From the sequence record PZ583738.1: 64,000 nucleotides of DNA. The stretch is one strand, 5' to 3'. The notes beneath the pieces are model-generated. The model worked only from the letters and a program-made list of their open reading frames with translations, was not told the origin of the DNA and ran no database searches. The translations under genes were made by a program, and so were the position numbers. This document shows, piece by piece, positions 1 through 64,000 of the stretch (positions are counted from its first letter, which is position 1; each line of letters starts with the position of its first letter). The stretch comes from a phage.

Positions 1-474
1 GCCTTCATAGTTCTCGAGATAATATCGCGCCAGAAGCGCCTGGATGAGGCTTTTACCTGCAGACGTAGGTAAGTTCAGAATCTTTCTTCTGTTGACCAGA
101 CCATCATATACGGCGTCAGATTGATACCAATGGGGCGTTATCTTGGTATTGCCTGAATAGATTTCTTTTGACTCGACCCATTTGTCGAATTCTTCGCGAG
201 AGATTTCTTCTTTCTCGGTGATTTGTGGGTCAATCCAGAATGAATAACCAAACTGGTCAGCGAACTTTTTAATTTGATTAACCAAACCGTATGGTAATTT
301 ACGATTGTAATCCAGGAGGCGGATTCGTCCGTCCCAAACTCCCTGCTTGAACTTTGGATTGAAGCGATAGTTTTCAGCTTCGAAGCTGAAGTAATCACGG
401 AGTTCGTAGAAGATTCCATCTTCGCATTCAACATGCACGTGACTAAAATTTAGAAAGTTGATTTTAATATCCAT
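1..474 (-). CDS. uvsW: UvsW-like SF2 helicase, N-terminal 158 codons (gene continues beyond window start)
   Basis: Edge-truncated frame absent from ORF track; hand translation of reverse strand from ATG at 472-474 gives MDIKINFLNFSHVHVECEDG...LNLPTSAGKSLIQALLARYYLENYEG with Walker A PTSAGKS; matches recalled T4 UvsW N-terminus; T4-like position next to inh/hoc. Confidence 0.8.
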   Translation of the reverse strand, partial: MDIKINFLNFSHVHVECEDGIFYELRDYFSFEAENYRFNPKFKQGVWDGRIRLLDYNRKLPYGLVNQIKKFADQFGYSFWIDPQITEKEEISREEFDKWVESKEIYSGNTKITPHWYQSDAVYDGLVNRRKILNLPTSAGKSLIQALLARYYLENYEG

Positions 475-502
475 GATGATTCCAAGGTAATAAATATATC
501 TA

Positions 503-510
503 TATTTATA
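503..510 (-). promoter_or_regulatory. T4-type late promoter TATAAATA upstream of uvsW
   Basis: Reverse complement of tatttata, about 30 nt upstream of uvsW ATG. Confidence 0.45.
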
Positions 511-528
511 CACTAACCGAGGTTCATC

Positions 529-1194
529 ATGATTGACAAGAACTACATTGAGGAAATTCGTGTCCTCGAGAAAAAAGAAGCCAAAGAAAAATTAGCCGAA
601 TATGCAGCATCACTTGGTGTTGATGTTAAGAAAACAAAAACCTTTGATAATATGTTGGCTGACCTGGAAGCAGGACTTAAAGCATTTGCTGACATGCCTA
701 TGCCTGATGATAATGAAGGCCTGAGCATCACTGACCTTATCGATGCCGATGATGAATTGTCAGGTGCTAAATTTGATGGCGATGAGTCAGCTAAAGAAGA
801 AGCTAAACTCTTATTTGATGCTCCAACCGAAGCAAAGGTTGAAGTTGTTGAAATCGAAGAACCAGTTGTTGTGGTTGAAGAAGATGTTCCTTTTGTCGAA
901 GAAAAGTTCGAAGCTGCTGTTGCTAAGGTTATCGAATCTGAAAAACCTGTATTTGCTCTGCCAAAAAACTTTAGTCCAAATCTTATGCTTATTGGTAAGA
1001 ACCCTGGATTCTGTACTGTTCCATGGTGGATTTATCAGTGGATTGCCGAGACTCCAGATTGGAAAGAACGTCCAACTGCTTTCCCACATCCCACCGCACA
1101 CCAAACTCTATTCAGTTTGATTTATTACATCAATCGTAATGGGTCTGTTCTAGTACGAGAAACTCGTAACTCATCTTTTGTCACTTTAAAATAA
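529..1194 (+). CDS. acidic protein, positional equivalent of T4 inh (prohead protease inhibitor); identity uncertain
   Basis: 221 aa ORF between uvsW and hoc as inh is in T4; acidic E/V-rich middle; no motif recognised. Confidence 0.4.
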   Translation: MIDKNYIEEIRVLEKKEAKEKLAEYAASLGVDVKKTKTFDNMLADLEAGLKAFADMPMPDDNEGLSITDLIDADDELSGAKFDGDESAKEEAKLLFDAPTEAKVEVVEIEEPVVVVEEDVPFVEEKFEAAVAKVIESEKPVFALPKNFSPNLMLIGKNPGFCTVPWWIYQWIAETPDWKERPTAFPHPTAHQTLFSLIYYINRNGSVLVRETRNSSFVTLK

Positions 1195-1203
1195 GGGTTT
1201 ATT

Positions 1204-2052
1204 ATGGCTTATACCGTAACTATTGCTCCTTTGGCGGCTACGGCCGTTATTGGAGCAACAACCAATTTCACTGCGACCGGTTCCGGTGCTGCAGCTGAAG
1301 GTACCGAATCATTTGTCTGGACCGTTGATGGCGTTCCTCAATCTTCTGTGACTGCTGCAATGGATTATGTTGCTGTTGGTCCAGCAGGCAGTAAGACTAT
1401 TAAAGTTGTTGCAACAACTACACCAGCGGACGGCGAACCAGAAACAGCTGAAGCCGAAACAACTTTAACTATCCAGAATAAAACAATGTCTGGTGTTTCT
1501 GTGACATTAACCCCAGAATCAATTAATGTTCCGGAAGACACCCTAGCTTCATTTAAAGCAGATGTAGTTGGCGCACCGAGTGGAGCTACTTTTGCCTATT
1601 CATGGAAGAAAGACGGTTCTCCTGTAGTTGGCACCACGGATACTCTAGCAATCGATACAAGCACCGAAGGTTCCCAGGTAATTGAAGTTTCTGTTGTTGT
1701 ATCTGCGACTGATTATAACCCTGTAACCGTTACAAAAACTGGTAATGTAACAGTCACGGCTAAAGTAGCTCCTGAACCAGAGGGCGAACTACCTTACGTT
1801 CATCCGCTGCCAGTTCGTAATTCAGCTTATATCTGGTGTGGTTGGTGGGTTATGGACGAAATTCAGAAAATGACTCTTGCTGGGCAAGACTGGAAAACTG
1901 ATGCTCCAGATAGCCCGTATTATTTGCACCGATATACACTTCAAAAAATGATTACCGACTATCCAGAGGTTGATGTACAGGAATCTCGTAATGGTCGAAT
2001 TATTCATCGCACCGCTTTAGAAGCTGGTATTATATACGATTACGTTTATTAA
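1204..2052 (+). CDS. hoc: Hoc-like outer capsid decoration protein (short form, fewer Ig-like domains)
   Basis: 282 aa; Ig-like repeats (TIKVVATTT..., SQVIEVS) and C-terminal capsid-binding region LPYVHPLP...YIWCGWWVMDEIQKMT...YYLHRYTLQKM near-identical to recalled T4 Hoc C-terminus. Confidence 0.85.
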   Translation: MAYTVTIAPLAATAVIGATTNFTATGSGAAAEGTESFVWTVDGVPQSSVTAAMDYVAVGPAGSKTIKVVATTTPADGEPETAEAETTLTIQNKTMSGVSVTLTPESINVPEDTLASFKADVVGAPSGATFAYSWKKDGSPVVGTTDTLAIDTSTEGSQVIEVSVVVSATDYNPVTVTKTGNVTVTAKVAPEPEGELPYVHPLPVRNSAYIWCGWWVMDEIQKMTLAGQDWKTDAPDSPYYLHRYTLQKMITDYPEVDVQESRNGRIIHRTALEAGIIYDYVY

Positions 2053-2056
2053 TTAA

Positions 2057-2085
2057 AAAGGGACCTTCGGGTCCCTTTGTTTTTA
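2057..2085 (+). terminator. intrinsic terminator after hoc
   Basis: agggaccttcgggtccct hairpin followed by T-run. Confidence 0.6.
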
Positions 2086-2168
2086 TGGTACTGTACAAAC
2101 GTCGCCTGGCATAAAAACCCTGTTTACAAGTTAAAAATTCCATGTTAAGATAGCTTCACTAACTCAAC

Positions 2169-2372
2169 ATGAGAATCATTATGGATAAGGTTAAAGTACA
2201 TTTTCTGCATGAATCTGGCATGACATTTATTGAAATTGCCAAGGTATTAGGCGGGACTGCTAAAGAGATGGCAAAGGCCTGGGTTGATGTAGAACAGGCC
2301 AAAGCTAAATTTAAAGCAAAAGAAAAGATTGTTTATCGTAAACGTTTGAATAACAAAAAGGTGAAGAAATGA
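2169..2372 (+). CDS. hypothetical small basic protein
   Basis: 67 aa ORF after early-type promoter; K-rich C-terminus; in-frame ATG also at 2181. Confidence 0.4.
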   Translation: MRIIMDKVKVHFLHESGMTFIEIAKVLGGTAKEMAKAWVDVEQAKAKFKAKEKIVYRKRLNNKKVKK

Positions 2373-2632
2373 CATTCGCAGAAGAACTACGTCAAATCGC
2401 AAAAGAATCCCAAGATAAAGTTGCAAATGACTTTATTGCTATATTTCGCAAAGTGGCTATTGCCGCCGCCGAGAATGGCAAAGATGCTGTTAATATGGCA
2501 GTTTCTGAAAAAGAGTATGAAGAAGGAAACCGCGCGAAGATATCTGATTTTCTGCGAGCAGAAAAATTTACATCATTTACCTGGAATTATGATTGGCAAG
2601 AAGCCAAGCCAATGCTGTATGTAAAATTCTGA
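2369..2632 (+). CDS. hypothetical protein
   Basis: 87 aa ORF, start overlaps preceding stop (ATGA coupling). Confidence 0.45.
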   Translation: MTFAEELRQIAKESQDKVANDFIAIFRKVAIAAAENGKDAVNMAVSEKEYEEGNRAKISDFLRAEKFTSFTWNYDWQEAKPMLYVKF

Positions 2633-2763
2633 CCCTTTTTGCTTCAAATAAAATTGTGGTATAATGGTTCTAGACCCCTTTGTGACTATTAATTCCTTTC
2701 AGAGAAAGAAAGTATAATGGGTCTAATTTATAATGATATTTATAACATCAAAAGTGAGAGATT

Positions 2764-3771
2764 ATGTTTAAGAAATACAACAGCCTTGAAAATCACTATA
2801 ACAACAAGTTCATTGAAAAGATTCGCCTGCAAGGCTTCACCAGCGGTGAATGGGTAGCTCGCGAGAAGATTCATGGTACCAACTTTTCATTAATCATTGA
2901 ACAAGACAATGTGACATGTGCGAAACGCACTGGACCTATCCTGCCTGCAGAAGATTTCTATGGTTATGAAATTGTATTAAAGAATTATGCTGATTCTATT
3001 AAATCTGTGCAGAAACTTTTGCAGGATATTAATTACCAGGCATACCAGATTTATGGTGAGTTTGCCGGGGCAGGTATCCAGAAGAATGTGGATTACGGTG
3101 ATAAAGATTTTTATGTATTTGATATCCGCGTTACTAAAGAAGATGGTTTTGAATCCGTCCTGACTGACACCTTGATGGAAGCATTCTGTATTATCCATAA
3201 GTTTAAGGTTGCACCGCGCCTGGCTACAGGTAGTTTTGAAGAATTAATTAAGCTCCCTAATGACCTGGATTCTGTTGTCCCTGATTACAATTTTACAGTG
3301 GATAACGCAGGTTTGACTACAGCAAATACCACTGATTTTGATGCAAAGGCGGAAGGTAAAGTATTCACTGCTGAAGGATTTGTATTAAAACCTGATGTTC
3401 CTGCATGGTTACCTAACGGCGAGCGTGTAGCGATTAAATGTAAGAACTCTAAATTCAGTGAAAAGAAAAAGTCTGATAAGCCTATTAAGGCTGCAGTGGT
3501 TCTGAGCCAAAATGATATGGATTTACTGTGGAATTTCACTGATTATGTGACTGTTAACCGTATCAACAATGTTATCAGTAAAATTGGGGAAGTAACACCG
3601 AAGGATTTTGGAAAGGTAATGGGGTTAACAGTCCAAGATATTCTGGAAGAAGCGGGGCGCGAAGGTCTTGAATTATCCCTGACGGAAAATCCTGTTGAAG
3701 TTAAAAAGCAACTCATCACAAATGTAAGAGAAACATTAAGACATGTTTGGATTGCATTAGTTAGTGAATAA
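2764..3771 (+). CDS. rnlB: RNA ligase 2 (Rnl2 family)
   Basis: 335 aa; N-terminus [13 protein letters not shown]...[15 protein letters not shown] with nucleotidyltransferase motif I lysine (KIHG); matches recalled T4 Rnl2 along its length. Confidence 0.9.
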
Positions 3772-3776
3772 AAATA

Positions 3777-3800
3777 AAGGGACCCGAAGGTCCCTTTTTA
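3777..3800. terminator. bidirectional terminator between rnlB and gene 24
   Basis: aagggacccgaaggtccctt hairpin flanked by A-run and T-run. Confidence 0.6.
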
Positions 3801-5078
3801 ATTTATTTCAGTCAGAACTTTAGGAAGTTTCACACCAAGCAGTACAGACATATCTGAACGTCCTGCCATCAAATCCATATTTGTTGCATCAATAATACGA
3901 GCTTGTTTATCATCAGCAGTCACTGTATAAGGGTTAGCTGCTAACGCATAACGAACCATTAATGCAATAGACGGCTGCAAACTTTCTGGGTCAACGACAA
4001 CTTTGAACGAACCAACATGTTCAGGGTCTTCCAGGTCAAGACCTTCGGTATAAGGTGCATAAAACAGTGAACCCACCATCTCTTTCCCACCGAAATCTTC
4101 TTTAACACCAACAGTCACATAATCAAATGGAGTGTTCGTATCACAATAAAGCGGTAGACCATTATCCAAGAAACCATACGCATTATCGGAGAGATATTTC
4201 TCATCTTGTGGACGATGCTTCAACCAACCGGAACCAGCCAAAACTGCAGCTACACGCGTAGAAGCAACAACGTATGTTGCGGTGTAAGAAGTTGCCCGCT
4301 GAATATGGGAGACCATCTCACACATGATTTCGTACAACTTGCGTGAAGCTTCCGGAGAGTTAGTATAAGACAGGTCAATCAGGCCATCATCACAGAGCCC
4401 AGCAACTTTATAACGCTTGGAAACTGTTACCAGGGATTGCAGGATATCTTTGTTAATTTCATCAGCCATTTCGGTAGCTAACAGGTCTTCCAGGAAGTTT
4501 GGAGCGTCAAAACCGTTTGCTTCCAGGTCCTGGGCCAGTTCCACTGTAACAGTGCTTTTCAGCTTACGAGATTTAACCGGAGCATTCCATTTGTTAACCA
4601 AAAATTTAGCTTCGGCAATTTCGACTTCCTGTGGTCCTTCAAAACGTTCGGTGATTGCAGCTTCGGACATAATACGGATGGTCAATTTAACCATCGCTTC
4701 TTGAAGCTGGTCATACTCATCGCCCGTTGCTCCAGCAAATGGAGTTGCTACCAGCGCTTTATAAACTACATTTTCAAACTGGAACAAATCGTCTTTAGCA
4801 TAAACTGCGCCAGCAACAAAAACCGGAATGGTCGCACGGTCTTTTGCTGATACTGCACCAGAATAGGTTGCACCAGTCTGGAAAGATAATTCATCTTGCT
4901 GAGTCAGGTATTTAAGACCGTATAATGCCGCCAGTGGCTGGGATGTGCGCTGTTGTGCTACTAAATCGGTGTAAATCAGTTTAGTCGTAGCTCTGGTTAA
5001 AGCTACTAGATTCGGTCGACCAATCGAAGAACTTGTGGTCGTGGTCGACTCTTTTAAGAGTTCGTTAATTTTAGCCAT
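3798..5078 (-). CDS. 24: head vertex protein gp24
   Basis: 426 aa, gp23-like fold signature (FYAPYTEGLD..., MVRYALAANPYT), directly downstream of gene 23 as in T4. Confidence 0.9.
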   Translation of the reverse strand: MAKINELLKESTTTTSSSIGRPNLVALTRATTKLIYTDLVAQQRTSQPLAALYGLKYLTQQDELSFQTGATYSGAVSAKDRATIPVFVAGAVYAKDDLFQFENVVYKALVATPFAGATGDEYDQLQEAMVKLTIRIMSEAAITERFEGPQEVEIAEAKFLVNKWNAPVKSRKLKSTVTVELAQDLEANGFDAPNFLEDLLATEMADEINKDILQSLVTVSKRYKVAGLCDDGLIDLSYTNSPEASRKLYEIMCEMVSHIQRATSYTATYVVASTRVAAVLAGSGWLKHRPQDEKYLSDNAYGFLDNGLPLYCDTNTPFDYVTVGVKEDFGGKEMVGSLFYAPYTEGLDLEDPEHVGSFKVVVDPESLQPSIALMVRYALAANPYTVTADDKQARIIDATNMDLMAGRSDMSVLLGVKLPKVLTEIN

Positions 5079-5103
5079 TGCTATTTCCTTTTGTGATATA
5101 CTT

Positions 5104-5111
5104 TATTTATA
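5104..5111 (-). promoter_or_regulatory. late promoter TATAAATA upstream of gene 24
   Basis: Exact motif about 26 nt upstream of gene 24 start. Confidence 0.5.
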
Positions 5112-5117
5112 AAAGTT

Positions 5118-5162
5118 GTTTACAACCAGATTAAGATAAGACATAATGATTCCATACTGAGT
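5118..5162 (+). promoter_or_regulatory. early promoter (-35 GTTTAC, 18 bp spacer, -10 CATAAT) plus conserved leader cataatgattccatactgag
   Basis: Sigma70-like hexamers; leader repeated at about 45977, 46866 and 47392. Confidence 0.5.
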
Positions 5163-5188
5163 TAACAAACAAAACCTGGAGTTTAAAA

Positions 5189-5470
5189 ATGAACAAAGCA
5201 ACTTTCCTTCTGAACACCTTTAAAAATCTGGAAATTGAAGTTATTGCCTTGGTCAACAAATACCCAAATGGTGTTAATGGTAATGCTCTGAACAAACTAG
5301 TTAAAAAATATGAAAACTTAGCATATGACACTGATTTCTGGTGGAATGGTAATTATTCTACTCACACTAAAGATAAAAATGGTAACTGGTTGAAACTTCA
5401 AGAAAACAATGTTAACTTCAGAGACCTCATCAAGCGCCGGGTAGAAGTTCATTTAAATGGTATGGTATGA
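5189..5470 (+). CDS. hypothetical protein (early, between genes 23 and 24)
   Basis: 93 aa ORF preceded by GTTTAC -35 / CATAAT -10 early-type promoter and conserved leader cataatgattccatactgag, RBS GGAG. Confidence 0.55.
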   Translation: MNKATFLLNTFKNLEIEVIALVNKYPNGVNGNALNKLVKKYENLAYDTDFWWNGNYSTHTKDKNGNWLKLQENNVNFRDLIKRRVEVHLNGMV

Positions 5471-5477
5471 AAACAAG

Positions 5478-5505
5478 AAAGGGACCTCAAGGGTCCCTTT
5501 TTATT
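5478..5505. terminator. bidirectional terminator between ORF 5189-5470 and gene 23
   Basis: aagggacctcaagggtccctt hairpin with flanking A/T runs. Confidence 0.55.
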
Positions 5506-5520
5506 TAACTTAATCTAGGA

Positions 5521-7080
5521 TTAAATTCCTTTAACATATACGCGGCGGAAGTAACCGTTCAAGCCAAGGCTGTTAACGATGTCCGGCATGCCGTTCTGAA
5601 TGCGCTTGGTCGGAGCCTGAGCAGCAGGGTCAGCAAACGGGTTGATACCGATACCGTAACGGGTTTTGAAGCCCATAACCGGCTGGAAGTTTTTCGGGTC
5701 AGAACCACGCAGCGGGGTCAGTGCAACATATGGTGCGTAGTAGATACCAGCATCCATTTCGTTAGCGCCTTTGTAACCGATGGTGAAGTAATCTGCACGA
5801 GCATACTGGTCGATATAGACACGGTATTTGCCACCCAGAACACCAGCGAACACAGCTTTAGTGGTGTCAACGTTGAAACCTTTACCCAGACCCTGAGCAG
5901 CATAACTAACAGAAGTATCAACAGCAGCCAGCACGTTAACTACGTTACGGGAAGCGATGATGAAGTTACCTGCACCACGACCGGTCTGACGAGCGATTTC
6001 AGCGGCTTCTTTATCAATCTGGAACAGTAAAGCTTTGAAGCTTTCACCAGCCCAACGAGCACCACGGATATCAATTGGGTCCTGGAAGTCAAACACACCA
6101 GCTTTAGCGCCAACGGTGTTGGTCATACCAGATTTACCAACCTGTGCGGAGTAGTTAATCCAATCGATAACTTCGCGGTTGATTTCCAGCATAATTTCGG
6201 TAGCCAGAATACCACTCAATTCGGCATCAGCATCCATACCGTGAACAGCGCGGAGGTCCTGTGCCAGTTCGATGGAGTAGCTTGCTTTCAGCTGACGGGA
6301 TTTAGCTTCGATAACTTGTTTGTCGATGCGGAAGCCCATTTCGTTCCACGGGTTATCAGAGGAACCGTTAAAACCTTCTTGCAGTTCGGCGATGGAGGTA
6401 GCCATACCTTCAGCCAGTTCAGCCAGCTGACCAGCTTCCAACAGAGCGGTTACAGCGGCATCCAGTTTAGCAGCATCAGTAGCAGCAGCATCAACAGTTA
6501 CAGCTTCAACAGCCTGGAAGTGTGCGGAACCTGTTGCTTCAAAGAAGTGAGAATAAATTTTACCAACTTCCAGAACTTTGCTTGCAGCCAGTGCTTCAAA
6601 AGTCTTAGCAGCGCCCTGACCAGAGAACATAGCGTTCGGAGCATACATCGGATGGAAAGCTTCTTTAGCACCAGCAGCGACAGGGTCTTTACCGTAAACT
6701 GCACGCAGGGCAAATACCTGGCCAGTCGGGTTGTTCAGAGGCTGTACGCCGCAAATATCAAACGCAATCAGATGCGGGATAGCACGACGAACCATACCCA
6801 TAACTGCCGGCCCAATCTGAGTTACTGCACCAGAGGTCTGGCCGGCAGCAATATTGGTAGCATCATAACCATGGTCACCACCGATTTCAGCTTCGGTCAG
6901 GAAAGAACCAAATGCTTCAGAGATTTTTTCGTCACGGTATTCAGGAGCGGTCAGAATATCTTGTTCCTGGTTTTCAAAGATTTTAGCGATGATAGCTTGT
7001 TTAGAAGCACCAACGATTTCAGGAAGAGCTTCGTTTTCCAGCAGAGCGGACCATTTTTGAACTAATGCATTCTTTTTCAT
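5521..7080 (-). CDS. 23: major capsid protein gp23
   Basis: 519 aa; long stretches identical to recalled T4 gp23 (AIIAKIFENQE, GSFLTEAEIGGDHGY, GFKTRYGIGINPFA, FRRVYVKGI). Confidence 0.95.
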   Translation of the reverse strand: MKKNALVQKWSALLENEALPEIVGASKQAIIAKIFENQEQDILTAPEYRDEKISEAFGSFLTEAEIGGDHGYDATNIAAGQTSGAVTQIGPAVMGMVRRAIPHLIAFDICGVQPLNNPTGQVFALRAVYGKDPVAAGAKEAFHPMYAPNAMFSGQGAAKTFEALAASKVLEVGKIYSHFFEATGSAHFQAVEAVTVDAAATDAAKLDAAVTALLEAGQLAELAEGMATSIAELQEGFNGSSDNPWNEMGFRIDKQVIEAKSRQLKASYSIELAQDLRAVHGMDADAELSGILATEIMLEINREVIDWINYSAQVGKSGMTNTVGAKAGVFDFQDPIDIRGARWAGESFKALLFQIDKEAAEIARQTGRGAGNFIIASRNVVNVLAAVDTSVSYAAQGLGKGFNVDTTKAVFAGVLGGKYRVYIDQYARADYFTIGYKGANEMDAGIYYAPYVALTPLRGSDPKNFQPVMGFKTRYGIGINPFADPAAQAPTKRIQNGMPDIVNSLGLNGYFRRVYVKGI

Positions 7081-7101
7081 GTGTTGTATAACCTTATTAA
7101 A

Positions 7102-7920
7102 TTAAGAAATTCGTGATGCTGCGAGAGCAGACAAGTCCGCGAAGGACAGGGTAGGCTTGGCGCCTTTTTCTTCAACTGCTTCTGAAATGTAATTCAGTGC
7201 CGCAGCATCGTCTACATTTTTATTTATAGCGGCTTCGGTGATTGGTTTGTCGGTGGGTTCTACCTGACCTTTAACCATTTCAACGATAGCGCCAATTTTG
7301 GTACCGAATGCATCAGAGTATTCCATGCCTTCTACCAGAGAACCAACTTTTTCTTTCTGAGATTCAGTCAGGTCTTTAGTTGCTTCAGTCAACGCAACTT
7401 CACGTTGGACATAATTGATATAAGCATCACGCTTAGAAACTTCTTCGAACAGGTTAGCGGTTTCTTCTTTCTGTTCAGCCAGTTCTTCCTGCATTTCTGC
7501 AACAACATCAACAGATTCTTCCGGAACAACAACGTTGTGCTCAACGAACAGTTCTTTCATGCTGGTGAACATGGATTCGAACAGGTCAGCTTTAATGCCA
7601 CGGTCGACAGCCAGTTTATTTTCAGCAAGCCATTCTTTAGCAACGTGGTCCAGGAATTTAGCTGCAGATTCTTTCAGTTTTTTCTCTGCTTTTTCGTCGG
7701 ATTCTTCTTTATTCTTTTCGACTTCTTCTTCAGCTTTTTCAGCGATGGCGTGAATGTGAGATTCTGCCAGTTTGATGGCGTGTTGCTTGACGGTAGCTTC
7801 GAATACAGTGCCGAAGGTAGCTTTCGCTTCCGGGGACAAATTAACTGATTCGAAAATACTATCGAGAGCAACGGAAGCATCGATATTCTGAGCTTCGGCA
7901 ATGAGTTGTTCTTTAAGCAT
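7102..7920 (-). CDS. 22: prohead core scaffold protein gp22
   Basis: 272 aa acidic coiled-coil-rich protein in T4 gene 22 position. Confidence 0.85.
   Translation of the reverse strand: MLKEQLIAEAQNIDASVALDSIFESVNLSPEAKATFGTVFEATVKQHAIKLAESHIHAIAEKAEEEVEKNKEESDEKAEKKLKESAAKFLDHVAKEWLAENKLAVDRGIKADLFESMFTSMKELFVEHNVVVPEESVDVVAEMQEELAEQKEETANLFEEVSKRDAYINYVQREVALTEATKDLTESQKEKVGSLVEGMEYSDAFGTKIGAIVEMVKGQVEPTDKPITEAAINKNVDDAAALNYISEAVEEKGAKPTLSFADLSALAASRIS
7221..7228 (-). promoter_or_regulatory. late promoter TATAAATA upstream of gene 23 (within 3-prime end of gene 22)
   Basis: Exact motif about 140 nt upstream of gene 23 start. Confidence 0.4.
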
Positions 7921-7949
7921 TTTGTAGTCCTGTTGTTAAGATATACATT

Positions 7950-7957
7950 TATTTATA
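7950..7957 (-). promoter_or_regulatory. late promoter TATAAATA upstream of gene 22
   Basis: Exact motif about 30 nt upstream of gene 22 start. Confidence 0.5.
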
Positions 7958-8591
7958 ACGTCTTTAAAGCCTCTGCGAGAGCCATAAAGGCGTCATCGGC
8001 ACTGGTATCGGCAACAGCCGTTTGTGATTCTGTAATCTGCTTTGGTTTGACCCAAGCGTCCGGAGCACTTGGCCCCCATACTGCGTCTACTCCAACCGTC
8101 AATTTAAAACCTTCATTAACGATGCTATAACCTTTTGCTGATTTAGTCAGGGAACCAAGTCCACGACTAGATACACCAGGAATCCAACCTGCTCTTATAT
8201 TTGCAGCAAGTTTATCACCTGGACCATGGTCGCCTTCGATAATACGCGCGCGGCCATATACATCATTCCCTTTCCACCACATTTCCTCGATAATAATTGC
8301 CGCCTGCATAGGGTCAACGTTTGCACGAGGTGGATGGTTTAATTCTCCAAGAGACTGCTTGGTTTCAACCTGTTCGGCGATATAGTCCGCAACGGCTTTT
8401 TCCAAAATATGTTTAGGATAAAGTCGTTTATTACGGTTAACAACTTCAGCTTGTAGGAAAATACCTTCAATATAAAGTCCTGGCTTTAAACCGCTGCTGG
8501 AACCATCATGAGATTCCAACATCGGTACACCATCTTTAATTTCGCCCGGTTGACCCCAGTGTTCGATTAGTAACTCTGGTTTCTGTTCCAT
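7953..8591 (-). CDS. 21: prohead protease gp21
   Basis: 212 aa; GVPMLESHDG, LGELNHPPRANVDP, GWIPGVSSRGLGSL match recalled T4 gp21. Confidence 0.9.
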   Translation of the reverse strand: MEQKPELLIEHWGQPGEIKDGVPMLESHDGSSSGLKPGLYIEGIFLQAEVVNRNKRLYPKHILEKAVADYIAEQVETKQSLGELNHPPRANVDPMQAAIIIEEMWWKGNDVYGRARIIEGDHGPGDKLAANIRAGWIPGVSSRGLGSLTKSAKGYSIVNEGFKLTVGVDAVWGPSAPDAWVKPKQITESQTAVADTSADDAFMALAEALKTL

Positions 8592-9019
8592 TAATCAAGT
8601 CCGAATGCTTTACGCTTAGCTCGAGCTTTTTTGCGCTTGCGCTCTGCTCTAATTTGCGTAGATGGGTTTGCTCTTTTCGTTTTAGTAGCCAGACGGGCAA
8701 TTTGACGACGTTTAGCTTTAGAAAGACCAGTTGTTTGGAAAGCATTACGCTTACGAGTAGCTCGGTCTTTTGTGCGGGTTAACTCACCGCGAGACGATAC
8801 ATGTTTAACGATAAATTCGTTAAGCTGAACACCTTCATTCAGAGCGCCGATAACCGTTGCTTTTTCGTATTCACCGGCTGCAAACATGTTTTCTACAATA
8901 ATATTTATATCGTCTTTTTCTAAGGCTTCAGATAATGAATCAAATTGTCCCTGAGCTTCTTCGGAAACACTTTCGATGTTTTCAAGAGTTAATTCGTAAT
9001 CATCAGGGATAATAAACAT
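8591..9019 (-). CDS. 68: prohead core protein gp68
   Basis: 142 aa, basic C-terminus, position between genes 67 and 21. Confidence 0.7.
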
Positions 9020-9273
9020 TATTCATCGTCCTCATCTTCATCGTCGTCGCCTTCGTCAGCGTCATCAGATTCTTTTTTGTCTTTCTTTTCTGCTTTACCG
9101 TCGTCTTCATCTTCATCATCTTTAGGCTCTTCGCCTTCAATCATGATGGAACGTGCAATTTCAATCTTACGTTCTTCAATCAAACTACCGCATACTGGGC
9201 CAATGTTTTCAGCAAAATATTTGCGAACGGCTACGAGGTCGTTTGATTTAATGGCTTCAAATAAATCATCCAT
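9019..9273 (-). CDS. 67: prohead core protein gp67
   Basis: 84 aa, poly-acidic C-terminus (DDEDEDD), position between genes 20 and 68. Confidence 0.7.
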
Positions 9274-10847
9274 TAGAAATCCTCTTCTTCTTCTTCAGGG
9301 TTTTGGAAACGAGCCTCTTTGGACTCCAATTCAATTTGCTTAGCTTCTTGATTAATTTCTTCATCAGACATCTGGAGGAAATCCTTCATAGCCGTTTGAT
9401 GCGAAATATATTTACCGATAAACGGTTCAGCCATCGTTAGCATATTGATTCTGCGTTCCATGATTTCTGCATCTTTCATTTCAGTGAAATAGCTATCACG
9501 GTTGAACGTAACTTTAATATTATTTAGTTCCTTTTCCCATTCCTCTTCTGAAATAATTTTTTTCAGGATAAGGTTGGTTTTAAGTGGGTCGAGGAAAACT
9601 TCTTCAAATTTATTCTGTAGCTGTCGAATCCATTTAGAGAAATTCAATTCATCGCGAGTAATTGTCGCGCCCGCATCAAACATAACACCACTGTTTTGGT
9701 CATTAGGGATACGAGATAATGGAATTCGGAGCGCCTGATATAGGTTGTTCTTAAACCAGCGAACATCGTCCATATCCGACATGCCTTGTGCACCCGGGAG
9801 TGTATCAACTTCAGTGACTGCTTTACCATCACGACGTTGCAACCAATAGTCTTCTGTCATTGACATGTTGTGCTGTTGGTTTTTGATTTTACCCGTAGTT
9901 GCATCATATACGACACGGTTTTTCATCGTGTTCATAATATGTTGCATGTGTGCTGCTGCTTTACGGGACGGCATATTCCCGGTATCGATATAAAAGACTC
10001 GGCGGTCTGGGGCACGAGTTATACGATAAATGACTAAAGCATCTTCTAATAGTTTTAATTGGTTTGCAGGTTTAATTGCTCGTTGCAAGTATCCGATGAT
10101 ATTCTTGCCACAACAATCGAGTAATCCAGAATGCGCATATACAATCGCCGCACGAGGAATTTTTATTTTAGTACCTGCTTCATATATACGACCATCGGCA
10201 CAATAACTTTCATGGCCAGTATCGTATACAAAATATTCTCTGTAACCGTCGACAATTTTTGTACCGTTTTCCATGCGTGTAACGATTTCACGGATGAACT
10301 GGATTTGTCTTGGGTCAAGGCGACGAAGTTCTTGAACTCCATCTTTAAGTTTTGATGGGTTGATAATTTTGTGGAAGAAAATTCGAGAATCCACATACCA
10401 ACGTTTAAAGTGGTCAGAACCTTTGCGCTCGAAATTAAGGAGGTTATTGACTTCCGAGAATTCTTCGAGGATTCGGTCTTTAATTTTCTGACTAAATTCG
10501 GTAGCATCAAGGTTAAGAGCTACAACATCTTTACCGTCTTCAAAAACGATAGCATCAGACACAATTTCTTGCACTGCGTTATCAACTTCATAATTATTTA
10601 GTAAGTTGCGGTAGGTGTCAATTAATTCCCTGGTATTTTTTACTTCAGGTTCATTGCTCCCGAACATCTGTTGCATCAATGCATTATACGGGACGTTTTG
10701 TTCTTGTGACTCAATTTCACGAGCCCCATCATCAAACTTCGGCCCGGTCATTGACTCTAAATTATTTTTTTCTTGTTGCTTATATTCTTGTTCATCTTCT
10801 TTAGCCCAAGGCTTAAGAAAATTTAGTATTGTGTTAAAACCTGCCAT
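9273..10847 (-). CDS. 20: portal vertex protein gp20
   Basis: 524 aa, size and position of T4 gp20. Confidence 0.9.
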
Positions 10848-10895
10848 TAGAGTCTCCGAAGTTTGGGAAATGAGGCCGAAGCCTCATAATAACTT

Positions 10896-10903
10896 TATTT
10901 ATA
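10896..10903 (-). promoter_or_regulatory. late promoter TATAAATA upstream of gene 20
   Basis: Exact motif about 50 nt upstream of gene 20 start, next to a GC hairpin. Confidence 0.45.
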
Positions 10904-10904
10904 C

Positions 10905-11396
10905 TTATTCCCACCAGTCAATTGCGAACGTTGTTTCAAACGTCTCAATCTCATTATTGGAGTCCCAATCCATCTGGACTTCCCCAACGTTGGTTGGCCA
11001 CATGCCGGTAATAACAACTTCTTTCGTAATGGTCTTGCCATCACGATGGAACTGGCGGACAGTAGCGGTTTTCTTATAATCAGCAGGAGCTGCACCAGTG
11101 ATTTCGTTAGTCATACCGTGACACAGGTTTTGCCAATCAACAATTGCTTGACGAACTTTATGAGCATCGTCGTTATAAATCGTAATAGTCCAGTCATCAA
11201 ATGTACGGTCACCCGCCACGTTGATTTTACGGTTCATGTAACCGACCGGAACTTTTTCTACAATGCCTGCTGGCATCGGGGCTGCTTTACAATGGAAAGC
11301 AAAGTTTTTACCCAGGAATGGGATTTCGACTTCGAACAGGTTAGGGCGAGCAAAGTCCCCTGACTCGAAGGCCCTGGTGATATCAGTAAGTTCCAT
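10905..11396 (-). CDS. 19: tail tube protein gp19
   Basis: 163 aa, same size as T4 gp19, position after gene 18. Confidence 0.85.
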   Translation of the reverse strand: MELTDITRAFESGDFARPNLFEVEIPFLGKNFAFHCKAAPMPAGIVEKVPVGYMNRKINVAGDRTFDDWTITIYNDDAHKVRQAIVDWQNLCHGMTNEITGAAPADYKKTATVRQFHRDGKTITKEVVITGMWPTNVGEVQMDWDSNNEIETFETTFAIDWWE

Positions 11397-11399
11397 AAG

Positions 11400-12083
11400 T
11401 TATTGTTTCCTATGATAATTTTCTATAAATTCTTGTAAATCACGTAAAGATATACTATTATTTATATCCTTCGAACGATTCAATTCCCACGGAATCATTT
11501 CAAGATTTTCAATGTGTCCAATGATTTCGGGGTCGATATTATTGTCAAATCCATACTTGATGGAAACCTTGTGGTCTAATTGATATGCACCTTCAATTCC
11601 AGCTCTTCCGGTCTTTTCAAAATTTGGGAGATTTTGCACTTCAGATTTAAAATTTAATGCGGTGAATTGACGAACTGCATATGCATATCGTTTGAATTCT
11701 CTTAATCTTGGATTATATCGTCCGTTTAATTCCCCTCGAGTATTTATATTGGGAATACCCTTTTTGGATTTGGAGATTTTTACGCCTTTAGATTTTCGAA
11801 TTTTTAGTCCATCTGGTGTGTTCCAAAATTCTTTACGCAAATCCGAATAAATTTCCCATCTATGGCTTTTGCAGAATTGGATATTGATGTTATTTATTTT
11901 ATCTCGTGTAACTGTATATTCAGCTCCACATTCATCACATTTACAATCAACTTTGACTCGGCATCCCAAATGTTCAATGTTGATTAAATGTGTTGTTCCT
12001 ACTGAAACATCATAACCTTGCTCACGCAAATTTGTCACATTTCTATTAGTTACATTAACGAGTTGTTTATCACTTACTATCAT
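11400..12083 (-). CDS. freestanding HNH homing endonuclease inserted between genes 18 and 19
   Basis: 227 aa; Cys-rich N-terminus (CKCDECG), HNH-type motif region AYQLDHKVSIKYGF...N; T4 has no gene at this junction. Confidence 0.75.
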   Translation of the reverse strand: MIVSDKQLVNVTNRNVTNLREQGYDVSVGTTHLINIEHLGCRVKVDCKCDECGAEYTVTRDKINNINIQFCKSHRWEIYSDLRKEFWNTPDGLKIRKSKGVKISKSKKGIPNINTRGELNGRYNPRLREFKRYAYAVRQFTALNFKSEVQNLPNFEKTGRAGIEGAYQLDHKVSIKYGFDNNIDPEIIGHIENLEMIPWELNRSKDINNSISLRDLQEFIENYHRKQ

Positions 12084-12198
12084 AGTAGCCTCAAATCGCG
12101 CACCAGAGCGATTCTGGGACGATTTTATCCGTGTTATGTATAAACACCTTACTTAAAGGTTGCGTGCTCTATAATCGTTTATAGGAGCTTTATGCTTT

Positions 12199-12206
12199 TA
12201 TTTATA
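12199..12206 (-). promoter_or_regulatory. late promoter TATAAATA upstream of the HNH endonuclease gene and gene 19
   Basis: Exact motif in the 18/HNH intergenic region. Confidence 0.45.
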
Positions 12207-12291
12207 ACACGGTATAATGGGTCTAATCTATTCCGTTAAGCAATTACACTCAACCATAATAGGTAAGAGGGGACTTTCATCCCCTAATTTA

Positions 12292-14271
12292 TTATTGTGG
12301 CCCAATCAGCTCATCGAAATTAGCACCGGTGCTTGTTGCTACGAAATTAAGCGTGATGTAGTTGATGCTGCGCGCCGGTTTGAAATAAATGCTGGCAACA
12401 AACTCATTTCGGTCTATGACCGACGGGGTGTTGTTGGTAGTATCACAAACCACACGACCTTCATAAATGCCACCGAGCGCACGAATACCATCCAAGTATT
12501 GAGAAGTTTCCATACGGAATGATGCACGAGTGAAGTTATCGTTAAGCTCAAACAGTTTATATTTGGATGCGTCACCGATATTTTTCTTCAGCATATTCGT
12601 AAGACGGCGAACGTTGATATGGTCCATCGGAGATGGAACTTTAGTTGCAGTCTTATCACCATACAGAACAAAACCATCACCACCTGCGAAACCAACAACC
12701 GGGTTGATAGCTTCCTGATACATGCGGTCACGTTGGGTCTGACGTGGTTCAACAGCCAATTTCAGAACGTTCAGAATCTGACCGCGGTTATAACCTGCCG
12801 GAGACATCCAAGGCTGAGAAACATCATCAGTACGAGCACACAGACCAGCCATATCAGCTGCCAGAGGAACCCAACGGTTAACGTCGTTATATTTATCATA
12901 CTGATATTTATAGTTGCCATCAATCGCTGCATAAGTCGTGCTGATATTCATGTTATCAGTATCAAATGCACCAGCACCTGTACGCCAGTCAATCAGGTTA
13001 TCCACTGCACGGGTCAGAGGAACGTTAACCAACAGACCTTTCGGCGGGGAAATGAATGCCAAGCAATCCTGACGTTCGTCAGCAATAGAAACTACGTGCT
13101 TCTGAACAGTGGAAGCGGTCGCATCACCTTCACCAGCACAAGCACCAGCGATAAGTAGGTTGATATGCAGAGCTTCACGGTCAGCGAACAGGTCCCAACC
13201 TTGCATCAAATCACCAGCGGTAATCTTATCGTTTGCAGAAATACCACCAGACAGATTGATGATACCACTGAAGCCTACAGGCCAGTTGCGAGATGTTGCA
13301 TAGATGTAGTTGGAAGTACCTTTTGCAAAGTAGTCATCCAGGTAAATGTTATTACCATAAACATCTTTTTCGCCCTGCTTAGTAGACAAAACAACGTTTT
13401 CGACGATTGCACCATCGCGGCGAACGATAATTGCATATTGGTTTTCGGTCTGAGGACCATAGTTAAACACTGCACGAGCTATAGAAGCGCGGGAACCACC
13501 ACCGGGGAAAATATCCAGATTTGCAGTTGCGCCTTTTTCAAATTCAGCTTTGGATACGATTTCAACTTCAAGAGTCGAACCAATTTCACCAGGATAAAGA
13601 GCAACAACACCCGGCATTACATATTTTGCCAATGATGCCTGGAATTCCAGAGAAGTAATTGCTTCTTCACTGTTTTCTGCTTCAGTCAACAGAATGCCAG
13701 AATCGGTAACAATTTTTCCGACAGTGATGGTACCAGATACACCGGAAGAAGTGGTCGTAACTTCTGCAGTCCATGCACTGCCCAAATTAGGATACTGATT
13801 AATAGTTTTAGCAAATGCAATAATCTTATTGGTAGGAATAAAGATTGCCAGAATTTTACCATCAACATCGACCTTGGTCACACGGCCAGCTGGTTCAACA
13901 ACAGTCTGGTTGTGTTTAACCTGAATAACATCACCGACAGCATAGTTTGTACCAGCAGTTACGATGGTAGTTTCAATATTGCCAGCAATAGGGGATGCGT
14001 TTTTAGCTTCGTCACGGTTAACAACACGTACAGTACGGAGGTCATTACCATATTGCAGGAAGTTCATCCCACTCATAAAGTAATCTGCTGTTTCATTATT
14101 CGGACCACCAAACAAATCAACAAGTTCAACTTCGTTTGTAATCTGAGTTACCTGGAAAGCTGGGCCCCACTGGAATTTACCAACCAGCGCCGCACGACCC
14201 GTCGCGTTACGAACAACAGTGCTTTGGACCGTTGTTTCTTTGAGCTCAATGCCCGGAGATAATAAAGCCAT
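12292..14271 (-). CDS. 18: tail sheath protein gp18
   Basis: 659 aa, size and position of T4 gp18. Confidence 0.9.
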   Translation of the reverse strand: MALLSPGIELKETTVQSTVVRNATGRAALVGKFQWGPAFQVTQITNEVELVDLFGGPNNETADYFMSGMNFLQYGNDLRTVRVVNRDEAKNASPIAGNIETTIVTAGTNYAVGDVIQVKHNQTVVEPAGRVTKVDVDGKILAIFIPTNKIIAFAKTINQYPNLGSAWTAEVTTTSSGVSGTITVGKIVTDSGILLTEAENSEEAITSLEFQASLAKYVMPGVVALYPGEIGSTLEVEIVSKAEFEKGATANLDIFPGGGSRASIARAVFNYGPQTENQYAIIVRRDGAIVENVVLSTKQGEKDVYGNNIYLDDYFAKGTSNYIYATSRNWPVGFSGIINLSGGISANDKITAGDLMQGWDLFADREALHINLLIAGACAGEGDATASTVQKHVVSIADERQDCLAFISPPKGLLVNVPLTRAVDNLIDWRTGAGAFDTDNMNISTTYAAIDGNYKYQYDKYNDVNRWVPLAADMAGLCARTDDVSQPWMSPAGYNRGQILNVLKLAVEPRQTQRDRMYQEAINPVVGFAGGDGFVLYGDKTATKVPSPMDHINVRRLTNMLKKNIGDASKYKLFELNDNFTRASFRMETSQYLDGIRALGGIYEGRVVCDTTNNTPSVIDRNEFVASIYFKPARSINYITLNFVATSTGANFDELIGPQ

Positions 14272-14300
14272 TTTGAGTCCTCTAATAGTTTGCTTTACTT

Positions 14301-16607
<2,307 letters not shown>

Positions 16608-16611
<4 letters not shown>

Positions 16612-17483
16612 AATGGTACCCTATTTTTTCTTGGGGCTGGAGGTGCTGGGTCAACCGGTACAGGAATATCCTGCGAGTAGGTTTGAACAGATTCACCTTG
16701 CCAGTCTTCTTGGTCGACGTCTCGTGGAACGGCTTCCGAATCAACAGATTCGAAATTACCTTCCGGTGCAAGCTCTCTAGAATTTGCAAAGAAGTCAAGA
16801 TAGATAGTACGGATTTCCCCGGCTACTTCCTTAACCGGTGGATATAACCAACCGTTGACTTCGAACATAATGGACCATTCGAGTCTACGACGAGTCATTG
16901 CATCACCTTCAATTTGCTCATCCATAGCAATGGACTGGAGCACGATTCTTATATCACGTTCGAATGTAATTTCATTCGTGTAAAGTTCAGTGATGGTTGT
17001 ATTAAAATGTGGCTGGAAGTAAGGCATGATTTGTTCGATAATCTGGAACATATCATCTTGATGCCTTGTATATATTCCAAGCTCGAAAATCATTTTGACC
17101 GGCACAGGAGAATATTGAGATATCTGCTTGCGAGGGTCGTTATTAGCAAATCGCGCTTGTGTGTGATTCTGGAGAGCCGTTTTATATTGCCCGTTATACA
17201 TCAAGTCAACCATATGTAGGTTCATACGGGGCAATACGGTCTCGATTTTAGCCTTCTGAGCAGCACGTTCTTGTGGTGTCATGTCAGGAGTAGGTGTATT
17301 CTGAATAGCGGTCCATTTTCCAAGCTGCATCATGAATTTTTCTTTTGAAGCATAAGAAATAGGGACCTTAATATATTTAAGTCCAGTGTCTTCTCTGGTT
17401 CTGGCCACTTGTACATGGGAAAATAAATCGCCCATTAAAACGATATAGCGACGCAGAGACGAATTATAAAAATGCCCAAACAA
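16608..17483 (-). CDS. 15: tail sheath stabilizer / tail completion protein gp15
   Basis: 291 aa in gene 15 position. Confidence 0.8.
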
Positions 17484-17526
17484 AGTAACCTCCAGGCGCC
17501 CAGTTCGGGCGCATTAATAAATGTAT

Positions 17527-18315
17527 TTATTCATCAAAGAAACTATCGTCAAAGCTATCCTGTTTTGCCTTCGGAGGAGCCTCAAGTCCACGACCATTCT
17601 GCACAAAATATGGTTTAACATATTCAGCTGCTTCTGTGTTAATCTCATCAGATTCTGCATAAGGGATATCGCTGATATCTGTAAGGCCATCAATATTGTG
17701 GATTGGTTGTAAATCGAGCTCGCTGAATTCTGAAATATTAATACCTTCATTCCGTTGCAATTCAGGTTTAAGTTCTTCTCCGGAGTAAATGTATTTGCTC
17801 GCGGTGATTTTACGAATGGCGTTTTGACCTACCTGATAGAATGGGTCGTAAGGTTGCACCCATGTAATTTCGAACAGGCTGTTATCAAGAGGGAAATAAA
17901 TCAAATCCCCTGCAATAGGTTCGGTTCCGTTGCATTGATGTTTAAACAGATTAGGGTTAATCGATATTGTGATTTCATCATTCACAGTCATACCGAATTT
18001 ACTAAAGATAGAACCATCCCCCTGATAAGCATCGAACGTATCCAGATAGCCAGCAAATTTCCATGCTTTATCAAATTTACTCTGGAGGTCTTCACCGAAT
18101 AACAAATCCGGTTTAACGAATTGTCTTGGGATATAATAGAGAGACATTCCGCGCATCTGAATACTTTCAGCAACAATAGCATCAGCTAAAGTCTGGGTAT
18201 TTTCATGATGCATAAAGTTTACATATTGGTTGAGTATCTCTGACGAGTTTGTATTGTCATACCCGGTCCCGTCTTCAAGCCGGGCGAATAAGCTTGCATC
18301 ATAAGAATTACGCAT
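17527..18315 (-). CDS. 14: neck protein gp14
   Basis: 262 aa in gene 14 position. Confidence 0.8.
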
Positions 18316-18943
18316 AATTCCATAATTTCCATTTTTCGGCTGTACTTTTACATCTGTAAATGACCGCAGCCGGAGTTATTGAATAATATTCTGCACATTT
18401 TCTTCCGGTACAAAATTCTAGGTCGCCAGTAATAATTTTACGTGCCGCCGGATTTTTATCATCAGAAAAATCAGGATGTCGGTCCTTAAAATCAATCCAC
18501 ATTCGCGCCGTTGACTCTTTACGACGTTTTAATCCTTCTTCGGACCATTCTCTTTGTTTTGCGGCTTCCGACATTCGTTTTCTTGATTCAGCTGTTCTCT
18601 TTTTACCAAAAGCAGGAGAATCTTCTGGACGACTATAACCTTCTGGACCACCTCCCCCTGTTGGATGTAAATTTGCACAATTATCAAAACTTTCTAAAAG
18701 TTCACTAACTAGTAAAGCTTCGGCTTCCTTTAATAGAGCAGGTGATTCAAAAGGTTTAGACCAGGTAATATCGACTAAACATTTTCTTCCATATTTTTGT
18801 TTAGCTCGTTTAACAATAGTACCCGACCCAAAATAACTATCCGCTTTAAAATCTTCATATGGCGAATGACGTTTACCGCCATACACCATTACCCCACCAG
18901 ATGTTTCAAATGTCGACACATAAAGTCTATAATAAGTAGCCAT
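18308..18943 (-). CDS. GIY-YIG-like homing endonuclease (Seg-like) inserted between genes 13 and 14
   Basis: 211 aa; N-terminal YRLYV...MVYGGKRH (GIY...YIG-like) and shared module [16 protein letters not shown] paralogous to ORF 32603-33280; basic C-terminal half. Confidence 0.6.
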
Positions 18944-19881
18944 TAGCCCACCAATATAGGAGTCGGTGCATCCAGCAGGTCAAGTTCTTCACGAAGACGT
19001 TCTTTTTCCATACGAGCTTCTTCAATTAAACGAACACCATCAACTGTGACGCCACCTGGCATCATCATTCCCTGGTGTTTAGCTAATACGTTGCCATTAA
19101 CTTCCTTAACGAGCGCCGTGGCATAGTCTTTCACCCAACGGTTGTTGTATGCACCATCTTGAAGTCCAAGGTCCTCACCTGCTCTCATGCCGCTTATTCT
19201 GCGCGCCGGGTTATCCCACTGTGCACCAGCATTCCATGGATTATCACAATCGGCCGAAGCAAAACCATAGCCAGCTGTATTGCCTACCATTGAATCCACA
19301 CCGTTATATGATTTGGTATAAACTTCAATTACAATCACATCTCCCTGACGGAAGTTGCCCATAATTTTAAGTTGTTCAGTATCGTCATTATACCAGTAAT
19401 CTGGCAGCGGAACCATCAGGTCTTGCATCATTGAACGGTATTGCATAAGCTGTGTAAAATAACCAAGGTCTGCACCAAAAGCATTTGGTCCAAAGCTGTT
19501 ACATGAGCTACCCATTCCACCGTTAATCCCAGCAAGTCCCAGAACAAAATCTGTGAACCACGGATATGTGGCTTGCCCGTCCATCGAAGTTAATGAACCG
19601 ACGTTAGTACGAATAATCTGCGTTACTGCAAAAATATTACGGCCTTTTAAATCGAAAACACCATCGCGGAATTTCTGCTGTGAAACTTCATCATGGCCAA
19701 TATAAAAAGCCTGATAACCTTTGTTATAACCATTATAGTGATATTCGCCATATAATTCTAATGCGCGCTGGATGCAATCATAAACCTGTTCGGTCGTAAC
19801 TTCGATATTCGTGATTGGCGCACCAAGACGACGAAGGATTGCATCTTTTAATTGTTTCGGGTTGTATGATTCAGTTGCCAT
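18943..19881 (-). CDS. 13: neck protein gp13
   Basis: 312 aa in gene 13 position. Confidence 0.8.
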
Positions 19882-19899
19882 ATGTTTTCCTCTTTACTG

Positions 19900-19907
19900 T
19901 ATTTATA
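19900..19907 (-). promoter_or_regulatory. late promoter TATAAATA upstream of gene 13
   Basis: Exact motif about 20 nt upstream of gene 13 start. Confidence 0.5.
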
Positions 19908-19908
19908 C

Positions 19909-19931
19909 GAAAAAAGGGCCGAAGCCCTTTT
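19909..19931 (-). terminator. terminator between wac and gene 13
   Basis: gggccgaagccc hairpin with flanking A/T runs. Confidence 0.5.
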
Positions 19932-19932
19932 A

Positions 19933-21564
19933 TTATGGTGCTGGATTTAATGTCACAAATGTTGACAAAAGAACCCATGCATTATCAACTAGAACATACG
20001 GGAGGCCATCGGCCACAGGAGCGACAGGAGGCCTTTTGGCGAGCTCTGTTTCTAAGGCTGATACTTTACCTTCTAAAGTAGTTATCTTCGTCTCGGCCGC
20101 ATCCAGGCGACCAGGAAGCGGAGTTACTGTACCTTCAAGAGTTGTCACACGAGTAGTTAATGGTGCGATTTTTGCAGTATCGAGTTTAATTGCATCAATC
20201 TCGGTTTTAGCATCGATAATTTCAGCCCAGGTTCCTTGCTTACGTCCATATAGCTTATTATCCAGTGGTGCATCGTTCAGCTTGGACGCCATCAGCATAT
20301 CCAAGTTAATTACAACCGGAAGAACACCACGTTCAGCCACAGTAGCACCGTTAGGGTTTGTACCATTCATCTGACTAGTTAAAGTCAAAATAGAACCTTT
20401 CATACCAGTGTTATTTGTACCAATTTCAGCTTGTACATCCTGGAGACCTGATGCAGTTTCGTTAGCCAGCGTAGTGGTTGCATTCAACTTATACGTGATA
20501 GTGTTTGGCTCTGGAGATTGCTCTGTACCGATTCTCTGAGAAAGCCATGCAGTGGTACCACGCAAACCGGAACTTGAATCCTGGCCAACAACAACCTGTA
20601 ATCCATTGACATCCGCTCGTAAAGCACTGATTCGACCATTAATTGTCAATGGCTCCAGTGCTGTTCCAATATCAGCTTCAACCTTAGTGAGTCTTGGTTT
20701 GATATTCGCAATATCTGTTTCATTGACCGAAACACGCCCACCAAGATTTTCAACGCGGGTTGTAATTGCAATCCCTGTACCAAAACCAATAGCTTCTTGA
20801 ATGTTGGCAATATCTTCGTCAATTTCGACTGCTTTACCATCAAGAGTATTCAGTCTAACAAATACAGCCGGTTTACCTATTGCTAAAGTAGACTCACCTA
20901 ATTCTTCGCGAATTTTAATTACTTTTACGTTAAGAGAACCAACATCAGAATCATGGTAATTGTCCTCAAGAGTCTTAATACGAACTCCATGAGCAACAAT
21001 AGCAGAACTGTTATCGATGATGCGGCGTTTCATGCCTTTTGATGGATTGCCGATAACCTGGAGACCATTTATATCTTGGTCAACATACTGACCTAATTCA
21101 TTTTTAATCCATACGAGGTCATTACGAACTGTGCGATAATATGAATCGGTTAACGGGTCATAAGCACCAACATCTTCTTTTAACGTTTTAAGACCTTCGG
21201 ATGTTTCACTTGACAGCAATTCGGTATTAAATTGACGTTCATCAAGGTCAAGAATATCCGTACGGTTTTTTTCAATTTGTTTAACAACTTCTGTGTTAGT
21301 TGTTATATCCAAAGCTTCCTGAATATTATTGACGTTATCAATAATTTCGTTGATTTTTTCTTTAGATGCATTTGAGTTGTCGTCGAGTGTATCTACGTTT
21401 GTTTGAACGCCAACTGCAGCGGCGTTCAAATTACCATCATAACCATATTTGGTACTGGCCGCAGTCATACAATCGCCGTTTTGTATCCAACGAATTCTCT
21501 GTTGACCTTCGTCTGGAATACCGATGCTATACGGCAGCTCTTTGAGACTGAGTTTATTAATCAT
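19933..21564 (-). CDS. wac: fibritin (whisker/neck fibre) with C-terminal foldon
   Basis: N-terminus LKELPYSIGIPDEGQQRIRWIQNG resembles recalled T4 Wac; heptad-rich middle; C-terminal PYVLVDNAWVLLSTFV resembles the T4 foldon; start placed at internal ATG (M18 of track ORF) just downstream of gene 12. Confidence 0.85.
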   Translation of the reverse strand: MINKLSLKELPYSIGIPDEGQQRIRWIQNGDCMTAASTKYGYDGNLNAAAVGVQTNVDTLDDNSNASKEKINEIIDNVNNIQEALDITTNTEVVKQIEKNRTDILDLDERQFNTELLSSETSEGLKTLKEDVGAYDPLTDSYYRTVRNDLVWIKNELGQYVDQDINGLQVIGNPSKGMKRRIIDNSSAIVAHGVRIKTLEDNYHDSDVGSLNVKVIKIREELGESTLAIGKPAVFVRLNTLDGKAVEIDEDIANIQEAIGFGTGIAITTRVENLGGRVSVNETDIANIKPRLTKVEADIGTALEPLTINGRISALRADVNGLQVVVGQDSSSGLRGTTAWLSQRIGTEQSPEPNTITYKLNATTTLANETASGLQDVQAEIGTNNTGMKGSILTLTSQMNGTNPNGATVAERGVLPVVINLDMLMASKLNDAPLDNKLYGRKQGTWAEIIDAKTEIDAIKLDTAKIAPLTTRVTTLEGTVTPLPGRLDAAETKITTLEGKVSALETELAKRPPVAPVADGLPYVLVDNAWVLLSTFVTLNPAP

Positions 21565-21572
21565 TTTGGTCC

Positions 21573-23123
21573 TTAGTAATGAATTTTGATAATATAGTTT
21601 AAAGACATATTCCATGGGCGAGTTTCATAACCAATAAGACCTTCACGGTTTAATGTACCTAAAGCATCTCTGCCGCCACCGAGTTCAAATCCATCGTTAG
21701 TAAAATATGAAGCGTTATCCCAGTCTGCATATTTTCTTGTGCCCAGATAACCCTGATAAACTGATGCACCAAATGGAGCTTCGTTGCGTTGGTATTCACC
21801 CCAGCCACCCGCGTGTTTATGATATGACATTTGCTGAGCTTGTACACCACCGACCCATGAACCATCACAACCAACACCCAAACGGTCTTTGCCATAACCA
21901 TCTTGACCGCGGTTATTCAGAATATGTCCACCGGTACCAGCACCGCGAACAAACAAACCGCGCATATCAGGAATACCGACGTTAGTCCAATCGCCACCAA
22001 AACGAGTTCCAACAGTATTTCGATAGTCAGGGAATTGGTCACCATTAACGGTGCCACCATGACACATAATCCAACCAGGAGGAGCACTATCACCCGCGAA
22101 CATCATCACTGTTCCGACAGGAACGCGTTCGGAAGCATAACGCTGTGTGGAAAGTAATTGGCCACCCATATGGGCCGTATTAGAATCAAAATTGCCGGTG
22201 GAAATATAATCTAAAGAAAGACTTCCATTAATTCGTTGACCGCCGCGAGTGTTGATTACATCGGCGTTCCAAGCCAGCGCCCCGGCACCGTCACCACCAG
22301 GAGCAACCCCAGCCTGAGTAGTTAATCTAACAACACCGCGAATATCGGTTGTAGCACCACGACCATTAAGAGTTGCTCCGGTTACCGCAACACCATCAGC
22401 ACTGTTATTAATCTCTGACTGAGTACCAAGACGAATAATCCCCGCGCGGTCTTGTGTTGCTGTACGAGCATTTAAACCAGCCGGAGAAATTGCTACACCG
22501 TCACCCAGAGTTCCTGCTTGCACTTCAGCATTTGTAGCAATTCGTACTAAACCAGAAACAGTTTGTGTGGCAGTTGAATAAGTCGGAAGAGCTGCTGTTG
22601 CTTTGCCAATTGCCAGAGCAACTTTCAACGGAGACATAGCGGTTGTATCATCTGTACCAGCTAAAGCTGCATCCTCGGTACTAATACGAAGAACACCCAA
22701 ATTATTTTCGGTACCGACACGAACAGCAAAAACATCATCAATTGTTGCTTTTAATGAAGACGGAACAATAGCCGCATCGGTTAATGTCCCGGCAATTGCT
22801 TCAGCATTGGTTGCATAACGGGTAATACCTACATAAGTTTCTGTGGCTTGCGTAGGGATGTCTAAACGAGCTTTTAAGGTCGCTGGAGTAACTGCAGAGT
22901 CTGGACTAATACCATCAATAACTTCTTGTGTGGTGGCTAGTCTGATGAGTCCTGCAGTCGTTTCGGAAGAGGCTGGGATATATCCATCTAACGCAATTTT
23001 ATTAAGAGACCCTAAAGCCTCTTGTACGTTGGTAACAGTCGACGGGAAAGCTGTCCCCGTCGGGTCGAACGTTTTATATTCAGATTTATCGCTAATGTGT
23101 TTTAGCGTGTTAGTCGTTGTCAT
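21573..23123 (-). CDS. 12: short tail fibre gp12
   Basis: 516 aa, repetitive Gly/Thr/Ala-rich fibre sequence, position between genes 11 and wac. Confidence 0.85.
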   Translation of the reverse strand: MTTTNTLKHISDKSEYKTFDPTGTAFPSTVTNVQEALGSLNKIALDGYIPASSETTAGLIRLATTQEVIDGISPDSAVTPATLKARLDIPTQATETYVGITRYATNAEAIAGTLTDAAIVPSSLKATIDDVFAVRVGTENNLGVLRISTEDAALAGTDDTTAMSPLKVALAIGKATAALPTYSTATQTVSGLVRIATNAEVQAGTLGDGVAISPAGLNARTATQDRAGIIRLGTQSEINNSADGVAVTGATLNGRGATTDIRGVVRLTTQAGVAPGGDGAGALAWNADVINTRGGQRINGSLSLDYISTGNFDSNTAHMGGQLLSTQRYASERVPVGTVMMFAGDSAPPGWIMCHGGTVNGDQFPDYRNTVGTRFGGDWTNVGIPDMRGLFVRGAGTGGHILNNRGQDGYGKDRLGVGCDGSWVGGVQAQQMSYHKHAGGWGEYQRNEAPFGASVYQGYLGTRKYADWDNASYFTNDGFELGGGRDALGTLNREGLIGYETRPWNMSLNYIIKIHY

Positions 23124-23788
23124 TACGATACTCGCTTATAATGGTAAAGTGAAATTGCGCCATTTGCTGTGCCACCTGATAATGTCTGGGTTGAAGTTCC
23201 AAGATATTCCCAGGAACCATAACCACCGCGCGGTTGCTGTGTAATAATCTGGCTAAGCGTACAACCATATTGAGCGAAAGGTGCAAAATTATGGTTTTGG
23301 TAGTCGTTATATGTAATATTTAATATAGACTGGTCCACACTATCAATTGCAGAGCTTGACACAATTAAACTATCAGCAACAGCCGTCAGCAAAGCATCGT
23401 TAACCTTGGAAGCAACCAATACAGCCGAATCCCCGACAATAACCTCAACCGGAATACCAAAAATGAAAAACAAAACAGTATCACCGACCCCAGCGCCAGA
23501 AATAGACCCGGTGAATTTAATTTTATCCGACTGACTAATTGCAGCAGGAGAAAGGTTATTTGTATTAGTAATTACACTGCCAACCGGAAGCTCACATCGA
23601 AACGCAATATCATCTATTGCGCTCTGAACTGTTGGATAAAAAATACCCTCGGTTGTTTGTGTTGCGGATGGGCCGCCGATTGCTCGTTGACCCATGACAG
23701 CCGTAATATTTTTTGATGTATTTTGAAATTCTAAGTAACTAGCAAGGCGGGAAATTACTCCAGCCTTTTTATTCGTTAATGTTTTCAT
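23123..23788 (-). CDS. 11: baseplate wedge protein gp11
   Basis: 221 aa in gene 11 position. Confidence 0.8.
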   Translation of the reverse strand: MKTLTNKKAGVISRLASYLEFQNTSKNITAVMGQRAIGGPSATQTTEGIFYPTVQSAIDDIAFRCELPVGSVITNTNNLSPAAISQSDKIKFTGSISGAGVGDTVLFFIFGIPVEVIVGDSAVLVASKVNDALLTAVADSLIVSSSAIDSVDQSILNITYNDYQNHNFAPFAQYGCTLSQIITQQPRGGYGSWEYLGTSTQTLSGGTANGAISLYHYKRVS

Positions 23789-25599
23789 TAAGCAATCCTT
23801 ACCCAGCGATGAGCAATCAAATATGGAGGCATTGTATAAACCGGTTGAGCTTGAGGGTCTTGCGCCTGATTAATAGTGGCTTTGTCTTCTCTGTATTTGG
23901 TATAGGCTGGACCTTGTGCATCTGGGTCTACCTGACAACCGCCGACAACAATCGGACCATTATCATCAACAACCAAAAATTTCTCATCGGTTTCAAGTTT
24001 AGGTACGTTTATATCTTTAATATGAACTTCAACACTACCACCTGTGCCACCCGCCGTCGCTTGTGGGTTACCACCAGAATCCAGGTCATTATTGTTTGTA
24101 TGGAAGTTTGAGGCAGGGTCGTCCGACCAGGCAACAATTACACGTTCTTTCAAACGTTTCCATGAACCAAACCCCATATAAGTAACCGGGTTATTCGGGT
24201 TAACCGTATTTTCGTAAATTGTACCAACCGGATAGAATAATTCAAAGATAGCGCCAACAGAAGATGGAACAACTTCCTGAAGACCGACTGGTTCAACGTT
24301 TGGTGCAAACGGATTATCAAAATCTGTAATACGTACACGACCGGTTAAGCTCAATGTATTTCCCTGAGAAACATAAAGAGTGTCAGTCTCATCACGGATT
24401 TCATCCATGGTCATAGTTGTGCCGATATCGTTATTGTACCAAATGACCGACAGAATATCACCATCTTCAAATTCACGATAAATGCTAATACCTTCGATGC
24501 GGTTGTCATCATCAAATTGCAGCAAATAATCCTGGGTTGATTCAGACCAACTGCCACCATTTGCGCTACATTCTGCCGCAGTGGAACCTTGCGCACCTTC
24601 GCAATAAAATACTGGAGTTCCTGCAGTCCCGGCTTGGTGTTGTAAAATACTGTTAATGAATACCTGACATGCATTTGGGTTAATTGGGCTACCCGGAGAG
24701 ATACCAAGTTCTTCAATTGTAAAGGTGTGTTTGGATGTCAAATCTGTAACAATCAAAGAACCATTAATTGTTGTTTCTTTGGTCCTGTCCTGACTACGAA
24801 CAAGTACATCACGACGATTATACGAACTACGCCATTGAGCAATACCATCATTAAATGTTCGGATGATAACAGTATCACCTTCAGCACATGGCATTTTCAG
24901 ACGGATGCTTTTACCATCAAGCGCAACGATTTCACCAGGGTTTGCACCAGGGGAACCAAATTCAGCATTCACCGGGTCGAAAATATCATCTTTACCATAA
25001 AACAGGTCGTTACCACGATGTTTGACTTCTAAGTTCGATACGCTATACGGAATAGCACCAAACACATTGATAAAGTCAGTTTGTCCTTCGGTAGCAATAA
25101 ACTGTTGGGATGCAACTGTAGCAACGTCGTTATTTGAAATTTTATCGACTTGTTTATTATCGATATATTCCCAACGACCTGGTGAACAATATACAAGTTC
25201 AAGGTCAGCTAAGTTGCGTTTAATTTCTACTGGATTTGGTGAGCCTTTAATCGTATCCCCGACTGCAGGAACAATTGTCACCGGGTTGATTTGCCAGGTA
25301 GCAAACACGTCACGCAAGCGAATTACATAATTGTATTCTTGAGTTGTTCCTTTCGGGAGGACGACTCGAACAGCACCGGCTGATGTATCGATGGTATAGC
25401 TTCGACCCATAACAGCAGACAACTCGGTGCCTTCTTGTGTAGTCCAAGTTTTCCATGCACCAGCCGCATGAGGATTTTCACCGTCACCCAGCTGATAATA
25501 AAGGTCGTCAAAGTTATTGTTTATTTTTTGACCGCCGAGACGAAGGTAATCACCAGTACCATCATCAACCATATTGCCAATTTTTAAATTCTGTTTCAT
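23788..25599 (-). CDS. 10: baseplate wedge protein gp10
   Basis: 603 aa in gene 10 position. Confidence 0.85.
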   Translation of the reverse strand: MKQNLKIGNMVDDGTGDYLRLGGQKINNNFDDLYYQLGDGENPHAAGAWKTWTTQEGTELSAVMGRSYTIDTSAGAVRVVLPKGTTQEYNYVIRLRDVFATWQINPVTIVPAVGDTIKGSPNPVEIKRNLADLELVYCSPGRWEYIDNKQVDKISNNDVATVASQQFIATEGQTDFINVFGAIPYSVSNLEVKHRGNDLFYGKDDIFDPVNAEFGSPGANPGEIVALDGKSIRLKMPCAEGDTVIIRTFNDGIAQWRSSYNRRDVLVRSQDRTKETTINGSLIVTDLTSKHTFTIEELGISPGSPINPNACQVFINSILQHQAGTAGTPVFYCEGAQGSTAAECSANGGSWSESTQDYLLQFDDDNRIEGISIYREFEDGDILSVIWYNNDIGTTMTMDEIRDETDTLYVSQGNTLSLTGRVRITDFDNPFAPNVEPVGLQEVVPSSVGAIFELFYPVGTIYENTVNPNNPVTYMGFGSWKRLKERVIVAWSDDPASNFHTNNNDLDSGGNPQATAGGTGGSVEVHIKDINVPKLETDEKFLVVDDNGPIVVGGCQVDPDAQGPAYTKYREDKATINQAQDPQAQPVYTMPPYLIAHRWVRIA

Positions 25600-26468
25600 T
25601 ATACCGGTACTCCGATTGTTTGGGCGGAAATTACTTTAATAGCGAGCTTCATGGCAGTGGGTGAGCTTATAGCCGCCTGAATGATATCCTGGTTATCAAT
25701 TCTAAAATCGATGGCATATATCTCATCTTCTTCATTAGTTTGTCCACGTCTGATTACAGCGTATTCTGTGCTATATACCTTGCGGTCCTTAAGGTCGATG
25801 TAAAGTAATATTTCTGATGCTTTGTATTTAGTTTCGTCTGTTGAAATAGCTGTCAGCATCAATTTGATAGTTTTATAATCTGCGCGGAAAGCAAGTGGAA
25901 TATCACGAACAACCGAGCTCATATTGTATGTTTTGTCGAGCAATACAGATTGGTTGCCAAACATACTTTCAATTTTGTAGTCCCAGGTCCCTACGCCGTT
26001 AGCATCGTCAATACACCACAATGTAATTTTTGTATAAGGCTGAGTAAATTTCATTTTGTTCGTTGCAGCAGTCAGGAATGAATCCGTGCCTTGTAGTTCA
26101 ACTTCCAGAGGCAACGAGGTGGATAATGAACCATTGGAGTTAATAAAGATAACACCTTCGCCTGCTTTACCTTTTGCAATTCTTGCAGTGATAACACCTT
26201 CGGCAGTATTGACATCTCGCATAGAACCGAGAGCAACAGTCGAGTTCCATTCGATGATATTTGTGGCTTTTTGATAGTAGCCAGTCGCATGAAGTACCTG
26301 GGAGTTTTCTCCATTGTTCACAGAGTACAGACGCTGGTCGCCGAATGTATTATACAAACTGTCTAAATCCACGTTCAGTTTACGACCGCCTTCATATAGA
26401 ATATCACCGGTGCTGGCGTTACCAATCTCGCCGATGTCTACTAATAATTTTGGGGTTTGATTAATCAT
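25599..26468 (-). CDS. 9: baseplate wedge protein gp9 (long tail fibre socket)
   Basis: 289 aa in gene 9 position. Confidence 0.85.
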   Translation of the reverse strand: MINQTPKLLVDIGEIGNASTGDILYEGGRKLNVDLDSLYNTFGDQRLYSVNNGENSQVLHATGYYQKATNIIEWNSTVALGSMRDVNTAEGVITARIAKGKAGEGVIFINSNGSLSTSLPLEVELQGTDSFLTAATNKMKFTQPYTKITLWCIDDANGVGTWDYKIESMFGNQSVLLDKTYNMSSVVRDIPLAFRADYKTIKLMLTAISTDETKYKASEILLYIDLKDRKVYSTEYAVIRRGQTNEEDEIYAIDFRIDNQDIIQAAISSPTAMKLAIKVISAQTIGVPV

Positions 26469-26494
26469 AGGTAAGCCTCGTTATTGATATAGCT

Positions 26495-26502
26495 ATATTT
26501 AT
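26495..26502 (-). promoter_or_regulatory. late promoter TATAAATA upstream of gene 9
   Basis: Exact motif about 27 nt upstream of gene 9 start. Confidence 0.5.
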
Positions 26503-26506
26503 AGAA

Positions 26507-26531
26507 TAAAAAAGGGACCCGAAGGTCCCTT
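26507..26531 (-). terminator. terminator between gene 8 and gene 9
   Basis: aagggacccgaaggtccctt hairpin with A-run. Confidence 0.5.
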
Positions 26532-26532
26532 G

Positions 26533-27537
26533 TTAGAATTCAAAAATAATGTTAACTTCTTCTGTCTGGTCCATTGCACGAATAATCGGTGGGCGGTTTT
26601 CCATATAAATCATTTCCCCGGAATGACGGTCCAAATCAATTGCATCGTAGTATTCTTTGATTGCTTTGATATTTGGGTCATTAGGATGTACTTTAACTTC
26701 AAGTGGGTTGGATATAATCGACAGCTGGCGGAAGCCTTTGTTCCCTGGAAGACTGAACTCTGGGAAATAAATGGAATCCATAAATGCTTTAAATCTGATT
26801 GTATATCCTTTGATTCTGTATATTAAACCGAAATCATCTTGTTGCCAGCTGATATTGTCTTTGTAACCCCAACGTGATGGGTCTTCTTCAATTTCTTCAG
26901 GCCATGGAACAACAATATATTCGTTAGTACAACGGTTGATGGATACATCAGGTGGAATCTCATACAAATATTCCCAGAGATAACCATCGCCCATATCGAC
27001 TCGTCCTTCTGTATCACCAGTCCCAGCTGGAGCTCTCGTCGAGTTATATTCAGCAGTCCATTTACCACCGAGTTTTAAACACTCTTCTTTATTGATAATA
27101 GAATAAATGGAGCAAGTCCCAACATCAGGAACGTCTACACAACGATAAACCATCCAACCTTTACCAACATCAGTTCGGTTATACGGAGCACTGTTAGCTA
27201 CAACAATTTCCCCTACCTGGAAGTTAAGCGGATTGGGATATCTGATATCGCCCCAGTCTTTACGTGGGACAACACAATCAAGCATTGACTTATAAACTTT
27301 GACTGCACCCATCATATTTGTCCAAGTATCTTCAACACCTTGTGCTGTGTCAACCGGATAAGGAGGGGCGAACCCCGGGTCATTCTCATTCGAAGCCCAG
27401 GGTTCAGCACGACCGAACGTTACATACATCGTATTCTGGTCGGGCTCATTACCAATCATTTTATAAAAGTTATACATTTTTTCAGTTCGAAATTTCGAGG
27501 TAATTATCGAACGATAAACTACAGATGAATTATTCAT
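26533..27537 (-). CDS. 8: baseplate wedge protein gp8
   Basis: 334 aa, same as T4 gp8, in gene 8 position. Confidence 0.85.
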   Translation of the reverse strand: MNNSSVVYRSIITSKFRTEKMYNFYKMIGNEPDQNTMYVTFGRAEPWASNENDPGFAPPYPVDTAQGVEDTWTNMMGAVKVYKSMLDCVVPRKDWGDIRYPNPLNFQVGEIVVANSAPYNRTDVGKGWMVYRCVDVPDVGTCSIYSIINKEECLKLGGKWTAEYNSTRAPAGTGDTEGRVDMGDGYLWEYLYEIPPDVSINRCTNEYIVVPWPEEIEEDPSRWGYKDNISWQQDDFGLIYRIKGYTIRFKAFMDSIYFPEFSLPGNKGFRQLSIISNPLEVKVHPNDPNIKAIKEYYDAIDLDRHSGEMIYMENRPPIIRAMDQTEEVNIIFEF

Positions 27538-30500
27538 TTACCTTTACCTGTGATGGGTCTTTCGGGTCGCGTGGATTACCAATATCATCCTTAAGACGTT
27601 GATTAACCAAATTGCGCCAGTTCGCAAAAGTCACGGCAGACTGGTCAAACAATGGACTGTATTTTTTACGACGTTCAGACGGGAGAGTCCCATGAAAATC
27701 TGAAAAATCGTTTTCGGCATCATAATCTGCCGGTAATGGGAACGGTAAACCTGCGTTAGGAGCAATATTATATACTGCTTCGCCTGTAACAGCATTATGC
27801 TCAATGTTTCCATCGGCTCCAATAACTGCAATACGGTCACACCATTCTGACGGAATACCCGACGACCAACGATAGTTGTTCAGTTTATTGATAATGGTTT
27901 CTGTATGTTTTAATGACAGACCAGCATTAACAAACATTGTCAATAATGTAATTCCAACAAATCCAAATCCAACCGGATGAACAAATCGCAATACGTCATT
28001 ACGATAACGAGATGTCGGGAGACTTGATTTAATGGTCATTACATAGTAAGAACGATTTCGGTTGATATAATCGATGTTGTTGCTAAGCAATTCTTTCCCG
28101 CGAACGCCCTGAACAATCATGCCTCCAAAGGAAGTCCTTTCGGATTTAATTTCTTGCCCAACAATAAAGCGACCAAGCAAGTTATGAATCGTGATACGCC
28201 ATCTCAATTTACCCTGTTTGTAGTCACGCTCCATATAGGTAACGTTACTGCGGCCGGTTGGTGTGTAAATTGTTTGCCCAACAATATCTTCGCTGATATT
28301 ATCAGATTCGACAATTATGTCATACTCGGTTCCGTTCTTGGATTCAATATCGATTTCAACGTCTTCATTATATAACAATTTGAATAAAAACTTATAGGAT
28401 GCTTCAGTCCCCTTGGTTGCCCAAAAATCAGACTGTCTTGCTTCAAAGAAACGAACTACTTCGTCACGCTTGGTCTTTGACAAATATATGTTTCTTTTGT
28501 ACATTTCACTCCAAAGGTATTCCCATGCATCTTCCTCGCGTGGGTACTGGTTGCGAATCAAGTTCAAAAGGTTGTTATAATATGTGCCAGAACCATCACT
28601 GATAAACTGTAAATAATATTCACAGAATTTTTCGAAGTTGCTATCCTGGAGCAAATAACTATCCGGAACCATCTTTGTTAAAAGAGGACGCAAGTCCGGG
28701 TCTTTCTCTTGTTCATCATTATCCGGGGTCCATGGAATATCATGTTCCTGGTTCTGTAATTCTGCAGTGAACATAACTTCTTTCGGTTTCCAGATTAATC
28801 TAACTTCATCACGCATACGATAGTCGAATTCAAAATAACCAATAAGCTCACCAGTATTTTTATGTAACATAATACCCGAGGCATATTTTTTAAAGCCATT
28901 GAATTCGATGTTAGGAGAAGTAACTTTCACTTGACCTTTATTCCAGTATTCGTGCACAATACGTTCAGGGGATGAACCACCAAAGGTATCGATAATCTTT
29001 TGATACAGCATGTCATTATATACAACCAGAGCTCTGTCTGATGTGGTAATCCAACAACGAGTATCATCACGGCGAGACCAGTTAAAGAACGGTTCAGCGT
29101 AATATGACATACGTCCAGGTTTAAACTCTTCCCAACCTGAATCTTTATTCGACCTAAAACTCATCATCAAATAATGCTTGTCATGTATCCATTGTTCATC
29201 ATACACATATTTGACTGCTTCGTTAACTTCTTCAGGATACTTAGCAGGGAGTTCGGTATCTGGCTCAACGGAATAACGGAAGTTACTTGAACTGATAAAA
29301 AGTTCAATTCCATCAGTTGACATGCTTGTGTAACCATGTTCAATACGGCGACGTTCATCCTCTGTATTACCAAAAACTCGTGTCCATGTATCGGTATCGG
29401 TATTTAATTTATAAACGCCCTTTGATAATGAATCGACAACGTTTTCAGGCTTAGTCGGGTCTTGGCGTTCTTCCTTTACTTCACCCGTGATTAATGCAAA
29501 CACTTCACCGTCAATTGAATCCATCTTGTAACAAACAGCTTTTGGGTTGCCGCTTATTGTGCTATATCCAGCTTCAAATAATTTTTCACCGAATGTTGGA
29601 GAGTTAGGGTCATTATCAATTGGAGCATCAGAAGATTTAGCTTTGTATACACGGTCGCGGCCAGCAACGTAAATCATGGAATCGGTCGTAGTAATTGCTT
29701 CGGCAATTGTTGAGATATATGCCGGGAGTCTTGCGTATGTGCCAAATATTTCAATATCAAATCCGAGATTGAAATCCGAACCAATTTTTGCAAATGTTAT
29801 ATCCTGAGAACTGAATCGAACATCATCAGCAGACCATCTTATGTCACTTGATTTACGACCGTAAAAAATTCGGTCATATCCGAGTACATAAGTTGTCGTA
29901 TCTGATTGATAATAAATTGTGCGCGATACTGGGTTACCGATACGGTCATTAAACAATTTTACATAATACCAGTTCTGCCCTTTATCATTGGAGACTTTGA
30001 CAGTTGTCTGGAATCGTTCAAACAAATACAGTACGCCACCAAGTTCAGCAATCATTGTACGATTAACATCATTACACACCGGCTGAATACTACCCTGAAT
30101 TTCGTGATATTGGTCTTCTTTTAATACATAGTTTGAAATTGAAGACAAATGAGAATAAGCAGGAGTAAAGCTAAAATCTTCAGACATCAGCGATGCCATA
30201 ATTGCATCATTATTAAAGTTGATATAAGCCTGGTTATTGTTTGTGAATTTTTCTTCGATGAATTTATTTGTTAATGTAAACTCACGCATGTGTTCAAATG
30301 TGTATGCGTTAGTTGCAAAGGTTTCAAATTCTTCGGTATAAACCCAATCAGATTGTTCAAAACCCATTGCTGCAACAGCAACACGCATTTTGTAAAATGA
30401 TACTGGACGAATAAAATCTTGTTCGAACCATTCATTGTCTGGAGTATAACCTAAATTCCTCCATAACAGATTTTCTTCTGGAATAGCAACACCATTTTCT

Positions 30501-30628
30501 TTTGTCGGAGCAATCTCAACAAAATAATAAAAGTTGGCGCCAACATTATCCCATTTTATGCTAACCTGGTTAGCAGATAGTTTATCAATCCGTAAGCTGG
30601 TTACATAAGGGGCTTTAACACTCATCAT
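27530..30628 (-). CDS. 7: baseplate wedge protein gp7
   Basis: Track ORF of 1063 aa; start moved to ATGATG after RBS aaggaaa (MMSVKAPYVTSLRIDKLSANQ... matches recalled T4 gp7 N-terminus). Confidence 0.85.
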   Translation of the reverse strand: MMSVKAPYVTSLRIDKLSANQVSIKWDNVGANFYYFVEIAPTKENGVAIPEENLLWRNLGYTPDNEWFEQDFIRPVSFYKMRVAVAAMGFEQSDWVYTEEFETFATNAYTFEHMREFTLTNKFIEEKFTNNNQAYINFNNDAIMASLMSEDFSFTPAYSHLSSISNYVLKEDQYHEIQGSIQPVCNDVNRTMIAELGGVLYLFERFQTTVKVSNDKGQNWYYVKLFNDRIGNPVSRTIYYQSDTTTYVLGYDRIFYGRKSSDIRWSADDVRFSSQDITFAKIGSDFNLGFDIEIFGTYARLPAYISTIAEAITTTDSMIYVAGRDRVYKAKSSDAPIDNDPNSPTFGEKLFEAGYSTISGNPKAVCYKMDSIDGEVFALITGEVKEERQDPTKPENVVDSLSKGVYKLNTDTDTWTRVFGNTEDERRRIEHGYTSMSTDGIELFISSSNFRYSVEPDTELPAKYPEEVNEAVKYVYDEQWIHDKHYLMMSFRSNKDSGWEEFKPGRMSYYAEPFFNWSRRDDTRCWITTSDRALVVYNDMLYQKIIDTFGGSSPERIVHEYWNKGQVKVTSPNIEFNGFKKYASGIMLHKNTGELIGYFEFDYRMRDEVRLIWKPKEVMFTAELQNQEHDIPWTPDNDEQEKDPDLRPLLTKMVPDSYLLQDSNFEKFCEYYLQFISDGSGTYYNNLLNLIRNQYPREEDAWEYLWSEMYKRNIYLSKTKRDEVVRFFEARQSDFWATKGTEASYKFLFKLLYNEDVEIDIESKNGTEYDIIVESDNISEDIVGQTIYTPTGRSNVTYMERDYKQGKLRWRITIHNLLGRFIVGQEIKSERTSFGGMIVQGVRGKELLSNNIDYINRNRSYYVMTIKSSLPTSRYRNDVLRFVHPVGFGFVGITLLTMFVNAGLSLKHTETIINKLNNYRWSSGIPSEWCDRIAVIGADGNIEHNAVTGEAVYNIAPNAGLPFPLPADYDAENDFSDFHGTLPSERRKKYSPLFDQSAVTFANWRNLVNQRLKDDIGNPRDPKDPSQVKVNE

Positions 30629-30656
30629 GGTTTCCTTAAAAAGCCTCCGAAGAGGC

Positions 30657-32603
30657 TTATAGTGTAATTGGTTCAAGGTCAATCTTTGTATATTGCGGAC
30701 GAAGGTCATTCTCAAATACAATCAGTGAACCATCTTGCGTGTATATATTATCTTGGTTAGGACTTGCATAAAGTTCGATTGATTGAACTTCAAAGCGGTC
30801 GGAGGTCAATCCAATCGCAGCGATATCCCAAAAAATATAATCAGAGTAATAGTCAATTTCGCCAATTGTGTAATAAACTGTTTGGTCAGCCGGAGCTTCC
30901 ATTTTATTAAAGTCATCTTGCAGGTAAGGCTGGATGTTTACATTTTCAATAACATCACCCGGACGGAATGGACCAATTACCATTTTACCATCACCACGAG
31001 AATCTTTATCAGTTGCAACAATGCGAACGTTATAGGCTTCACCTGTGGTCGGAACAAATTCAAATTCACTTGATTCGACTGAACGGTTGCCATACTGGTT
31101 ATAGTATTTAATGCCGGATTCTGGAGTCTTAAAGAAGTTCAGGACTTCACGCACCATCGAAATGGTTGCAGACGAACCAAGAATACTATGGTCGGTATTA
31201 TCCACATATGTAAGCATTTTTGACTTAGCAAAACTTCTGTTAAAGATTTCAACTTCATCGATATAATAACGGTCAATCTGATTAATGATTTGTGCTTGCA
31301 ACCATTGTTCAGATTCTTGTAATTTGTTCAGCGCATAAGATACTTTGATATTATGTTTAAGGAACAAATAATCCGGAGAAATAACCGATGGTGTAATTGT
31401 TGATACGTTGAACTCGCTAAGGTAGTTCTGGATGTCCTCACGTTGCACTGCGGTGAGATACAAGCCCGATTTAGGCTTAACTGATATAAACGCATACCCA
31501 GGTTTATTTGCGTCTGTAAACGTCTGTACGGCTTGCACGATTGAGCCAAATCTTTCGGATACGAAGGTATCATAATCCGTCCCGGTGACAGCACGCATCT
31601 GTGCTTCACGTTTAACAACAGCCAGTTCGCGGATTCGTTCGATATCTTCCGGGTCACCACCACCATCGGCACCGACATAATCAGGGTCGTTGTTGTAGTT
31701 TTCGGTAATTTTATCCACTGTAATATAAGACAAAGTATCAGCATAACTAAAATCAACAGCGCCGTTTGCATCTGCCCCGGAAGTACGAAGATACTCAATA
31801 ACAATTGTTGAATCTTGCACAGGTTTAAGACCGCCAATATAGTTGGCTTCCATAACGCCACCGGCCACAGATTTGGTGGATTCACCTTCACCGAAGAAAA
31901 ATTCGGTATAGCCATCGATTGTTTCACGCATATAAAATATGGTGGAAGTCGAACCAGCATGAACCATTGATTTGTTCGTCCAGTCATCCCACTCAACACC
32001 ATTCACATATAACTTAACTTCTTTGCGGTCAATATCCGGGTCGCGGATAAGAATAGGTTGTTTCGGGTCATATAAAAGTTCCGTACGAATAATACGACCC
32101 TGTGCCAGAGATACAATCGGAAGGTATTGGTTGTTAATATCTTTAACCGCGATAACGTTTTCCGTGGTAACAAAAACATAAGGGTCAGCTGATGTATCAC
32201 GAGCATAAGCCAGGAATTTAGTTCCTCGTGGGATTTCAATATTCGATGGTTGCAGAGCATGAGAACATGTCAACATAACCGAAGTCTTTGCAGCCGAGCG
32301 AGAAGATGGAAGATAACCATTATCCTGTGCAGCCTGAACAACTGAAGACCTTAAGTTTGCAGTTCCGATAAATGATTCGTAAACCGCCGTGTTAGCAAAC
32401 TGCTGCATATACAATGTATTATATGCAAGCATGTCAATCAGGATATTCATTCGCGAACCTACGAAATCATAATCCTTAAATTCATCCTGGCTTGATAACC
32501 AGTCGATGATGTTCTTTTTAATTTCTTCAAACGTAGCTCCCACAAATACTTTTGGGATAGCGTTAACGGTTCTTGTTAATTGGTAATTCGTAGGAGTAGC
32601 CAT
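30657..32603 (-). CDS. 6: baseplate wedge protein gp6
   Basis: 648 aa in gene 6 position. Confidence 0.85.
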   Translation of the reverse strand: MATPTNYQLTRTVNAIPKVFVGATFEEIKKNIIDWLSSQDEFKDYDFVGSRMNILIDMLAYNTLYMQQFANTAVYESFIGTANLRSSVVQAAQDNGYLPSSRSAAKTSVMLTCSHALQPSNIEIPRGTKFLAYARDTSADPYVFVTTENVIAVKDINNQYLPIVSLAQGRIIRTELLYDPKQPILIRDPDIDRKEVKLYVNGVEWDDWTNKSMVHAGSTSTIFYMRETIDGYTEFFFGEGESTKSVAGGVMEANYIGGLKPVQDSTIVIEYLRTSGADANGAVDFSYADTLSYITVDKITENYNNDPDYVGADGGGDPEDIERIRELAVVKREAQMRAVTGTDYDTFVSERFGSIVQAVQTFTDANKPGYAFISVKPKSGLYLTAVQREDIQNYLSEFNVSTITPSVISPDYLFLKHNIKVSYALNKLQESEQWLQAQIINQIDRYYIDEVEIFNRSFAKSKMLTYVDNTDHSILGSSATISMVREVLNFFKTPESGIKYYNQYGNRSVESSEFEFVPTTGEAYNVRIVATDKDSRGDGKMVIGPFRPGDVIENVNIQPYLQDDFNKMEAPADQTVYYTIGEIDYYSDYIFWDIAAIGLTSDRFEVQSIELYASPNQDNIYTQDGSLIVFENDLRPQYTKIDLEPITL

Positions 32604-33280
32604 TATTCTGAATCCTGTTTAAATTGTTTTATCATTTTGTCATAAGCCGTATTTGGAAATCCGTTTTCAATGGCCAATCGTGTCATTTTTCTCCAACCTG
32701 GCTTATCATTTTCTTTCCATAATTTGAATAAAATATCATATGATTGCCAAATGGGGTGTTTTCTATTATTAAGTTTGCATAGGTCAATAACAGATTGAGG
32801 TCTTGGTCTTTTATATAAAGGATGCTCTTCTCCTCTAACAAAAACCCTCGGTTTTGGAGGTAGCTTAGGTTTTCTCCTTTTGGCCATAGCTTTTTCAAAA
32901 TTTTCAATATGTTCTTTACTTCTAGGTGGCTTTGGCCTACCCTTCATTTTGTCTGATGTTTGCTTTTTTGAAGATTCCTTATGCTTTCTTCCTCGCATAC
33001 TTCCTTTGCCACCCAAATCTATATTATAATATCTATCATCATAAATTATAGATTCGTCTACTAAAAATTCTTCGTAGTCGTAAGCTTCATCTTCAGTATC
33101 AAAAAATTTTATTATTTTTGTCTCAAACGAATCCTTTCCATATTTTTTATAAGCCTTTTTGATAAGCTCCCCTGTGCCGTAATATCCATCAAACATATCG
33201 TCAGTAGAATGTTTGCCTATATACTTTTTACCATTTTCTAGGTTTGTAGTTACATATACAAAATTAAATTCTTTGTTCAT
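32603..33280 (-). CDS. GIY-YIG homing endonuclease (Seg-like) inserted between genes 5.4 and 6
   Basis: 225 aa; N-terminal [19 protein letters not shown] (GIY...YIG), then highly basic K/R/P-rich DNA-binding-like tail. Confidence 0.8.
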
Positions 33281-33570
33281 TTTATGAACACCTTCCCTGA
33301 AGCTTGTGCGACAGTATCACCACATGAAATCGGGTCTGCCATTTGAACAGCTTTCTTACCGGTAACAAATACTTTTGATGTGCGCGGTTGTGTTACTCCA
33401 CCGTGAGTTTCATATGGTTTTTTAATTTCGGTATGCTCGGTAATAGGGTCTCCGGCAACTAACACCGGAATTCCCCCGGTGAATACTTTACCTTGAGTTG
33501 CATTAATTACAGTCGGTGGCCATGCTTCGTGGCCTGCTGTAACACATTGATTGAAACTTAATCCAGCCAT
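33277..33570 (-). CDS. 5.4: PAAR-repeat spike tip protein gp5.4
   Basis: 97 aa (same as T4 gp5.4), Gly/Val-rich PAAR-like sequence, immediately after gene 5 cluster. Confidence 0.8.
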
Positions 33571-34151
33571 TAATCCCTCGTGTATACGTATGAACGCAGT
33601 TTATCTGCCCATCTTGACCAGTTACCAACGATAGTTTTTGTGTAAACTTTTGTCATTGTCTTTCTTACTGGAGCAGGAGGTGGGTCGGTCTCATTACCTG
33701 CACGGCTATTACTGCCACCAGAGCTCCCTGTGTCTCCGCCAGAGCTCTCTTCTTGAAAGTCATAGGTTAGGGTTACCGTGTATGAAAAGACCTTCTGGAG
33801 GCTCGCTGGGGCCCTCCAGAGATACAATTGAGTACTCTTATCGGTAGGAAGGTCTTCCCATGAACCGGCAGTTTTGAATTCATCGTTAAGTCGGTATTTA
33901 AGCGCATCATCTGCAAATCCGAACACGGATTCATAAACACCATAAAGATGATTACCCTCAACATTAACGCCAGGGGTGGCCTCATATTCAGTTATATTTA
34001 TTTCGACTAATGTTTCGTTTGTTTCTAATTGAGCTGTAAACGTAACATCGATTGAGGCTCCTTCCATGGAGTCTCCTAGGTCAGTGCTCATTGGAAGTAT
34101 ATTAGCCAATGTCAATCCTCGAACCATCAATAGTATATTGACCAGATGCAA
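33570..34151 (-). CDS. hypothetical protein, positional equivalent of T4 gene 5.1
   Basis: 193 aa track ORF overlapping gene 5 end; true start may be an internal ATG (e.g. MSTDLG at about 34091). Confidence 0.5.
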
Positions 34152-35844
34152 TAGAACTCATTGTTGACATTGTTTCGGACCAATTGCCAGCCACGGTCAT
34201 ATCAACGTTTCCATTAACGGACCATTTGACATTACCATTTACCGTATAATCATGGTTACCTTCGACAAGAGTTTTTGCGTCACCTTTAACAGTTATTTCA
34301 GCATTACCTTCGACCAGAATACTTACATTACCTTTGACGATAATTGTACCGTCACCTTCGATAGTTTTGGTTTCATTCCCACGAATATGAATGCTTTCGC
34401 TTCCATCGGTCTGGCGACGAACATTAGCCATATTATAATAGGTTTCATCACCGCCAACGTTGACTTTATTATTTCCGCCCACGTAAGTGCTAGAATCACC
34501 CTGGGTCATATAATAACCGTCAGCTACTGTCTTCGAAGTCTTACGACCATCTGGTGCAACTTCCTCGTAGGAACCGGTCGGGTGAATCAGTCGATAACGT
34601 TCTTGTCCAGGGGTGTTATCGAATTCCTGAATATGACCGCCTTCAGTTTGCATTGTCTGCACGTAAGGATATTCGCCCTTGTAACTTGATTCTGGCTCTT
34701 TAAACAGAATCCTTGTATCTTCTGGGGTCCACGGGTCAGCTGGGTCAGAATTTGCAGGGGCTGCAAAGGTTTGAATCATCCTATATGAACGCCCTTTAAA
34801 TGACCTTTCTTTAGGAGCCATAATACCGTATGATTCCATATTACCGGTAAGGATAATCATTGATACCCTTGATGCACGCCCTTTAGTTTGGTTAAACCAT
34901 ACTGAATTACGAGCTTCCTCAAATGCCTTTTTATAATCACCTACTAACATTGCGCTAAGCATTCCACGGAATTTAGCCAATCCGCCTAATCCCATTTGGA
35001 AAGCCATGTTTTCAAGAGCCATTTGTCTCGAACGGTTTTCTTTATTGTAAACTGGACCCACGACACTATGCCGGCCTATATCGTTTTGTACTTTTTTAAG
35101 GTCTTCTTGGAATAATTTAGAGGCCTCGTCCATTGATATTGCGCCAGGGTTACCTTTAACTTCACGGCCTATTTGATTAGATAATATTTTGTTTATCTGA
35201 TTCATATCTCTAATAGGTTGTGGTGCAATTAAGTGTCCTATACCTATAGTAGGATAACCTTCGGTGTCCCAATATACTTTCAAACGAAGACCTTCATCAC
35301 GGTGAAGCATATTTTCAATTGTGAAATTAGGATTATCATCTGGCTTAACTTGACTCAAATCAAGGCCATCGGGGTTAATACCAAGGTCAAGGTTTGCATC
35401 CTGAATTACGTTCGAAGTTGCATCGTAACCGACCTCACCGCCTCGGTTGAGCGCAGCAGCATCATTACCTACATAAAGTGGATATTGTCCTGTGGGGTCA
35501 GAGAAGCCTTCGTTGGGATTTGCTTTTTGTCTTGAGGCTGAACCATACGTACCAATAACAAGCCCGTTGAGTTTCCACTTGTCTAAAAAGTGACCATATA
35601 CCTGAGTCCCTGGCACCATACCGGTCATTGCAGTTTGAATACCAGAAACTGATGCAGATGATGTTGGCATCAGTACAGACATCCATGGCAGGTCTTCAGT
35701 TCTGATACCTTTTACAGGCCCTTGTGATTTCTCATATGGATGCATACCCCATACACGGACACGGACTCGGCCTTGTTGAAGTGGGTCCATTCGGTCTTCG
35801 ACAACACCGACGAACCAACTTACATTATCTGACATATTAATCAT
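34102..35844 (-). CDS. 5: baseplate hub / cell-puncturing device with lysozyme domain gp5
   Basis: 580 aa; OB-fold N-terminus, central T4-lysozyme-like domain (KVYWDTEGYPTIGIGHL), C-terminal beta-helix repeats (VxGNxxxxV). Confidence 0.92.
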   Translation of the reverse strand: MINMSDNVSWFVGVVEDRMDPLQQGRVRVRVWGMHPYEKSQGPVKGIRTEDLPWMSVLMPTSSASVSGIQTAMTGMVPGTQVYGHFLDKWKLNGLVIGTYGSASRQKANPNEGFSDPTGQYPLYVGNDAAALNRGGEVGYDATSNVIQDANLDLGINPDGLDLSQVKPDDNPNFTIENMLHRDEGLRLKVYWDTEGYPTIGIGHLIAPQPIRDMNQINKILSNQIGREVKGNPGAISMDEASKLFQEDLKKVQNDIGRHSVVGPVYNKENRSRQMALENMAFQMGLGGLAKFRGMLSAMLVGDYKKAFEEARNSVWFNQTKGRASRVSMIILTGNMESYGIMAPKERSFKGRSYRMIQTFAAPANSDPADPWTPEDTRILFKEPESSYKGEYPYVQTMQTEGGHIQEFDNTPGQERYRLIHPTGSYEEVAPDGRKTSKTVADGYYMTQGDSSTYVGGNNKVNVGGDETYYNMANVRRQTDGSESIHIRGNETKTIEGDGTIIVKGNVSILVEGNAEITVKGDAKTLVEGNHDYTVNGNVKWSVNGNVDMTVAGNWSETMSTMSSIASGQYTIDGSRIDIG

Positions 35845-36443
35845 AATGACTTCTCCATCTCACGGATTAATGCCGAAATAAATGATTCGATATCATTAGG
35901 GTCGATTATCTTTATTTCTCGTTTATATTCATTTTTACGAATAGCATCTTCATAGATATCTACTGCAGCTAATGGACCTTCATATTGTGGGTACAATTTA
36001 TTCTTATCACCTTTATCATACCAGGTGTACGGATTATCAGGATAAGAAACAAGATTCCAGAATTTTTCACCATCTTCATTTACATGATAAAGAACCTGAT
36101 TACCACCTATATTCGAATAGCGTTGAATTGATGCCTGATACGATGATTCTTGTGAACATATCCAACCATAATACGGGTCATAGATATCATTAAGCATAAG
36201 GAGAACCCAATAGAGTTGAGTATTACCATAGAGCTGATATGCAAGTTCTTCAGGTCTTGGAGCTCCAGCGATGTAATATGTTTTCGGTGTATAATTAACC
36301 GCAACCTTATCAAAATAGGCACGATAGTTTCTGAAGATGTCAGTCATCGGGATGCTTAAGACGTCTTCTTTCGTTAATGATGCCGAGTTTTTTCTGATTG
36401 TTTTAGCATCATAATCAATTGGGTTAAAAAATGAAAAAAGCAT
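35841..36443 (-). CDS. 53: baseplate wedge protein gp53
   Basis: Start set at internal ATG (MLFSFFNPIDYDAK...) matching recalled T4 gp53 N-terminus; track ORF begins at an upstream non-ATG codon. Confidence 0.8.
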   Translation of the reverse strand: MLFSFFNPIDYDAKTIRKNSASLTKEDVLSIPMTDIFRNYRAYFDKVAVNYTPKTYYIAGAPRPEELAYQLYGNTQLYWVLLMLNDIYDPYYGWICSQESSYQASIQRYSNIGGNQVLYHVNEDGEKFWNLVSYPDNPYTWYDKGDKNKLYPQYEGPLAAVDIYEDAIRKNEYKREIKIIDPNDIESFISALIREMEKSL

Positions 36444-36455
36444 AAAGCCTCCATT

Positions 36456-36463
36456 TATAAATA
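36456..36463 (+). promoter_or_regulatory. late promoter TATAAATA upstream of gene 4 (divergent 53/4 region)
   Basis: Exact motif about 30 nt upstream of gene 4 ATG. Confidence 0.5.
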
Positions 36464-36491
36464 AGTATATCAATATTTATTAGGAGGCTAT

Positions 36492-36944
36492 ATGGCATAC
36501 TCCGGGAAGTGGCAGCCAAAAAACGTTGCCAAGTACAAAGGAGACTGGAAGAAAATCACATACAGGTCAAATTGGGAAAAATTTGTATTTAATTGGTTAG
36601 ATAATCATCCAGATGTGATACAATGGGGCTCTGAGACCGTAATTATTCCATATTTCAGTAATGCGGATGGTAAAAAACGCAGATATTACATGGATATGTG
36701 GGTGAAATTCTCAAATGGACAACAGTTTTTCTTTGAGGTCAAACCCAAAAAGGAAACAAGGCCGCCAGCAAAACCAGTCAATACGACCGCTGCAAGTAAG
36801 AAGAGGTTTATGAACGAAATGTACACTTGGGCCGTTAACAAGGATAAGTGGAAAGCAGCGCAGGCCGTAGCCGATAAAATGGGCATCCAGTTTAGATTGA
36901 TTACTGAAGATGCGCTTAGAAAAATGGGATATAAGGGTTTATAA
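36492..36944 (+). CDS. 4: head completion protein gp4
   Basis: 150 aa, same as T4 gp4, divergent from gene 53. Confidence 0.85.
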   Translation: MAYSGKWQPKNVAKYKGDWKKITYRSNWEKFVFNWLDNHPDVIQWGSETVIIPYFSNADGKKRRYYMDMWVKFSNGQQFFFEVKPKKETRPPAKPVNTTAASKKRFMNEMYTWAVNKDKWKAAQAVADKMGIQFRLITEDALRKMGYKGL

Positions 36945-37672
36945 TGTACGATTGTTCAGATTTTAACATCACAAATGGCGAGATAGTGGGACAAGGCGAT
37001 TTTAATAAATCAAAAACTTTGATATTTGTAAAGTGCTTTATATGTGAAGAAACATGCAAATACAAAGCAACTGTTTTAAAGCATAAGTTAAAAACAAAAA
37101 GTTGGTGTTCTAATTGTAATTTAAAACGTTCTTATGGTGAAAGCAAATTAATATCTGAATTAGATGCAATCACAAGAATAAATTCCGTGAATCCATTGTA
37201 TAGTTTTGATAAATGGGATACCACATATTCAACTTTTACAAAATCAAAAGCCTATATAAAGTGTTCTACATGTTCAACCAGTTGGATTACAAATCTAAAC
37301 AACTTTACAACAAAAAACAAAGGATGTCCAAACTGTTGTCACAAAGGATTTAACGCAAAGAAACCTGCTATTGTTTATGTTAATAAAATAGAATATCCGG
37401 GCGGAACTGCTTTAAAGTATGGTATAACTTCCAATCATGATTTTAGATTGTGGCAGCAAAATCATTTTTCCAAATGCATTAGTTCCAAATTATATTATCG
37501 AGAATTTGAACTGGGTGCACAAGCCAAAATGTTAGAATCCGCAATATCTGTATTATATATAAAAGACAGAGGTTATTTGAATAAAGATATTATGGTCGAT
37601 GGCTATACAGAAACCTTACCATACTATTTAAAAAATGATTTGATTAATTTTATAGAAGGATGGAAAGGATGA
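36944..37672 (+). CDS. Cys-rich homing-endonuclease-like protein inserted between genes 4 and 2
   Basis: 242 aa; four CxxC pairs (zinc-ribbon-like) plus GIY-YIG-like [23 protein letters not shown]...R...H in the C-terminal half; not present at this junction in T4. Confidence 0.45.
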
Positions 37673-38496
37673 GTATTTTTACATTTATCAATGAATCTGC
37701 AGATAAACCAGGTCCGAAACCCAGTAAATCAGAACAACAATGGGTTGAAATAGGGGTTGAATTTTATACAGCAAAAGAAAAGGGAATGACCTCGAAGAAG
37801 TTTGCTGAAGAGAAAGGAATCAACTATTCGACCTTTACCAAAAGCATGTCAAGATATCATTCGAGAATTCAGACTGCTTATAAAGTATCCAAGCTCAAAA
37901 AGAAACCTGCCGGTAAACTTACGAAGGCTGAACGTCAGCTGATAATGGTGAATAGCTTTAGAAAGAGCATAAGAGATAAGATTGCTAACGAAGGCGCTGC
38001 AAGCAACACCAAATCTGCCAGATGGTTCGCTGAGACAATTAAGAAATCGGTTCGGGGCCACGTAACGGCTAAACCTCAACCGGGTAAGATTTATGCTTAT
38101 ATCTATGATGCAAAGCATAAGGATACTCTTCCGTACTGGGACAAATATCCGTTAATCATTTATCTTGGGCTAGGTAAGCACAATTTGATGTATGGTTTGA
38201 ACTTGCACTATATTCCACCGAAGGCACGTCAAGAGTTCCTTGAGGAACTTCTTAAGCAATATGCCAATACTCCTACGATTACGAACAAGACTCATCTGAA
38301 GATTGATTGGTCAAAAGTGAAGGGATTTAAAGGGGCTGACCAGATGATTAAAGCATATATACCTGGCAATATAAAAGGTACTATCACTGAAATCAAGCCC
38401 AGCGACTGGGCAAATGTGGTATTACTCCCCCTTCAGCAGTTTTTTTCAAAAGGCAAAAGATTTTCTTCACAGAAAGTATGGAGAAATTCACTTTGA
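37660..38496 (+). CDS. 2: DNA end protector protein gp2
   Basis: 278 aa in gene 2 position between genes 4 and 3. Confidence 0.8.
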
Positions 38497-39152
38497 ATTA
38501 TCAGTTTATATATTCATCGTTAATTGAAAGGGCCCGTAACAGGGTCCTGATTTCATATAAAGAATCTCATCACATCATTCCGAAATGTATGGGTGGTTCA
38601 AATGCTCCGGATAACTTAGTCGATTTGACTCCCGAGGAACATTATGTAGCCCATCAACTATTGGTTAAAATATATCCTACAAATCCAGGTTTAAGTTTTG
38701 CTGCCACATCTATGAGTCAGTCAAGCAAGTATTTGAAACGCAATAATAAATTATTTGGCTGGTTAAGACGCAGACACGCTGACAATATTTCTAAAAGCCA
38801 AACCGGTAAAGTTTACTTTAATAATGGTGTCAAATCGATAAAACTATTTCCATGGGAAGATGTTCCGGATGGGTTTGTCAAAGGAAGACATTACAGCCCA
38901 ACCAAGGGTACAAAACATTCTCGCAATAATGGACATTTTAAAAATAAAGAGATTCAGGACGAATTGAGAAAGCGCCGGTGGGAAAAAGATAGGCAAGAAA
39001 TGTGTAAAAACTTCGGAGTTGATACCATCGAGCAAGCTCGAGAGTTGGTCCTAGCATATAAAAAGGAATTGCATCCTCGATACTGGGTAAAGCCAATGTT
39101 GGAACGTTATCCGTTTATGACTAAGCTAAGACTTAACACATTAATAAAATAA
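38478..39152 (+). CDS. HNH homing endonuclease (Mob-like) inserted between genes 2 and 3
   Basis: 224 aa; canonical HNH region [30 protein letters not shown]. Confidence 0.8.
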
Positions 39153-39237
39153 TCTATTATCGGTCAGTGTTATTGGTAAGGACAAAAGGTCTAGAACCAT
39201 TATAACACTGATTGTTTTAAAGCAAACAAGGTGCACT

Positions 39238-39837
39238 ATGTCAGGTTTATATAATCAAACTAACACGACTAACTTTATATTAGAGGTAAGCGATTCAAAC
39301 CTCACACAGACCTTTAAACTCAACGTTCAAGACGTTACCCTCCCTGGAGTTCACATTCCAGTGACGGATGTCCCTGGGGGAACACAAGGTATAAATCGCT
39401 CCAGTCTTCCTGGTAGTACAATAGAATTCGACCCGCTGATTGTTAACTTTCTGTGTGACAAAGACCTAAGAGCATGGCTTGATATCTATAAATGGATGCT
39501 CTCGCTCAACAACTACATCACACACGAATCAAAAGCATGGCATCCAAAGGGTCGTCCCGAAGCGGTCACGCTTCATATCTTAGATAACAACAAGGACAAA
39601 ATTGTCATGTCAATCCATTACTATGGAGCATGGCCGTCCGACCTGTCAGAGATTCAGTATTCATATAAAGAAGATTCTGACCCGGCTATCATTGCAACAG
39701 CAACTTTTAACTTTAAGTCTTTTGCTGTAGAAATTGATGGTATAATAATAGAAGGTAGACCACAGATTGATAGTAATGCAGCAATGCAACAGGAAATCAG
39801 GTCTAAGTCAATGCATCCATCTATGAGAAACGTATGA
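39238..39837 (+). CDS. 3: tail completion / sheath terminator protein gp3
   Basis: 199 aa in gene 3 position between genes 2 and 1. Confidence 0.65.
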   Translation: MSGLYNQTNTTNFILEVSDSNLTQTFKLNVQDVTLPGVHIPVTDVPGGTQGINRSSLPGSTIEFDPLIVNFLCDKDLRAWLDIYKWMLSLNNYITHESKAWHPKGRPEAVTLHILDNNKDKIVMSIHYYGAWPSDLSEIQYSYKEDSDPAIIATATFNFKSFAVEIDGIIIEGRPQIDSNAAMQQEIRSKSMHPSMRNV

Positions 39838-40510
39838 AATTAATTGCGATTGTGGGTAAAAAACGCAGTGGTAAAGATACGACTGCTGATTATGTTATTA
39901 GTCAAAACGGAACAAAGTGGCAGCTTGCTGGTCCGATTAAAGAAGCGCTTTATAAAGCGTGGATTCGTCAAGACCTGCCACACAATTTGACCCTGGAAAA
40001 TTTTGATGGACAAGGTTACGACCGTGAAAAAACCTTAATAATGAACAACACCGAAGCTTATATTCTTCTGGTTGATGCTCTTGAATGGTTGAAACAACAA
40101 TACAATCTTGACCTTCCGAATCCAGATATGGTTCGTAAAATCATTGAATTTCACACACTAAATAATGTTGAGCCCTGGACAGTTAGACGTTTCATGCAGA
40201 CCCTTGGAACTGATATTGTTTGTACAGAGTTCGACAGCATGTTTTGGATTAAAACTTTTGCATGCGACTATCTTGACAACCTCTATTCTGGATATAAATA
40301 TTACGTTGTCCCAGATGTTCGCCAAAAGAACGAACTTGATTCGCTTCGGGCGATGGGTGCTACAATAATCTTTGTAGAACGCGATGAAGCAAATCATTCT
40401 ACTGATACACACATTACGGAAGCTGGACTTCCACCACTAGCTAGTGACATTGTTATTAAAAACGATGGCACACTCGAAGAACTTTTTGATAAAATTAATA
40501 AGGTAATATA

Positions 40511-40511
<1 letters not shown>
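39834..40511 (+). CDS. 1: deoxynucleoside monophosphate kinase gp1
   Basis: 225 aa; P-loop GKKRSGKDTTADYV matches recalled T4 gp1. Confidence 0.88.
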
Positions 40512-41202
<691 letters not shown>

Positions 41203-41262
41203 TGTACAAATGAGTGTAGGTGCAGTATTATGTTCCTACACCAATGAACAAACGGAGTTAAT

Positions 41263-41595
41263 ATGAACATCAAAACTTACAACGAGTTTTTAGCCGAATC
41301 CGCCATCAATGAGACCAAATCAATTGATGATAGTGAAGGCTCTCTGAAATTTGGTTTAACCAAAAACGCAGATGGTGTTTTCTTTCAGATTGGTAATGAA
41401 CGTTTTCAAACGTCCAAATATTCCAAAGCTGCAGTTGAAGCTGTCCTGAAATCTGGTGGCAAGTGGAAAGGCAAAGAAGGTACTAAAGAAATTGGTATCG
41501 CTGTTGACGGTGGTATGGCTTATTTTAAAATTGGCGATGAACAATTTATTATGTCTGCTCGCGGACGTAAAGAACTGGCAAAACTTTATAAATAA
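41263..41595 (+). CDS. internal protein with capsid-targeting leader (variant MNIKTYNEFLAES)
   Basis: 110 aa; N-terminus matches T4 internal-protein capsid targeting sequence with L-x-E protease site. Confidence 0.6.
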   Translation: MNIKTYNEFLAESAINETKSIDDSEGSLKFGLTKNADGVFFQIGNERFQTSKYSKAAVEAVLKSGGKWKGKEGTKEIGIAVDGGMAYFKIGDEQFIMSARGRKELAKLYK

Positions 41596-41603
41596 GGTTT
41601 CTT

Positions 41604-41876
41604 ATGAAAACTTTCAATGAATTTTTCAACGAGTCACAATTGAATGAAGAAGTAAAAATTAGTAAAGCAGTCAAATCTATGATTGACAATATCAATCACC
41701 TGTATAGCATTGACTTGACTGACCATATAACAATTGGTAACAAACGCAACTTTTTCGCGTTTGACATTTCAGAACTTGACCAGAACCAAATTAATAACAT
41801 TGAGCGTTTTGCCAATGACAAGGGTCTCCGCCATGAGACAGCTGGTTATAAAAAATATGCAATTTATCTTAAATAA
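41604..41876 (+). CDS. internal protein with capsid-targeting leader (MKTFNEFFNES)
   Basis: 90 aa; CTS-like N-terminus. Confidence 0.6.
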   Translation: MKTFNEFFNESQLNEEVKISKAVKSMIDNINHLYSIDLTDHITIGNKRNFFAFDISELDQNQINNIERFANDKGLRHETAGYKKYAIYLK

Positions 41877-41884
41877 GGCTTCAA

Positions 41885-42127
41885 ATGAAAACTTATCAAA
41901 CATTTATAACAGAATCTTCCCATAGTATGGAAGTTAAACTTGGTCAAGCCCTTGCTGAAGCAGAGCGCCTGTTTGCACGTATCAAAGAACTTGCCGATTC
42001 TGTAGATGCATCATCTTTTAAAGGCGACCAGGGTAAAGTTAAAGCTCTCCTTGCTCTTTGTTCAGACGCGGGTGAAATTGCTAAGAACGGCACCAAGATG
42101 AAAAAACGCCTAGAAGATTTAAAATAA
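41885..42127 (+). CDS. internal protein with capsid-targeting leader (MKTYQTFITES)
   Basis: 80 aa; CTS-like N-terminus. Confidence 0.65.
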   Translation: MKTYQTFITESSHSMEVKLGQALAEAERLFARIKELADSVDASSFKGDQGKVKALLALCSDAGEIAKNGTKMKKRLEDLK

Positions 42128-42175
42128 GTGTACATGATGGGATAACTGTAGTATGATTATCCCATCAACTACTGG
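42128..42175 (+). promoter_or_regulatory. early promoter / stem-loop cassette (PeSL-like): GTGTAC, GGGATAA...TTATCCC inverted repeat over the -10, leader catcaactactggag
   Basis: Repeated cassette, compare 42438, 46472, 57667, 61570. Confidence 0.5.
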
Positions 42176-42182
42176 AGACCAC

Positions 42183-42437
42183 ATGAAAACTTATCAAGAA
42201 TTTATTACTGAATCTGCAAATGCAAAAGTTGAGTTTGCTTATGTTGGTTCGCCGCGTGGCAGTTTTTCCAATGAGGAATTCCGTCGTTCACTGGACAACT
42301 TTATGCAGTTAAGTGCTGAAGTATCGCATGATGGTCGTTATGACATCGTTACTATTAGCGGTTCTGAAGACCTTATCAAAAAGTGGTACAAGCAGAAAGA
42401 TGTTGAGATGCGTTACTATCGTATCCCTAAAAAATAA
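42183..42437 (+). CDS. internal protein with capsid-targeting leader (MKTYQEFITES)
   Basis: Start moved to ATG at 42183 (RBS GGAG upstream, early promoter/stem-loop cassette upstream); N-terminus equals T4 CTS consensus. Confidence 0.7.
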   Translation: MKTYQEFITESANAKVEFAYVGSPRGSFSNEEFRRSLDNFMQLSAEVSHDGRYDIVTISGSEDLIKKWYKQKDVEMRYYRIPKK

Positions 42438-42482
42438 GTGTACTTTTAAATGGGATAGTGTATAATTATCCCATCAACTACT
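42438..42482 (+). promoter_or_regulatory. early promoter / stem-loop cassette (PeSL-like)
   Basis: GTGTAC, 17 bp spacer, TATAAT inside gggatag...ttatccc inverted repeat, leader catcaactactgagg. Confidence 0.5.
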
Positions 42483-42494
42483 GAGGGCCAAAAA

Positions 42495-42716
42495 ATGAAA
42501 ACTTATCAAGAATTTATTAACGAAGCTAAAATGCATGACGAATTGCCGATTCAATCTAAAACTTTTGATGGTACACTGAAGGATTTTAAAAAGTTACCAA
42601 ATGATAAATTGGCAAAACTTACAGGTTCTGTATCTGAAACAGGTGGTAAGGTTACTTTCTCTGCCCGTGGTATTGTCAACCTTAAAAAACTTTTGAAAGC
42701 CGTTGGTGCTGAATAA
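42495..42716 (+). CDS. internal protein with capsid-targeting leader (MKTYQEFINEA)
   Basis: 73 aa; CTS N-terminus; preceded by early promoter/stem-loop cassette. Confidence 0.7.
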   Translation: MKTYQEFINEAKMHDELPIQSKTFDGTLKDFKKLPNDKLAKLTGSVSETGGKVTFSARGIVNLKKLLKAVGAE

Positions 42717-42774
42717 AACAGTTACTGGTCTAGTATATCATAACCTAGACCTATCAAAAAGTGAGGAGAATAAA

Positions 42775-42960
42775 ATGAAACGTTGTGAATTAATTAGAAA
42801 TGTTACTGCCTTTGTTGCTGTTACCACTTTTGGTTTTAGCATGTTTGCTGGCTTTATGTTGAATATGCTTTCAACTTCTGAGAATATAATCTCTTTAGTA
42901 GTTACATTTTTAATTGGTTCAATCTCTTTCGTTATGGATAAAATCTCTAAAGGTGAGTAA
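42775..42960 (+). CDS. small membrane protein (two predicted TM helices)
   Basis: Start at ATG after RBS GAGGAG; hydrophobic segments AFVAVTTFGFSMFAGFML and ISLVVTFLIGSISFV. Confidence 0.5.
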   Translation: MKRCELIRNVTAFVAVTTFGFSMFAGFMLNMLSTSENIISLVVTFLIGSISFVMDKISKGE

Positions 42961-42961
42961 A

Positions 42962-43351
42962 ATGTATAAAGTGTATGCGGATTATCAGGCAAATCCATCT
43001 GAAAAACCAGATTGTCAAATTGGGTGGGCGCATGACACCCTGCTTGAAGCGGTAGATGAAGCTCAAAAATTAGGGTATAGTTATGTAGATATTGTTCAAC
43101 CAAATGGAACAGTTATTACACTTGAAGAATTCAAGAATATCAAAACAAACTTTTTGCTTTTTGCAGGTGATAGCTATTATCCTCGTGGCGGTTATGCTGA
43201 CTTAATCGCAAAGGCTGCGACTGAAGATGAACTGCGTGATATCATTAAAGAAAACGAGAAGAAGCCTTGTTATGGTTCCAACCGTTTTGACTGGTGGCAG
43301 ATTGTTAATGCCAATACGCATACTATTGTTGATGAAGGAACATGCGAATGA
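42962..43351 (+). CDS. hypothetical protein
   Basis: Start at internal ATG (MYKVYADY) with RBS AGGTGAG; 129 aa. Confidence 0.5.
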   Translation: MYKVYADYQANPSEKPDCQIGWAHDTLLEAVDEAQKLGYSYVDIVQPNGTVITLEEFKNIKTNFLLFAGDSYYPRGGYADLIAKAATEDELRDIIKENEKKPCYGSNRFDWWQIVNANTHTIVDEGTCE

Positions 43352-43824
43352 ATATCAAATTTGGTCAGACCATCCCTAAAGGTTATGTGATTGAAATTGA
43401 AACCTGGGAAAATGATGGTGACAACTATAAAACCCAAACGGTATTTGGCGTAGAAGAACAAGAAATCCAACAGTACAAATATATCCTGGAACTTTTCCAT
43501 GGTTCGCATTGCAATAATCGCAATAAATGTGGTAATTCAGAATGGGATGTGGTTAAACACTTGGTTATCGCCCACATTGCATCTGGTGTAAAATCTGGCC
43601 AGTTGACTTATGAATTTTTGGATAAAGTTCTTGGTATCCAAGACTTAGAAGCCTTGCTGAATGATGATGAAGAAGCATACTATTTGAATGAAGCCCTTAC
43701 TGAGCTCCTTGGTATGGCTTGCGAATATGATGGCGATTTCATGCGTGTAATTTCTTATGTTAAGCTATATATAATCGAAGAAGAAATCCGAATCCCATTT
43801 GTTAAAGCGCTTGATATGCTTTAA
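43342..43824 (+). CDS. hypothetical protein
   Basis: 160 aa ORF, start overlaps previous stop. Confidence 0.5.
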   Translation: MRMNIKFGQTIPKGYVIEIETWENDGDNYKTQTVFGVEEQEIQQYKYILELFHGSHCNNRNKCGNSEWDVVKHLVIAHIASGVKSGQLTYEFLDKVLGIQDLEALLNDDEEAYYLNEALTELLGMACEYDGDFMRVISYVKLYIIEEEIRIPFVKALDML

Positions 43825-43944
43825 CAAAAACGCGTTATTATTAATAAGTACCCTCTATTACCAAAGGTTCTTCCCTCAAAGAACCTTTCATAATAGCATG
43901 TGCTATTGTCTAACTTACTTTACTTAATTTTACTTGAGGTGTTT

Positions 43945-44214
43945 ATGTTAGTATTAAAATTAGCTTTTTACGACCCTAAAACAAAGACAACCACTACCAA
44001 ACGTTGCTCTATTTCGTATGAGTGTCAATTTGGCGAAATTCAGCATCCAACAGGCGAAACCTTTATGTCAATTGGTTGTTCAACATTCAATAAAGTCAAA
44101 TTAATACCGTTGGTTAATACGGCGGCTTATCTGGTTGCACCAGAAGAAATGACTTATCATACAATTCAGCATATGGTTAAAGATGATAATGCTCCCGCTG
44201 GATTTGTAATTTAA
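43945..44214 (+). CDS. hypothetical Cys-containing small protein
   Basis: Start at ATG after RBS GAGGTG; 89 aa. Confidence 0.45.
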   Translation: MLVLKLAFYDPKTKTTTTKRCSISYECQFGEIQHPTGETFMSIGCSTFNKVKLIPLVNTAAYLVAPEEMTYHTIQHMVKDDNAPAGFVI

Positions 44215-44219
44215 TTTTA

Positions 44220-44293
44220 GGCCCTGTAGCTCAATTGGTTAGAGCATCCGGCTCATAACTGGCAGGTTTCCGGTTCAAGTCCGGATGGGGCCA
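44220..44293 (+). tRNA. tRNA with CAU anticodon (Met, or Ile if lysidine-modified)
   Basis: Hand-folded cloverleaf: acceptor ggccctg/tggggcc, D-arm gctc-aattggtta-gagc, anticodon loop cTCATAa, T-arm tccgg-TTCAAGT-ccgga, discriminator A. Confidence 0.8.
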
Positions 44294-44295
44294 CC

Positions 44296-44372
44296 CGGGG
44301 TGTAGCTCAATTGTATAGAGCAACGGTCTTCTAAACCGTAGGTTGTGGGTTAGAATCCCACCACCCCGACCA
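44296..44372 (+). tRNA. tRNA-Arg (anticodon UCU), CCA encoded
   Basis: Hand-folded cloverleaf: acceptor cggggtg/caccccg, D-arm gctc/gagc, anticodon stem acggt/accgt with loop cTTCTaa, T-arm gtggg-TTAGAAT-cccac, then ACCA. Confidence 0.85.
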
Positions 44373-44387
44373 ATTACTGAGGATATT

Positions 44388-44627
44388 ATGGTTATTAGTG
44401 AATCATATGCAGTTATGGATATAACCAGCAACGAGCTGGTTTATAGCTTTGATGAGTTTGACGAAAATGATAAACAAGTCCCATGGTTTGCATTAACTGC
44501 TCCACCTGAGCATAATAAATATCTAAGTTTCCCGACTCGCAGACTAGCAACAAATTTTATGGAATTCAATGACCTTGATTCCAATTATAAGGTTGTTAAA
44601 GTCAAATTAGCTATTACAATTGAATGA
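44388..44627 (+). CDS. hypothetical protein
   Basis: Track ORF starts at a non-ATG codon inside tRNA-Arg; first ATG downstream of the tRNA is at 44388 (MVISESYAVMD...). Confidence 0.45.
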   Translation: MVISESYAVMDITSNELVYSFDEFDENDKQVPWFALTAPPEHNKYLSFPTRRLATNFMEFNDLDSNYKVVKVKLAITIE

Positions 44628-44639
44628 GAAACCGGGTCG

Positions 44640-52302: not shown

Positions 52303-52989
52303 ATGAACGGTCCGAAAACTTTTAATTCTAAAGCTCGTGCAGTAGGCGGATTTGCAGGTCATATTTCTAATGATGATATTAAAAACGAGCCTATGTTCTT
52401 TAACTGTGATTTGAATTTTGCTGCACAAAATGGCGGTCCTATTACTCGTAGCTTTATTACTAATCTCCCTGATGAGTGGAAAGCCGTTGAATGTGTATTC
52501 GATTCTCGGGTTCATATGTTGATGCCTGGTTGGTATCCTGCTATCCCAGGTTATCACCATGATGATGTGCCACGCCCGGATATTCCGGTTGGTCAACACT
52601 TTATTACTGCAGGGCAACCTGATTATGATAATCCTCGTTACCATTCTGAACATATTCTTGGTCTTGTTAACGCTGATGTGTGTCCTACTTATTTTGCAAC
52701 CGGAACTGCGCAATTTAGTCAGATTCCTGAAGGCGAACTTATCTATCGCCAGTGGCATAAAGAAGTTCTGGAAAAAATTGAGTCCAATGAATTAACCAAG
52801 TGGGATGCTCCTGACCGCACGTTGCTCCAGTTTGATTGGCAGACATGGCATACAGGTTCTCGCGCAGTAAGTAATGGTTGGCGCTGGTTTGGTCGTGTGT
52901 CTCGTAATACCGACCGTGTTAAAAAGATTACAAATGAAATCCGTGTTAATGCTCAAGTATATCTGGAATTCCCTATGGAGGGATGGTAA
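52303..52989 (+). CDS. hypothetical protein
   Basis: 228 aa; His/Asp-rich patch PGWYPAIPGYHHDDVPRPD; early promoter-like cassette and leader upstream. Confidence 0.5.
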   Translation: MNGPKTFNSKARAVGGFAGHISNDDIKNEPMFFNCDLNFAAQNGGPITRSFITNLPDEWKAVECVFDSRVHMLMPGWYPAIPGYHHDDVPRPDIPVGQHFITAGQPDYDNPRYHSEHILGLVNADVCPTYFATGTAQFSQIPEGELIYRQWHKEVLEKIESNELTKWDAPDRTLLQFDWQTWHTGSRAVSNGWRWFGRVSRNTDRVKKITNEIRVNAQVYLEFPMEGW

Positions 52990-53573
52990 TGCTGTATGAA
53001 CCCGGTTGTATGGGTGTTGATGTAAACTTCATCCGCCGGGCAGAAAATGCAGGTATAATTGTATCAAGAGACGAATTTATGATTACCAAAAAATATTGGG
53101 CGAACCTTGATGATGGTGATGAAGGAATCAAGGTGGAAAATGTTGATTGGTCGCGATGCAATCGTCATGTGAAAGAGCTTTTAATTAAGGAATATAAAAT
53201 GGGATACATCATTAATGGGCATCAACCAGAACCACTCAAAGAACAGACACCCGACCCATTAATTTCTTATAGCAAGAAATATGGATTTCGTACCTGGAGT
53301 GATGAATTTGATAAATTAATTTGTTCCAGGTTTTATGCCTGGGCTGGAATCTTATTTTTACCATTCCTGTGGTTTTTCCTGACAGGTAAAAATGAAGCAC
53401 CTGTAGCTGTAATGGGCGCGTGCTTTTCTACTGCTCTTGCTGGACTTATTGCATCATTTTTATGGACTATGGTTATTGAAGTACCTTTTCGTATTTCTAA
53501 AGTTAAAAAGGTGTACGACGATATCACTAAGAAAAATACATTGAACTCTTTTATTGAGGAATGCCGTAAATGA
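52983..53573 (+). CDS. hypothetical membrane protein
   Basis: 196 aa; C-terminal TM helices; ends ...NSFIEECRK (junction cassette). Confidence 0.5.
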   Translation: MVMLYEPGCMGVDVNFIRRAENAGIIVSRDEFMITKKYWANLDDGDEGIKVENVDWSRCNRHVKELLIKEYKMGYIINGHQPEPLKEQTPDPLISYSKKYGFRTWSDEFDKLICSRFYAWAGILFLPFLWFFLTGKNEAPVAVMGACFSTALAGLIASFLWTMVIEVPFRISKVKKVYDDITKKNTLNSFIEECRK

Positions 53574-53806
53574 GTATTGCGATTTATATTAAATCTGAGT
53601 CATGTGATTCTTATCTGTATTCCTATGATACAGGCACATCAGAAGAGAAAATCAAAGAAGATTTAGAAAGTGATTTGGATATGTTCCGACCGATTTCTGA
53701 ATACAGAATTCAAACTTCTGATAGTGAAAGCCCTTCATTGGAAAATAGACTTGAATTTTTAATGAGTGATATTTTTAACCAATCATGGAAACGTGACGAT
53801 GAGTAA
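53570..53806 (+). CDS. hypothetical small acidic protein
   Basis: 78 aa; ATGA-coupled start. Confidence 0.45.
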   Translation: MSIAIYIKSESCDSYLYSYDTGTSEEKIKEDLESDLDMFRPISEYRIQTSDSESPSLENRLEFLMSDIFNQSWKRDDE

Positions 53807-54257
53807 GAAAAACAAGGTGAAAGAATTATCGGCTGGCATTATTTTCATGACTGAAGATAAAGAGTTATTCATGGGTCGTGTGACCGGTTCTCGTAAACCA
53901 GGTATGCCAGCACACAAATGGGACATCCCTAAGGGTCATGTGGAAGCTGGTGAATCCCCAATTGAAGCGGCTATTCGTGAAACCGAAGAAGAAACTGGGT
54001 TTACCCAATACGACCCGGCATTCTTAAAAGACCTCGGTGAGTTCCGTTATTCAGATAACAAAAACCTTCACCTGTTTTTGTATACGGTTCCTGTCGAGCA
54101 TGAGCAATTCAGACACAGTAAATGCTCTGCCTATCATACCTTCCCGGATGGCAGTTCGGTCCCAGAGTTTGATGCATTTGCTCTGATTAAACCGAGCCAA
54201 TGGCAGTACGTGATGGGCAAATCGATGTACAAGGTAATGACTCAAATTTTCGGATAA
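53799..54257 (+). CDS. nudE: Nudix hydrolase
   Basis: Start at ATG MSKKNK; Nudix box GHVEAGESPIEAAIRETEEETG; position next to lysozyme e as in T4. Confidence 0.85.
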   Translation: MSKKNKVKELSAGIIFMTEDKELFMGRVTGSRKPGMPAHKWDIPKGHVEAGESPIEAAIRETEEETGFTQYDPAFLKDLGEFRYSDNKNLHLFLYTVPVEHEQFRHSKCSAYHTFPDGSSVPEFDAFALIKPSQWQYVMGKSMYKVMTQIFG

Positions 54258-54283
54258 TAAATACTCCTATATAAGGGGGTATT

Positions 54284-54778
54284 ATGAATATATTCGAAAT
54301 GTTACGCATAGATGAAGGTTGTAAGTTGGATTTGTATAAAGATACTGAAGGCTATTGGACCATTGGTATCGGGCAACTGATAACTAAGAACCCATCAAAA
54401 GATGTTGCTCGTGCTGAGCTCGACAAGCTCATGGGTCGCGTCTGCAATGGTCGCATAACCCAACACGAAGCTGAAACATTGTTTAATCGTTCGGTCGAAA
54501 AAGCTAAAGCTGGAATCTTGAGACATCCTGTCTTAAAACCTGTTTATGATGTACTGGATGAAGTTCGTCGCTGTGCACTCATTAATATGGTATTCCAGAT
54601 GGGTGTTGCTGGGGTAGCTGGTTTTCCTAAGGGTATGCGACTTCTGAAGGCTAAATCATGGGAAGCTGCTGCTAAGGAACTAGCTGACTCAAGATGGTAT
54701 AAAGTCCAGACTCCGAATAGGGCAAAACGAGTTATCGAAACTTTCCGTACTGGAACTTTTGACGCATACAAAAGGTAA
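54284..54778 (+). CDS. e: endolysin (T4 lysozyme family)
   Basis: 164 aa; [12 protein letters not shown]...[13 protein letters not shown]...[12 protein letters not shown]...TPNRAKRVI matches recalled T4 lysozyme including catalytic E11/D20 context. Confidence 0.95.
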
Positions 54779-54781
54779 AAT

Positions 54782-55051
54782 ATGAAAACGTATCAAGAAT
54801 TTTTGGCTGAATCTGTATTAAATGAATCAGATGAAAGCCGCATGGCATTTTTAGCTAAGAAAGAAGGCTTTGAGTTTACTTCTATTAAAAAAGTTAATGG
54901 AACTTCATTTAAAGTTGGTGATTGGACCTTTGGTAACAAAGGAAGTGGCCAGTGGCAAATTGTAGATAAATCTGGTAAAGAAGTGGATTATTTGTTTAAT
55001 CAGAAATTGGGTGATATCGCTAAACTTATGGGTCAATACTCTAAGAAATGA
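54782..55051 (+). CDS. internal protein with capsid-targeting leader (MKTYQEFLAES)
   Basis: 89 aa; CTS N-terminus; position between e and denV like T4 ipIII/ipII. Confidence 0.7.
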   Translation: MKTYQEFLAESVLNESDESRMAFLAKKEGFEFTSIKKVNGTSFKVGDWTFGNKGSGQWQIVDKSGKEVDYLFNQKLGDIAKLMGQYSKK

Positions 55052-55100
55052 TGTACATCTCCAAATGATAGGGTTATAATGACCCTATCAACTACGGAGA
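55051..55100 (+). promoter_or_regulatory. early promoter / stem-loop cassette upstream of denV (variant inverted repeat tagggt...accctat)
   Basis: ATGTAC, 18 bp spacer, TATAAT, leader atcaactacggag. Confidence 0.45.
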
Positions 55101-55106
55101 ACAAAC

Positions 55107-55523
55107 ATGACACGTATTAACTTAACCCTGGTATCTGAACTTGCTGACCAACACCTTATGGCTGAATATCGTGAGCTTCCTCGCGTGTTTGGTGCGGTTC
55201 GCAAACATGTACAAAATGGTAAAAAGGTTTCTGACTTTAAAATCCCATCATCTTTTCTTTTAGGGACTGGTCATGTCACCTTCTTTTATGATAAACTTTT
55301 GTTCCTTAAAAACCGCCATCAAGAACTTATTGCGGAATGTTTAAAGCGAGGGTTTAACATAAAAGATATTTCTACCCAAGATTTAAATGATATTCCTGAT
55401 GAATGGAAGAATGATTATCAACCATCAATCTGGTCAATTGAAATCAGTCAAGCCAGACTGAATGAGAAAATTTCTCAAAAGCCTACCTGGTACAAATACT
55501 ATGGGAAAGCAGTGTACGCTTAA
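55107..55523 (+). CDS. denV: endonuclease V (pyrimidine dimer DNA glycosylase)
   Basis: 138 aa; [34 protein letters not shown]... near-identical to recalled T4 EndoV. Confidence 0.95.
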
Positions 55524-55571
55524 CTAAAAAGGTTGTATACTGATTTTATCAACCAAACAATAGAATATAAA

Positions 55572-55871
55572 ATGTTAACTTATAAAGAATTTATCACAGA
55601 AGCTAAAGCTCCTAAAGCATTTCAAATCGGAGTCCAAGGTAATTTAGACCAACAATATGTTGATGCTATTGTAGCAAGCCTCGGTAAACAGGGCGTGCAA
55701 GTGGATTCGGTTGATTTTACTAAAGGCAATACTTTTAATATTGTTACATCTAAAGGTTCTTTAGCTAAAGTTAAAAAGGCCTTTGGCGTAGCACAAGCAT
55801 ATGAAATTGACCATTCTGAATTAGAAAATAAAGGTCGCCAGAACACAATTAAAGGTTCTGGTTCTTTCTAA
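55572..55871 (+). CDS. internal-protein-like protein with CTS-like leader (MLTYKEFITEA)
   Basis: Start at internal ATG of track ORF; CTS-like N-terminus. Confidence 0.6.
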   Translation: MLTYKEFITEAKAPKAFQIGVQGNLDQQYVDAIVASLGKQGVQVDSVDFTKGNTFNIVTSKGSLAKVKKAFGVAQAYEIDHSELENKGRQNTIKGSGSF

Positions 55872-56034
55872 TAAAGGCAAGCCGACCCTCTCCTCATGAA
55901 CGTCGCGTCCTCTGAGTGATGGACCTTTCCCTACCTGTAATAAGGTCGAGCCCAAGTGCGGTAAAGGGTTTACATACGGATACATGGGCGAATTATGTGC
56001 CAAGGAATGGCCCCACCACTTAAAAGAGACAATT

Positions 56035-56580
56035 ATGAAAACGTTTTTAACCGGTAGTTATCTATCCCTGATGAATGCTTTTGCAAACCATTCTGATGCT
56101 AGAGTAGAACACATTTGTAATAGTGGGTTTTATGTACCCGATTCACAAACCTTGTTTAAAGAATGCTGCACCTTAAAACTTGATGGTGGGCGCCAATCTG
56201 GTAAAACTAAAGCAGTATCCATTTTTGCTACGGAATGGTTAGCTGATGGCGGCTCTATTGTTATTTTGTCTAATAACACGGCATATGCTAATGTTTCGGC
56301 TACTGCAATCCGAAAGGAATATTTTAATAACCATACAGAAAGTATTAAGCACCGTTTGTACACTGATTCTGTTCGTAGTTTTATTGGTAACACTGCATGC
56401 AAATTCCGTGGATTATCACTTTCACGGGTTCTGTATATAATTGATGAGCCTGTTAAAACACCTGATATGGATAAGATTTATGATGCCCACATAAAGGTTG
56501 TGCATTATTGCTGTCGTGCATCATGTGAAGAAACCAATCAAACCACACGTCCTCTGTTCTTTGTGATAGGAATGCAATGA
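56035..56580 (+). CDS. P-loop NTPase (Walker A GGRQSGKT, Walker B LYIIDE)
   Basis: Start at ATG MKTFLTGS; Walker motifs visible; Cys-rich C-terminus (HYCCRASCEE). Confidence 0.55.
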   Translation: MKTFLTGSYLSLMNAFANHSDARVEHICNSGFYVPDSQTLFKECCTLKLDGGRQSGKTKAVSIFATEWLADGGSIVILSNNTAYANVSATAIRKEYFNNHTESIKHRLYTDSVRSFIGNTACKFRGLSLSRVLYIIDEPVKTPDMDKIYDAHIKVVHYCCRASCEETNQTTRPLFFVIGMQ

Positions 56581-56876
56581 TGACCCATGAAGAGCTTTTT
56601 GACCAAATCTATTTTATTCCAAAGGTTAGGTCAGAAGATTTCGTAAAGAATTTTGAAATCTTTAATAAAGCAAATTTCTTTGAGTATGTGTTTTTGTCTG
56701 GGCCTTTTATTGGGTCCAGATTTCGTTGCACTGCTCCGAGTATTCGCTTGATGAAGTTGGTTCCTTACTTTACTCTGGAATTTATTTCTGGACCGTGTAA
56801 GGGTATTATCACTCGTAGCCTCCTGACCTATGACCAGGATGTGCGATTAATTAGTGACTGGAAAAAATATGTCTAA
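56577..56876 (+). CDS. hypothetical protein
   Basis: 99 aa, ATGA-coupled. Confidence 0.45.
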   Translation: MMTHEELFDQIYFIPKVRSEDFVKNFEIFNKANFFEYVFLSGPFIGSRFRCTAPSIRLMKLVPYFTLEFISGPCKGIITRSLLTYDQDVRLISDWKKYV

Positions 56877-57083
56877 ATTGACAATTGAAGGCTCTGATGA
56901 AGCTCTGAAAAGATTTGTTGAATGGTTTAATGGGCCAGGTGAACAAGACTTTCTGGAAGTTTGGGATGGTGGGCAATGGAACGGTAAAGAAATTGTTTAT
57001 CCGACTACCTATATCTCCGTACAAGGTTGTCCTGATGGCCTTCGTTTGGTAGAATATGATATCGCAACTGGCGAGGAAGTGAA

Positions 57084-57087
<4 letters not shown>
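56869..57087 (+). CDS. hypothetical protein
   Basis: Start at ATG MSKLTIEG overlapping previous stop. Confidence 0.45.
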
Positions 57088-57666
<579 letters not shown>

Positions 57667-57667
<1 letters not shown>

Positions 57668-57712
57668 TGTACAAGCAGGTTGAAATGAGTTATGATTATC
57701 CCATCAAACAAA
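57667..57712 (+). promoter_or_regulatory. early promoter / stem-loop cassette upstream of regB
   Basis: GTGTAC, 18 bp spacer, TATGAT, leader ttatcccatcaaacaaaaggag. Confidence 0.45.
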
Positions 57713-57723
57713 AGGAGATAATC

Positions 57724-58182
57724 ATGACTACTATCGATTCAAGTGTTTACATTCGCCGCAATAAACTTCGTCGCATTTTTGAAACGGAGTTCCTCAAAAT
57801 TAATAATGCTATCAACAAGGCTTGTAAAGAAGCAGGCCTTGAGGCATTCTTCATTAAGTACAGTCCACACCTGTTGGACCGTGCAATCCAACGTGAAATT
57901 GATGAACAATATGTTTTTGACTTGTTTGGAAAAATCACACCACATGTAAAAGAAATCGTTGAATTCCTGGAGATGAAACCACTCCCGGAAGTTGAAGCAC
58001 AAATTGACCCGAATGTGAACTACCGTCCACTTCGTCTGGAAATCACAGACAAGAACCTATGGTTAGGAATGACAGTTAACCCAGCTCTTCCTGGGAAGTC
58101 TCCGACCATGTGTTGTCGTATGGCGTTTGTTAACTCTAATCGTCTGGAAGGAAAAATTAGCACAAAAGTGATTTATATCTAA
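57724..58182 (+). CDS. regB: RegB endoribonuclease
   Basis: Start at MTTIDSSV; ...IRRNKLRRIFETEF...KYSPHLLDRAIQREIDEQYVF...LRLEITDKNLWLG...CRMA matches recalled T4 RegB. Confidence 0.88.
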   Translation: MTTIDSSVYIRRNKLRRIFETEFLKINNAINKACKEAGLEAFFIKYSPHLLDRAIQREIDEQYVFDLFGKITPHVKEIVEFLEMKPLPEVEAQIDPNVNYRPLRLEITDKNLWLGMTVNPALPGKSPTMCCRMAFVNSNRLEGKISTKVIYI

Positions 58183-58192
58183 TGAGGAATTC

Positions 58193-58735
58193 ATGAAAAA
58201 AGTAATCGCCACCTTACTATTGACAGTTAGTATGTCTGCCCATAGCGTAGAGCCTACTTTCAGTAATGAACAAATGGGGAACCTCCAATATGCTTATGCG
58301 TTTGGAGAACAGTTCCAGAAAAATGGTAAGTACAAAGAAAATCCGCACCAACATAATGGTTTGGGATATATCATGGCTGGTTTAGCCTGGCAGGAAAGTT
58401 CTGCTGGGATTAATACTGGATTAAATAAAGATAAGCATCATGCATATGGTATATTCCAAAATTATCTTCCAACCGTGCGCGAACGCGTGAAACAGGTTGG
58501 GTGGACAATGACAGATAAAGAAATAATCAAGATGATAAGCAAGAGAGAGAACAGCGCACGCTGGGCTTATATTGAGCTTTCATACTGGTTGAATATTCAT
58601 AAGGGGGATATAAGGAAAACACTATCATCATATAACGCAGGGTGGAATGTGAAAGCTGGTAATACGTATGCTTCACAGGTCCTAGAAAAAGCTAACTACT
58701 TAAAATCACGAGGCCTATTAAAAACGGTGGATTAA
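58193..58735 (+). CDS. secreted lytic-transglycosylase-like protein (SLT-type E-S...G-x-x-Q motif)
   Basis: 180 aa; signal peptide MKKVIATLLLTVSMSAHS; AWQESSAG and HAYGIFQ resemble SLT catalytic region. Confidence 0.55.
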   Translation: MKKVIATLLLTVSMSAHSVEPTFSNEQMGNLQYAYAFGEQFQKNGKYKENPHQHNGLGYIMAGLAWQESSAGINTGLNKDKHHAYGIFQNYLPTVRERVKQVGWTMTDKEIIKMISKRENSARWAYIELSYWLNIHKGDIRKTLSSYNAGWNVKAGNTYASQVLEKANYLKSRGLLKTVD

Positions 58736-58737
58736 AA

Positions 58738-59097
58738 ATGGTAAGAGTTATCACTTTAGCCATAGGGTTAGTATTCAGCATGGGAGGAATAGCTTCAGTA
58801 CAGAGCGATGACAACAACAGCATCATAGAATATGCAACGAGGACGGCTAAAGATTATTGCGCAGCAAGCAATGTGGATTGTGTAATCCAGTTCAGTGCCA
58901 AGCTCACCGCAGCCTATAAAGATGGCCAAAATGATGTTGAACATACGCTTTTGAAAAAGAATGTATTATCCAACAAATATGAAAAGAAATTATTTGAAAT
59001 GGATTGCATTCTATCAAGTGCAAAATATAAGGCGGCCTGCACCAGTATGGTTGACAGGTTAGTGGATTCATATAATAGAGGATTGAACTCTAAATGA
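58738..59097 (+). CDS. hypothetical secreted/periplasmic protein
   Basis: 119 aa; N-terminal signal peptide MVRVITLAIGLVFSMGGIASVQS; four Cys. Confidence 0.5.
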   Translation: MVRVITLAIGLVFSMGGIASVQSDDNNSIIEYATRTAKDYCAASNVDCVIQFSAKLTAAYKDGQNDVEHTLLKKNVLSNKYEKKLFEMDCILSSAKYKAACTSMVDRLVDSYNRGLNSK

Positions 59098-59567
59098 TTA
59101 CCCAGTATATTAAGGGCGATATCGTCGCCCTCTTTCTTAGTGGTAAAAACATTGCACATGGTTGCAATTGCTTCCATACAATGGGTTCAGGCGTAGCTGG
59201 TCAGTTGGCGAAGGCTTATCCAAGGATTTTAGAAATAGACAAAACCTCAACCGACTATGGTTACAGAGGAAAACTCGGTGATATGTCTATTGTTTTCAAA
59301 TATTCCCGAGGTCCGTCAACTTGCTTTAATCTTTACACCCAATATGAACCAGGACCAAATCTTGATTATCATGCTTTAGTAAATTGTATGGTAGAATTAA
59401 ATCGAGTCCTGAGTGAAGGAACACTATTCCGACCAGTGGTTTATATCCCACGGATTGGATGTGGTATTGCAGGTGGAGATTGGGAAAAGGTCTCTATGTT
59501 AATTGATATTTTTACCCCTGACATTGATTTGATAGTGGTGGATTATGAGCCAAGCCCGAATTCTTAA
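59094..59567 (+). CDS. macro-domain protein (putative ADP-ribose binding/hydrolase)
   Basis: 157 aa; GCNCFHTMGSGVAGQL and PRIGCGIAGGDWEKV match the two glycine-rich macro-domain signature blocks. Confidence 0.65.
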   Translation: MITQYIKGDIVALFLSGKNIAHGCNCFHTMGSGVAGQLAKAYPRILEIDKTSTDYGYRGKLGDMSIVFKYSRGPSTCFNLYTQYEPGPNLDYHALVNCMVELNRVLSEGTLFRPVVYIPRIGCGIAGGDWEKVSMLIDIFTPDIDLIVVDYEPSPNS

Positions 59568-59751
59568 AACGGCCAAATGTGAAAAATGTGAATGGCCAGT
59601 AATCGCAGCTTTGTGCAACGATGAAATGGAATGTGAATTTGATTACTGGTGGTACTGTTCTAATAAAGGATGTTCTAATCATAAGGGTGAAGGTTTTCAT
59701 TCTGGTTATTGCGAACATCCTAAATTTGTGCGATATGGGGAACCGAAATGA
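59545..59751 (+). CDS. Cys-rich small protein (possible zinc binding)
   Basis: 68 aa with 9 Cys (CEKCEW, CNDEMEC, CSNKGC, YCEHP). Confidence 0.45.
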   Translation: MSQARILKTAKCEKCEWPVIAALCNDEMECEFDYWWYCSNKGCSNHKGEGFHSGYCEHPKFVRYGEPK

Positions 59752-59933
59752 GTTTAAGCATTAGTCAGAAAAGTAGATTATTTGAGCTTATCCATGAGCT
59801 TTTGGATGAGCATACGGAAGCAAATGCTTTTTATGATGAATATGGCCCGATAGATGCCGACCATCAGGAAGAATTTGCCAATCGATTTGATGCGAAAGAA
59901 AACGAATTAATAGCTTATGTGAATACGCTTTAA
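59748..59933 (+). CDS. small acidic helical protein
   Basis: 61 aa; C-terminal ...KENELIAYVNTL similar to ORFs 61841-62035 and 62035-62217. Confidence 0.45.
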   Translation: MSLSISQKSRLFELIHELLDEHTEANAFYDEYGPIDADHQEEFANRFDAKENELIAYVNTL

Positions 59934-59942
59934 GAAGGTGAT

Positions 59943-60515
59943 ATGGCGAGTTTAATTTATCATTACGCAGCAATGAATGCAGGCAAAACAGCTTCATTGC
60001 TGACTGCAGCTTATTCCTATAAAGAGCGTGGAATGAGTGTGCTTTTGCTAAAACCTGTTATTGATAATCGGGACTCGGAAGGCGAAATTAAATCACGCAT
60101 CGGTATTAGCCAGGAAGCAAACCTGGTAACGGCCGACATGAACCTGTTTGAATTCTATAAATGGGCCGAGTCTCAAAAGGATATCCATTGTGTCCTGGTC
60201 GATGAAGCTCAATTTTTGTTACCAGAGCAAATTGACCAGTTAGCTCAAGTGGTTGATAATTACAATATCCCCGTTATGTGTTACGGGCTAAGAACAGATT
60301 TTCGGGGTCAATTATTTCCCGGTTCGGCCAGACTTCTGGCTATTTCGGATAAACTGGTTGAATTAAAGGGCGTCTGTCATTGCGGCCGGAAAGCAACCAT
60401 GACCGCTCGAGTAATCGACGGTGCTGCTGTAAAGGACGGCGAGCAAGTATTGGTCGGTGGGAATGAATCGTACGTATCTTTGTGCAGAAAACATTGGCTC
60501 GAATTAACAAGCTGA
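59943..60515 (+). CDS. tk: thymidine kinase
   Basis: 190 aa; MASLIYHYAAMNAGKTASLL P-loop, VCHCGRKATMTAR zinc ribbon, LCRKHW; matches recalled T4 Tk. Confidence 0.93.
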   Translation: MASLIYHYAAMNAGKTASLLTAAYSYKERGMSVLLLKPVIDNRDSEGEIKSRIGISQEANLVTADMNLFEFYKWAESQKDIHCVLVDEAQFLLPEQIDQLAQVVDNYNIPVMCYGLRTDFRGQLFPGSARLLAISDKLVELKGVCHCGRKATMTARVIDGAAVKDGEQVLVGGNESYVSLCRKHWLELTS

Positions 60516-60522
60516 GGTTCGC

Positions 60523-60798
60523 ATGGTATACAAGGTTTGGACGTATATCTCTATTTTGATATTCCTGGTTTTGGTTTTTGTTCCTATGCAACAGGACCAG
60601 GAAAGGTATGAGCGCGAAGTCGAAATCGTTGCAAGTACCTATCACTCGTTCAACAAAGAGTGCCCGAATAAAAACGGAATAAGCCTGCAACAAGCGTACT
60701 ATTTGTCAACGATTACCAGCCCAAAACAACGGGTCTGGGTCGAACGTAATTTTGCAAGTTTATTTTCAGAGTACTGCTTTAATTTTAAAAGATTATAA
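60523..60798 (+). CDS. small membrane protein (rI.-1 position)
   Basis: 91 aa; N-terminal TM ISILIFLVLVFV. Confidence 0.5.
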   Translation: MVYKVWTYISILIFLVLVFVPMQQDQERYEREVEIVASTYHSFNKECPNKNGISLQQAYYLSTITSPKQRVWVERNFASLFSEYCFNFKRL

Positions 60799-60870
60799 AT
60801 ACAGTTACTAACTAGTATTCCGCTATGTTAAGGCTGCAAAGCGTAATCATGACCAACAATAGGAGTCCTT

Positions 60871-61164
60871 ATGGACCTTATTCGAGGACTTTCATTAAGT
60901 CTAATAATCCTGGGCTGTTTAGGCCCAAATCTGTCCTCTGCAACAGAGGGGAAGTTTACCCAATATGCAGATAGTGCGATGAAGATTTATTCGCAATTCA
61001 AAGAACCAAGCGTGCACCAATCCGAACAGTTCTGGGCGTTTATCAAGACTGAATGGAACAACAAAAGCCAATGCGAAACTGAAATTACCTGCAAAAGCGA
61101 TGGTAAAGCTGCGGCGAGAGAGTACGCTAAATTAATGAAGGTAAAATTGGAAGATGAAATTTGA
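60871..61164 (+). CDS. rI: lysis inhibition regulator RI (antiholin)
   Basis: 97 aa (same as T4 RI); signal-anchor N-terminus; QSEQFWAFIKTEW and C-terminal AAAREYAKLMKVKLEDE resemble recalled T4 RI; adjacent to tk. Confidence 0.75.
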   Translation: MDLIRGLSLSLIILGCLGPNLSSATEGKFTQYADSAMKIYSQFKEPSVHQSEQFWAFIKTEWNNKSQCETEITCKSDGKAAAREYAKLMKVKLEDEI

Positions 61165-61537
61165 TGATTTCGTAACGGGTCGTGGGTCTGAGGTGGATTC
61201 ATATATTGGGTGGTTGTTAGTCTCTTTGGCTTATTTTAAGTCCGCCCATCTTGAAACCAAAAGTTACGCCCGCCATAAAGCTTATGATTTCTACTTCACA
61301 GAAATCCAAGGTCCACTCGACCAGTTCAGTGAGCAATGGTTAGGTTACAGCGGGAAACAATACAAAGCTGCATTACCGTCCGCCTCGGACTTGCCGAAAG
61401 ATACAATTTTGTTTTTAGATGAAATGATTAAAAGCTCGGAAAGAGTCTATAAAGTTGTACCCAAGGCTATTCAATCGACTCTGGACGATATCGTTGGAGT
61501 TTTCTTTCAGACTAAGTATCTGTTAACACTAGAGTAA
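61154..61537 (+). CDS. hypothetical protein (rI.1 position)
   Basis: 127 aa, followed by intrinsic terminator. Confidence 0.5.
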   Translation: MKFDDFVTGRGSEVDSYIGWLLVSLAYFKSAHLETKSYARHKAYDFYFTEIQGPLDQFSEQWLGYSGKQYKAALPSASDLPKDTILFLDEMIKSSERVYKVVPKAIQSTLDDIVGVFFQTKYLLTLE

Positions 61538-61544
61538 TTCAAAA

Positions 61545-61570
61545 GGTCTGCCTTCGGGTGGACCTTTTTT
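61545..61570 (+). terminator. intrinsic terminator after ORF 61154-61537
   Basis: ggtctgccttcgggtggacc hairpin followed by tttttt. Confidence 0.6.
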
Positions 61571-61625
61571 CATTTAGAGGTTTACAACACCATAAAAAGG
61601 GTGTACTATTATCCCATCAACTACT
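61570..61625 (+). promoter_or_regulatory. early promoter / stem-loop cassette
   Basis: GTTTAC ... gtgtactattatcccatcaactactgagg. Confidence 0.4.
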
Positions 61626-61637
61626 GAGGAGAACACA

Positions 61638-61841
61638 ATGAGAATTAAAAATATCAAGATTGATGCAGTTAATACTGGTGATGAGGTTGTTATCTATCTT
61701 AATGATTATGCAATCTTTATGGACAGTGCCACTGATGAAGAAGTGGTTGAACTCTTACAGAAAGCTCCATTTGAACTGTGTGAAGAAGATGCTACCCATC
61801 TTTCATCAGCAATTTTCTCATTATCATATGTGGTGGAATAA
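61638..61841 (+). CDS. hypothetical small acidic protein
   Basis: 67 aa after early promoter/stem-loop cassette. Confidence 0.5.
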   Translation: MRIKNIKIDAVNTGDEVVIYLNDYAIFMDSATDEEVVELLQKAPFELCEEDATHLSSAIFSLSYVVE

Positions 61842-62035
61842 TGATTACTTTAGAACAAGCAAAGAGAATCTCTGCATTAGTTGCAGCAATTCGTGAAGCA
61901 GATGATGAAATGGCAGCTTATGCTTGGGCAGCCCCATCTGTATCTGGCGGTAAAGAATTAGAAGCAAAAGTTGGCAATGCTCTGGAAGCATTGGATATGT
62001 TCCTTGACGAAATTATTGATTACAGGACTGCATAA
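61841..62035 (+). CDS. small helical protein
   Basis: 64 aa, ATGA-coupled. Confidence 0.45.
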   Translation: MITLEQAKRISALVAAIREADDEMAAYAWAAPSVSGGKELEAKVGNALEALDMFLDEIIDYRTA

Positions 62036-62217
62036 TGTTAACTACTGAACAGATTGAGAAAATTATCAAACTCGCTTGGCACATTGAAAATGCATCCAAT
62101 GACCTGGCTGTTGAATATTGTGAAGGTTATTCATATTCTGGAATAGAACAGTGTAAGCGTGATTTGAATAGTTCTAAAGAAGAATTAATTGCTTATCTGA
62201 ATGGGTTGAAAGAATAA
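62035..62217 (+). CDS. small helical protein
   Basis: 60 aa, ATGA-coupled; ...KEELIAYLNGLKE. Confidence 0.45.
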   Translation: MLTTEQIEKIIKLAWHIENASNDLAVEYCEGYSYSGIEQCKRDLNSSKEELIAYLNGLKE

Positions 62218-62474
62218 TGGCTGTTGGATTTGCAAAAGATGGTGCTGAACAGTTAGAGATGGAAGCGGTTGTACAGGCCGCTATCACCCATGCGAGAGCA
62301 CAGGTTGCAGTTGAAAGGGAGTCTGCTGAATTCTGTTTTGACTGCGACGAAAAAATTCCTGAAGCGCGGAGACAAGCGATTAAAGGTGTGATATATTGTG
62401 TTGGTTGTCAATCAATGCATGATGAAATTTTTAAACGTGAACCAAGAAATTGTTGGCACAGGAGCATGAGATGA
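62217..62474 (+). CDS. DksA/TraR-family C4 zinc-finger protein
   Basis: 85 aa; CFDCDEKIPEARRQAIKGVIYCVGCQ matches the TraR/DksA C-x2-C-x17-C-x2-C zinc finger. Confidence 0.65.
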   Translation: MAVGFAKDGAEQLEMEAVVQAAITHARAQVAVERESAEFCFDCDEKIPEARRQAIKGVIYCVGCQSMHDEIFKREPRNCWHRSMR

Positions 62475-62565
62475 TTTATTACTTAGAACCCTGGGCTTGG
62501 TCAACAATGATTATAGGTCCTATTTTAATCGGTTTATTCTTTTCGTGGTTAGTGAGGAAAATGTA

Positions 62566-62781
62566 ATGTTATATGATCCAAGCGGCAATTCTGAAAATGG
62601 TGTGATTGTTCTGGAGCCTGAGCATCCAGTTGGTGACGTATACCGCCCAGTTGAAGTATGCGAATGTAATTTTGTTAAAGGTAATACCGGTGGGATTTCC
62701 ATTGAGCAAGATGATGATGTTATTTACCTGGATGCAAGCCAAGTAGAAGCACTTTATAGTATTTTAAAACATAACCGTTGA
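62566..62781 (+). CDS. hypothetical protein
   Basis: Track ORF starts at TTG; ATG at 62566 has RBS GAGGAAAA. Confidence 0.45.
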   Translation: MLYDPSGNSENGVIVLEPEHPVGDVYRPVEVCECNFVKGNTGGISIEQDDDVIYLDASQVEALYSILKHNR

Positions 62782-62791
62782 GGAACAGAAA

Positions 62792-63352
62792 ATGATTATT
62801 GAAACAACTGAATTGTTTGGCGAACTGACCGCTGAAGTAGTTAATAATGCAATTGAGCTTTGTCAAGAAGACGATAAAATCGTACTGACTATCCAAGATA
62901 TTAAACCACTTTATGATTTAAAGGTTTTGGATAAAGACGAATATCTTAGTGGTAGTTTTAGTGGTGTATTTGATATTAACGATGATGTATGTGCTCGCAT
63001 TTATAAGCACGATGGTGGGTTTAATATTGAAACAGATGAAAAATGTCTGAGCATTAGCGATTCTGATAAATTCTTTGATTGTATTTTCAAACTGTTCCAG
63101 GAAGAATGTAAGCCAGAAGTTGAATGGAAAGTCCCAGGTCAAGATGCAGTGATTCGCTCTAGTGAAACCTTTGACGGTGACGAAGAGGAATTGAATTATA
63201 ATACTGAACTGACTGTTGTTCAGCATGATGGTCGTGACCAACTATGTATTACCCAAGTACACGATGGTTTTAATGAAGTGGTATTTACTAAGGACGAGCT
63301 AAAAGTTTTAGTCTCTTATCTGAACTCTGTTATCCCAACTATGAACTCTTAA
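62792..63352 (+). CDS. hypothetical acidic protein
   Basis: 186 aa ORF with RBS. Confidence 0.5.
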   Translation: MIIETTELFGELTAEVVNNAIELCQEDDKIVLTIQDIKPLYDLKVLDKDEYLSGSFSGVFDINDDVCARIYKHDGGFNIETDEKCLSISDSDKFFDCIFKLFQEECKPEVEWKVPGQDAVIRSSETFDGDEEELNYNTELTVVQHDGRDQLCITQVHDGFNEVVFTKDELKVLVSYLNSVIPTMNS

Positions 63353-63362
63353 GGAAAATATT

Positions 63363-63815
63363 ATGATTATCAATGCAAACTCTTGGCACGTTAAATTACA
63401 CGACCGTTTTTATGACCGTCATTCTCGACCACACTCTTTGTGTGCTTACTTCTGGAAAATGGTTTGGGCTTGTTTTGTTTGTGCTATTGCTGCAGGTAGT
63501 ATTGGTTTTGGATTAACTGTTGCTGGCGCTGGTGTATTAGAGCATTTCTTTGTATTAAGTACTCCTGTTGGTTTGGGTTTGGGTTTTATTTTAGGACTAG
63601 CTACGCTGGCTCTTATTCTGGCAGTCGCATTTGGTTTGATGTATGGTCTAATGAATCTATGGACCTGGTATGATTTACGTAAAGAAGAAAAGGAATGGCA
63701 ACGCATTAAAGCTGAGCGTGAAGGCCGAGAAACTAAAGAAAACGTTTTCATTCAATATATCAAAGCTCGTAAATCTAAGATGTGTCCTATAATCCATTTT
63801 GAGGCGAAGAAATGA
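63363..63815 (+). CDS. hypothetical membrane protein
   Basis: 150 aa; multiple hydrophobic helices (FVCAIAAGSIGFGLTVAGAGVL, GLGFILGLATLALILAVAFGLMYG). Confidence 0.5.
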   Translation: MIINANSWHVKLHDRFYDRHSRPHSLCAYFWKMVWACFVCAIAAGSIGFGLTVAGAGVLEHFFVLSTPVGLGLGFILGLATLALILAVAFGLMYGLMNLWTWYDLRKEEKEWQRIKAEREGRETKENVFIQYIKARKSKMCPIIHFEAKK

Positions 63816-64000
63816 GAACAGTTATGAAAGGCTACTTCGGTAGCCACCTTTATGGAACAAGTACTCCAGAATCTGATGTCGATTTTAAAGAAATCTTTGT
63901 TCCGCATCCTCGTGATATTCTACTTGGGACGGCGATGAACCATACCAACCTGAACACGAATAACACGGCTACCAAAAATACAAAAGATGATGTTGACCAT
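63812..64000 (+). CDS. nucleotidyltransferase-fold protein, N-terminal fragment (runs off window end)
   Basis: Hand translation MRTVMKGYFGSHLYGTSTPESDVDFKEIF...; G-S-x10-D-V-D is the Pol-beta NTase signature; ATGA-coupled to previous ORF. Confidence 0.45.
   Translation, partial: MRTVMKGYFGSHLYGTSTPESDVDFKEIFVPHPRDILLGTAMNHTNLNTNNTATKNTKDDVDH

Follow-up and report, generated by a model that had tools for sequence, protein, structure and literature searches.

The window analysed here is a stretch of 64,000 nucleotides of phage DNA (sequence record PZ583738.1), and it carries the gene hoc 9 nt beyond the end of inh, which codes for the inhibitor of the prohead protease (Table 1). A Shine-Dalgarno-like AAGGG box is located 8 nt 5' of the hoc start, and inh and hoc are probably co-transcribed. 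The gene neighbourhood of T4 hoc has been kept at this locus, with inh on the 5' side and homologues of T4 24.3, 24.2, rnlB, and gene 24 on the 3' side. In this 3' region, the homologue of T4 gene 24.2 (87 aa, 2369-2632) is found in Gaprivervirus relatives and has no match in the AnYang and JS98 loci, and the 24.2 site represents a small indel hotspot just 3' of hoc. Further along, gene 24 and gene 23, both on the minus strand, are separated by a 442-bp spacer (5079-5520) in which the plus strand holds an ORF of 93 aa (5189..5470); at this position T4 has the homing endonuclease gene segD.

Table 1. Features of the hoc locus and of the gene for the Hoc binding partner, in window coordinates.
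Feature	Coordinates	Strand	Basis or remark
Conserved AATAAATATATCTATATTTATAC element between divergent uvsW (-) and inh (+)	489..511	.	Identical in T4 upstream of inh
inh (inhibitor of prohead protease)	529..1194	+	Annotation of DK-13, VR20, and T4
hoc	1204..2052	+	Intact ATG-to-TAA ORF, 282 codons plus TAA
Ig-like module A, aa 1-92	1204..1479	+	Orthologue of T4 Hoc domain 1
Linker N-K-T-M (AATAAAACAATG), junction where module B sits in 377-aa alleles	1477..1488	+	DNA alignments with P479, VR20, and metagenomic contig L009
Ig-like module C, aa 93-186	1480..1761	+	Orthologue of T4 Hoc domain 3
C-terminal alpha/beta capsid-binding domain (Ct), aa 187-282	1762..2049	+	81/95 identical to T4
Intrinsic-terminator-like hairpin and T-run directly 3' of the hoc stop	2057..2088	+	9-bp stem with 5 GC pairs, then GTTTTTATGG
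Gene 23 (major capsid protein, Hoc binding partner)	5521..7080	-	T4 gp23 alignment

The product of this gene is clearly Hoc, the head decoration protein of the T4 type, as judged by a sequence similarity that covers its full length. It was matched to PHROG 1149 ("Hoc-like head decoration") with E=3.4e-101 in a profile search, and to T4 Hoc (PDB 5vf3_Z, 376 aa) with E=1.1e-122 by phmmer; the homologous gene has also been annotated as hoc in the records of DK-13, SP18, and JS98. Over a length of 4 kb, the window has 99.8% identity with Escherichia phage DK-13, a Gaprivervirus, whose Hoc differs in one residue (G227E), and the presence of an annotated hoc in a phage so similar indicates that this is not a chance ORF. 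Since no second Hoc-like gene was found in the window and the DK-13 genome has one matching place only, the gene codes for the only Hoc of the phage. The protein is acidic, with a pI of 4.4 and a net charge of about -17.

Several elements around inh and hoc might serve in their transcription. The hairpin proper of the terminator-like structure is a strong one and spans 2057-2078, and both hairpin and T-run are identical in P479 and VR20. On the 5' side, the AATAAATATATCTATATTTATAC element is a candidate, from its sequence, for a pair of back-to-back late promoters, with AATAAATA on the plus strand directed toward inh-hoc and TATAAATA on the minus strand (503-510) directed toward uvsW. The exact T4 late promoter TATAAATA was not found on the plus strand upstream of inh-hoc; the form present there, AATAAATA at 489-496, has one mismatch and is conserved with T4. 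One-mismatch matches are not enriched across the window (121 found vs. 124 expected), so that a promoter role of AATAAATA may be proposed only tentatively. As for the exact octamer, the whole window contains 20 copies where 5.2 would be expected. The first 15, which extend to 26.5 kb, are without exception on the minus strand and the last five, from 36.4 kb onward, on the plus strand, and this change of strand shows that late transcription reverses its direction along the window.

The T4 Hoc consists of three Ig-like domains followed by a non-Ig C-terminal domain that binds the capsid (PMC10385173). In order to compare architectures, the proteins were cut at the recurring linker [N/K]-K-T-[M/I/Q] and the resulting modules were aligned by blastp. 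The first Ig-like module of the window Hoc was 54% identical to T4 Ig1 (e=4e-23) and 99% identical to VR20 Ig1, and the second was 64% identical to T4 Ig3 (e=8e-37) vs. 37% to T4 Ig2. The C-terminal segment, to which the flexible linker KVAPEPEGELP belongs, was 86% identical to that of T4 by blastp. The same correspondence was found with HMMER, by which residues 1 to about 95 of the window Hoc matched T4 residues 1 to about 95, and residues 84-280 matched T4 180-375. Moreover, MAFFT alignments with P479, VR20, and T4 showed one contiguous gap of 95 residues in the window Hoc, and in the pairwise alignment 95 T4 residues, located between positions 96 and 193, are without a partner. From this module-by-module comparison, the architecture is A-C-Ct and lacks module B, which stands where T4 has its domain 2 (~96-190). 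The window Hoc is thus a protein of two Ig-like domains plus the C-terminal domain, instead of the canonical three of T4. The initial annotation had proposed a Hoc of 282 aa, against about 376 aa in T4, with an almost unchanged capsid-binding region and two or three Ig-like domains in place of four. Both lengths hold (the T4 Hoc of NC_000866.4 has 376 aa, i.e., 94 more than the 282 codons of the window ORF), as does the near identity of the C-terminal region; the reduction in Ig-like domains also stands, one module being absent, and what had to be corrected was the baseline, because T4 has three such domains and the comparison is of two with three.

The domain count agrees with structure prediction. 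Domain parsing with Pfam, which had been suggested as a check, found Ig matches, although they were below threshold (I-set 0.014 and Ig_3 0.019, residues 99-184), and for this reason the count was taken from the alignment with T4 and congeners together with an AlphaFold2 model. The model, built from a 35-sequence alignment, has a mean pLDDT of 86.8 and predicts a beta-sandwich at residues 4-91 (module A, block pLDDT 86-96), another at residues 99-185 (module C, 87-97), a low-confidence linker at about 186-205, and then an alpha/beta domain at 209-273. When searched against the PDB with Foldseek, it matched tandem-Ig proteins (NCAM Ig1-2 and DSCAM) and the Ig domains of RB49 Hoc (3shs) with a probability of 1.00. 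The predicted fold is therefore in agreement with two N-terminal Ig-like domains joined by a short linker.

The anchor of the protein has been conserved together with its target on the capsid. The T4 Hoc residues that contact gp23* have been listed (PMC10385173), and 16 of the 18 contact or conserved-loop positions that were mapped are identical in the window Hoc. They include Y198, H200, R205, Y209, W211, W214, W215, Q259, and E260-G264 in window numbering (Y293, H295, R300, Y304, W306, W309, W310, Q354, and the E355-G359 loop in T4), so that the conserved Tyr293, His295, Trp309, and Trp310 as well as the E-S-R-N-G loop are all present. The two changed residues, H299 to V204 and Y360 to R265, are common to all the Gaprivervirus and Dhakavirus alleles examined, long and short. 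As regards the partner, the window gp23 has 438 identical positions over 522 alignment columns with T4 gp23, and its Hoc-binding segment GAKAGVFDFQDPIDIRGAR (T4 Gly326-Arg344) is identical in 18 of 19 residues, with S327A as the sole difference and with Asp336 and Pro337 kept. Since the contact residues are conserved on both partners, docking at the centres of the gp23 hexamers is expected as in T4, with presumably one Hoc copy at the centre of each hexamer. The two acidic Ig modules would then project outward as a fibre one module shorter than that of T4, of perhaps 135 Å vs. the 180 Å reported for T4 if each domain contributes about 45 Å. Apart from this, V204 and R265 in Hoc and S327A in gp23 may reflect a co-adaptation of anchor and binding site. 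In module C, the conserved D151 is the counterpart of T4 D246, a residue for which Fu et al. (2024; PMC11853027) cite a mucus-adaptive mutation.

The short form is widespread. By tblastn, the 282-aa Hoc with two Ig-like domains was found in 38 phage records, representing about 29 distinct phages, at 93% identity or more; among the carriers are JS98 and AnYang of Dhakavirus, SP18 of Gaprivervirus, and also Bp7, MX01, WG01, QL01, RZ, and CJ20. The 377-aa Hoc with three Ig-like domains was found in 15 records (14 distinct phages). Among the best 120 clusters of a large protein database, the search of which found about 900 hoc alleles, 11 have 282 aa, 24 have 377 aa, and 85 have 467-472 aa (four Ig-like domains); in some clusters of the 282-aa form, as many as 34 metagenomic sequences are grouped together. 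The number of domains varies even within one series of E. coli phages, given that JS98 has two and JS10 has four. In pairwise comparisons of modules A, C, and Ct with six relatives, dN/dS was 0-0.17 at dS values of 0.05-0.56, which indicates, at the level of the coding sequence, that all three parts are under strong purifying selection and that the gene is functional. The 282-aa allele is hence real but ordinary, having been already deposited, for example, from JS98 and SP18.

The point at which short and long alleles part can be located exactly. With respect to the 377-aa alleles of P479 and VR20, the sole difference in hoc length is a 285-bp in-frame block that corresponds to module B. In the long alleles this block has AAtAAAACaATG (N-K-T-M) on its left side and AAgAAAACtATG (K-K-T-M) on its right side, whereas in the window the left repeat is joined straight to the sequence that follows the right one; the crossover is therefore placed within the ATG that the repeats have in common or directly beside it, at window position 1485-1488. 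In the long allele of contig L009, the insertion follows window position 1485. A junction of this kind is to be expected after the in-frame loss of a module and equally after its gain. Module B would have been deleted in frame by recombination or slippage between imperfect repeats, AA(T/G)AAAAC(A/T)ATG, that code for the N/K-K-T-M linker wherever two modules meet; in the four-Ig Hoc forms, a K-K-T-M/I linker does bound every module. The repeats agree in 10 of 12 positions over the 12-mer, and the exact microhomology at the junction is the ATG alone, 3 nt; because this is so short, the mechanism is a plausible reading and not a proof.

Before the origin of the short form is discussed, it has to be considered whether the protein is really short and really a working one. 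The initial annotation had allowed for a mis-called start, and a truncated ORF would likewise leave a real protein of T4 size. The alignment with T4 Hoc gave no sign of either, because Met1 is aligned with Met1 of T4, P479, and VR20 and the 95 absent residues are internal. Furthermore, congeners with the long allele have the same 54 bases 5' of hoc, and the last base of inh (1194) is only 9 nt upstream, which leaves no space for an N-terminal extension and excludes a mis-called start, so that this explanation has practically no probability left. Hardly any more can be given to an artefact of sequencing or assembly in which tandem Ig-coding repeats were collapsed. It is true that short-read assemblies can collapse tandem repeated modules, but modules A, B, and C of the long alleles have no significant DNA similarity (their best mutual blastn matches are of 13-30 nt, with E>=0.03), and this excludes a collapse; the same 846-nt gene has, besides, been recovered from many metagenome contigs and, beginning with the JS98 record, in the independent sequencing of about 29 phages. 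Alternatively, the short Hoc might be the decaying, non-functional remnant of a non-essential gene, as Hoc is dispensable in the laboratory (PMC10385173). This is very improbable in view of a reading frame that is intact in all hoc alleles, a low dN/dS even where dS reaches 0.56, a deletion exactly in frame at module boundaries, and the confident predicted folding of both remaining Ig modules.

The direction of the change is a more delicate question. An in-frame deletion of module B is the most likely origin of the short form, and the opposite course, in which the two-Ig form would be ancestral and the 377-aa and ~470-aa forms would have arisen by insertion or duplication of modules, is unlikely though by no means negligible. 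Gains certainly occur, since C' in the four-Ig forms has clearly arisen by duplication of C, with 64-77% identity to the second Ig-like module of the window; moreover, VR20 B is nearer to C-type modules (41-46%, including 44% to T4 Ig3) than to T4 Ig2 (32%, e=7e-7). On the other hand, module blastp showed 78-83% conservation of module B, with an unchanged position, in Gaprivervirus (VR20), Dhakavirus (JS10), and Klebsiella phages such as KP185, and T4 likewise has a module there, with the Cys of the LNCEV / IKCVA strand in common. The short alleles lie nested within the long ones, to some of which they are 97-99% identical over the shared columns. Conservation of B in place and this similarity of short to long alleles make the loss of module B the more parsimonious direction, although the low identity of T4 B and VR20 B (32%) makes this polarity less than firm. 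In a neighbour-joining tree of 118 cluster representatives (A, last Ig, and Ct; without bootstrap and with recombination ignored), which leaves the direction of change unpolarised, two-Ig forms are interspersed among three-Ig forms and are not monophyletic; this is compatible either with one deletion spread by recombination or with several independent deletions. The long allele closest to the window is that of a metagenomic contig (L009, Logan SRR27732218, hoc at 2865-3998), whose 377-aa Hoc (P0005) is 99% identical to the window Hoc over the shared columns, a value that no other representative of a 282-aa cluster reaches. However, the two hoc genes differ by about 30 mostly synonymous SNPs, so that they do not make a clean before-and-after pair. 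The identity between this contig and the window drops sharply in gene 24, with 64 differences at window positions 3801-4000.

Taken as a whole, the data are very probably best explained by a functional A-C-Ct Hoc that binds gp23, from which module B was deleted and whose allele has spread. The short allele, present in two genera, would have spread after the deletion, and there are signs of movement at the locus. The window from about 1000 to 2050, comprising the 3' end of inh and hoc, has an identity of 86-100% with AnYang and JS98 of Dhakavirus, whereas sliding identity falls to 58-80% on both flanks; the reverse is seen against the Gaprivervirus congeners, from which hoc differs with a dS of 0.1-0.55 and whose flanking genes are closer, with 97-100% identity. 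The hoc alleles therefore circulate semi-independently of the genome backbone. Pairwise identities among hoc alleles are mosaic, and the alleles apparently pass from one genus to another in the manner of a cassette. A broader proposal would make hoc a cassette locus where modules are lost and gained in frame at linker-coding repeats, so as to produce the two-, three-, and four-Ig forms of nearly identical phages, whole alleles move between genera by recombination, and the number and type of Ig modules are adaptively tuned; each Ig module would be bounded by the same linker-coding repeat, AA(G/T)AAAACNATG. We consider this proposal doubtful in its full extent. If it were true, the loss of module B would re-target or weaken adherence to mucus and to the host surface in the JS98/DK-13 lineage.

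T4-like phages adhere to mucus and to surfaces by means of the Hoc fibre, which is also the display scaffold of nanoparticle vaccines made from T4. How far the fibre reaches and which glycans it recognises should depend on how many Ig modules it has and of which type, and knowing the A-C-Ct make-up of the JS98/DK-13-type Hoc would be useful for choosing therapeutic phages that persist in the gut and for designing display constructs. Ig modules of Hoc mediate mucin binding and their make-up matters (PMC11853027); it is plausible that fewer modules alter the surface display and adhesion of the capsid. A literature search found no paper that spells out the module make-up of the JS98-type Hoc. Nevertheless, current understanding is left unchanged, since the variable number of Ig-like domains in Hoc and the 282-aa allele are already on record. 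In fact, a survey of about 650 Hoc homologues has described a conserved C-terminal anchor combined with one to 10 Ig-like domains, forms with two included (Fokine et al., 2023; PMC10385173).

Comparison with the known systems places the window Hoc among these forms. The T4 Hoc (PDB 5vf3, 8t1x; PMC10385173) belongs to the same family, is also acidic, has most of its gp23-contact residues in common with the window Hoc, and is encoded at the same gene position (uvsW, inh-hoc, 24.3-24.2, rnlB, gene 24); it differs in its 376 aa vs. 282 aa, in the module at domain 2 (~96-190), and at the two positions of H299V and Y360R. The Hoc proteins of DK-13, JS98, SP18, Bp7, MX01, WG01, QL01, and AnYang have the same length and modules as that of the window, with 93.6-99.6% amino acid identity, and the GenBank records of the 282-aa alleles are labelled hoc or head outer capsid protein. 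In the Gaprivervirus phages VR20, P479, TH41, and UPEC01 (377 aa), identity with the window is 91-100% in the modules present in both and 97-100% in the flanking genes, but their Hoc has an additional 95-residue module B between two linkers that is absent from the window. The order of modules is thus A-C-Ct in the window, A-B-C-Ct in T4, VR20, and P479, and A-B-C'-C-Ct in JS10 and the Klebsiella T4-like phages. Another example of reduction is the Hoc of the E. coli T4-like phage PhiPNJ-9 (PQ100635), a natural three-domain variant of about 283 aa in which domain 3 is absent and which binds fucose on MUC2 via domain 2 and mediates adherence to gut mucus (Fu et al., 2024, J Virol; PMC11853027). 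Its module make-up was deduced from the residues named in that paper: P12, G109, A122-G127, A165-Y172, and N180-E-V-S-L-T185 fit T4 domains 1-2 exactly and do not fit the window Hoc, from which an A-B-Ct architecture follows. Both proteins therefore have two Ig-like domains and the C-terminal domain, but PhiPNJ-9 has domains 1 and 2 without domain 3, whereas the window Hoc lacks the MUC2-binding module of PhiPNJ-9 and keeps the one bearing the T4 D246 site. Finally, the same anchor plan with other copy numbers or types of modules is found in Muldoon (10 Ig and two Ig), in PG7 (one Ig), and in JS10 and the Klebsiella phages (four Ig).

Follow-up and report, generated by a model that had tools for sequence, protein, structure and literature searches.

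A probable free-standing homing endonuclease gene of a divergent HNH-like family at the tail sheath-tail tube junction of a T4-like phage

The 227-aa open reading frame (ORF) lying between the tail sheath gene (18) and the tail tube gene (19) in a 64,000-nucleotide stretch of phage DNA (sequence record PZ583738.1; the whole stretch is referred to herein as the window) is probably a free-standing homing endonuclease gene, belonging to a divergent His-Me finger (HNH-like) family specialized in the sheath/tube junction of T4-like phages. In T4-like phages, free-standing homing endonucleases count among the main causes of mosaic genomes and of marker exclusion, and to our knowledge mapped targets are known for few of them. 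In the proposed mechanism, the ORF would be transcribed late, from a promoter resident in the spacer and by read-through from gene 18, on one mRNA with gene 19. The N-terminal zinc-ribbon region of its product would bind DNA, the C-terminal D-H...N...N metal site would nick or cut the insert-free 18-19 alleles of co-infecting relatives, and repair by recombination would then carry the cassette, along with some adjoining sequence, into the genome that had been cut. The enzymatic activity, the site that is cut, late expression, and the favoured inheritance of the ORF in mixed infections are all inferred from the sequence.

As summarized in Table 1, the late genes were arranged in the T4 order gp17, gp18, gp19, and gp20 on the minus strand of the window, and the gp18-gp19 spacer of 895 nt held a single ORF with an ATG start. 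This was in good agreement with the original prediction, which had placed a 227-aa ORF downstream of a late promoter at a junction that is contiguous in T4. Indeed, the T4 18-19 spacer comprised merely 116 nt and was free of ORFs, and those of the insert-free relatives P479 and SP18 were only 200-205 nt long. The predicted late-promoter motif was likewise found upstream of the ORF, and from the positions of the two, the span 11400-12206 takes in the promoter, the leader 5' of the ORF, and the ORF itself. The window contained 20 occurrences of the motif TATAAATA, where 5.2 were expected, and no shuffled sequence reached that count.

Table 1. Features of the sheath-tube junction in the window
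Feature	Coordinates	Strand	Evidence or remark
gp18, tail sheath, upstream neighbour	12292..14271	-	Pfam Gp18 domains and Phage_sheath (E down to 2e-38); PHROG tail sheath
G+C-rich hairpin AGGGGATGAAAGTCCCCT just past the gp18 stop	12268..12285	-	Specific to the cassette allele: in VR26, not in P479/SP18
Spacer block common to insert-free relatives, containing TATAAATA at 12199-12206	12190..12225	-	34/36 positions identical to P479
Late-promoter motif TATAAATA	12199-12206	-	115 nt 5' of the ORF ATG
Inverted repeat, arms 12197-12212 and 12129-12144	12129..12212	-	Arms 88% complementary
Predicted 5' leader of the ORF on the late transcript	12084..12193	-	Sequence; Shine-Dalgarno GAGG at 12089-12092
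Homing-endonuclease-like free-standing ORF, 227 aa	11400..12083	-	PHROG 5104 (E 5e-71), dN/dS, GC
C-terminal nuclease-like domain, about residues 126-227	11403..11708	-	Candidate catalytic residues
Candidate catalytic residues D170-H171, N193, N202, and K205	11571-11576 (D170-H171); 11505-11507 (N193); 11478-11480 (N202)	-	
Second internal TATAAATA	11741-11748	-	Motif match
Internal TATAAATA, 62 nt 5' of the gp19 ATG	11459..11466	-	Kept in VR26 and the P0002 contig
Junction AGGAAACAATAACTT, followed by the gp19 ATG	11397..11411	-	Near-identical nucleotides in all type A loci
gp19, tail tube, downstream neighbour	10905..11396	-	Pfam Phage_T4_gp19 (E 6e-9); PHROG tail tube (E 3e-65)
Zero-mismatch stretch shared with metagenome contig L019, 1,049 nt (spacer, ORF, and first 125 nt of gp19)	11272..12320	-	

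The ORF ended with a TAA stop codon at 11400-11402, leaving a gap of 3 nt before the gp19 ATG, and no terminator-like site was detected between the two genes, the sole terminator-like match being located upstream of the promoter. These features are consistent with the predicted co-transcription of the ORF with gene 19. The GAGG Shine-Dalgarno of the ORF was positioned 5 nt ahead of its ATG; small hairpins in the leader cover this element and the AUG in part, and folding of the late-transcript leader against shuffled sequences gave no significant signal of sequestration of the ribosome-binding site (z = -1.7). The inverted repeat around the promoter was predicted to fold with a minimum free energy of -61.9 kcal/mol (z = -3.9). 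In read-through RNA from gp18, the promoter sequence would presumably be drawn by this repeat into a long hairpin, and the 5' arm of the repeat would be missing from transcripts started at the late promoter. A search of Rfam was negative for RNA families, group I introns included.

Comparison with the insert-free phages showed that the block containing the promoter (12225..12190) was the sole part of the window spacer held in common with them, and that the sequence was cassette-specific from 12189 through to the gp19 ATG. Since the insert-free phages also have the same promoter, the alignment identifies the motif at 12199-12206 as the resident promoter of the spacer. The cassette stood in for about 130 nt of native spacer, and what had been lost included a second TATAAATA 52 nt 5' of gp19 and the native GAGGA ribosome-binding site; its left recombination junction fell within about 30 nt of the gp18 stop codon. 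Judged by these boundaries, the cassette is a replacement of spacer rather than a clean insertion. The original prediction of an insertion at this junction was therefore right as to the presence of an extra ORF, and has to be amended as to its form, in that the spacer has been replaced in part and not simply split. In P479 and SP18, a perfect 10-nt inverted repeat, CCGTAGAACC ... GGTTCTACGG, flanks the first late promoter. The cassette breakpoint lies exactly between the promoter and the right arm of this repeat, and thus the window lacks the right arm; the window's own inverted repeat (12197-12212 with 12129-12144) is a different one, which includes the promoter itself.

In place of the lost signals, candidate counterparts were found within the coding sequence of the ORF. 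An AGGA (11408-11411) falls in its last codons, and GATAGGAAACAATAACTT-ATG was almost invariant in the loci of the form seen in the window, designated type A (the window, VR26, the P0002 contig, Serratia 4S, IME540, and CHI14). Considering that the proteins sharing this near-invariant junction were just about 55% identical, the AGGA is likely to serve as the ribosome-binding site of gp19. Furthermore, the internal TATAAATA nearest to gp19 had 14 of 16 nt in common with the spacer promoter, and may be a replacement late promoter of gp19. We regard this latter candidate as suggestive only, because shuffling of synonymous codons with the protein held fixed revealed that the motif is not rare given the peptide (P = 0.18 for one TATAAATA in the last 110 nt, and P = 0.09 for two).

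The distribution of the ORF was sporadic among close relatives. Over 25 kb, the window was 99.1% identical to Escherichia phage DK-13 and 98.1% identical to P479 (both Gaprivervirus), and the closest public genome at the locus itself was VR26, which carried the same ORF in the same place with 89% protein identity. The ORF was absent from P479, SP18, and T4. Homologues of the family were found in 244 phage records as compared with 1,599 records carrying gp19, that is, in no more than some 15% of the records of T4-like phages, so that universal presence at this position, which the original prediction had named as counting against it, was not what we found. All 12 homologue contexts examined (VR26, DK-13, Serratia 4S, IME540, Bp7, UGJNEcP3, CHI14, Citrobacter Ursula, T6, Salmonella S16, Acinetobacter Mokit, and Aeromonas AS-zj) lay between the sheath and tube genes, and these junction homologues range over Tevenvirinae, Twarogvirinae (Mokit), and Emmerichvirinae (AS-zj) within Straboviridae.

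A second form, type B, was represented by a 201-aa ORF at the same spacer in DK-13, RZ, VR7, and TH57 and by ORF19.1 of T6. The T6 and DK-13 ORFs resemble the window ORF in protein family, C-terminal motif, and location at the gp18-gp19 junction, but do not have the helical segment of about 20 aa seen at residues 75-95 of type A. Across the DK-13/T6 group, the type B ORF was positioned 39-67 nt past the gp18 stop (67 nt in DK-13; positions 1677-2282 of locus L003 for DK-13 and 1435-2040 of locus L012 for T6). Whereas type A in the window adjoins gp19 and has replaced its proximal promoter and ribosome-binding site, in type B the native spacer is kept whole downstream of the ORF, its two late promoters and the ribosome-binding site of gp19 being intact.

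The type A loci also differed among themselves upstream of the ORF. In 4S, IME540, CHI14, and Bp7 (loci L005, L006, L007, and L008, respectively), TATAAATA lay just 5-6 nt 5' of the type A ATG with no Shine-Dalgarno visible ahead of the ORF; a late transcript there would begin approximately at the ATG, so that the endonuclease message would be leaderless or would go untranslated. The subclade of the window, VR26, and the P0002 contig, unlike these four, had a leader of 106 nt with GAGG. In Salmonella phage S16 (locus L015, 1528-2292), the annotated 106-aa 'gp100.1' sits in a longer frame of 255 codons from stop to stop that holds a complete nuclease domain, and the public annotation probably starts too late.

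Three states of the junction, namely no insert (P479), type A (window), and type B (DK-13), thus occurred on near-identical backbones. The identity of the window to P479 and DK-13 was 98-100% in each 100-nt bin of gp18 and of gp19-gp20, except in the bins adjacent to the insert. In particular, nucleotides 6-39 of gp19 (11358-11391) contained 11 differences from both P479 and DK-13, all of them synonymous, and corresponded to the allele of VR26 and SP18; this patch looks like a co-conversion tract. The last 240 nt of gp18 differed from P479 at two positions only. In DK-13, the last approximately 100 nt of gp18, beside the type B gene, showed 19 differences from the window with four amino-acid changes, and hence the divergent patch lies in the 3' end of gp18 for DK-13 and in gp19 for the window. 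As for the insert-free SP18, it was found to combine the gp19 5' allele of type A neighbours with much of the gp18 3' allele of type B neighbours; these may be either simply donor-lineage alleles or a resistant 'empty' site after loss of the element. Since the gp19 5' allele also occurs in this insert-free phage, the allele alone is no marker of the element.

A protein identical to that of the window was encoded by two public contigs, of which the longer one (L019; ENA ERZ27235397 k119_905), a metagenome contig, was 97.5% identical to the window over 5.8 kb. The match included a stretch of 1,049 nt without a single mismatch, the flanks outside of which differed from the window by 2-3%; in gp18 at 12300-12399 there were 17 mismatches, and the contig has the DK-13-type allele there. 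The same 1-kb unit is thus present in two backbones, and by this alignment the stretch is a recently transferred unit, the cassette having moved between backbones as a unit of about 1 kb together with the first 40-125 nt of gp19. The divergence of the ORF and that of gp19 were also decoupled, and in both directions: between 4S and CHI14, the ORF was 87% and gp19 79% identical, while between the window and the P0002 contig the values were 76% and 95%, respectively. The GC content of the ORF was low, at 32.9% as compared with 45-46% in its neighbours. Location in a spacer between conserved genes, sporadic occurrence among close relatives, and lateral transfer along with flanking sequence in co-conversion tracts, by which homing genes are recognized, were accordingly all found at this locus. 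Homing with co-conversion would be expected to leave signatures of this kind, and the co-conversion-like tracts lend indirect support to homing or marker exclusion by the ORF; the initiating break would be made by the ORF protein.

No cleavage site could be read from the sequence. Nevertheless, the comparison with insert-free relatives that the original prediction had called for proved informative, as the empty, type A, and type B alleles together with the shared cassette confine the predicted homing site to about 330 nt, consisting of the 200-nt spacer and the first approximately 125 nt of gp19. P479 (empty), the window (type A), and DK-13 (type B), along with the second backbone of the cassette, constitute a natural experiment in which the homing site is directly mappable, and the locus is an unusually clean natural example of an ordinary kind of element.

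The movement data also bear on the foremost alternative, in which the ORF would be a domesticated accessory nuclease or DNA-binding protein that has lost homing, descends mostly vertically at this junction, and has repeatedly been lost; its roles might include competitor exclusion, DNA metabolism, or regulation of the 18-19 region. Residence at the same junction in every context examined, from Tevenvirinae to Twarogvirinae and Emmerichvirinae, fits such an old and often lost accessory gene, as do the strong purifying selection on the protein and the provision of the gp19 ribosome-binding site by the cassette, by which the ORF is functionally entangled with an essential gene. However, the identical 1,049-nt cassette in two backbones whose flanks are 2-3% apart, the occurrence of the no-insert, type A, and type B states on backbones 99-100% identical, and the lower divergence of the ORF than of gp19 between 4S and CHI14 point to recent lateral movement and not to vertical descent with loss. 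We thus consider domestication unlikely.

The protein of the ORF was matched over its full length by PHROG 5104, a family without assigned function, and had 20 close homologues and 5,735 representative clusters of relatives at E<=1e-3. The BLASTP search suggested in the original prediction revealed family matches to T6 ORF19.1 (35% identity over the full length, E 1e-35) and the DK-13 ORF (36% identity over residues 44-216, E 2e-31). From the N-terminus, the protein consisted of a beta-rich, zinc-ribbon-like part (Cys49-x2-Cys52...Cys71-x2-His74, the family alignment giving the motif form Cys-x2-Cys...Cys-x2-His/Cys), a helical or basic linker, and the C-terminal His-Me/HNH-like domain. D170, H171, N193, N202, and K205 were all invariant in the 21-sequence family alignment. 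Among 52 diverse relatives (25-49% identity), Y133, H171, N193, and N202 were invariant, and D170, L194, W199, and K205 were retained in at least 90%. Candidates for the HNH catalytic residues, whose absence on alignment the original prediction had also named as counting against it, are thus D170-H171, N193, N202, and K205, and the pattern LDH-x21-NL-x7-N-x2-K reproduces the canonical HNH layout with the final His replaced by Asn.

The predicted structure was in line with this pattern. The AlphaFold model of the full-length protein had a pLDDT of 87 and that of the domain a pLDDT of 91 with a pTM of 0.81; in it, H171 ends one strand, N193 opens the next strand, and N202 is located on the helix after it. 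The model thus presented the features by which His-Me finger nucleases are defined, i.e., a catalytic core of beta-beta-alpha-metal topology, an invariant general-base His closing strand 1 with Asp/His before it (H171 and D170), a structural Asn ahead of strand 2, and a metal-ligand Asn/His on the helix (N193 and N202). Weak matches of domain-only relatives (E 6e-5 to 8e-3) were to PHROGs that bear the names endonuclease VII or HNH. Relatives were found to fuse the nuclease domain to varied DNA-binding modules, including HTH, DUF7487, and NUMOD3 (Pfam), and such a modular build of nuclease and DNA-binding parts is typical of homing endonucleases. Pfam found no NUMOD3 in the window protein and one in a single member of the 52 relatives; a basic segment at residues 90-109 looked NUMOD3-like by eye.

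Curated HNH profiles (Pfam, NCBIfam), on the other hand, matched neither the window protein at E<=1, nor the domain-only relatives at E<=10, nor the 52 relatives at E<=0.01, so that a curated match was absent from the window protein and 60 relatives. Sequence searches of Pfam, NCBIfam, and PDB for HNH gave only weak zinc-finger matches at the Cys49-Cys52 region, and a Foldseek search of PDB with the full-length model returned only non-significant matches to Cas9-HNH. When aligned by hhalign with the HK97 gp74-family alignment, taken as a single reference family, LDH paired with VDH, although the similarity fell short of significance (P = 0.069; probability <1%). Taken together, motif and fold, rather than a curated profile, lead us to regard the protein as HNH-like with good confidence. 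The HNH type stated in the original prediction is thus borne out by the invariant D170/H171/N193/N202 and the predicted fold, and finds no counterpart among the curated profiles. That the protein is not of the HNH type, so that it would either bind DNA through its zinc ribbon without being a nuclease or be a nuclease with a different fold, D-H...N...N being coincidental, appears quite improbable. Finally, the notion of a chance open frame in a variable spacer from which no protein is made, for which nothing but the 'hypothetical protein' labels in public records speaks, is effectively refuted by the dN/dS of 0.10-0.34, which indicates that the protein is maintained by purifying selection, by full-length conservation across many genera, by the confident structure prediction, and by the Shine-Dalgarno ahead of the ATG.

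Free-standing HNH (mob) and GIY-YIG (seg) genes are well known in T4-like phages; of the former, MobE and MobA introduce nicks into their targets and are inherited in excess in crosses (PMC2988022). T4 MobA-MobE resemble the ORF in being free-standing in spacers between conserved genes and in combining an HNH-type motif with a zinc-binding DNA-binding part. [quoted passage not shown] Because of this reversed order, and because Pfam found no HNH_3 domain in the ORF protein, membership of the Mob family was ruled out; Table 1 of the same paper gives no Mob gene for the 18-19 junction. For SegF and SegG, marker exclusion follows from cutting of the insert-free relative, its repair on the genome of the carrier, and co-conversion of the flanks (PMC2988022); these T4 GIY-YIG enzymes have the same biology as is proposed for the ORF, with another nuclease fold and at other loci.

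Among other HNH enzymes, the small stand-alone nucleases GVE2 HNH (5h0o), Geobacter Gme HNH (4h9d), and HK97 gp74 were only 9-15% identical to the ORF protein and are terminase-associated or stand-alone, and not site-specific mobile elements. The nicking enzyme I-HmuI of Bacillus phage SPO1 reportedly has an Asp-His...Asn...Asn ('HNN') active site, which resembles D170-H171...N193...N202 of the ORF. I-HmuI is intron-encoded with its nuclease domain at the N-terminus, in contrast to the free-standing ORF with a C-terminal nuclease domain, and no sequence similarity was detected between the two proteins.

A Hef-like homing endonuclease, F-LimVIII, has been described at the sheath-tube junction of Dickeya phage LIMEstone1 (PMC3296691), and Hef-type enzymes have been assigned to the Vsr-like endonucleases (PMC3239194). 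This gene of 596 aa (locus L018, 13129-14919) is encoded on the opposite strand and shares the sheath-tube junction with the window ORF; LIMEstone1 is a distantly related myovirus, and the two nuclease families are unrelated. A Hef-like identity of the ORF family, an idea raised by the LIMEstone1 gene at the same junction and by weak Campylobacter phage matches, was rejected, as the family profile matched neither F-LimVIII nor F-LimVII; the features of the Vsr-like catalytic domain (Hef-like/Vsr-like EDxHD class) were not found in the ORF protein. With an unrelated Hef-like gene at the same position, the junction has thus served repeatedly as a landing site of homing endonuclease genes, and no fewer than two families of nucleases target it.

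T6 ORF19.1 stands in GenBank as an unnamed ORF, and some of the relatives have been auto-annotated as 'HNH endonuclease' or 'homing endonuclease'. Petrov et al. give T6 one 'other HNH' gene without a name (PMC2993671). Our literature search for ORF19.1/gp19.1 and for homing endonucleases at the T4-like sheath-tube junction found no account of this element. The nuclease domain has thousands of relatives and no Pfam model, and a profile for it would turn many phage 'hypothetical proteins' into annotated mobile nucleases, which would be useful to the vetting of phage-therapy genomes and to recombination analyses. A broader reading, which we put forward tentatively and hold to be possible rather than probable, joins two propositions. 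First, the ORF would belong to a large, unprofiled clade of homing endonucleases with the His-Me finger, which at 50% identity comprises more than 5,700 clusters and one lineage of which is bound to the sheath-tube junction throughout Straboviridae, with two subtypes and two entry points in one spacer. Second, type A would have become entrenched, the proximal promoter and the ribosome-binding site of gp19 having been replaced by signals within the coding sequence of the ORF. If such entrenchment holds, a simple deletion of the element would cripple the expression of an essential tail protein, since these gp19 signals would be deleted with it.

Several minor observations concern the surroundings of the junction and the remainder of the window. 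In the Dhakavirus phages IME540 (locus L006, 3681-4262) and Bp7 (locus L008, 3703-4284), an extra hypothetical ORF of 193 aa lies between gp19 and gp20, and the portal gene gp20 of Bp7 is annotated as two pieces (4342-4665/4671-); the gp19-gp20 gap of these phages may be a further mobile-element site next door. Within the window, no second copy of the ORF family was found, and ten other unassigned ORFs contained no homing-endonuclease domains. A 216-aa ORF on the plus strand at 51593-52243, without a Pfam match, bore a weak cysteine-rich likeness to the N-terminus of the family profile (E 0.007 within the window), which probably reflects merely a zinc-binding motif. A 199-aa ORF on the plus strand at 39238-39837 matched Pfam Phage_T4_gp19 (E 1.7e-7), and is probably not another tail tube gene but the paralogue that initiates the tube at the baseplate (gp54/gp48-like).

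Follow-up and report, generated by a model that had tools for sequence, protein, structure and literature searches.

Genomic setting

The window is a 64,000-nucleotide stretch of phage DNA (sequence record PZ583738.1) whose source is a T4-like Gaprivervirus of the VR7/SP18/VR26 group. Two predicted endonuclease genes, both on the minus strand, are inserted at two separate junctions of its late structural operons, among essential neck and tail genes. Elsewhere these operons are collinear with T4. ORF1 (18308-18943, 211 aa) lies between gp13 (18943-19881) and gp14 (17527-18315). ORF2 (32603-33280, 225 aa) lies between gp5.4 (33277-33570) and gp6 (30657-32603). T4 has no gene at the 13/14 or the 5.4/6 junction. 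The preliminary description of this DNA had placed both genes exactly and had recognized the two insertions, without giving the strand. Junction comparison with relatives yields exact insertion boundaries for both genes. Each is a free-standing, patchily present ORF between conserved genes with collinear flanks, and each encodes a modular protein composed of a GIY-YIG domain, a NUMOD-type linker, and a C-terminal DNA-binding domain.

Paralogy of ORF1 and ORF2

The two genes had been described as paralogous GIY-YIG-like endonucleases on the basis of a shared module, and this module is found in both proteins, with 17 residues in each. Pairwise alignment bears out the relationship. BLASTP gives 27% identity over 202 aa (E 5e-8), and comparison of the two family alignments with hhalign gives a probability of 99.0% and an E value of 3.1e-18 over 131 columns. 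Both proteins match phrog_314 'homing endonuclease' (ORF1, E 8.6e-30; ORF2, E 1.9e-42), and the catalytic domain of I-TevI is the top structural match of both predicted models. An identity of just 27%, with two basic tails of low complexity, would be in keeping with a chance or compositional likeness between two lysine-rich small phage proteins that are not paralogous. However, the hhalign similarity is limited to the structured N-terminal ~140 aa, linker included, and the two proteins have one PHROG family and one top structural match in common. The BLASTP, PHROG, hhalign, and predicted-structure matches rule out a chance likeness, which retains a negligible probability. Judged from sequence, ORF1 and ORF2 are true paralogues in the nuclease and linker, each with its own DNA-binding module and insertion site. 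Their C-terminal tails differ, as had been noted: that of ORF1 is an I-TevI-type DNA-binding domain, and that of ORF2 is SegA-like. Searching the window by tblastn with both proteins as queries found no third paralogue.

Domain organization

ORF1 is composed of an N-terminal GIY-YIG catalytic domain (aa 1 to ~97; 18653-18943), a NUMOD3-like linker motif (aa 109-125; 18569-18619), and a C-terminal I-TevI-type helix-turn-helix DNA-binding domain (18311-18502), all on the minus strand. The linker motif scores 17.4 bits against Pfam NUMOD3, under the cut-off of 20.4, and NUMOD3 is matched by all 10 of the 10 ORF1-family members. The DNA-binding domain was found by both profile and Pfam comparison. 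The family profile matches PDB entry 1i3j, the I-TevI DNA-binding domain, with an E value of 3.5e-5, and 8/10 family members match Pfam PF20987 (I-TevI_DNA-bd; best E 1.6e-10). Neither ORF1 nor its family matches the Pfam GIY-YIG model, and the motif is a RLY...YGG variant (RLYV...VYGGKRHS), so the earlier wording that ORF1 is 'more degenerate' than the canonical form is fair. The predicted fold is GIY-YIG, and the family alignment contains invariant residues at the catalytic positions Y8 (the GIY Tyr), Y21 (the YIG Tyr), E75, and N91.

The VR26 annotation starts the ORF1 orthologue at an internal Met, giving a protein of 193 aa. This start is rejected because the 18 upstream residues hold the invariant R6, L7, Y8, F12, S15, and G17; these make up the first beta-strand, on which the 'GIY' Tyr lies.

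ORF2 has an N-terminal GIY-YIG catalytic domain (aa 1 to ~95; 32996-33280, minus strand) with the canonical FVYV...KKYIGKHS motif, as originally read. It passes the cut-offs of both Pfam GIY-YIG (PF01541; 24.3 bits, cut-off 22.6) and SegE_GIY-YIG (PF19835; 27.6 bits, cut-off 25). The invariant catalytic positions in its family are Y9, Y20, E70, and N86. The C-terminal helical domain (32606-32833, minus strand) is SegA-like, and its predicted model has winged-helix-like matches, resembling winged-helix/HTH DNA-binding folds. The GIY-YIG alpha/beta fold, a three-stranded sheet flanked by helices, is present in the predicted models of both proteins.

Relationship to I-TevI and the Seg proteins

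I-TevI, encoded in the T4 td intron, has the same modular nuclease-linker-HTH layout as ORF1 and ORF2, and its DNA-binding domain is the one matched by the ORF1 C-terminus. Unlike I-TevI, ORF1 and ORF2 lie outside introns. No zinc finger was detected in either protein. At the position of I-TevI Arg27, both families have an invariant His (ORF1 H26, with R25 alongside; ORF2 H24), and either His or Arg may fill the role of Arg27. Sequence similarity to the I-TevI catalytic domain is marginal for the ORF2 family (E 0.013) and not significant for the ORF1 family (hhalign E 0.19), though E75 is aligned with E75. Single-sequence searches of PDB sequences with ORF1 and ORF2 returned nothing relevant; the connection to I-TevI is seen only by profiles and predicted structures. 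NCBIfam TIGR01453, the group I intron endonuclease family, gives sub-threshold matches only (52.2 and 15.4 bits, cut-off 56). [quoted passage not shown]

T4 SegA aligns with ORF2 over the full length (34% identity, E 3e-32), including the C-terminal W..W..KPG...LAIE.GFPN..Y..M motif region, and the domain architecture is alike. Both are free-standing genes of ~220 aa that start near the end of the upstream gene. VR26 labels its ORF2 copy 'segA'. However, T4 segA is found between uvsX and beta-gt, and ORF2 is found at 5.4/6 in a late structural operon, with different timing. With 34% identity and a different site, ORF2 is a SegA-like paralogue, and orthology to SegA is rejected.

T4 SegC is a GIY-YIG Seg protein encoded, like ORF2, in the gene 5 to 6 interval. 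Its identity to ORF2 is 31% (E 2e-24) and to the N-terminal 126 aa of ORF1 30% (E 1e-8). Nevertheless, segC lies between 5.1 and 5.3/5.4, whereas ORF2 lies at 5.4/6 and ORF1 at 13/14. The 'SegC' label carried by the ORF1 orthologues of SP18 and Phi1 is rejected as a statement of orthology: the site differs, and only the nuclease domain is common to ORF1 and T4 SegC, so that the SP18 label is nominal.

The closest known relatives of ORF1 occupy its own insertion site. These are the 13/14 endonucleases of Phi1 (labelled 'SegC'), F2, MX01, phT4A, Klebsiella T4-like phages, SP18, RZ, and VR26. Like ORF1, they have a GIY-YIG domain, a NUMOD3 linker, and an I-TevI-type HTH, and at their 3' end they run into the gp14 start. 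Identity to ORF1 is 96-99% within Gaprivervirus, 59% in Tequatrovirus F2, 49% in Klebsiella phages, and 31% in Phi1 (E 1e-19). None of these endonucleases has been characterized.

The 13/14 junction

Alignment of the junction with that of the endonuclease-less phage DK-13 reveals that ORF1 has captured the start of gene 14. What was once the beginning of gp14, its ATG and four opening codons (MATY; 18932-18943, minus strand), now serves as the ORF1 start and overlaps the gp13 stop (TAATG); the former ribosome-binding site of gene 14 would serve ORF1 as well. The gp14 proteins of T4 and of endonuclease-less Gaprivervirus all start MATYD.... In the window, gp14 starts MRNSYDAS, replacing MATYDSR. 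Its new ATG (18313-18315) is inside the last codons of ORF1, within an 8-nt overlap of the two genes (18308-18315, minus strand). The replacement ATG and gp14 N-terminus, with a putative replacement ribosome-binding site, lie within the conserved C-terminal codons of ORF1 (KW..WNY). Elsewhere in the lineage, the overlap with the gp14 start is 8 nt in Phi1 and Prick1 and 14 nt in F2. Gaprivervirus and Tequatrovirus have the endonuclease ORF joined to the MATY start of ancestral gp14; the ORFs of Klebsiella phages and Phi1 come with a start and a Shine-Dalgarno sequence of their own.

A second feature travels with ORF1. It is a 73-nt variant tract at the 5' end of gene 14 (18226-18298, minus strand), a candidate cleavage/immunity region, in which 10 positions have no allele common to the five carriers and five non-carriers compared. 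Identity between the window and endonuclease-less relatives falls from ~98% to ~87% only in 18201-18307. The tract includes a change of the Pro29 codon from CCT to CAA. This codon is also changed in carriers from two other genera and encodes Gln or Lys across the three, which would mean that the element forces a non-synonymous change on the neck protein. IMG/VR pattern scans for carrier and non-carrier gene 14 alleles returned only VR26, VR25, and VR20, and added no linkage on independent genomes.

We tentatively suggest that the ORF1 lineage is more than a passenger at this site. By supplying the gene 14 start, it would make a simple deletion of the endonuclease gene lethal, and its cleavage or immunity determinant would lie ~85 bp inside gene 14, near the Pro29 codon. 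This reading is possible, though somewhat less probable than its opposite. 'Embedded promoter' retention is known for segG and segA, and the gene 14 start in ORF1 would be its translational analogue.

Intactness of ORF1

The preliminary description had raised the possibility that ORF1 is decaying or retargeted. In its strongest form, this would make ORF1 a degenerating remnant that has lost nuclease function and is kept only for the gene 14 ribosome-binding site and start codon. The missing Pfam GIY-YIG match and a YIG motif that reads YGG are in line with such a remnant, and a gene 14 start within the ORF1 3' end would itself select against deletion. However, retention of that start would constrain the last ~30 nt only, whereas the whole ORF evolves with a dN/dS of 0.040-0.050 against its orthologues. 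The value is 0.066 for ORF2 and 0.004-0.16 for gp13 and gp14, placing ORF1 alongside its essential neighbors. Moreover, the frame is full length in every carrier, 62 columns spanning both domains are invariant across family members just 52-60% identical, and the predicted GIY-YIG fold keeps the Tyr, Tyr, Glu, and Asn positions. A remnant is therefore very improbable, and with dN/dS in the 0.04-0.07 range for the two genes, decay of ORF1 is contradicted. Retargeting is true only trivially, in that the two paralogues have separate DNA-binding domains and sites. The 13/14 junction is not a new target, since the lineage is found there in at least four genera (Gaprivervirus, Tequatrovirus F2, Klebsiella phages, and Krischvirus Phi1) and has long been at home there.

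The 5.4/6 junction and expression signals

ORF2 overlaps its neighbors at both ends, with the gene 5.4 stop at its start (ATGA) and with the gp6 start at its stop (TAATG). A variant tract that travels with ORF2 lies within the final ~25 nt of gene 5.4 (33286-33301, minus strand), where carriers and non-carriers are set apart by six fixed differences. Through these changes, a Shine-Dalgarno-like AAGGTG (33289-33294) stands 8 nt ahead of the ORF2 ATG, and the gp5.4 C-terminus reads ...ASGKVFIK in place of ...ASSKVFIK. A 7-bp hairpin containing the ORF2 AUG is not significant. More broadly, regulatory RNA structure is not supported in any of the four translation-initiation regions (z-scores -0.5 to +0.7).

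The T4-type late promoter motif TATAAATA is absent from the interior and immediate upstream region of both ORF1 and ORF2, which fits promoter-less cassettes. The nearest upstream copy for ORF1 precedes gene 13 (19900-19907, minus strand). Scanning 17400-20000 for sigma-70 promoters and terminators gave the same result as shuffled expectation.

Distribution and mobility

Among close-relative records (at least 90% identity), nine carry ORF1 and ~24 are without it. ORF2 is found only in VR26 and CLB_P2 (four records); the other close relatives are without it. The ORF2 nucleotides are 100% identical between VR26, a Gaprivervirus, and CLB_P2, a Dhakavirus, whereas the flanks are 70-88% identical. 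Apart from a ~60-nt mosaic tract upstream of ORF2, CLB_P2 in turn matches the endonuclease-less Dhakavirus dhabil at 98-100% identity. Fixed differences between carriers and non-carriers cluster immediately beside each insert. On these comparisons, both genes appear intact and recently mobile. The evidence is weaker for ORF1, consisting of the linked 73-nt tract, a pair of distinct upstream junction haplotypes in the carriers, and one site in four genera. Within Gaprivervirus, ORF1 is not more similar than its flanks (92% versus 96-99% for RZ).

Homing as the probable mode of persistence

Very probably, ORF1 and ORF2 are T4 Seg-type homing endonuclease genes, free-standing and intact, that would home at their respective junctions. 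In T4, the seg genes form part of polycistronic messages as cassettes without promoters, overlap upstream ORFs, and undergo intronless homing with co-conversion (PMC2988022). With SegA, C, E, F, G, and I-TevI as precedent, each cassette would be expressed by read-through of the late operon, its translation coupled to the upstream gene through the TAATG and ATGA overlaps. When a carrier and a related endonuclease-less phage infect one cell, the putative enzyme would cut the latter's allele near the 13/14 or 5.4/6 junction. With the carrier genome as repair template, the broken allele would then acquire the endonuclease gene and a short flanking stretch. Two things would protect the carrier's own site: disruption by the insertion, and alteration by the linked variant tract.

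Alternatively, one or both proteins may have been domesticated and kept for the benefit of the phage. Possible benefits are competitor exclusion, transcription repression like that of I-TevI, and local amplification or recombination like that of SegB. Precedents are available, as SegB is reported to amplify anti-defense loci (PMC13096335) and I-TevI is described as a repressor (PMC10448857). Purifying selection as strong as on structural genes and the persistence of the ORF1 lineage at one site across genera agree with such a role. However, most close relatives are without each gene, which argues against an important host function, and ORF2 bears the classical footprint of recent selfish transfer. 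Phage competition by marker exclusion, moreover, is homing's own mechanism and not an alternative to it. Domestication is thus considered unlikely, although less remote than a degenerate ORF1, and homing is the preferred explanation.

A literature search found no paper on these particular genes. The finding is real but ordinary, since VR26, SP18, and RZ have near-identical, already annotated copies at these sites; the 96-99% identical ORF1 orthologues of VR26, RZ, SP18, and P8 are all annotated as homing endonucleases. Its main value is correct annotation of two more T4-type 'intronless homing' elements. The Pfam GIY-YIG model overlooks the 13/14-junction lineage, and public records wrongly call it 'SegC'. 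ORF1 also provides a clean case of a homing endonuclease gene that captures and replaces the translation start of an essential gene. Lastly, the identical ORF2 pair in two genera indicates that short flank tracts moved across genus boundaries, in agreement with the view that nuclease genes mark the boundaries of phage genetic exchange (PMC10448857).

Two paralogous endonuclease genes in late operons

The phage is assigned to Gaprivervirus, within the VR7/SP18/VR26/RZ/DK-13 group, and its flanking sequences are 93-98% identical to those phages. The preliminary description had reported a pair of paralogous GIY-YIG-like endonuclease genes inserted in late operons, and both ORFs and the motifs quoted for them are present as described. 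They lie on the minus strand, a detail added here, which is also the coding strand for the surrounding structural genes. ORF1 (18308-18943; 211 aa) is located between gene 13 (18943-19881) and gene 14 (17527-18315). ORF2 (32603-33280; 225 aa) is located between gene 5.4 (33277-33570) and gene 6 (30657-32603). T4 has neither insert; its genes 13 and 14 abut, as do 5.4 and 6. In all likelihood, ORF1 and ORF2 are intact free-standing homing endonuclease genes of the Seg type that differ in their DNA-binding module and in the site they occupy; their activity and target sites are what we infer, and both proteins are probably toxic when expressed.

The two proteins share 27% identity over ~200 residues (BLASTP, E 5e-8), which bears out the proposed paralogy. 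Family alignments were built from database homologues (10 sequences for ORF1 and 14 for ORF2), and their profile-profile comparison gave a probability of 99.0% and an E of 3.1e-18. This match is limited to the N-terminal ~140 residues, composed of the nuclease domain and a basic NUMOD3-type linker. Both proteins match phrog_314, the PHROG homing endonuclease family (ORF1, E 8.6e-30; ORF2, E 1.9e-42), and no third paralogue is found in the window.

GIY-YIG membership and targeting modules

ORF2 scores above the Pfam cut-offs for GIY-YIG and SegE_GIY-YIG, and its family profile matches the catalytic domain of I-TevI, the T4 td-intron endonuclease, in the PDB at E 0.013. The Pfam GIY-YIG profile matches none of the 10 ORF1 family members, and direct profile comparison of that family with I-TevI is not significant. 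Nevertheless, ORF1 can be placed in the GIY-YIG superfamily because, among other results, the equivalents of the I-TevI GIY Tyr, YIG Tyr, Glu75, and Asn90 are invariant in both families (Y8, Y21, E75, and N91 in ORF1; Y9, Y20, E70, and N86 in ORF2). Where I-TevI has Arg27, both families align an invariant His; candidates for the residue taking the place of Arg27 are H26 or R25 in ORF1 and H24 in ORF2.

The tails differ, as first described. The ORF1 C-terminus is an I-TevI-type helix-turn-helix DNA-binding domain (profile match to PDB 1i3j, E 3.5e-5), and PF20987 is found in 8 of the 10 ORF1 family members. For ORF2, the C-terminus has its homologue in T4 SegA, to which the protein aligns over the full length at 34% identity (E 3e-32), and its structure is similar to winged-helix and three-helix modules that bind DNA. 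Thus, the nuclease is common to both paralogues and the targeting modules are different. Endonucleases of this class are known for such "beads on a string" modularity (PMC10448857).

ORF1 had also been suspected of decay. Its dN/dS is 0.040-0.050, with dS up to 0.40, against the orthologues in RZ, SP18, P8, and VR26, and 62 invariant columns are spread across both domains in family members that share only 52-60% identity. For these reasons, decay is rejected. The dN/dS of ORF2 is 0.066, and that of genes 13 and 14, the neighbours of ORF1, is 0.004-0.16.

Homing endonuclease annotations for these genes, at the very positions seen here, exist in VR26, SP18, RZ, P8, and CLB_P2, and the VR26 counterparts have 99.1% and 97.8% amino-acid identity. 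The public labels "segA" (VR26) and "segC" (SP18, Phi1) are nominal. T4 segA lies between beta-gt and uvsX rather than at 5.4/6, so ORF2 is a SegA-like paralogue at a new site and not SegA itself. T4 segC lies between 5.1 and 5.4 rather than at 13/14; identity of ORF1 with SegC is rejected, as only the N-terminal 126 aa match, at 30% identity. The kind of element is known and effectively already annotated; that ORF1 has captured the start of gene 14 and that ORF2 has an identical copy in another genus are neat but incremental details.

ORF1 and capture of the gene 14 start

Nine records contain ORF1, and ~24 records of close relatives lack it. Phages without the endonuclease, and T4, read TAATGGCTACTTATGA..., and therefore their gp14 begins MATYD. 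In carriers, the endonuclease ORF begins with this ancestral gene 14 ATG and four codons (MATY-YRLYV...). Translation of gene 14 starts anew from an ATG located 8 nt ahead of the ORF1 stop, giving a product that starts MRNSYDAS. Tequatrovirus F2 has a like arrangement, in which the endonuclease starts MATYYRLY and gp14 starts MSTYNSN. The endonuclease genes of a Klebsiella phage and of Krischvirus Phi1 open with a start of their own, but at the 3' end they too overlap the start of gp14. Relatives at this junction in other genera have 59%, 49%, and 31% identity to ORF1. With the arrangement recurring across genera, the ORF1 lineage is specific to the 13/14 junction in at least four of them.

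Downstream of the insert, at 10 positions in 18226-18298, the five carriers and five non-carriers compared have no allele in common. Identity between the window and its endonuclease-less relatives falls from ~98% to ~87% only in this variant stretch of gene 14. Within the tract, gp14 Pro29 (CCT) is changed to Gln; codon 29 encodes Lys in two other carriers, F2 and Prick1, and is unchanged in Phi1. Upstream of ORF1, carriers fall into two different junction haplotypes, as expected for variable conversion tracts. We infer that an ORF1 target or immunity determinant would lie around the gene 14 start, around codons 22-30, or at both places. In the endonuclease-less allele, the candidate break is predicted near gene 14 codons 27-31 (equivalent to 18226-18250 of the window) or in the ATGGCTACTTATGA start region.

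In the public annotation, the VR26 orthologue (KP007362.1, 1309-1944) begins at an internal Met (193 aa, locus 1309-1890), which leaves out the conserved first beta-strand bearing the "GIY" tyrosine; in VR26 the full 211-aa frame from MATYYRLYV is intact. Nearby, the fibritin gene holds a sharp mosaic boundary. The 3' part of wac (19851-20500, minus) is 97-100% identical to DK-13, RZ, TH41, and P479 and 94% to P8, but only 72-74% to VR26, SP18, VR20, and VR7, while the adjoining gene 13 is 93-99% identical to all.

Inter-genus transfer of ORF2

VR26 and the Dhakavirus CLB_P2 are the only close relatives that carry ORF2. Their copies are 100% identical over 678 nt, in flanks that match at only 70-88%. 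Compared with the endonuclease-less Dhakavirus dhabil, CLB_P2 shows 98-100% identity except in a ~60-nt stretch directly upstream of the insert. This pattern is the footprint of a recent inter-genus transfer that took a short co-conversion tract along.

Close to the 3' end of gene 5.4, within its last ~25 nt (33286-33301), six substitutions are common to all three carriers and found in none of the endonuclease-less phages compared from both genera. They change one gp5.4 residue (S to G) and create a Shine-Dalgarno-like AAGGTG 8 nt before the ORF2 ATG, so the mobile unit brings along a ribosome-binding site that is encoded in the final part of gene 5.4. The insert takes the place of the 9-nt 5.4/6 spacer, and an AGGA within its final codons lies 9 nt ahead of the gene 6 start. 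The predicted cleavage region spans the 5.4/6 junction (...CATCAAAAGTCTTTATAAAATAGGAAATAAAATGGCT...) of the endonuclease-less allele.

Directly upstream of the ORF2-linked tract in gene 5.4, 33302-33310 reads GTCGCACAAGC, the Dhakavirus-type bases also present in CLB_P2, dhabil, and JS98, where VR26 and endonuclease-less Gapriverviruses read GTGGCTCAAGC. Slightly further upstream, CLB_P2 has Gaprivervirus-type bases (CCGATTTCATGT). These mosaic tracts suggest that ORF2 has crossed repeatedly between the two genera, in either direction.

The first 92 nt of gene 6 (32512-32603, minus) are 100% identical in all Gaprivervirus and Dhakavirus phages compared, with or without ORF2, whereas the surrounding gene 6 is only 70-88% identical between these genera. 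T4 differs from this stretch at many positions, including synonymous ones. Endonuclease traffic may have left it behind as a homogenised conversion tract, or it may serve as the common homology arm or half of the target site, or reflect a constraint on translation.

Expression

No T4 late-promoter motif is found within or directly upstream of ORF1 or ORF2; the nearest for ORF1 is TATAAATA at 19900-19907, before gene 13. Both start codons overlap the upstream-gene stops (TAATG and ATGA). These features agree with what is described for segC, segF, and segG, cassettes without promoters that rely on host-gene transcripts and on translational coupling or re-initiation (PMC2988022). RNA folding and promoter and terminator scans added nothing.

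In all three carriers, the ORF2 start codon falls inside a 7-bp hairpin (UGUUCAU-AAA-AUGAACA; 33274-33290, minus), which the endonuclease-less allele lacks. It recalls the start-site-occluding hairpins of some T4 late and endonuclease genes, but may be without meaning since the 71-nt fold is not significant overall (z -0.5).

On the minus strand, no exact TATAAATA copy lies upstream of gene 53, 5, 5.1, or 5.4. The whole window has 20 copies against 5.2 expected, all on the local coding strand (minus, 503-26503; plus, 36456-60801) and most before ORF starts, a distribution that fits a T4-type late transcription programme.

Follow-up and report, generated by a model that had tools for sequence, protein, structure and literature searches.

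Between genes 6 and 7 of this T4-like phage lies a short, conserved, UUCG-capped RNA hairpin that, on balance, probably acts as a leaky terminator and/or a protector of mRNA 3' ends, favouring the gene 6 over the gene 7 message. The window (the whole stretch of 64,000 nucleotides analysed here, PZ583738.1) is ∼99.6% identical to the Gaprivervirus phage P479, and the hairpin is an element of an ordinary kind at a spot where T4 has none. The junction comprises the following features:

30657..32603, minus strand: gene 6, encoding the baseplate wedge subunit gp6, 648 aa (open reading frame list, Pfam, and annotation of phage P479 and others)
30641..30658, minus strand: extended 7-bp helix, gaining two pairs between the final AA of the gene 6 stop and the first two U past the stem
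30643..30656, minus strand: core hairpin GCCUC-UUCG-GAGGC (sequence and folding)
30638..30642, minus strand: run of five U after the stem (sequence)
30633..30637, minus strand: Shine-Dalgarno-like AAGGA of gene 7 (sequence)
27530..30628, minus strand: gene 7, encoding the baseplate wedge initiator gp7 (Pfam gp7 domain families and annotation in near-identical phages)

Read on the minus strand, the junction runs from the gene 6 TAA (30659-30657) through GCCTC-TTCG-GAGGC (30656-30643), TTTTT, AAGGA and AACC to ATGATG; the first-pass annotation, which had placed a hairpin between the gene 6 stop and the gene 7 ribosome-binding site, was right in both wording and coordinates. The two arms (5', 30656-30652; 3', 30647-30643, the latter containing GGAGG) enclose a C:G-closed UUCG tetraloop (30651-30648), and four of the five core pairs are G-C. 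Folding bears out the stability that had been claimed for the structure, with a dG of -7.5 kcal/mol for the five pairs and UUCG loop and of -10.0 for the extended helix, whose additional A-U pairs are unchanged in all seven haplotypes. The hairpin starts 1 nt past the translated stop codon of gene 6, a gene whose product matches five Pfam gp6 domain families with E-values of 1e-35 to 1e-45. Gene 7 opens with tandem ATGs at 30628 and 30625, the second of which aligns with the T4 and SP18 start; AAGGA lies 4 nt from the first and 7 nt from the second, and AAGGA, AAGGAG or GAGGAG occupies the equivalent site in all members of the clade. Within the gene 53-to-8 block this is the sole non-overlapping junction, and a seg-like gene adjoins gene 6 upstream. 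An Rfam cmscan of 26000-37000, with E-values up to 1, gave no match at the hairpin, and an antisense promoter-like site across it (30636-30663, plus strand) is a 9-of-12 match at chance level (62 such sites found, 54 expected).

The first-pass annotation had also proposed comparisons with the T4 junction and with relatives. The former could go only so far, as genes 6 and 7 of T4 overlap (ATGA) and offer neither an intergenic region nor a hairpin to compare; most related genera are alike in this. A 27-28 nt spacer with a hairpin is instead common to Gaprivervirus and Dhakavirus, and here the comparison was informative: the stem is kept between lineages in which ∼70% of the third codon positions nearby have changed, with only 2 of its 10 columns variable, vs 26 of 38 among third codon positions and spacer (Fisher p = 0.010). 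The only stem changes fall in the outer pair, which goes from G-C to G.U (the JS98 type) to A-U, so that pairing is preserved in all seven haplotypes, while the loop reads UUCG, UCCG (also UNCG) or UUAG. RNAalifold predicted the hairpin as the only consensus structure among eight relatives. Covariation on the stem was not significant, one pair being variable and 206 of 500 shuffles equally good, and because of this statistical weakness the conservation could reflect the GGAGG sequence instead of pairing. Taken as a whole, the substitution pattern indicates that the hairpin is under purifying selection in these relatives. It would date back to an ancestor common to Gaprivervirus and Dhakavirus, in which ∼28 nt of spacer would have taken the place of the ATGA overlap and gene 7 would have gained its own ribosome-binding site.

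Hairpins of different sequence occupy the 6-7 junction in Pseudomonas phage PspYZU05, in the Aeromonas 44RR2.8t/31 and 25 types and in the RB16/RB43/KP15 group. Such hairpins, unrelated in sequence to that of the window, were present at 21 of the 76 surveyed IMG/VR loci, which fall in three or more places on the gp7 tree. PspYZU05, 44RR2.8t and the Aeromonas 25 type have a compact layout of stop, hairpin, 2-5 U, Shine-Dalgarno and AUG, whereas the RB16/RB43/KP15 group has strong terminators followed by a late-promoter-like motif, and the KP15 record has a putative terminator annotated at the junction. The hairpins of KP15 (Slopekvirus) and RB16/RB43 (Pseudotevenvirus) resemble that of the window in lying just past the gene 6 stop and ahead of a Shine-Dalgarno and the gene 7 start, and the KP15 loop is likewise UUCG; they differ in their 78-80 nt spacers, 8-10 bp stems of unrelated sequence, 6-7 U, and the late promoter TATAAATA or an nnTAAATA motif before gene 7.

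These cassettes lend some credit to the idea that the hairpin is a harmless leftover, either a decayed terminator-promoter cassette or the trace of a lost inserted gene, in a spacer that now holds the gene 7 ribosome-binding site. Shuffling of mobile promoter/stem-loop cassettes and of homing endonuclease genes is known from T4-like genomes (PMC4122927; PMC2988022), the seg-like gene sits just upstream of gene 6, and most relatives need no hairpin at 6-7. A neutral remnant nevertheless sits poorly with a stem that is far better conserved than its surroundings, that changes only in ways that preserve pairing, and that has counterparts at 6-7 in three or more separate regions of the gp7 tree, and we regard this explanation as unlikely. 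An identity with the mobile PeSL cassettes, defined as a stem-loop joined to an early (sigma-70) promoter that is found in hyperplastic regions and flanks indels (PMC4122927), was rejected: the hairpin lies in the conserved late core between baseplate genes, and the nearby promoter-like match is at chance level.

The hairpin is no chance feature of the window. Perfect hairpins of at least 7 bp with a 4-nt loop number 11, against 5.8 expected from shuffles, and six of them, the 6-7 hairpin included, are intergenic, with a loop that reads TTCG in the orientation of the neighbouring genes; CTTCGG itself occurs 42 times, against 19 expected. Four members serve as points of reference:

26512..26531, minus strand: CUUCGG hairpin with U6 after gene 8, followed by the late promoter TATAAATA (26503-26496); terminator score d +38.7
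19912..19931, minus strand: CUUCGG hairpin with a U run after wac, followed by TATAAATA (19907-19900); d +15.6
10870..10887, minus strand: CUUCGG hairpin between genes 19 and 20, 8 nt downstream of a late promoter (10903-10896)
3776..3797, minus strand: 9-bp CUUCGG hairpin after gene 24, identical in sequence to a hairpin at 2057-2078 on the plus strand

The first two sit at the ends of transcription units, as TATAAATA directly follows each, and the hairpin after gene 8 is a unit-end terminator that we used for comparison; the gene 19-20 hairpin would occupy the 5' end of a late transcript. The 6-7 hairpin belongs to the C(UUCG)G class known in T4 since 1988, a described class of hairpins in T4 mRNAs among whose roles is mRNA stabilisation (PMC8948821 and PMC4371310, after Tuerk et al. 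1988, PNAS 85:1364). It shares with that class the C:G-closed UUCG loop, a short perfect stem (5 pairs, or 7 with the AA/UU extension, within the 2-8 or more of the class), an intergenic position on the transcribed strand and a T4-type genome with many copies. It differs in standing at 6-7, where T4 has no spacer, in being specific there to Gaprivervirus and Dhakavirus, and in lying in the interior of a late operon with no promoter after it. Its 14-mer is present once in the window; the 14-mer, and the 21-mer that includes TTTTT, are also found between the genes of hundreds of unrelated phages, mostly with a T-rich tail behind them. These outside matches are generic hairpins, and no source cassette emerged from them.

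The orientation of these loops also speaks to a role at the DNA level, in which the near-perfect palindrome would be a site of recombination or cleavage, such as a cruciform or the target of a homing endonuclease; a GIY-YIG endonuclease gene lies ∼2 kb upstream. The UUCG/UCCG loop, however, is specific to the mRNA strand, and the five other members of the family likewise follow their flanking genes; such strand specificity is not explained at the DNA level; moreover, the G.U outer pair of the JS98 type works in RNA only. We give this reading the least credence of all those considered, as very nearly negligible.

How far the hairpin is able to end transcription can be judged from its shape, its U tract and what follows it. 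It shares with intrinsic terminators a GC-rich stem, a loop of 4 nt and a run of U that follows the stem at once; unlike them, it has only five GC-rich pairs and five U followed by AAGG, it adjoins a translated stop codon, and the essential gene downstream of it has no promoter. Its U tract is UUUUUAAG, with 5 U in 8, against a reference of ∼7-9 nt directly past the stem, and the scan of the window for terminators omitted it. Two of its five U can pair with the A residues of the stop codon. On a d'Aubenton-Carafa-type score, which was computed with modern energy parameters and is a rough guide only, the 6-7 hairpin reaches +1.8, the window's own unit-end hairpins reach +15 to +39, and sister lineages with the same stem and 2-3 U fall to -19 to -39. 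The run of five U is confined to the lineage of the window and VR26, the other Gaprivervirus and Dhakavirus relatives keeping the stem with 2-3 U (tail score 3.69 in the window vs 2.5 in relatives). A run of only 3 U is also seen in Dhakavirus after the hairpins of the gene 8-9 unit end, which softens the argument from a short U run.

No TATAAATA occurs on the minus strand between 36450 and 26503, and matches with one mismatch downstream of the hairpin lie only deep in gene 7 or gene 8, too far to serve gene 7. A TATAAG over the stop codon was considered as a late promoter and rejected; it is conserved, but shows three mismatches and is dictated by the codons it overlaps. Expression of the essential wedge proteins of genes 7 and 8 thus depends on read-through, and the hairpin cannot terminate efficiently. 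If the end of a transcription unit is recognized by downstream genes having a promoter of their own, the 6-7 hairpin is not such an end. An efficient intrinsic terminator that closes a unit after gene 6 is accordingly highly improbable, for all that the hairpin-plus-U-run shape, the frequency of the identical hairpin with a T run in the intergenic DNA of other phages, and the strong terminators at 6-7 in the KP15 and RB16 types would suggest one: beyond the missing promoter, the score is borderline with two U possibly sequestered by the stop codon, and in Escherichia coli ribosomes repress terminators that lie just past a translated stop codon (PMC4824070), here 1 nt away. The first-pass annotation had seen the hairpin as resembling an intrinsic terminator inside an operon; the hairpin is real and lies within an operon, but with its short stem, its score and the lack of a late promoter the terminator label is weak, and the 6-7 hairpin is a weak, leaky terminator at best. 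The accompanying suggestion of a role at the RNA level, by attenuation, stability or processing, is reasonable for a hairpin under purifying selection inside an operon.

The pattern across lineages points the same way. Where a late-promoter-like TAAATA motif follows a 6-7 hairpin, the hairpin scores d +39 to +43; where none follows, scores run from -39 to +9, as expected if the hairpin marks a transcript boundary and is leaky when gene 7 has no promoter. A boundary role is further supported by the KP15, RB16 and RB43 types, in which a strong terminator and a late-promoter-like motif stand together at 6-7. A literature search found no transcriptome or 3'-end study for T4 late terminators, Gaprivervirus or Dhakavirus.

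We therefore favour, as probably correct, a leaky terminator and/or 3'-end-protecting hairpin. It would be transcribed within a late polycistronic mRNA that carries genes 53, 5, 5.1, 5.4, the seg-like gene, 6, 7 and 8. A minority of RNA polymerases would stop at the short U run, and most would still read through, allowing expression of the essential genes 7 and 8; where read-through transcripts were later cut downstream, the stable hairpin would block 3'-to-5' exonucleases. As a result, the message of genes 53 to 6 would outlast or outnumber that of genes 7 and 8. Partial termination, exonuclease protection and an effect on the gp6:gp7 ratio are what we infer from the arrangement of the junction. 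Hairpins within operons that give unequal stability to segments of mRNA are familiar from REP/malEF-type elements. Stem-loops within the cip-cel operon similarly set differential stability of mRNA segments (PMC10311766). The principle proposed here is the same, a hairpin between cistrons that shields the upstream segment from 3' exonucleases; the sequences are unrelated, and function has been demonstrated in those systems whereas at 6-7 it is inferred.

Each baseplate contains 12 copies of gp6, 6 of gp7 and 12 of gp8 (PMC3004832). The excess of gp6 over gp7 is in favour of this reading, but gp8 lies downstream of the hairpin together with gp7, so a plain drop in transcription at the hairpin does not account for the proportions of all three proteins. 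T4 and most relatives manage without any hairpin at 6-7, which speaks against a need for one, and within the Gaprivervirus/Dhakavirus clade the U run is not conserved, an observation that counts against the favoured reading.

The layout of the junction would also suit a role in translation, in which the hairpin and a new ribosome-binding site replace ATGA coupling. The hairpin could keep the gene 7 ribosome-binding site clear of upstream structure, or a ribosome terminating at the gene 6 stop could melt it and expose GGAGG for re-initiation on gene 7. All short-spacer lineages place the start of the hairpin 1 nt past the stop and its end 5 nt short of the Shine-Dalgarno, the compact arrangement recurs in PspYZU05, 44RR2.8t and the Aeromonas 25 type, the Gaprivervirus/Dhakavirus clade has lost the T4-type internal GGAG at the 3' end of gene 6, and the invariant 3' arm holds a perfect Shine-Dalgarno-like GGAGG. 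The actual Shine-Dalgarno, though, is not sequestered by the hairpin. In silico, the unpaired probability of the ribosome-binding site with the native vs a disrupted 5' arm was 0.31/0.51, 0.52/0.56, 0.36/0.42 and 0.28/0.41 in four lineages, so that the native hairpin makes the gene 7 site no more accessible and the idea of an insulator found no support. The minimum free energy fold of the window does pair the gene 7 Shine-Dalgarno with CCUUGAA inside gene 6, but this long-range helix was rejected, being missing from the consensus fold, not conserved in relatives and of a z-score of only -1.08. The long-spacer lineages, with a clear terminator and a promoter-like motif at 6-7, argue instead for a role at the transcript level. 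We consider a translational role doubtful, if less so than a neutral leftover. The bypass element of T4 gene 60, in which a stop and a tetraloop hairpin with matching take-off and landing codons join two parts of an open reading frame (PMC3014915), was also tried and set aside: the take-off codon would be CUA, none is present in the spacer as a landing codon, and gene 7 has its own Shine-Dalgarno and AUG, 31 nt from the first base of the stop and in a different frame.

If the leaky or protective hairpin does tune the gene 6:gene 7 message, it would be a small natural example of how the stoichiometry of a machine is adjusted within one operon. A broader and more speculative reading is that the 6/7 boundary is a recurrent, tunable expression valve, set interchangeably in different lineages as an ATGA overlap, as a strong terminator with a fresh late promoter, or as a promoter-less leaky hairpin. 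The shared problem would be a demand for gp6 that is twice that for the very large gp7; the length of the U run would set the strength of the leaky hairpin, and the lineage of the window would be strengthening it from 3 U to 5 U. If the hairpin does tune the two messages, the junction would also offer a natural set of variants (2, 3 or 5 U; UUCG, UCCG or UUAG; with or without a downstream promoter) of tetraloop hairpins abutting a stop codon, by which leaky-terminator or decay-barrier behaviour could be gauged. For annotation, terminator-like hairpins within T4-like late operons should not be counted as operon ends.

A comparable arrangement exists in T4 itself, at another junction. The hairpin between wac and 13 (GGGGCC-GCAA-GGCCCC) shares with the 6-7 hairpin the compact series of stop, tetraloop hairpin with no real U tract, Shine-Dalgarno and late-gene start; its loop is of the GNRA rather than the UNCG type.

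Along the minus-strand late operon that spans genes 53 to 8, neighbouring genes overlap by 1-50 nt at every junction except that between genes 6 and 7, where a 28-nt spacer carries a hairpin. The first-pass annotation had described this hairpin and its position correctly, as judged from the sequence, the Pfam-supported flanking ORFs and near-identical phages. Over 701 bases across the junction, identity is 99.6% with Escherichia phage P479 and 98-99% with other VR26-like phages; related records are classified as Gaprivervirus.

Features of the gene 6-gene 7 region, read from the sequence, with Pfam matches for genes 6 and 7
32603-33280, minus strand: SegE-like/GIY-YIG endonuclease-domain ORF (225 aa) located between genes 5.4 and 6, sharing 1-4 nt with each
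30657-32603, minus strand: gene 6 ORF, matching five Pfam gp6 domain families
30659-30657, minus strand: gene 6 stop codon TAA, preceded by ACA CTA
30656-30643, minus strand: hairpin GCCTC TTCG GAGGC
30642-30638, minus strand: U run TTTTT
30637-30633, minus strand: gene 7 Shine-Dalgarno-like sequence (SD) AAGGA, then AACC
30628-30623, minus strand: gene 7 tandem start codons ATG ATG
27530-30628, minus strand: gene 7 ORF, matching three Pfam gp7 domain families

The second gene 7 ATG (30625, minus strand) lies 7 nt from the SD and aligns with the gp7 start codon of T4, SP18 and JS98, so translation may in fact begin one codon after the start of the longest ORF. The 225-aa ORF is probably a free-standing homing endonuclease; T4 has nothing at this spot, its segC lying between 5.1 and 5.3.

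Folding bears out the stability claimed for the hairpin, with an energy of -7.5 kcal/mol for the core and -10.0 kcal/mol if two A-U pairs are added that join the final AA of the stop codon to the beginning of the U run. Perfect hairpins of at least 7 pairs with a 4-nt loop number 11 in the window (5.8 in shuffles), and six of these are intergenic with a loop that reads TTCG in the direction of the neighbouring genes, which is far beyond chance since one specific loop is expected in about 1/128 of such hairpins. CTTCGG is likewise over-represented (42 occurrences versus 19 expected), and the 6-7 hairpin is therefore one member of a genome-wide C(UUCG)G family. The exact 14-mer is a generic hairpin present in many unrelated phages, and this kind of element is long known, having been first described in T4 mRNAs in 1988 (as cited in PMC8948821, PMC4371310). 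Apparently undescribed, within the literature searched, are its occurrence between genes 6 and 7 in Gaprivervirus and Dhakavirus and the pattern of alternative arrangements that T4-like phages have there.

T4 has no hairpin at this junction, its gene 7 start codon lying within the last 4 nt of gene 6 (ATGA). The same overlap, or a 1-nt form of it (Gualtarvirus and KVP40 type), was found in sampled Roskildevirus, Karamvirus, Mosigvirus, Tequatrovirus RB9, Jiaodavirus, Acinetobacter phage Ac42, Krischvirus, Gualtarvirus and a KVP40-type phage. A 105-nt junction query matched 82 phage records, the sampled ones all Gaprivervirus or Dhakavirus; a gp7 homologue occurs in about 1475 records. Within this clade we distinguished seven junction haplotypes. 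All share the inner four stem pairs (CCUC/GAGG), whereas the outer position holds a G-C, G.U or A-U pair and the loop reads UUCG, UCCG or UUAG. The window/VR26 type has a U run of 5 and the others one of 2-3, and the remaining spacer varies in length and sequence. Variable columns amount to 2/10 in the stem, 2/4 in the loop, 11/17 in the spacer and 15/21 at nearby third codon positions (stem versus spacer plus third positions, Fisher p = 0.010), so that the stem is indeed kept in relatives. Covariation is weak (one pair changes; 206 of 500 shuffles were as good), and the case for selection thus rests on conservation rather than compensatory change. The hairpin may be a neutral relic, left by a cassette or by an insertion since lost, but this fits poorly with the conservation and with the recurrence of hairpins at the junction. 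A DNA-level role for the palindrome would leave both the G.U pair and the strand specificity of the UNCG loops unexplained.

In T4-type junctions GGAG lies inside the 3' end of gene 6, 11 nt before the gene 7 ATG; the clade equivalent is GAAC or GGAA, and its spacer instead carries AAGGA, AAGGAG or GAGGAG as the gene 7 SD. This compact layout fits a translational role, in which the hairpin would either insulate the ribosome-binding site or let the terminating ribosome gate re-initiation, but an accessibility calculation in four lineages gave it no support, and it leaves unexplained the terminator-plus-promoter forms found at the same junction. In one Dhakavirus-like contig (L022/L173; IMGVR_UViG_2974741249) the entire junction is missing, around position 600 of L022, and the 3' end of gene 6 runs directly into gp7 at about residue 46, through either an assembly artefact or a deletion that would inactivate two essential genes.

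A profile-based IMG/VR survey gave 76 usable T4-like 6-7 loci: 42 with the ATGA overlap, 10 with a 1-nt overlap, three with a gap of 1-5 nt without a hairpin, and 21 with a hairpin spacer. The last comprise Gaprivervirus/Dhakavirus (8), RB16/RB43/KP15 types (8), Aeromonas 25 type (3), Aeromonas phage 44RR2.8t/31 (1) and Pseudomonas phage PspYZU05 (1), and are scattered over at least three distinct positions on a rough neighbour-joining tree built from the gp7 N-terminus. KP15 (Slopekvirus) has, from the gene 6 stop, a 10-bp UUCG-loop hairpin, a long U-rich tail, TATAAATA, an SD and gene 7, and its record annotates a putative terminator here; RB16 shares the layout with GCTAAATA replacing TATAAATA. 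The junction of Aeromonas phage 50AhydR13PP (TAA GGGTC-TAAC-GGCCC TTT GGAG ATTTT ATG) has the same compact architecture as that of the window, with another stem. A d'Aubenton-Carafa-type terminator score (d) separates two groups cleanly, long spacers with a downstream TAAATA motif (+39 to +43) and short promoter-less spacers (-39 to +9), the window hairpin scoring +1.8 and the window's own unit-end hairpins +15 to +39. In RB16/RB43/KP15-type spacers (comparison loci L154, L155, L196, L201-L206, L212, L215) a promoter-like motif sits at the same position, about 10 nt after the terminator (TATAAATA in KP15, GCTAAATA in RB16 and RB43 types, TCTAAATA in L205 and L206), which suggests that the late promoter of these genera has its core relaxed to nnTAAATA.

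Hairpins of unrelated sequence recur immediately 3' of the gene 6 stop, which argues for the 6-7 junction as a favoured place for an RNA-level boundary, and the tracking of hairpin strength with the downstream promoter-like motif points the same way. Such a boundary would have to leak where gene 7 has no promoter of its own. Exact copies of the late-promoter motif TATAAATA number 20 in the window against 5 expected, a strong enrichment, and lie directly 3' of CUUCGG hairpins downstream of gene 8 and of wac; a motif search found none on the minus strand at 36450-26503, so that transcription of genes 7 and 8 has to run through the hairpin. Because these genes lack such a promoter, an efficient terminator is excluded. 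As an intrinsic terminator the hairpin would be weak: termination is probably kept low by the short stem, the short U run and a position 1 nt after a translated stop codon. In E. coli the ribosome almost completely represses a terminator a few base pairs after a gene (PMC4824070).

With somewhat better than even confidence, we rank first a weak terminator and/or 3'-exonuclease barrier, which would raise the amount or lifetime of the gene 53-to-6 message relative to that of genes 7-8. Protection is plausible because T4 mRNAs are subject to degradation by host RNase E and 3' exonucleases for the whole of infection (PMC3014915). Both gp7 and gp8 are wedge proteins built into every baseplate, at 6 and 12 copies, with 12 of gp6 (PMC3004832). 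This is a weak point of the reading: gp7 and gp8 are both encoded 3' of the hairpin, and no simple step in transcript level would match the copy numbers of all three proteins.

The junction between genes 8 and 9 keeps a hairpin in all phages examined, with its sequence replaced: the stem carries a UUCG loop in the window and SP18 and a GCAA loop with only 3 U in JS98 (L152) and IME08 (L153), and T4 has yet another stem. Between wac and 13, T4 (L001, 9594-9624) has a GGGGCC-GCAA-GGCCCC hairpin with no U tract and the SD and ATG directly after. The hairpin sequence AAAGGGACCTTCGGGTCCCTTT occurs 3' of three different genes on both strands, in two full copies and one 20-nt copy (2057-2078, plus; 3776-3797, minus; 26512-26531, minus), suggesting that terminator hairpins are copied, or strongly convergent, within this genome. 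Between genes 19 and 20 (10870-10903, minus strand), the late promoter TATAAATA is followed after 8 nt by a 7-bp CUUCGG hairpin, which would therefore occupy the extreme 5' end of a late transcript rather than a 3' end and is possibly a 5' stabiliser.

Follow-up and report, generated by a model that had tools for sequence, protein, structure and literature searches.

A probable pair of free-standing homing endonuclease genes around gene 2 of a Gaprivervirus-type phage

Gene 2, which encodes the DNA end protector, is flanked on both sides by an additional open reading frame in the 64,000-nt stretch of sequence record PZ583738.1 analyzed here (the window). The phage is T4-like, of the Gaprivervirus type. 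The first-pass annotation took both frames for endonuclease-like insertions and suggested that the upstream one, a Cys-rich ORF of 242 aa (ORF242), is either a novel architecture or a non-catalytic derivative. What are these two genes, and how did they come to surround gene 2? We consider it probable (roughly 85%) that the two frames are independent free-standing homing endonuclease genes (HEGs), one on each side of gene 2 within the late operon 4-2-3. This reading draws on the domains, fold and conserved residues of the encoded proteins, on the insertion junctions and patchy distribution of the genes, on their fidelity to a site across genera, and on a linked allele and a recent-transfer tract.

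The late operon and the insertion between genes 4 and 2

Apart from the mismatch-free tract described below, which has no strand, all features discussed are located on the + strand. Gene 4 (36492..36944) encodes the head completion protein with a TnsA-like N-terminal nuclease fold (Pfam PF08722, 1.9e-22; PHROG 218), and gene 2 (37669..38496) is identified by PHROG 429 (1.8e-78). For the latter, we use the start common to its relatives, i.e., ATG 37669 (MSIFTF...), while the ORF list places the start at 37660. Gene 2 shows 94.8% nucleotide identity to its counterpart in Shigella phage SP18, in which no insert separates genes 4, 2 and 3. Relative to SP18, both ORF242 (36944..37672) and the downstream HNH ORF (38478-39152) are therefore insertions, and the first-pass annotation was right in placing one on either side of gene 2.

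An exact motif search found the T4 late-promoter consensus TATAAATA at 36456..36463, 29 nt 5' of gene 4. Since this is the sole occurrence of the motif on the + strand of 35801-39400, it likely drives a 4-ORF242-2-HNH-3 transcript, given that its role as a late promoter is carried over by analogy from established T4 biology. Our scan for sigma-70 promoters and terminators found none above chance in 36300-39400, and the RNA folds around the two start codons are not significant (z of +1.28 and -0.70), for which reason we do not propose that the ribosome-binding sites are sequestered. A long stem-loop at 39161..39214 (MFE -23.9 kcal/mol, z = -2.78) belongs to the native gene 2 - gene 3 spacer; its sequence is identical in the HNH-less SP18, i.e., it is outside both insertions. 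Rfam detects neither a group I intron nor any further RNA family in 35800-39900, and both endonuclease genes are thus free-standing rather than intron-borne. Neither has a paralog elsewhere in the window.

The upstream insertion is fitted tightly between its neighbors. The ATG of ORF242 overlaps the gene-4 stop (TAATG), and its own stop overlaps the gene-2 start (ATGA). Gene 4 of SP18 ends in ...TTAGGATGGAAAGGATGAGT; in the window, those bases close ORF242 instead, and similarity to SP18 picks up again at 37657. That is, what was once the 3' end of gene 4, GGATGGAAAGGATGA (GWKG*, 37658..37672), has been displaced, now provides the last four codons and the stop of ORF242 and preserves the ATGA stop/start overlap with gene 2. 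More distant homologs of ORF242 have different C-terminal ends. Gene 4 itself ends in ...MGYKGL* in place of the ancestral ...LGWKG*.

Domain order, fold and family of ORF242

With its ATG start and 242 aa, ORF242 appears to be a free-standing T5orf172-type HEG of the GIY-YIG clan. Its protein contains exactly four CxxC pairs (C31/C34, C55/C58, C107/C110 and C128/C131), where about 0.6 would be expected by chance from its 12 cysteines, and a GIY-YIG-like stretch in the C-terminal half (residues 141-163), both as had been noted on first inspection. The first zinc finger (about residues 10-60, C31xxC34...C55xxC58; 36971..37123) is treble-clef/CapR-like and a predicted DNA-binding module. Its AlphaFold model shows strands at 12-17, 26-31 and 37-41 and a helix at 42-48, the family alignment shows almost no variation at C55 and C58, and the 69%-identical ortholog P0002 has two CapR stretches. 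The second finger (about residues 84-134, C107xxC110...C128xxC131; 37193..37345) resembles a DUF4379/CapR treble-clef module, with C128 and C131 invariant within the family. Here, the Pfam model DUF4379 matches residues 100-133 (E=4.6e-4, 20.8 bits, which is below the cut-off of 24.5), and the PDB sequence search matched the DUF4379 zinc-ribbon protein 6sga_Fd.

The C-terminal domain (about residues 140-240; 37361..37663) carries the motifs IVY145, K158-Y-G160-I-T, R168, E198 and G220-Y-T-E223-T. Its model shows the three-stranded sheet packed on helices that defines the GIY-YIG fold, to which we confidently assign it on the basis of the prediction. Residues Y145, K158, G160, R168, E198 and E223 are invariant in 33 aligned homologs. 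The metal-binding Glu is most likely E223, with E198 invariant as well. At the position of the second Tyr in the canonical YIG motif, the family is variable (Y/F/I/V), such that the chemistry of ORF242 may differ in detail from that of I-TevI.

These observations bear on whether ORF242 is a non-catalytic derivative, e.g., a domesticated zinc-finger DNA-binding regulator comparable to the satellite protein CapR that retains a dead GIY-YIG-like domain. CapR-type fingers are known to have been recruited for transcriptional repression (PMC8096241), the window protein stays below threshold for every Pfam nuclease model, and a regulator could act from a position in a late structural operon. Nevertheless, we regard this alternative as unlikely: Y145, R168, E198 and E223, i.e., residues of the catalytic type, are invariant in all 33 homologs, and the GIY-YIG fold is assigned with confidence; the gene as a whole has a dN/dS of 0.15, i.e., it is under purifying selection; and the scattered occurrence among relatives, the tract free of mismatches and the gene-4 allele linked to the site, all described below, are marks of a mobile nuclease and not of a fixed regulator.

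With regard to family membership, the window protein matches PHROG 681 'endonuclease', while there is no match to the Pfam nuclease models (for T5orf172 and MUG113 not even at E<=10), to NCBIfam or to any defence-system model of PADLOC. A word-indexed protein search yielded 2 matches only, and the family becomes visible only by exhaustive HMMER search, in which 1,097 representative proteins match at E<=1e-3. The ortholog P0002 exceeds the cut-offs for CapR (30.6 bits vs. 24.2) and DUF4379 (27.2 vs. 24.5) and narrowly misses that of T5orf172 (19.5 vs. 20), and P0005, which is likewise encoded between genes 4 and 2, shows weak T5orf172 and MUG113 matches. Among 33 full-length homologs, Pfam matches at E<=0.01 comprise DUF4379 (28/33), CapR (23/33), MUG113 (18/33), T5orf172 (11/33) and GIY-YIG (5/33). 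The structural comparison agrees: 137 predicted viral structures match the ORF242 model at E<=0.001, with names that include CapR homology, T5 Orf172, GIY-YIG and homing endonuclease. When the profile of the family alignment is compared with PDB sequences, only zinc-ribbon matches and no nuclease are obtained. Taken together, these comparisons probably place ORF242 in the T5orf172 subfamily of the GIY-YIG clan (Pfam PF10544 / PF13455); the window protein itself has diverged too far to pass the Pfam thresholds. An alignment to a non-nuclease zinc-finger family would have spoken against an endonuclease; what the N-terminal half aligns to is DUF4379/CapR, which is the very DNA-binding module of T5orf172-type nucleases.

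This assignment also settles the question of a novel architecture. The order in ORF242 is indeed opposite to that of I-TevI and the Seg proteins of T4, where the nuclease is N-terminal and NUMOD/HTH DNA-binding modules are C-terminal, and no sequence similarity to this canonical type is detectable (when the family profile was compared by hhalign with the canonical Seg-like GIY-YIG protein that P479 encodes, nothing but a CxxC motif aligned). Furthermore, T4 itself has no T5orf172 gene (PMC10448857). However, N-terminal zinc fingers followed by a C-terminal GIY-YIG-clan nuclease are the usual layout of phage T5orf172 homing endonucleases (PMC10448857, PMC8096241): 200 of 229 such HEGs have CapR, DUF723 or DUF4397 zinc-finger domains in addition to a T5orf172 domain (PMC10448857), and the CapR cysteines are required for DNA binding (PMC8096241). 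Many of the 1,097 matching proteins have repeated fingers and then the same C-terminal domain, and homologs are present in T5, RB49, JSE, Phi1, RB16 and jumbo phages. A new architecture with reversed domain order is thus refuted by the HMMER matches, the Pfam domains of the homologs, the viral structure matches and the published survey (PMC10448857), and we give it next to no credence. ORF242 looked odd only because the T5orf172 subfamily normally puts the zinc fingers first and the nuclease last.

The closest described relatives in kind are the T5orf172-type HEGs with CapR-like zinc fingers of Vibrio phage ICP1 and T5-like phages (Barth, Dunham & Seed 2023, PMC10448857; Netter et al. 2021, PMC8096241). 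ORF242 shares with them the repeated N-terminal CxxC zinc-finger modules, the C-terminal T5orf172/MUG113 domain, the free-standing location adjoining essential structural genes and the position at an allele-exchange boundary, and its orthologs show the same CapR and T5orf172 Pfam matches. It differs in that it belongs to a separate clade tied to the 4/2 junction of T4-like phages and borrows its last four codons from gene 4. Cleavage activity within the subfamily is known for ICP1 Odn (Gp88) only, an experimentally shown T5orf172 nuclease that needs its conserved Glu (E180A is inactive; PMC8263062). Odn and ORF242 have in common a C-terminal nuclease of the same domain family, an N-terminal specificity domain and the conserved catalytic Arg and Glu (PMC8263062), while Odn binds DNA through a RepA_N domain and is a weapon against satellites, in contrast to the zinc fingers and the homing-element behavior of ORF242.

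Distribution, linked gene-4 allele and transfer tract

The absence of inserts is the common state among relatives. Within the 53-4-2-3 block, 16 of 28 distinct close relatives have no insert at all, while 3/28 carry ORF242 and 7/28 the HNH gene. All four closest ORF242 homolog clusters (69, 45, 39 and 35% identity) are located between genes 4 and 2 of other T4-like genomes, and homologs of the HNH gene are found at the 2|3 junction of Tequatrovirus CAM-21 and of Acinetobacter phage Maestro (Hadassahvirus), with 60% and 49% identity, respectively. That is, each gene shows presence or absence at one site with junctions exact to the base and intact flanking genes, and each has its own lineage at its own site in diverged genomes, as is typical for HEGs. 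Elsewhere, the identical 4|2 slot is filled by Seg-like GIY-YIG endonuclease genes unrelated to ORF242. The 53-4-2-3 block is hence a three-site hot spot with four different endonuclease genes, i.e., T5orf172-type, Seg-like GIY-YIG and two Mob-like HNH.

Occupancy of the 4|2 site is also reflected in the adjacent gene. Gene 4 of the window shows 72-73% nucleotide identity to relatives that are empty at this position (UPEC07, 212, VR25, VR7 and SP18), compared to 90-99.6% for relatives with an endonuclease gene there; the neighboring genes range from 88 to 99% identity across the same comparisons. On protein level, at least 98% identity to gene 4 is observed in only 6 phages among 2,577 records, all of which have a gene at 4|2, and the next best value is 79.9%. 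The gene-4 allele of the window thus appears strictly linked to occupancy of 4|2 by an endonuclease gene.

The mismatch map relative to Shigella phage fPSFA reveals a mismatch-free tract of 894 bp (36837..37730), which takes in the last 107 bp of gene 4, runs through all of ORF242 and extends 62 bp into gene 2. Within ORF242, 0/725 positions differ, while gp53, gp4, gp2 and the HNH gene show 2.5-3.5% mismatches (background about 3%). For RZ, the respective mismatch-free tract covers 36792-37699. ORF242 is therefore 100% identical between phages whose flanks differ by 1.3-3.5%, and the tract, together with the linked gene-4 allele, has the form expected from co-conversion. We read the 894-bp tract as the probable trace of a recent transfer in which short stretches on either side were co-converted. 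Compared to MHG19, the synonymous difference of ORF242 (pS 0.66) is lower than that of gp4 (0.99) and gp2 (0.83), which could partly result from AT-biased codon usage.

Alternatively, T4-like phages might have inherited both ORFs vertically as ancestral accessory genes, which most relatives then lost by deletion and which are not mobile now. Long vertical descent would fit homologs down to 35% (ORF242) and 49% (HNH) identity in the same slots of different genera, and the HNH gene is as diverged as its own flanks. On the other hand, the deletions would have had to restore the gene-4 tail, the ATGA overlap and the gene-2 stop exactly, and many times over. Neither the identity of ORF242 between phages with diverged flanks nor the jump of gene-4 allele identity from 99% to 73% in step with site occupancy is in line with such a history, and the same holds for the unrelated Seg-like genes in the identical slot and for the outlying GC content of ORF242 (29.8%, within the lowest 0.2% of 729-nt windows). 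We therefore grant this alternative only a slim chance.

The HNH gene and a model for both insertions

The downstream ORF had been described as a 224-aa protein with a textbook HNH box. The HNH string is present verbatim at residues 31-59, but the length is more likely 219 aa: we favor a start at TTG 38493 (38493..39152; Shine-Dalgarno GGAG at 38480-38483) over the alternative reading from ATG 38478 (38478-39152, 224 aa), since VR7 has the HNH gene without this ATG while the HNH-less RZ, P8 and 212 have it. The same comparison rules out that ATG 38478 was brought in by the insert. As derived from the window, P479 and UPEC07 versus SP18, RZ, P8 and 212, the insertion that carries the HNH gene comprises 659 bp (38491..39149) and sits between the last shared gene-2 codon and the original gene-2 stop TAA (39150-39152), which now ends the HNH ORF. 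Gene 2 became one residue longer thereby (...RNSL* vs. ...RNS*).

The HNH motif (H31-H59 in 224-aa numbering) aligns with those of McrA (6ghc) and pyocin AP41. The motif is clear, although the generic Pfam HNH profile remains sub-threshold (16.3 bits, cut-off 21.4), and PHROG 655 'homing endonuclease' matches at 2.4e-56. Using tblastn, we obtained matches in 1,054 phage records, some of which adjoin dda-type helicase and nrdA genes, and in 5 places of T4 (best 47.7% identity over residues 6-107). The gene thus seems to be of the Mob type. It shares with the T4 Mob family (MobA-E), of which MobE has reportedly been shown active by experiment and to make strand-specific nicks, the N-terminal HNH motif and the free-standing location between essential genes, and its copies in VR7, VR25, CAM-21 and Maestro are annotated as MobB- or MobC-like. 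Unlike the T4 Mob genes, it occupies the gene 2|gene 3 locus, which is empty in T4. Its C-terminal half has no recognised domain, in contrast to its UPEC07 paralog at 53|4 (44% identity), which shows NUMOD3 and a C-terminal zinc motif.

HNH proteins that assist packaging are known in other phages. With this precedent and a location among head-completion and DNA-end genes (4, 2), the HNH protein could be a packaging or head-completion accessory nuclease, similar to terminase-associated HNH proteins, and not selfish. We deem this very improbable, given that the gene is absent from 21/28 close relatives and from T4 at the 2|3 locus and is thus dispensable, that its relatives are Mob genes (PHROG 655, the 5 places in T4 and homologs next to dda- and nrdA-type genes), and that the insertion is precise and ORF-sized. 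A homing endonuclease remains our preferred reading for the HNH gene. Its dN/dS is 0.12-0.19 (0.12 vs. VR7). Relative to fPSFA, it shows 3.4% mismatches, i.e., no excess identity over its flanks and therefore no sign of very recent movement; likewise, the mismatch map shows no co-conversion or hitch-hiking signal around it.

How both genes would have spread can be outlined as follows, where we infer that DNA is cut at all, at which sites this happens and that the linked allele is immune. The two N-terminal CapR/DUF4379 treble-clef fingers of ORF242 are predicted to read the DNA site, and the GIY-YIG-fold domain is predicted to cut nearby via Tyr145, Arg168 and the metal-binding Glu. In a mixed infection, ORF242 would cleave the HEG-less allele in or beside the 3' part of gene 4, and recombinational repair from the HEG-carrying genome would copy in ORF242 along with the linked, presumably cleavage-resistant gene-4 allele. 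The Mob-type HNH gene would nick or cut HNH-less gene 2/3 junctions and spread likewise. Each HEG lies directly 5' of the stop codon that belonged to the essential gene before it and now uses this original stop signal itself, such that the stop/start overlaps of the operon are preserved.

A more far-reaching version, for which we see about even odds, is that ORF242 represents a distinct T5orf172 clade specialised on the 4/2 junction that is homing now, since identical copies are found in phages whose flanks differ by 1-3%, and that carries with it a private gene-4 allele immune to cleavage. ORF242 and the Mob-type gene would form a small 'HEG island' around gene 2, and both would have evolved insertion before a stop codon with re-use of the stop and coupling signal.

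ORF242 and the HNH gene are new members of already known kinds, and the current understanding of homing endonucleases is unchanged by them. The findings matter chiefly for annotation and for the study of phage evolution: in fPSFA, RZ, DK-13 and MHG19, the name T5orf172-type homing endonuclease can replace 'hypothetical protein' for the product encoded between genes 4 and 2. So far, the case for homing by the T5orf172 subfamily comes mainly from genome comparisons. The 4|2 locus offers a clean natural setting for its study in a tractable E. coli phage, since relatives with ORF242 (e.g., RZ and DK-13) and HEG-less ones (e.g., SP18 and VR20) are available, the linked gene-4 allele is sharply defined and the recent-transfer tract is visible.

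Insertions on both sides of gene 2

The region is 90-99% identical on the nucleotide level to Gaprivervirus-type T4-like coliphages, with Shigella phage fPSFA and Escherichia phages vB_EcoM_RZ and DK-13 as nearest relatives, followed by P479, VR25 and VR7. The listed gene order is gp5 and gp53 (both -), gene 4 (head completion protein, 36492-36944, +), the endonuclease ORF of 242 aa (ORF242, 36944-37672, +), gene 2 (37669-38496, +), the HNH ORF (end 39152, +), gene 3 (39238-39837, +) and gene 1 (+). The first-pass annotation had placed ORF242 and a 224-aa HNH reading frame here and read them as endonuclease-like insertions flanking gene 2 (DNA end protector). Positions and lengths agree with our analysis, and both ORFs are insertions, since the alignment to Shigella phage SP18, where 4-2-3 is uninterrupted as in T4, breaks at both places, i.e., homology is lost at 36856, returns at 37657 and is lost again at 38490-39149. 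The gene 4 product hits PF08722 (1.9e-22), the N-terminal domain of TnsA-like endonucleases, such that the essential neighbour of ORF242 itself has a restriction-endonuclease-like fold.

Gene 4 of SP18 ends with ...TTA GGA TGG AAA GGA TGA and overlaps gene 2, whose ATG forms part of ATGA. These terminal bases serve in the window as the end of ORF242 (37658-37672; ...E G W K G *), and gene 4 has a new tail (...M G Y K G L *), the stop codon of which is shared in part with the start of ORF242 (TAATG). Since the GWKG terminus is missing in more distant family members, the homing endonuclease gene (HEG) has captured the last codons of gene 4 along with the stop/start overlap. The ORF242 ortholog of Yersinia phage MHG19 is flanked by an 18-bp direct repeat, AGGATGGAAAGGATAATG (L002:3784-3801 and 4512-4529), as a result of which gene 4 and endonuclease both finish with GWKG* and a TAATG stop/start overlap.

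The HNH insert (38491-39149, 659 bp) lies at the end of gene 2, after the final codon held in common and before the original stop. That is, gene 2 is lengthened by ...L-TGA and its old TAA now ends the HNH ORF. The HNH gene likely starts at TTG 38493, because VR7 lacks the upstream ATG while HNH-less phages have it, the paralog in UPEC07 starts with MNY..., and GGAG is found 9 nt upstream. A possible hairpin (38461-38486), pairing the Shine-Dalgarno GGAGAAA with upstream UUUCUUC, recalls reports that some T4 endonuclease genes are controlled at translation; its stability is no better than that of shuffled sequence (z -0.70).

Neither promoter nor terminator signals above chance were found at the locus, and Rfam reports no intron or other family there. 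Given that the late-promoter motif TATAAATA is present in a single copy upstream of gene 4, both inserted genes are probably expressed from the late 4-2-3 transcript via stop/start coupling. The spacer between gene 2 and gene 3 forms a long stem-loop (39161-39214, MFE -23.9 kcal/mol, z -2.78) followed by UUGUUUU. It is identical in the HNH-less SP18 and thus native to the operon and outside the insert; it may serve as a processing, stability or attenuation element before gene 3.

Families and domains

ORF242 belongs to PHROGs family 681 ('endonuclease', 2.5e-29). With ORF242 alone, Pfam yields just a match to the DUF4379 treble-clef zinc finger below threshold. For the MHG19 ortholog (69% identical), CapR (30.6 bits) and DUF4379 (27.2 bits) both exceed their Pfam cut-offs, and T5orf172 scores 19.5 (cut-off 20). 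An exhaustive HMMER search with ORF242 returned 1,097 representative proteins (E<=1e-3), many of which show multiple zinc-finger stretches followed by its type of C-terminal domain. Among 33 full-length aligned homologs, DUF4379 is matched by 28, CapR by 23, MUG113 by 18, T5orf172 by 11 and canonical GIY-YIG by 5. The invariant columns (C128, C131, Y145, K158, G160, R168, G191, E198, G220, E223) include the Tyr, Arg and Glu expected in an active GIY-YIG-clan site.

Four CxxC pairs (C31/34, C55/58, C107/110, C128/131; chance expectation about 0.6 given the 12 cysteines) precede a GIY-YIG-like stretch (residues 141-163), both as first described. This order had been tentatively interpreted as a novel architecture, which we reject, or a non-catalytic derivative, which is not supported: reversed order is the rule in the T5orf172 subfamily, because published T5orf172 HEGs combine zinc-finger domains with a C-terminal T5orf172 domain. 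The CapR domain, whose four cysteines are required for DNA binding, is homologous to the N-terminal parts of presumed homing endonucleases in phages, which have T5orf172 at the C-terminus (Netter et al., PMC8096241). Zinc-finger domains of the CapR, DUF723 or DUF4397 type, often in repeats, occur in 200/229 T5orf172 HEGs; such HEGs are located beside essential genes, where genetic exchange has its boundaries, and are absent from T4 itself (Barth, Dunham and Seed, PMC10448857). Nuclease activity that requires a conserved Glu was demonstrated for a T5orf172 protein (Barth et al., PMC8263062). The architecture of ORF242 is therefore already known.

ORF242-type homologs are present in T4-like RB49, JSE, Phi1 and RB16, in jumbo phages and in T5. 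T5.141 (L018:28-780) is 35.7% identical to ORF242 residues 86-227 (second zinc finger and nuclease domain) and directly precedes pb2, which encodes a tail protein, and thus lies in another essential-gene neighbourhood.

The HNH ORF belongs to PHROG 655 ('homing endonuclease', 2.4e-56). Its HNH string is exactly as first reported (residues 31-59 of the 224-aa reading) and aligns to McrA and pyocin HNH motifs. By tblastn, 1,054 phage records contain relatives, and T4 itself has them in five places; some matches adjoin dda-type helicase and nrdA genes, which are sites of T4-type Mob genes.

Signs of function and mobility

Only fPSFA, RZ and DK-13 carry ORF242 among 28 distinct close relatives. 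The four nearest homolog clusters (69, 45, 39 and 35% identity) all occupy the interval between gene 4 and gene 2 in other T4-like genomes or contigs. The gene has a GC content of 29.8% (window mean 40.3%, SD 3.0; lowest 0.2% among windows of this size) and a dN/dS of 0.15 against the MHG19 ortholog.

There is no mismatch to fPSFA over 36837-37730 (894 bp), a tract that runs from the end of gene 4 through all of ORF242 into gene 2 and is read as a sign of recent transfer; divergence in the surrounding genes is 2.5-3.5%. For RZ, the mismatch-free tract spans 36792-37699. Gene 4 of the window shows just 72-73% identity to relatives with an empty 4|2 junction but 90-99.6% to those with an endonuclease gene there; gp53, gp2 and gp3 range within 88-99% in the same comparison. 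The respective gene-4 protein allele (>=98%) is found in six phages only, each with a gene at 4|2; among 2,577 records, the runner-up reaches 79.9%. With regard to MHG19, the synonymous difference (pS) is lower for ORF242 (0.66) than for the flanking gp4 (0.99) and gp2 (0.83). Distribution, site fidelity, clean tract, linked allele and lower divergence are the footprints that homing with co-conversion would be expected to leave, and suggest that the target lies on the side of gene 4.

DNA of the HNH gene is found in P479, VR25, VR7, TH55, UPEC07, TH22 and fPSFA and is missing from the remaining close relatives. Homologs fill the same gene 2|gene 3 slot in Tequatrovirus CAM-21 (60%) and Acinetobacter phage Maestro (49% identity), and dN/dS is 0.12 against VR7 and 0.19 against CAM-21. 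Since its divergence from fPSFA (3.4%) equals that of the flanks, there is, unlike for ORF242, no sign of very recent transfer.

The 53-4-2-3 hot spot

Three insertion sites make the 53-4-2-3 block a hot spot. The 53|4 junction holds a Mob-like HNH gene with NUMOD3 in UPEC07 and 212, probably also in TH55 and TH22 given identical coverage patterns, and, in Klebsiella phages of the genus Jiaodavirus, a gene annotated as homing endonuclease; 4|2 holds a T5orf172-type or Seg-like gene and 2|3 a Mob-type HNH gene. The insert-free state is the more common: 16/28 relatives have none of these genes, and the window's pair is shared with fPSFA only. Several Klebsiella T4-like phages, KEN25_1 (Jiaodavirus, L022:843-1951) and similar records, have their homing endonuclease gene between 53 and 4. 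Beside it, gene 4 of KEN25_1 is annotated as two overlapping pieces (1501-1614, 1595-1951), which could reflect a frameshift or a split gene.

In P479, P8 and PSD2001, the 4|2 slot is taken by a Seg-like gene without relation to ORF242; its product (215 aa; L003:1445-2092 in P479 and L007:1244-1891 in P8) combines an N-terminal GIY-YIG with NUMOD3. It occupies the exact ORF242 slot, with TAATGTA as common left junction and a return to shared sequence at GGAAAGGATGAGT, and the gene-4 allele linked to it is nearly that of the window (98% protein identity), which looks like cassette replacement. The P479 gene shares a C-terminal C(P/E)HCG...(F/Y)KRWHG(D/E)NCK motif with the 53|4 gene of UPEC07 (L004:1014-1721). 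This suggests that one putative zinc-binding DNA-recognition module was shuffled between two nuclease classes (GIY-YIG and HNH).

What is observed at this locus comprises the domain make-up, the fold and conserved residues, the junctions, the distribution, the linked allele and the transfer tract; we infer the following course of a mixed infection. ORF242 would bind DNA through its two zinc fingers and use its GIY-YIG-type domain to cut HEG-less DNA in the region of gene 4, and repair off the HEG-carrying genome would bring in ORF242 along with its linked allele of gene 4. A like course would apply to the Mob-type enzyme at the gene 2/3 junction. On sequence grounds, we regard both genes as ordinary free-standing homing endonuclease genes of known kinds. 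The added value is modest: a site-specific T5orf172 clade at 4|2 with evidence of current mobility, and a habit common to both elements, namely the re-use of the host gene's stop signal.

Follow-up and report, generated by a model that had tools for sequence, protein, structure and literature searches.

Phage identity and gene layout

The window, i.e., the whole stretch of 64,000 nucleotides analysed here (PZ583738.1), follows the gene order of T4. It is assigned to Gaprivervirus, the group of T4-like coliphages that includes VR7, VR20, VR25, VR26, SP18, and P479, as three stretches compared with Gaprivervirus relatives are 87–100% identical. The gene for RNA ligase 2, rnlB (2764..3771, plus strand; Pfam RNA_ligase and T4_Rnl2_C), is followed by the late genes gp24 through gp53, which occupy approximately 3.8 to 36.5 kb on the minus strand and include gp18 (12292–14271, minus). 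Next to gp18 lies a gp19.1-like ORF (11400..12083, minus), for which only phrog_5104, a family of unknown function, and no Pfam match was found. After about 36.5 kb, the order on the plus strand is gp4, an endonuclease-like insert, gp2, an HNH insert, gp3, and gp1. The HNH-type homing endonuclease gene (38478..39152, plus; phrog_655) is an insertion relative to VR20. Thus gp2 is flanked on both sides by inserts, namely the phrog_681 endonuclease at 36944–37672 (plus) and the phrog_655 HNH gene; neither is present in VR20, and VR7 and VR25 have only the second.

Neither motA nor asiA lies within the 64-kb window. Both are encoded by VR25 (VR25_276 and VR25_268, respectively), a relative with 93–98% identity. 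A scan of the whole window against Rfam at gathering thresholds returned two tRNAs only, and none of the hits was located at the motif sites described below. These two adjacent tRNA genes (44220–44369, plus; RF00005, 62 and 74 bits) belong to the early region, and the early region of VR25 likewise contains two annotated tRNA genes, tRNA-Arg and tRNA-Met.

Occurrence of the motif

The original prediction described a recurring motif of the form GTATAATGG(G/T)TCTA(G/A) near rnlB, near gene 18, and in reverse orientation at about 39200. All of these sites were recovered. On the plus strand the motif starts at 2659, 2712, and 12212, and exact matches to GTATAATGGKTCTAR span 2659–2673 (copy 1), 2712–2726 (copy 2), and 12212–12226 (copy 3). 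Copy 4 is a one-mismatch version, TTATAATGGTTCTAG, at 39205–39191 on the minus strand. The genome-wide motif scan that had been suggested as a check was run over the window, and the frequency proved to be far above chance, with 0 exact matches to GTATAATGGKTCTAR when the window was shuffled 100 times with dinucleotide preservation. For the longer pattern TGCTT-N15-TATAATGGKTCTA, three matches in the window compare with 0 expected. A fifth match with two mismatches (19724–19738, minus) is situated inside a coding region without a MotA box and was treated as a chance occurrence. IMG/VR was searched with TATAATGGTTCTAG and at least 120 loci were obtained; a MotA box accompanies only seven of the matches listed, those being T4-like. 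A 14-mer is too short for collection-wide use.

A second repeated promoter-like motif, GGGATA(G/A)TGTATAATTATCCCAT, occurs in the early-gene region at 42452–42474 and 46487–46509 (both plus), with a related copy near 55060–55095 (plus). In this motif, TATAAT is enclosed by the inverted-repeat arms GGGATA and TATCCC and is preceded by GTGTAC or TTTACT. The sequence ATCAACTAC(T/G)GAGG follows in the first and third copies only, and the copy at 46487 has ACTGAGTTACC instead. Two exact-class copies compare with 0 expected, and the arrangement resembles the early-promoter/stem-loop "PeSL" cassettes of T4-type phages.

Probable promoter architecture

In T4, middle promoters consist of a MotA box, (a/t)(a/t)(a/t)TGCTTtA, located 12 ± 1 bp from the −10 element TAtaaT; about half of them contain TGn, and they have no −35 element (PMC2988021). 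The motif is probably the core of T4-type, MotA/AsiA-dependent middle promoters, a reading given a probability of roughly 85%. All four copies have a perfect TATAAT, and in three of the four TGCTT is found exactly 15 nt upstream of it, corresponding to a 10-nt MotA box and a 13-nt spacer. The MotA box agrees with the consensus at copies 1, 3, and 4 and is degenerate at copy 2. The spacers of copies 1 to 4 measure 13, 12, 13, and 13 nt, respectively, and all of them are within the T4 range. When the surroundings of copies 3 and 4 were scanned for the sigma-70 −35/−10 consensus, the sites were not called and no −35 hexamer was detected.

Copies 1 and 2 are located upstream of rnlB. Copy 1 (2637..2672, plus) comprises the MotA box TTTTGCTTCA at 2637–2646, a 13-nt spacer ending in TGG, the −10 element at 2660–2665, the discriminator GGTTCT, and a predicted start A at 2672. 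In copy 2 (2691..2725, plus), the degenerate box AATTCCTTTC at 2691–2700 has TCCTT in place of TGCTT and is followed by a 12-nt spacer, TATAAT at 2713–2718, GGGTCT, and a predicted start A at 2725. Copies 3 and 4 are candidate orphan middle promoters in antisense orientation. Copy 3 (12190..12225, plus) contains the MotA box TTATGCTTTT at 12190–12199, a 13-nt spacer, TATAAT at 12213–12218, GGGTCT, and a predicted start A at 12225. Copy 4 (39192..39227, minus) contains the box GTTTGCTTTA at 39227–39218, a 13-nt spacer ending in TGT, TATAAT at 39204–39199, GGTTCT, and a predicted start A at 39192.

The proposal of a promoter with a conserved start region can be made precise on this basis: the copies are predicted MotA-box/−10 middle promoters, with the final A of TCTA as the putative start base. 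We infer both the MotA dependence and the start positions for the window phage. The extended −10 element that had been ascribed to the motif as a whole is restricted to copies 1 (TGG, 2657–2659) and 4 (TGT), and copies 2 and 3 lack it. At the two copies with TGn, some MotA-independent extended −10 activity is therefore possible.

A further MotA-box/TATAAT candidate, TGCTTCAGCAATGGCTGAGTATAATAAGTTCCTAGAC, lies within an ORF at 49241–49290 (plus). It is followed by TTCCTAGAC, a loose echo of the motif, and its VR25 orthologue is at about 64900 (minus).

Counterparts in T4 and VR25

The T4 genome (NC_000866) was assembled and scanned for TATAATG(G/A)NTCTAAG(T/C)CC. Four copies were found, each with a MotA box, and two of them correspond to previously described promoters, PuvsY (published start 115371) and PnrdC.7 (published start 53325; both from Table 1, PMC2988021). 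Both starts coincide exactly with the last A of TCTA, so that the motif extends from −12 to +1. By homology to these starts, transcription in the window is predicted to begin at 2672, 2725, and 12225 on the plus strand and at 39192 on the minus strand. Like the window copies, PuvsY and PnrdC.7 have TGCTT near −30, a spacer of 12–13 bp, a perfect TATAAT, and the extended TATAATG(G/A)NTCT-A with the start at the final A. In the whole genome of VR25 the core is present six times, in all cases with a (T/C)GCTT box at the right distance. Three of these sites are upstream of uvsY, rnlB, and cd.3, and three are intergenic, between srd and modA, gp3 and gp2, and gp18 and gp19. A seventh variant precedes nrdC.6. 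The sites upstream of uvsY and nrdC.6/7 are orthologous in T4 and VR25.

The motif is made up of TATAAT, the start A and, between them, GG(G/T)TCT, a six-base discriminator that opens with G and is rich in pyrimidines. PuvsY and PnrdC.7 are the only ones of the 58 mapped T4 middle promoters with G(G/A)NTCT-A, and PnrdD+ comes close (TATAATGAATCTG). Most mapped T4 middle promoters have A/T-rich discriminators, hence the GGNTCT part is not explained by the general class and is only partly understood. When only candidates combining a strict box with a perfect TATAAT were counted, the discriminator was present in 5 of 12 for T4 and 7 of 20 for VR25. Promoters with G(G/A)NTCT-A thus appear to constitute a subfamily of the middle promoters, possibly the strongest ones. 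Region 1.2 of sigma reportedly contacts the discriminator, an observation attributed to Haugen et al. and Feklistov et al. in 2006. The GG at −6/−5, directly after the −10 element, plausibly adds such a contact, in which case the copies would be strong members of the class. Beyond the start base, the first 10–13 transcribed bases are similar within a genome and different between genomes; the consensus after +1 is lineage-specific, with AAGTCC(T)TCCATT in T4 versus AGACCTTT/AGGTCCTTTGG in Gaprivervirus. The conserved discriminator and first transcribed bases are one source of residual interest.

Two other ways of reading the same sequences were weighed against the middle promoter assignment. 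Ordinary host-type extended −10 (TGn/−10) promoters, used early by polymerase with unmodified sigma-70, would have TGCTT as an incidental feature only. TGn directly precedes TATAAT at copies 1 and 4, and TGn/−10 promoters are immune to inhibition by AsiA (PMC2988021). However, copies 2 and 3 are without TGn, TGCTT recurs at identical spacing in three of the four window copies, and a (T/C)GCTT box precedes all six VR25 and all four T4 copies. Moreover, PuvsY, the orthologue in T4, is a textbook case of MotA dependence, and little credence is given to the host-type explanation. The near-palindrome GGTTCTAGACC, which had been reported as part of the motif and as a potential operator, is present at copies 1 and 4 and missing from copies 2 and 3. 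As an operator, it would be bound by a dimeric phage regulator that shuts the promoters off, and at copy 1 five of the six pairs of GGTTCTAGACCC, which overlaps the start site, are indeed palindromic. Copies 2 and 3 (GGGTCTAAT) and the T4 orthologues, including PuvsY (GAATCTAAGTCC), do not show this symmetry, and the operator reading was rejected for this reason. Only GG(G/T)TCTA is common to all copies, and no candidate binding protein was identified, which leaves an operator highly improbable.

Predicted tandem promoters of rnlB

Copies 1 and 2 are predicted to be sense promoters for rnlB. Copy 1 is invariant from the MotA box to +5 in six Gapriverviruses. The −10 element of copy 2 varies among the relatives, being TATAGT in VR20 and SP18 and TATAGA in VR25, VR7, and UPEC01. 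Copy 2 is probably the weakest of the four, and together the two copies would form a strong-plus-weak tandem for rnlB. T4 rnlB is likewise served by a mapped middle promoter, albeit at a non-orthologous position: T4 PrnlB is situated inside gene 24.2 and has a different sequence, whereas the rnlB promoter of the window is intergenic.

The transcript predicted for promoter 1 starts with AGACCC (2672–2677), which is complementary to the promoter 2 discriminator, GGGUCU in RNA (2719–2724). Both segments are paired as a 5'-terminal stem in the minimum-free-energy fold, the overall stability of which is no better than that of shuffles. The predicted 5' regions of copy 1 (z −0.25) and copy 4 (z −0.67) do not fold clearly better than shuffled sequences.

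Antisense copies in the late-gene region

Copy 3 is located between the gp19.1-like ORF and gp18 and points into the 3' end of gp18. Downstream of it, a terminator scan and folding revealed a terminator-like hairpin, AGGGGACTTTCATCCCCT, followed by AATTTATTAT with a T-rich tail (12268..12295, plus; hairpin 12268–12285). The hairpin begins 43 nt past the predicted +1 at 12225, which predicts a non-coding RNA of approximately 70 nt. It has a folding energy of −19.1 kcal/mol (z −2.4) and is the only one that stands out from shuffles among the RNAs folded. The hairpin is present in VR26 and absent in P479 and VR25, where the copy 3 transcript would consequently run into gp18. No ORF was found downstream of either copy 3 or copy 4. 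An ORF of 101 aa at 12217–12522 was discarded as a candidate, as it starts upstream of the predicted +1 and overlaps gp18 in antisense.

A 36-bp island at 12190–12225, covering exactly the MotA box to +1, is 94% identical to P479, with unrelated sequence on both flanks. The spacer sequence is identical there, which shows true orthology. Close relatives have at least three versions of the gp19/gp18 intergenic region (11400–12290 in the window), and the 36-bp promoter is their sole constant. One version has no additional ORF, one has a gp19.1-like ORF left of the promoter, and one has a distinct gp19.1-like ORF on the right-hand side. RZ keeps the promoter of copy 3 and has the gp19.1-like ORF on the opposite side (locus L158, 393–998). 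Among 79 loci recovered with gp19, the gp18/gp19 copy occurs only in Gapriverviruses and one other clade (L186–L188), and there is no T4 counterpart of it.

Copy 4 is placed between the HNH gene and gp3, a position that corresponds to the gp2/gp3 intergenic region in phages lacking the HNH gene. It faces the HNH gene, 3' end first, and gp2 beyond it, and no terminator was found downstream. Each of the 15 T4-like loci recovered with gp3 (54–99% gp3 protein identity) has the gp2/gp3 antisense promoter, as do VR25 and T4; it occurs in all 17 genomes and loci checked and in all five gp3-identity groups sampled, T4 included. In T4 it is located at 75962–76000 (plus; TGCTTTATAACTGTTGGTGGTATAATGGGTCTA). 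A second antisense copy, between srd and modA, is shared by T4 (11859–11897, plus) and VR25, the two genomes examined for it. Both T4 sites, antisense to gene 2 (L135) and modA (L136), have a perfect MotA box and TATAAT on the "late" strand and PuvsY-like start regions. Neither T4 site is listed among the 58 middle promoters tabulated for T4 (PMC2988021), and these orthologues are accordingly candidate promoters even in T4. A published T4 dRNA-seq data set reports 22 antisense starts (bioRxiv 10.1101/2024.04.04.588121). The antisense RNA of the T4 gp3/gp2 site does not fold clearly better than shuffles (z −1.7).

Inserted genes next to the motif

Two copies adjoin inserted ORFs, and the motif had been proposed to be a homing-site remnant or cargo carried with endonuclease gene cassettes, with HNH genes beside copies 3 and 4. 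The assignment is correct for 38478–39152, a member of the phrog_655 homing-endonuclease family, and is unsupported for 11400–12083. Between the two proteins no similarity was detectable, and the latter is not a recognisable endonuclease. The HNH indel relative to VR20 comprises 38491–39149 of the window, which leaves the copy 4 promoter 42 bp outside, and VR20, without the HNH gene, has kept the promoter at the same intergenic site. P479 and VR25 lack the gp19.1-like ORF and likewise retain the motif in place, as does RZ with its relocated ORF. The third endonuclease-like insert (36944–37672) has no copy nearby, and the relative orientation of motif and ORF varies between sites. With promoters kept at the same spots in the absence of endonuclease genes, the association is taken to be coincidental, and the chance that the motif derives from homing cassettes is close to nil. 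The promoter is thus a stable landmark around which insertions come and go. A less direct connection would be that the promoters double as short homology blocks for insertion or replacement, as a middle-promoter version of the PeSL/PmSL "mobile regulatory cassettes" known from T4-type phages. PmSLs built on a TGCTT Mot box in vibriophage nt-1 provide a precedent (PMC4122927, Comeau 2014), and the window resembles PeSL/PmSL systems (Arbiol 2010; Comeau 2014) in having a repeated promoter motif beside indels. At copies 3 and 4, indel junctions between close relatives are indeed present: the gp19/gp18 region shares only the 36-bp promoter with P479 while both flanks are replaced, RZ has its extra ORF on the opposite side of that promoter, and the HNH indel ends 42 bp from copy 4. 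In contrast to PeSL/PmSL, there is no consistent stem-loop partner, the only hairpin being that of copy 3, which lies downstream and thus not in the PeSL position. Furthermore, the sites are part of the conserved late-gene core and not of hyperplastic regions. The copies are positionally orthologous across genera instead of shuffled, and the spacer sequences show that copies at the same locus are orthologous and were not exchanged between loci. Selection for promoter function accounts equally well for the island, and a role as homology blocks is considered unlikely.

Proposed mechanism and possible roles

On the middle promoter reading, AsiA would remodel region 4 of the host sigma-70 a few minutes into infection, as established for T4. 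MotA would then bind the TGCTT box near −30 and replace the −35 contact, sigma region 2 would read TATAAT, and RNA polymerase would start at the A seven bases downstream. Copies 1 and 2 would drive rnlB in this way. Copies 3 and 4 would yield non-coding RNAs antisense to late genes, the copy 3 RNA with a length of approximately 70 nt ending at the terminator-like hairpin just before gp18, and the copy 4 RNA running into the HNH gene and gp2.

The best guess for the antisense RNAs is that they damp the convergent genes or the mRNA of the neighbourhood ahead of the late phase. One possibility is that such RNAs are timed to hold back the expression of gp2, the HNH gene, gp18, or modA up to that point. 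A broader proposal holds that the orphan antisense members of the PuvsY-like subfamily are functional non-coding units, acting either as R-loop primers or as antisense transcripts timed to limit late or toxic genes, gp2 and modA among them; it is tentative and on balance doubtful. Neither a list of VR7 promoters nor work on "anti-late RNA" turned up in the literature searched.

The R-loop alternative in its specific form, in which R-loop transcripts of the PuvsY-like subfamily prime replication and the orphan antisense copies are unrecognised origins of the oriF/oriG type, has only a small chance of being correct. PuvsY, which carries the motif, is the promoter of T4 oriF. The oriG promoter P34i (TATAATGGTCCCA) is similar and resembles copies 3 and 4 as a middle promoter that fires against a late structural gene and has no ORF after it; it also shares the GG discriminator and the A start with the window copies. 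P34i differs in being located inside the coding sequence of late gene 34, whereas the window copies are intergenic, and in having demonstrated origin activity. For oriF and oriG, only a middle promoter and a downstream unwinding element are needed (PMC3016281). A predicted middle promoter is present at the antisense sites. As regards the unwinding element, which in such origins is A+T-rich and supports R-loop formation and autonomous replication, the GC and G contents of the family from +1 to +60 in T4 are within the range of the 58 mapped promoters. The first 40 nt past the T4 gp3/gp2 antisense start align in register with the corresponding stretch downstream of P34i at a score of 27, which was reached by 3 of 5000 shuffles and 14 of 5000 random T4 80-mers before correction for multiple pairs; once multiple comparisons are allowed for, the similarity is weak. 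The motif is also found at the ordinary mRNA promoters PnrdC.7, PnrdD+, rnlB, and cd.3, and the mapped T4 origins oriA and oriE are 3–5 kb away from the antisense sites. The two aligned T4 stretches (76006–76040, plus, and 153006–152968, minus, on the oriG side) have TTCC..ATTCAA..TCCA..TAGA..CAACAACAGAA in the same register.

Significance

The motif is a known kind of element, with the conserved orphan antisense promoters as a side result of modest interest. For annotation, four putative middle-mode start sites are placed in a Gaprivervirus, and a spurious link between a repeat motif and homing endonucleases is removed. Between gp2 and gp3, a wrong-way promoter persists from T4 through to distant relatives; another is retained between srd and modA. 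These antisense sites are concrete candidates for antisense transcription of late genes before the late phase.
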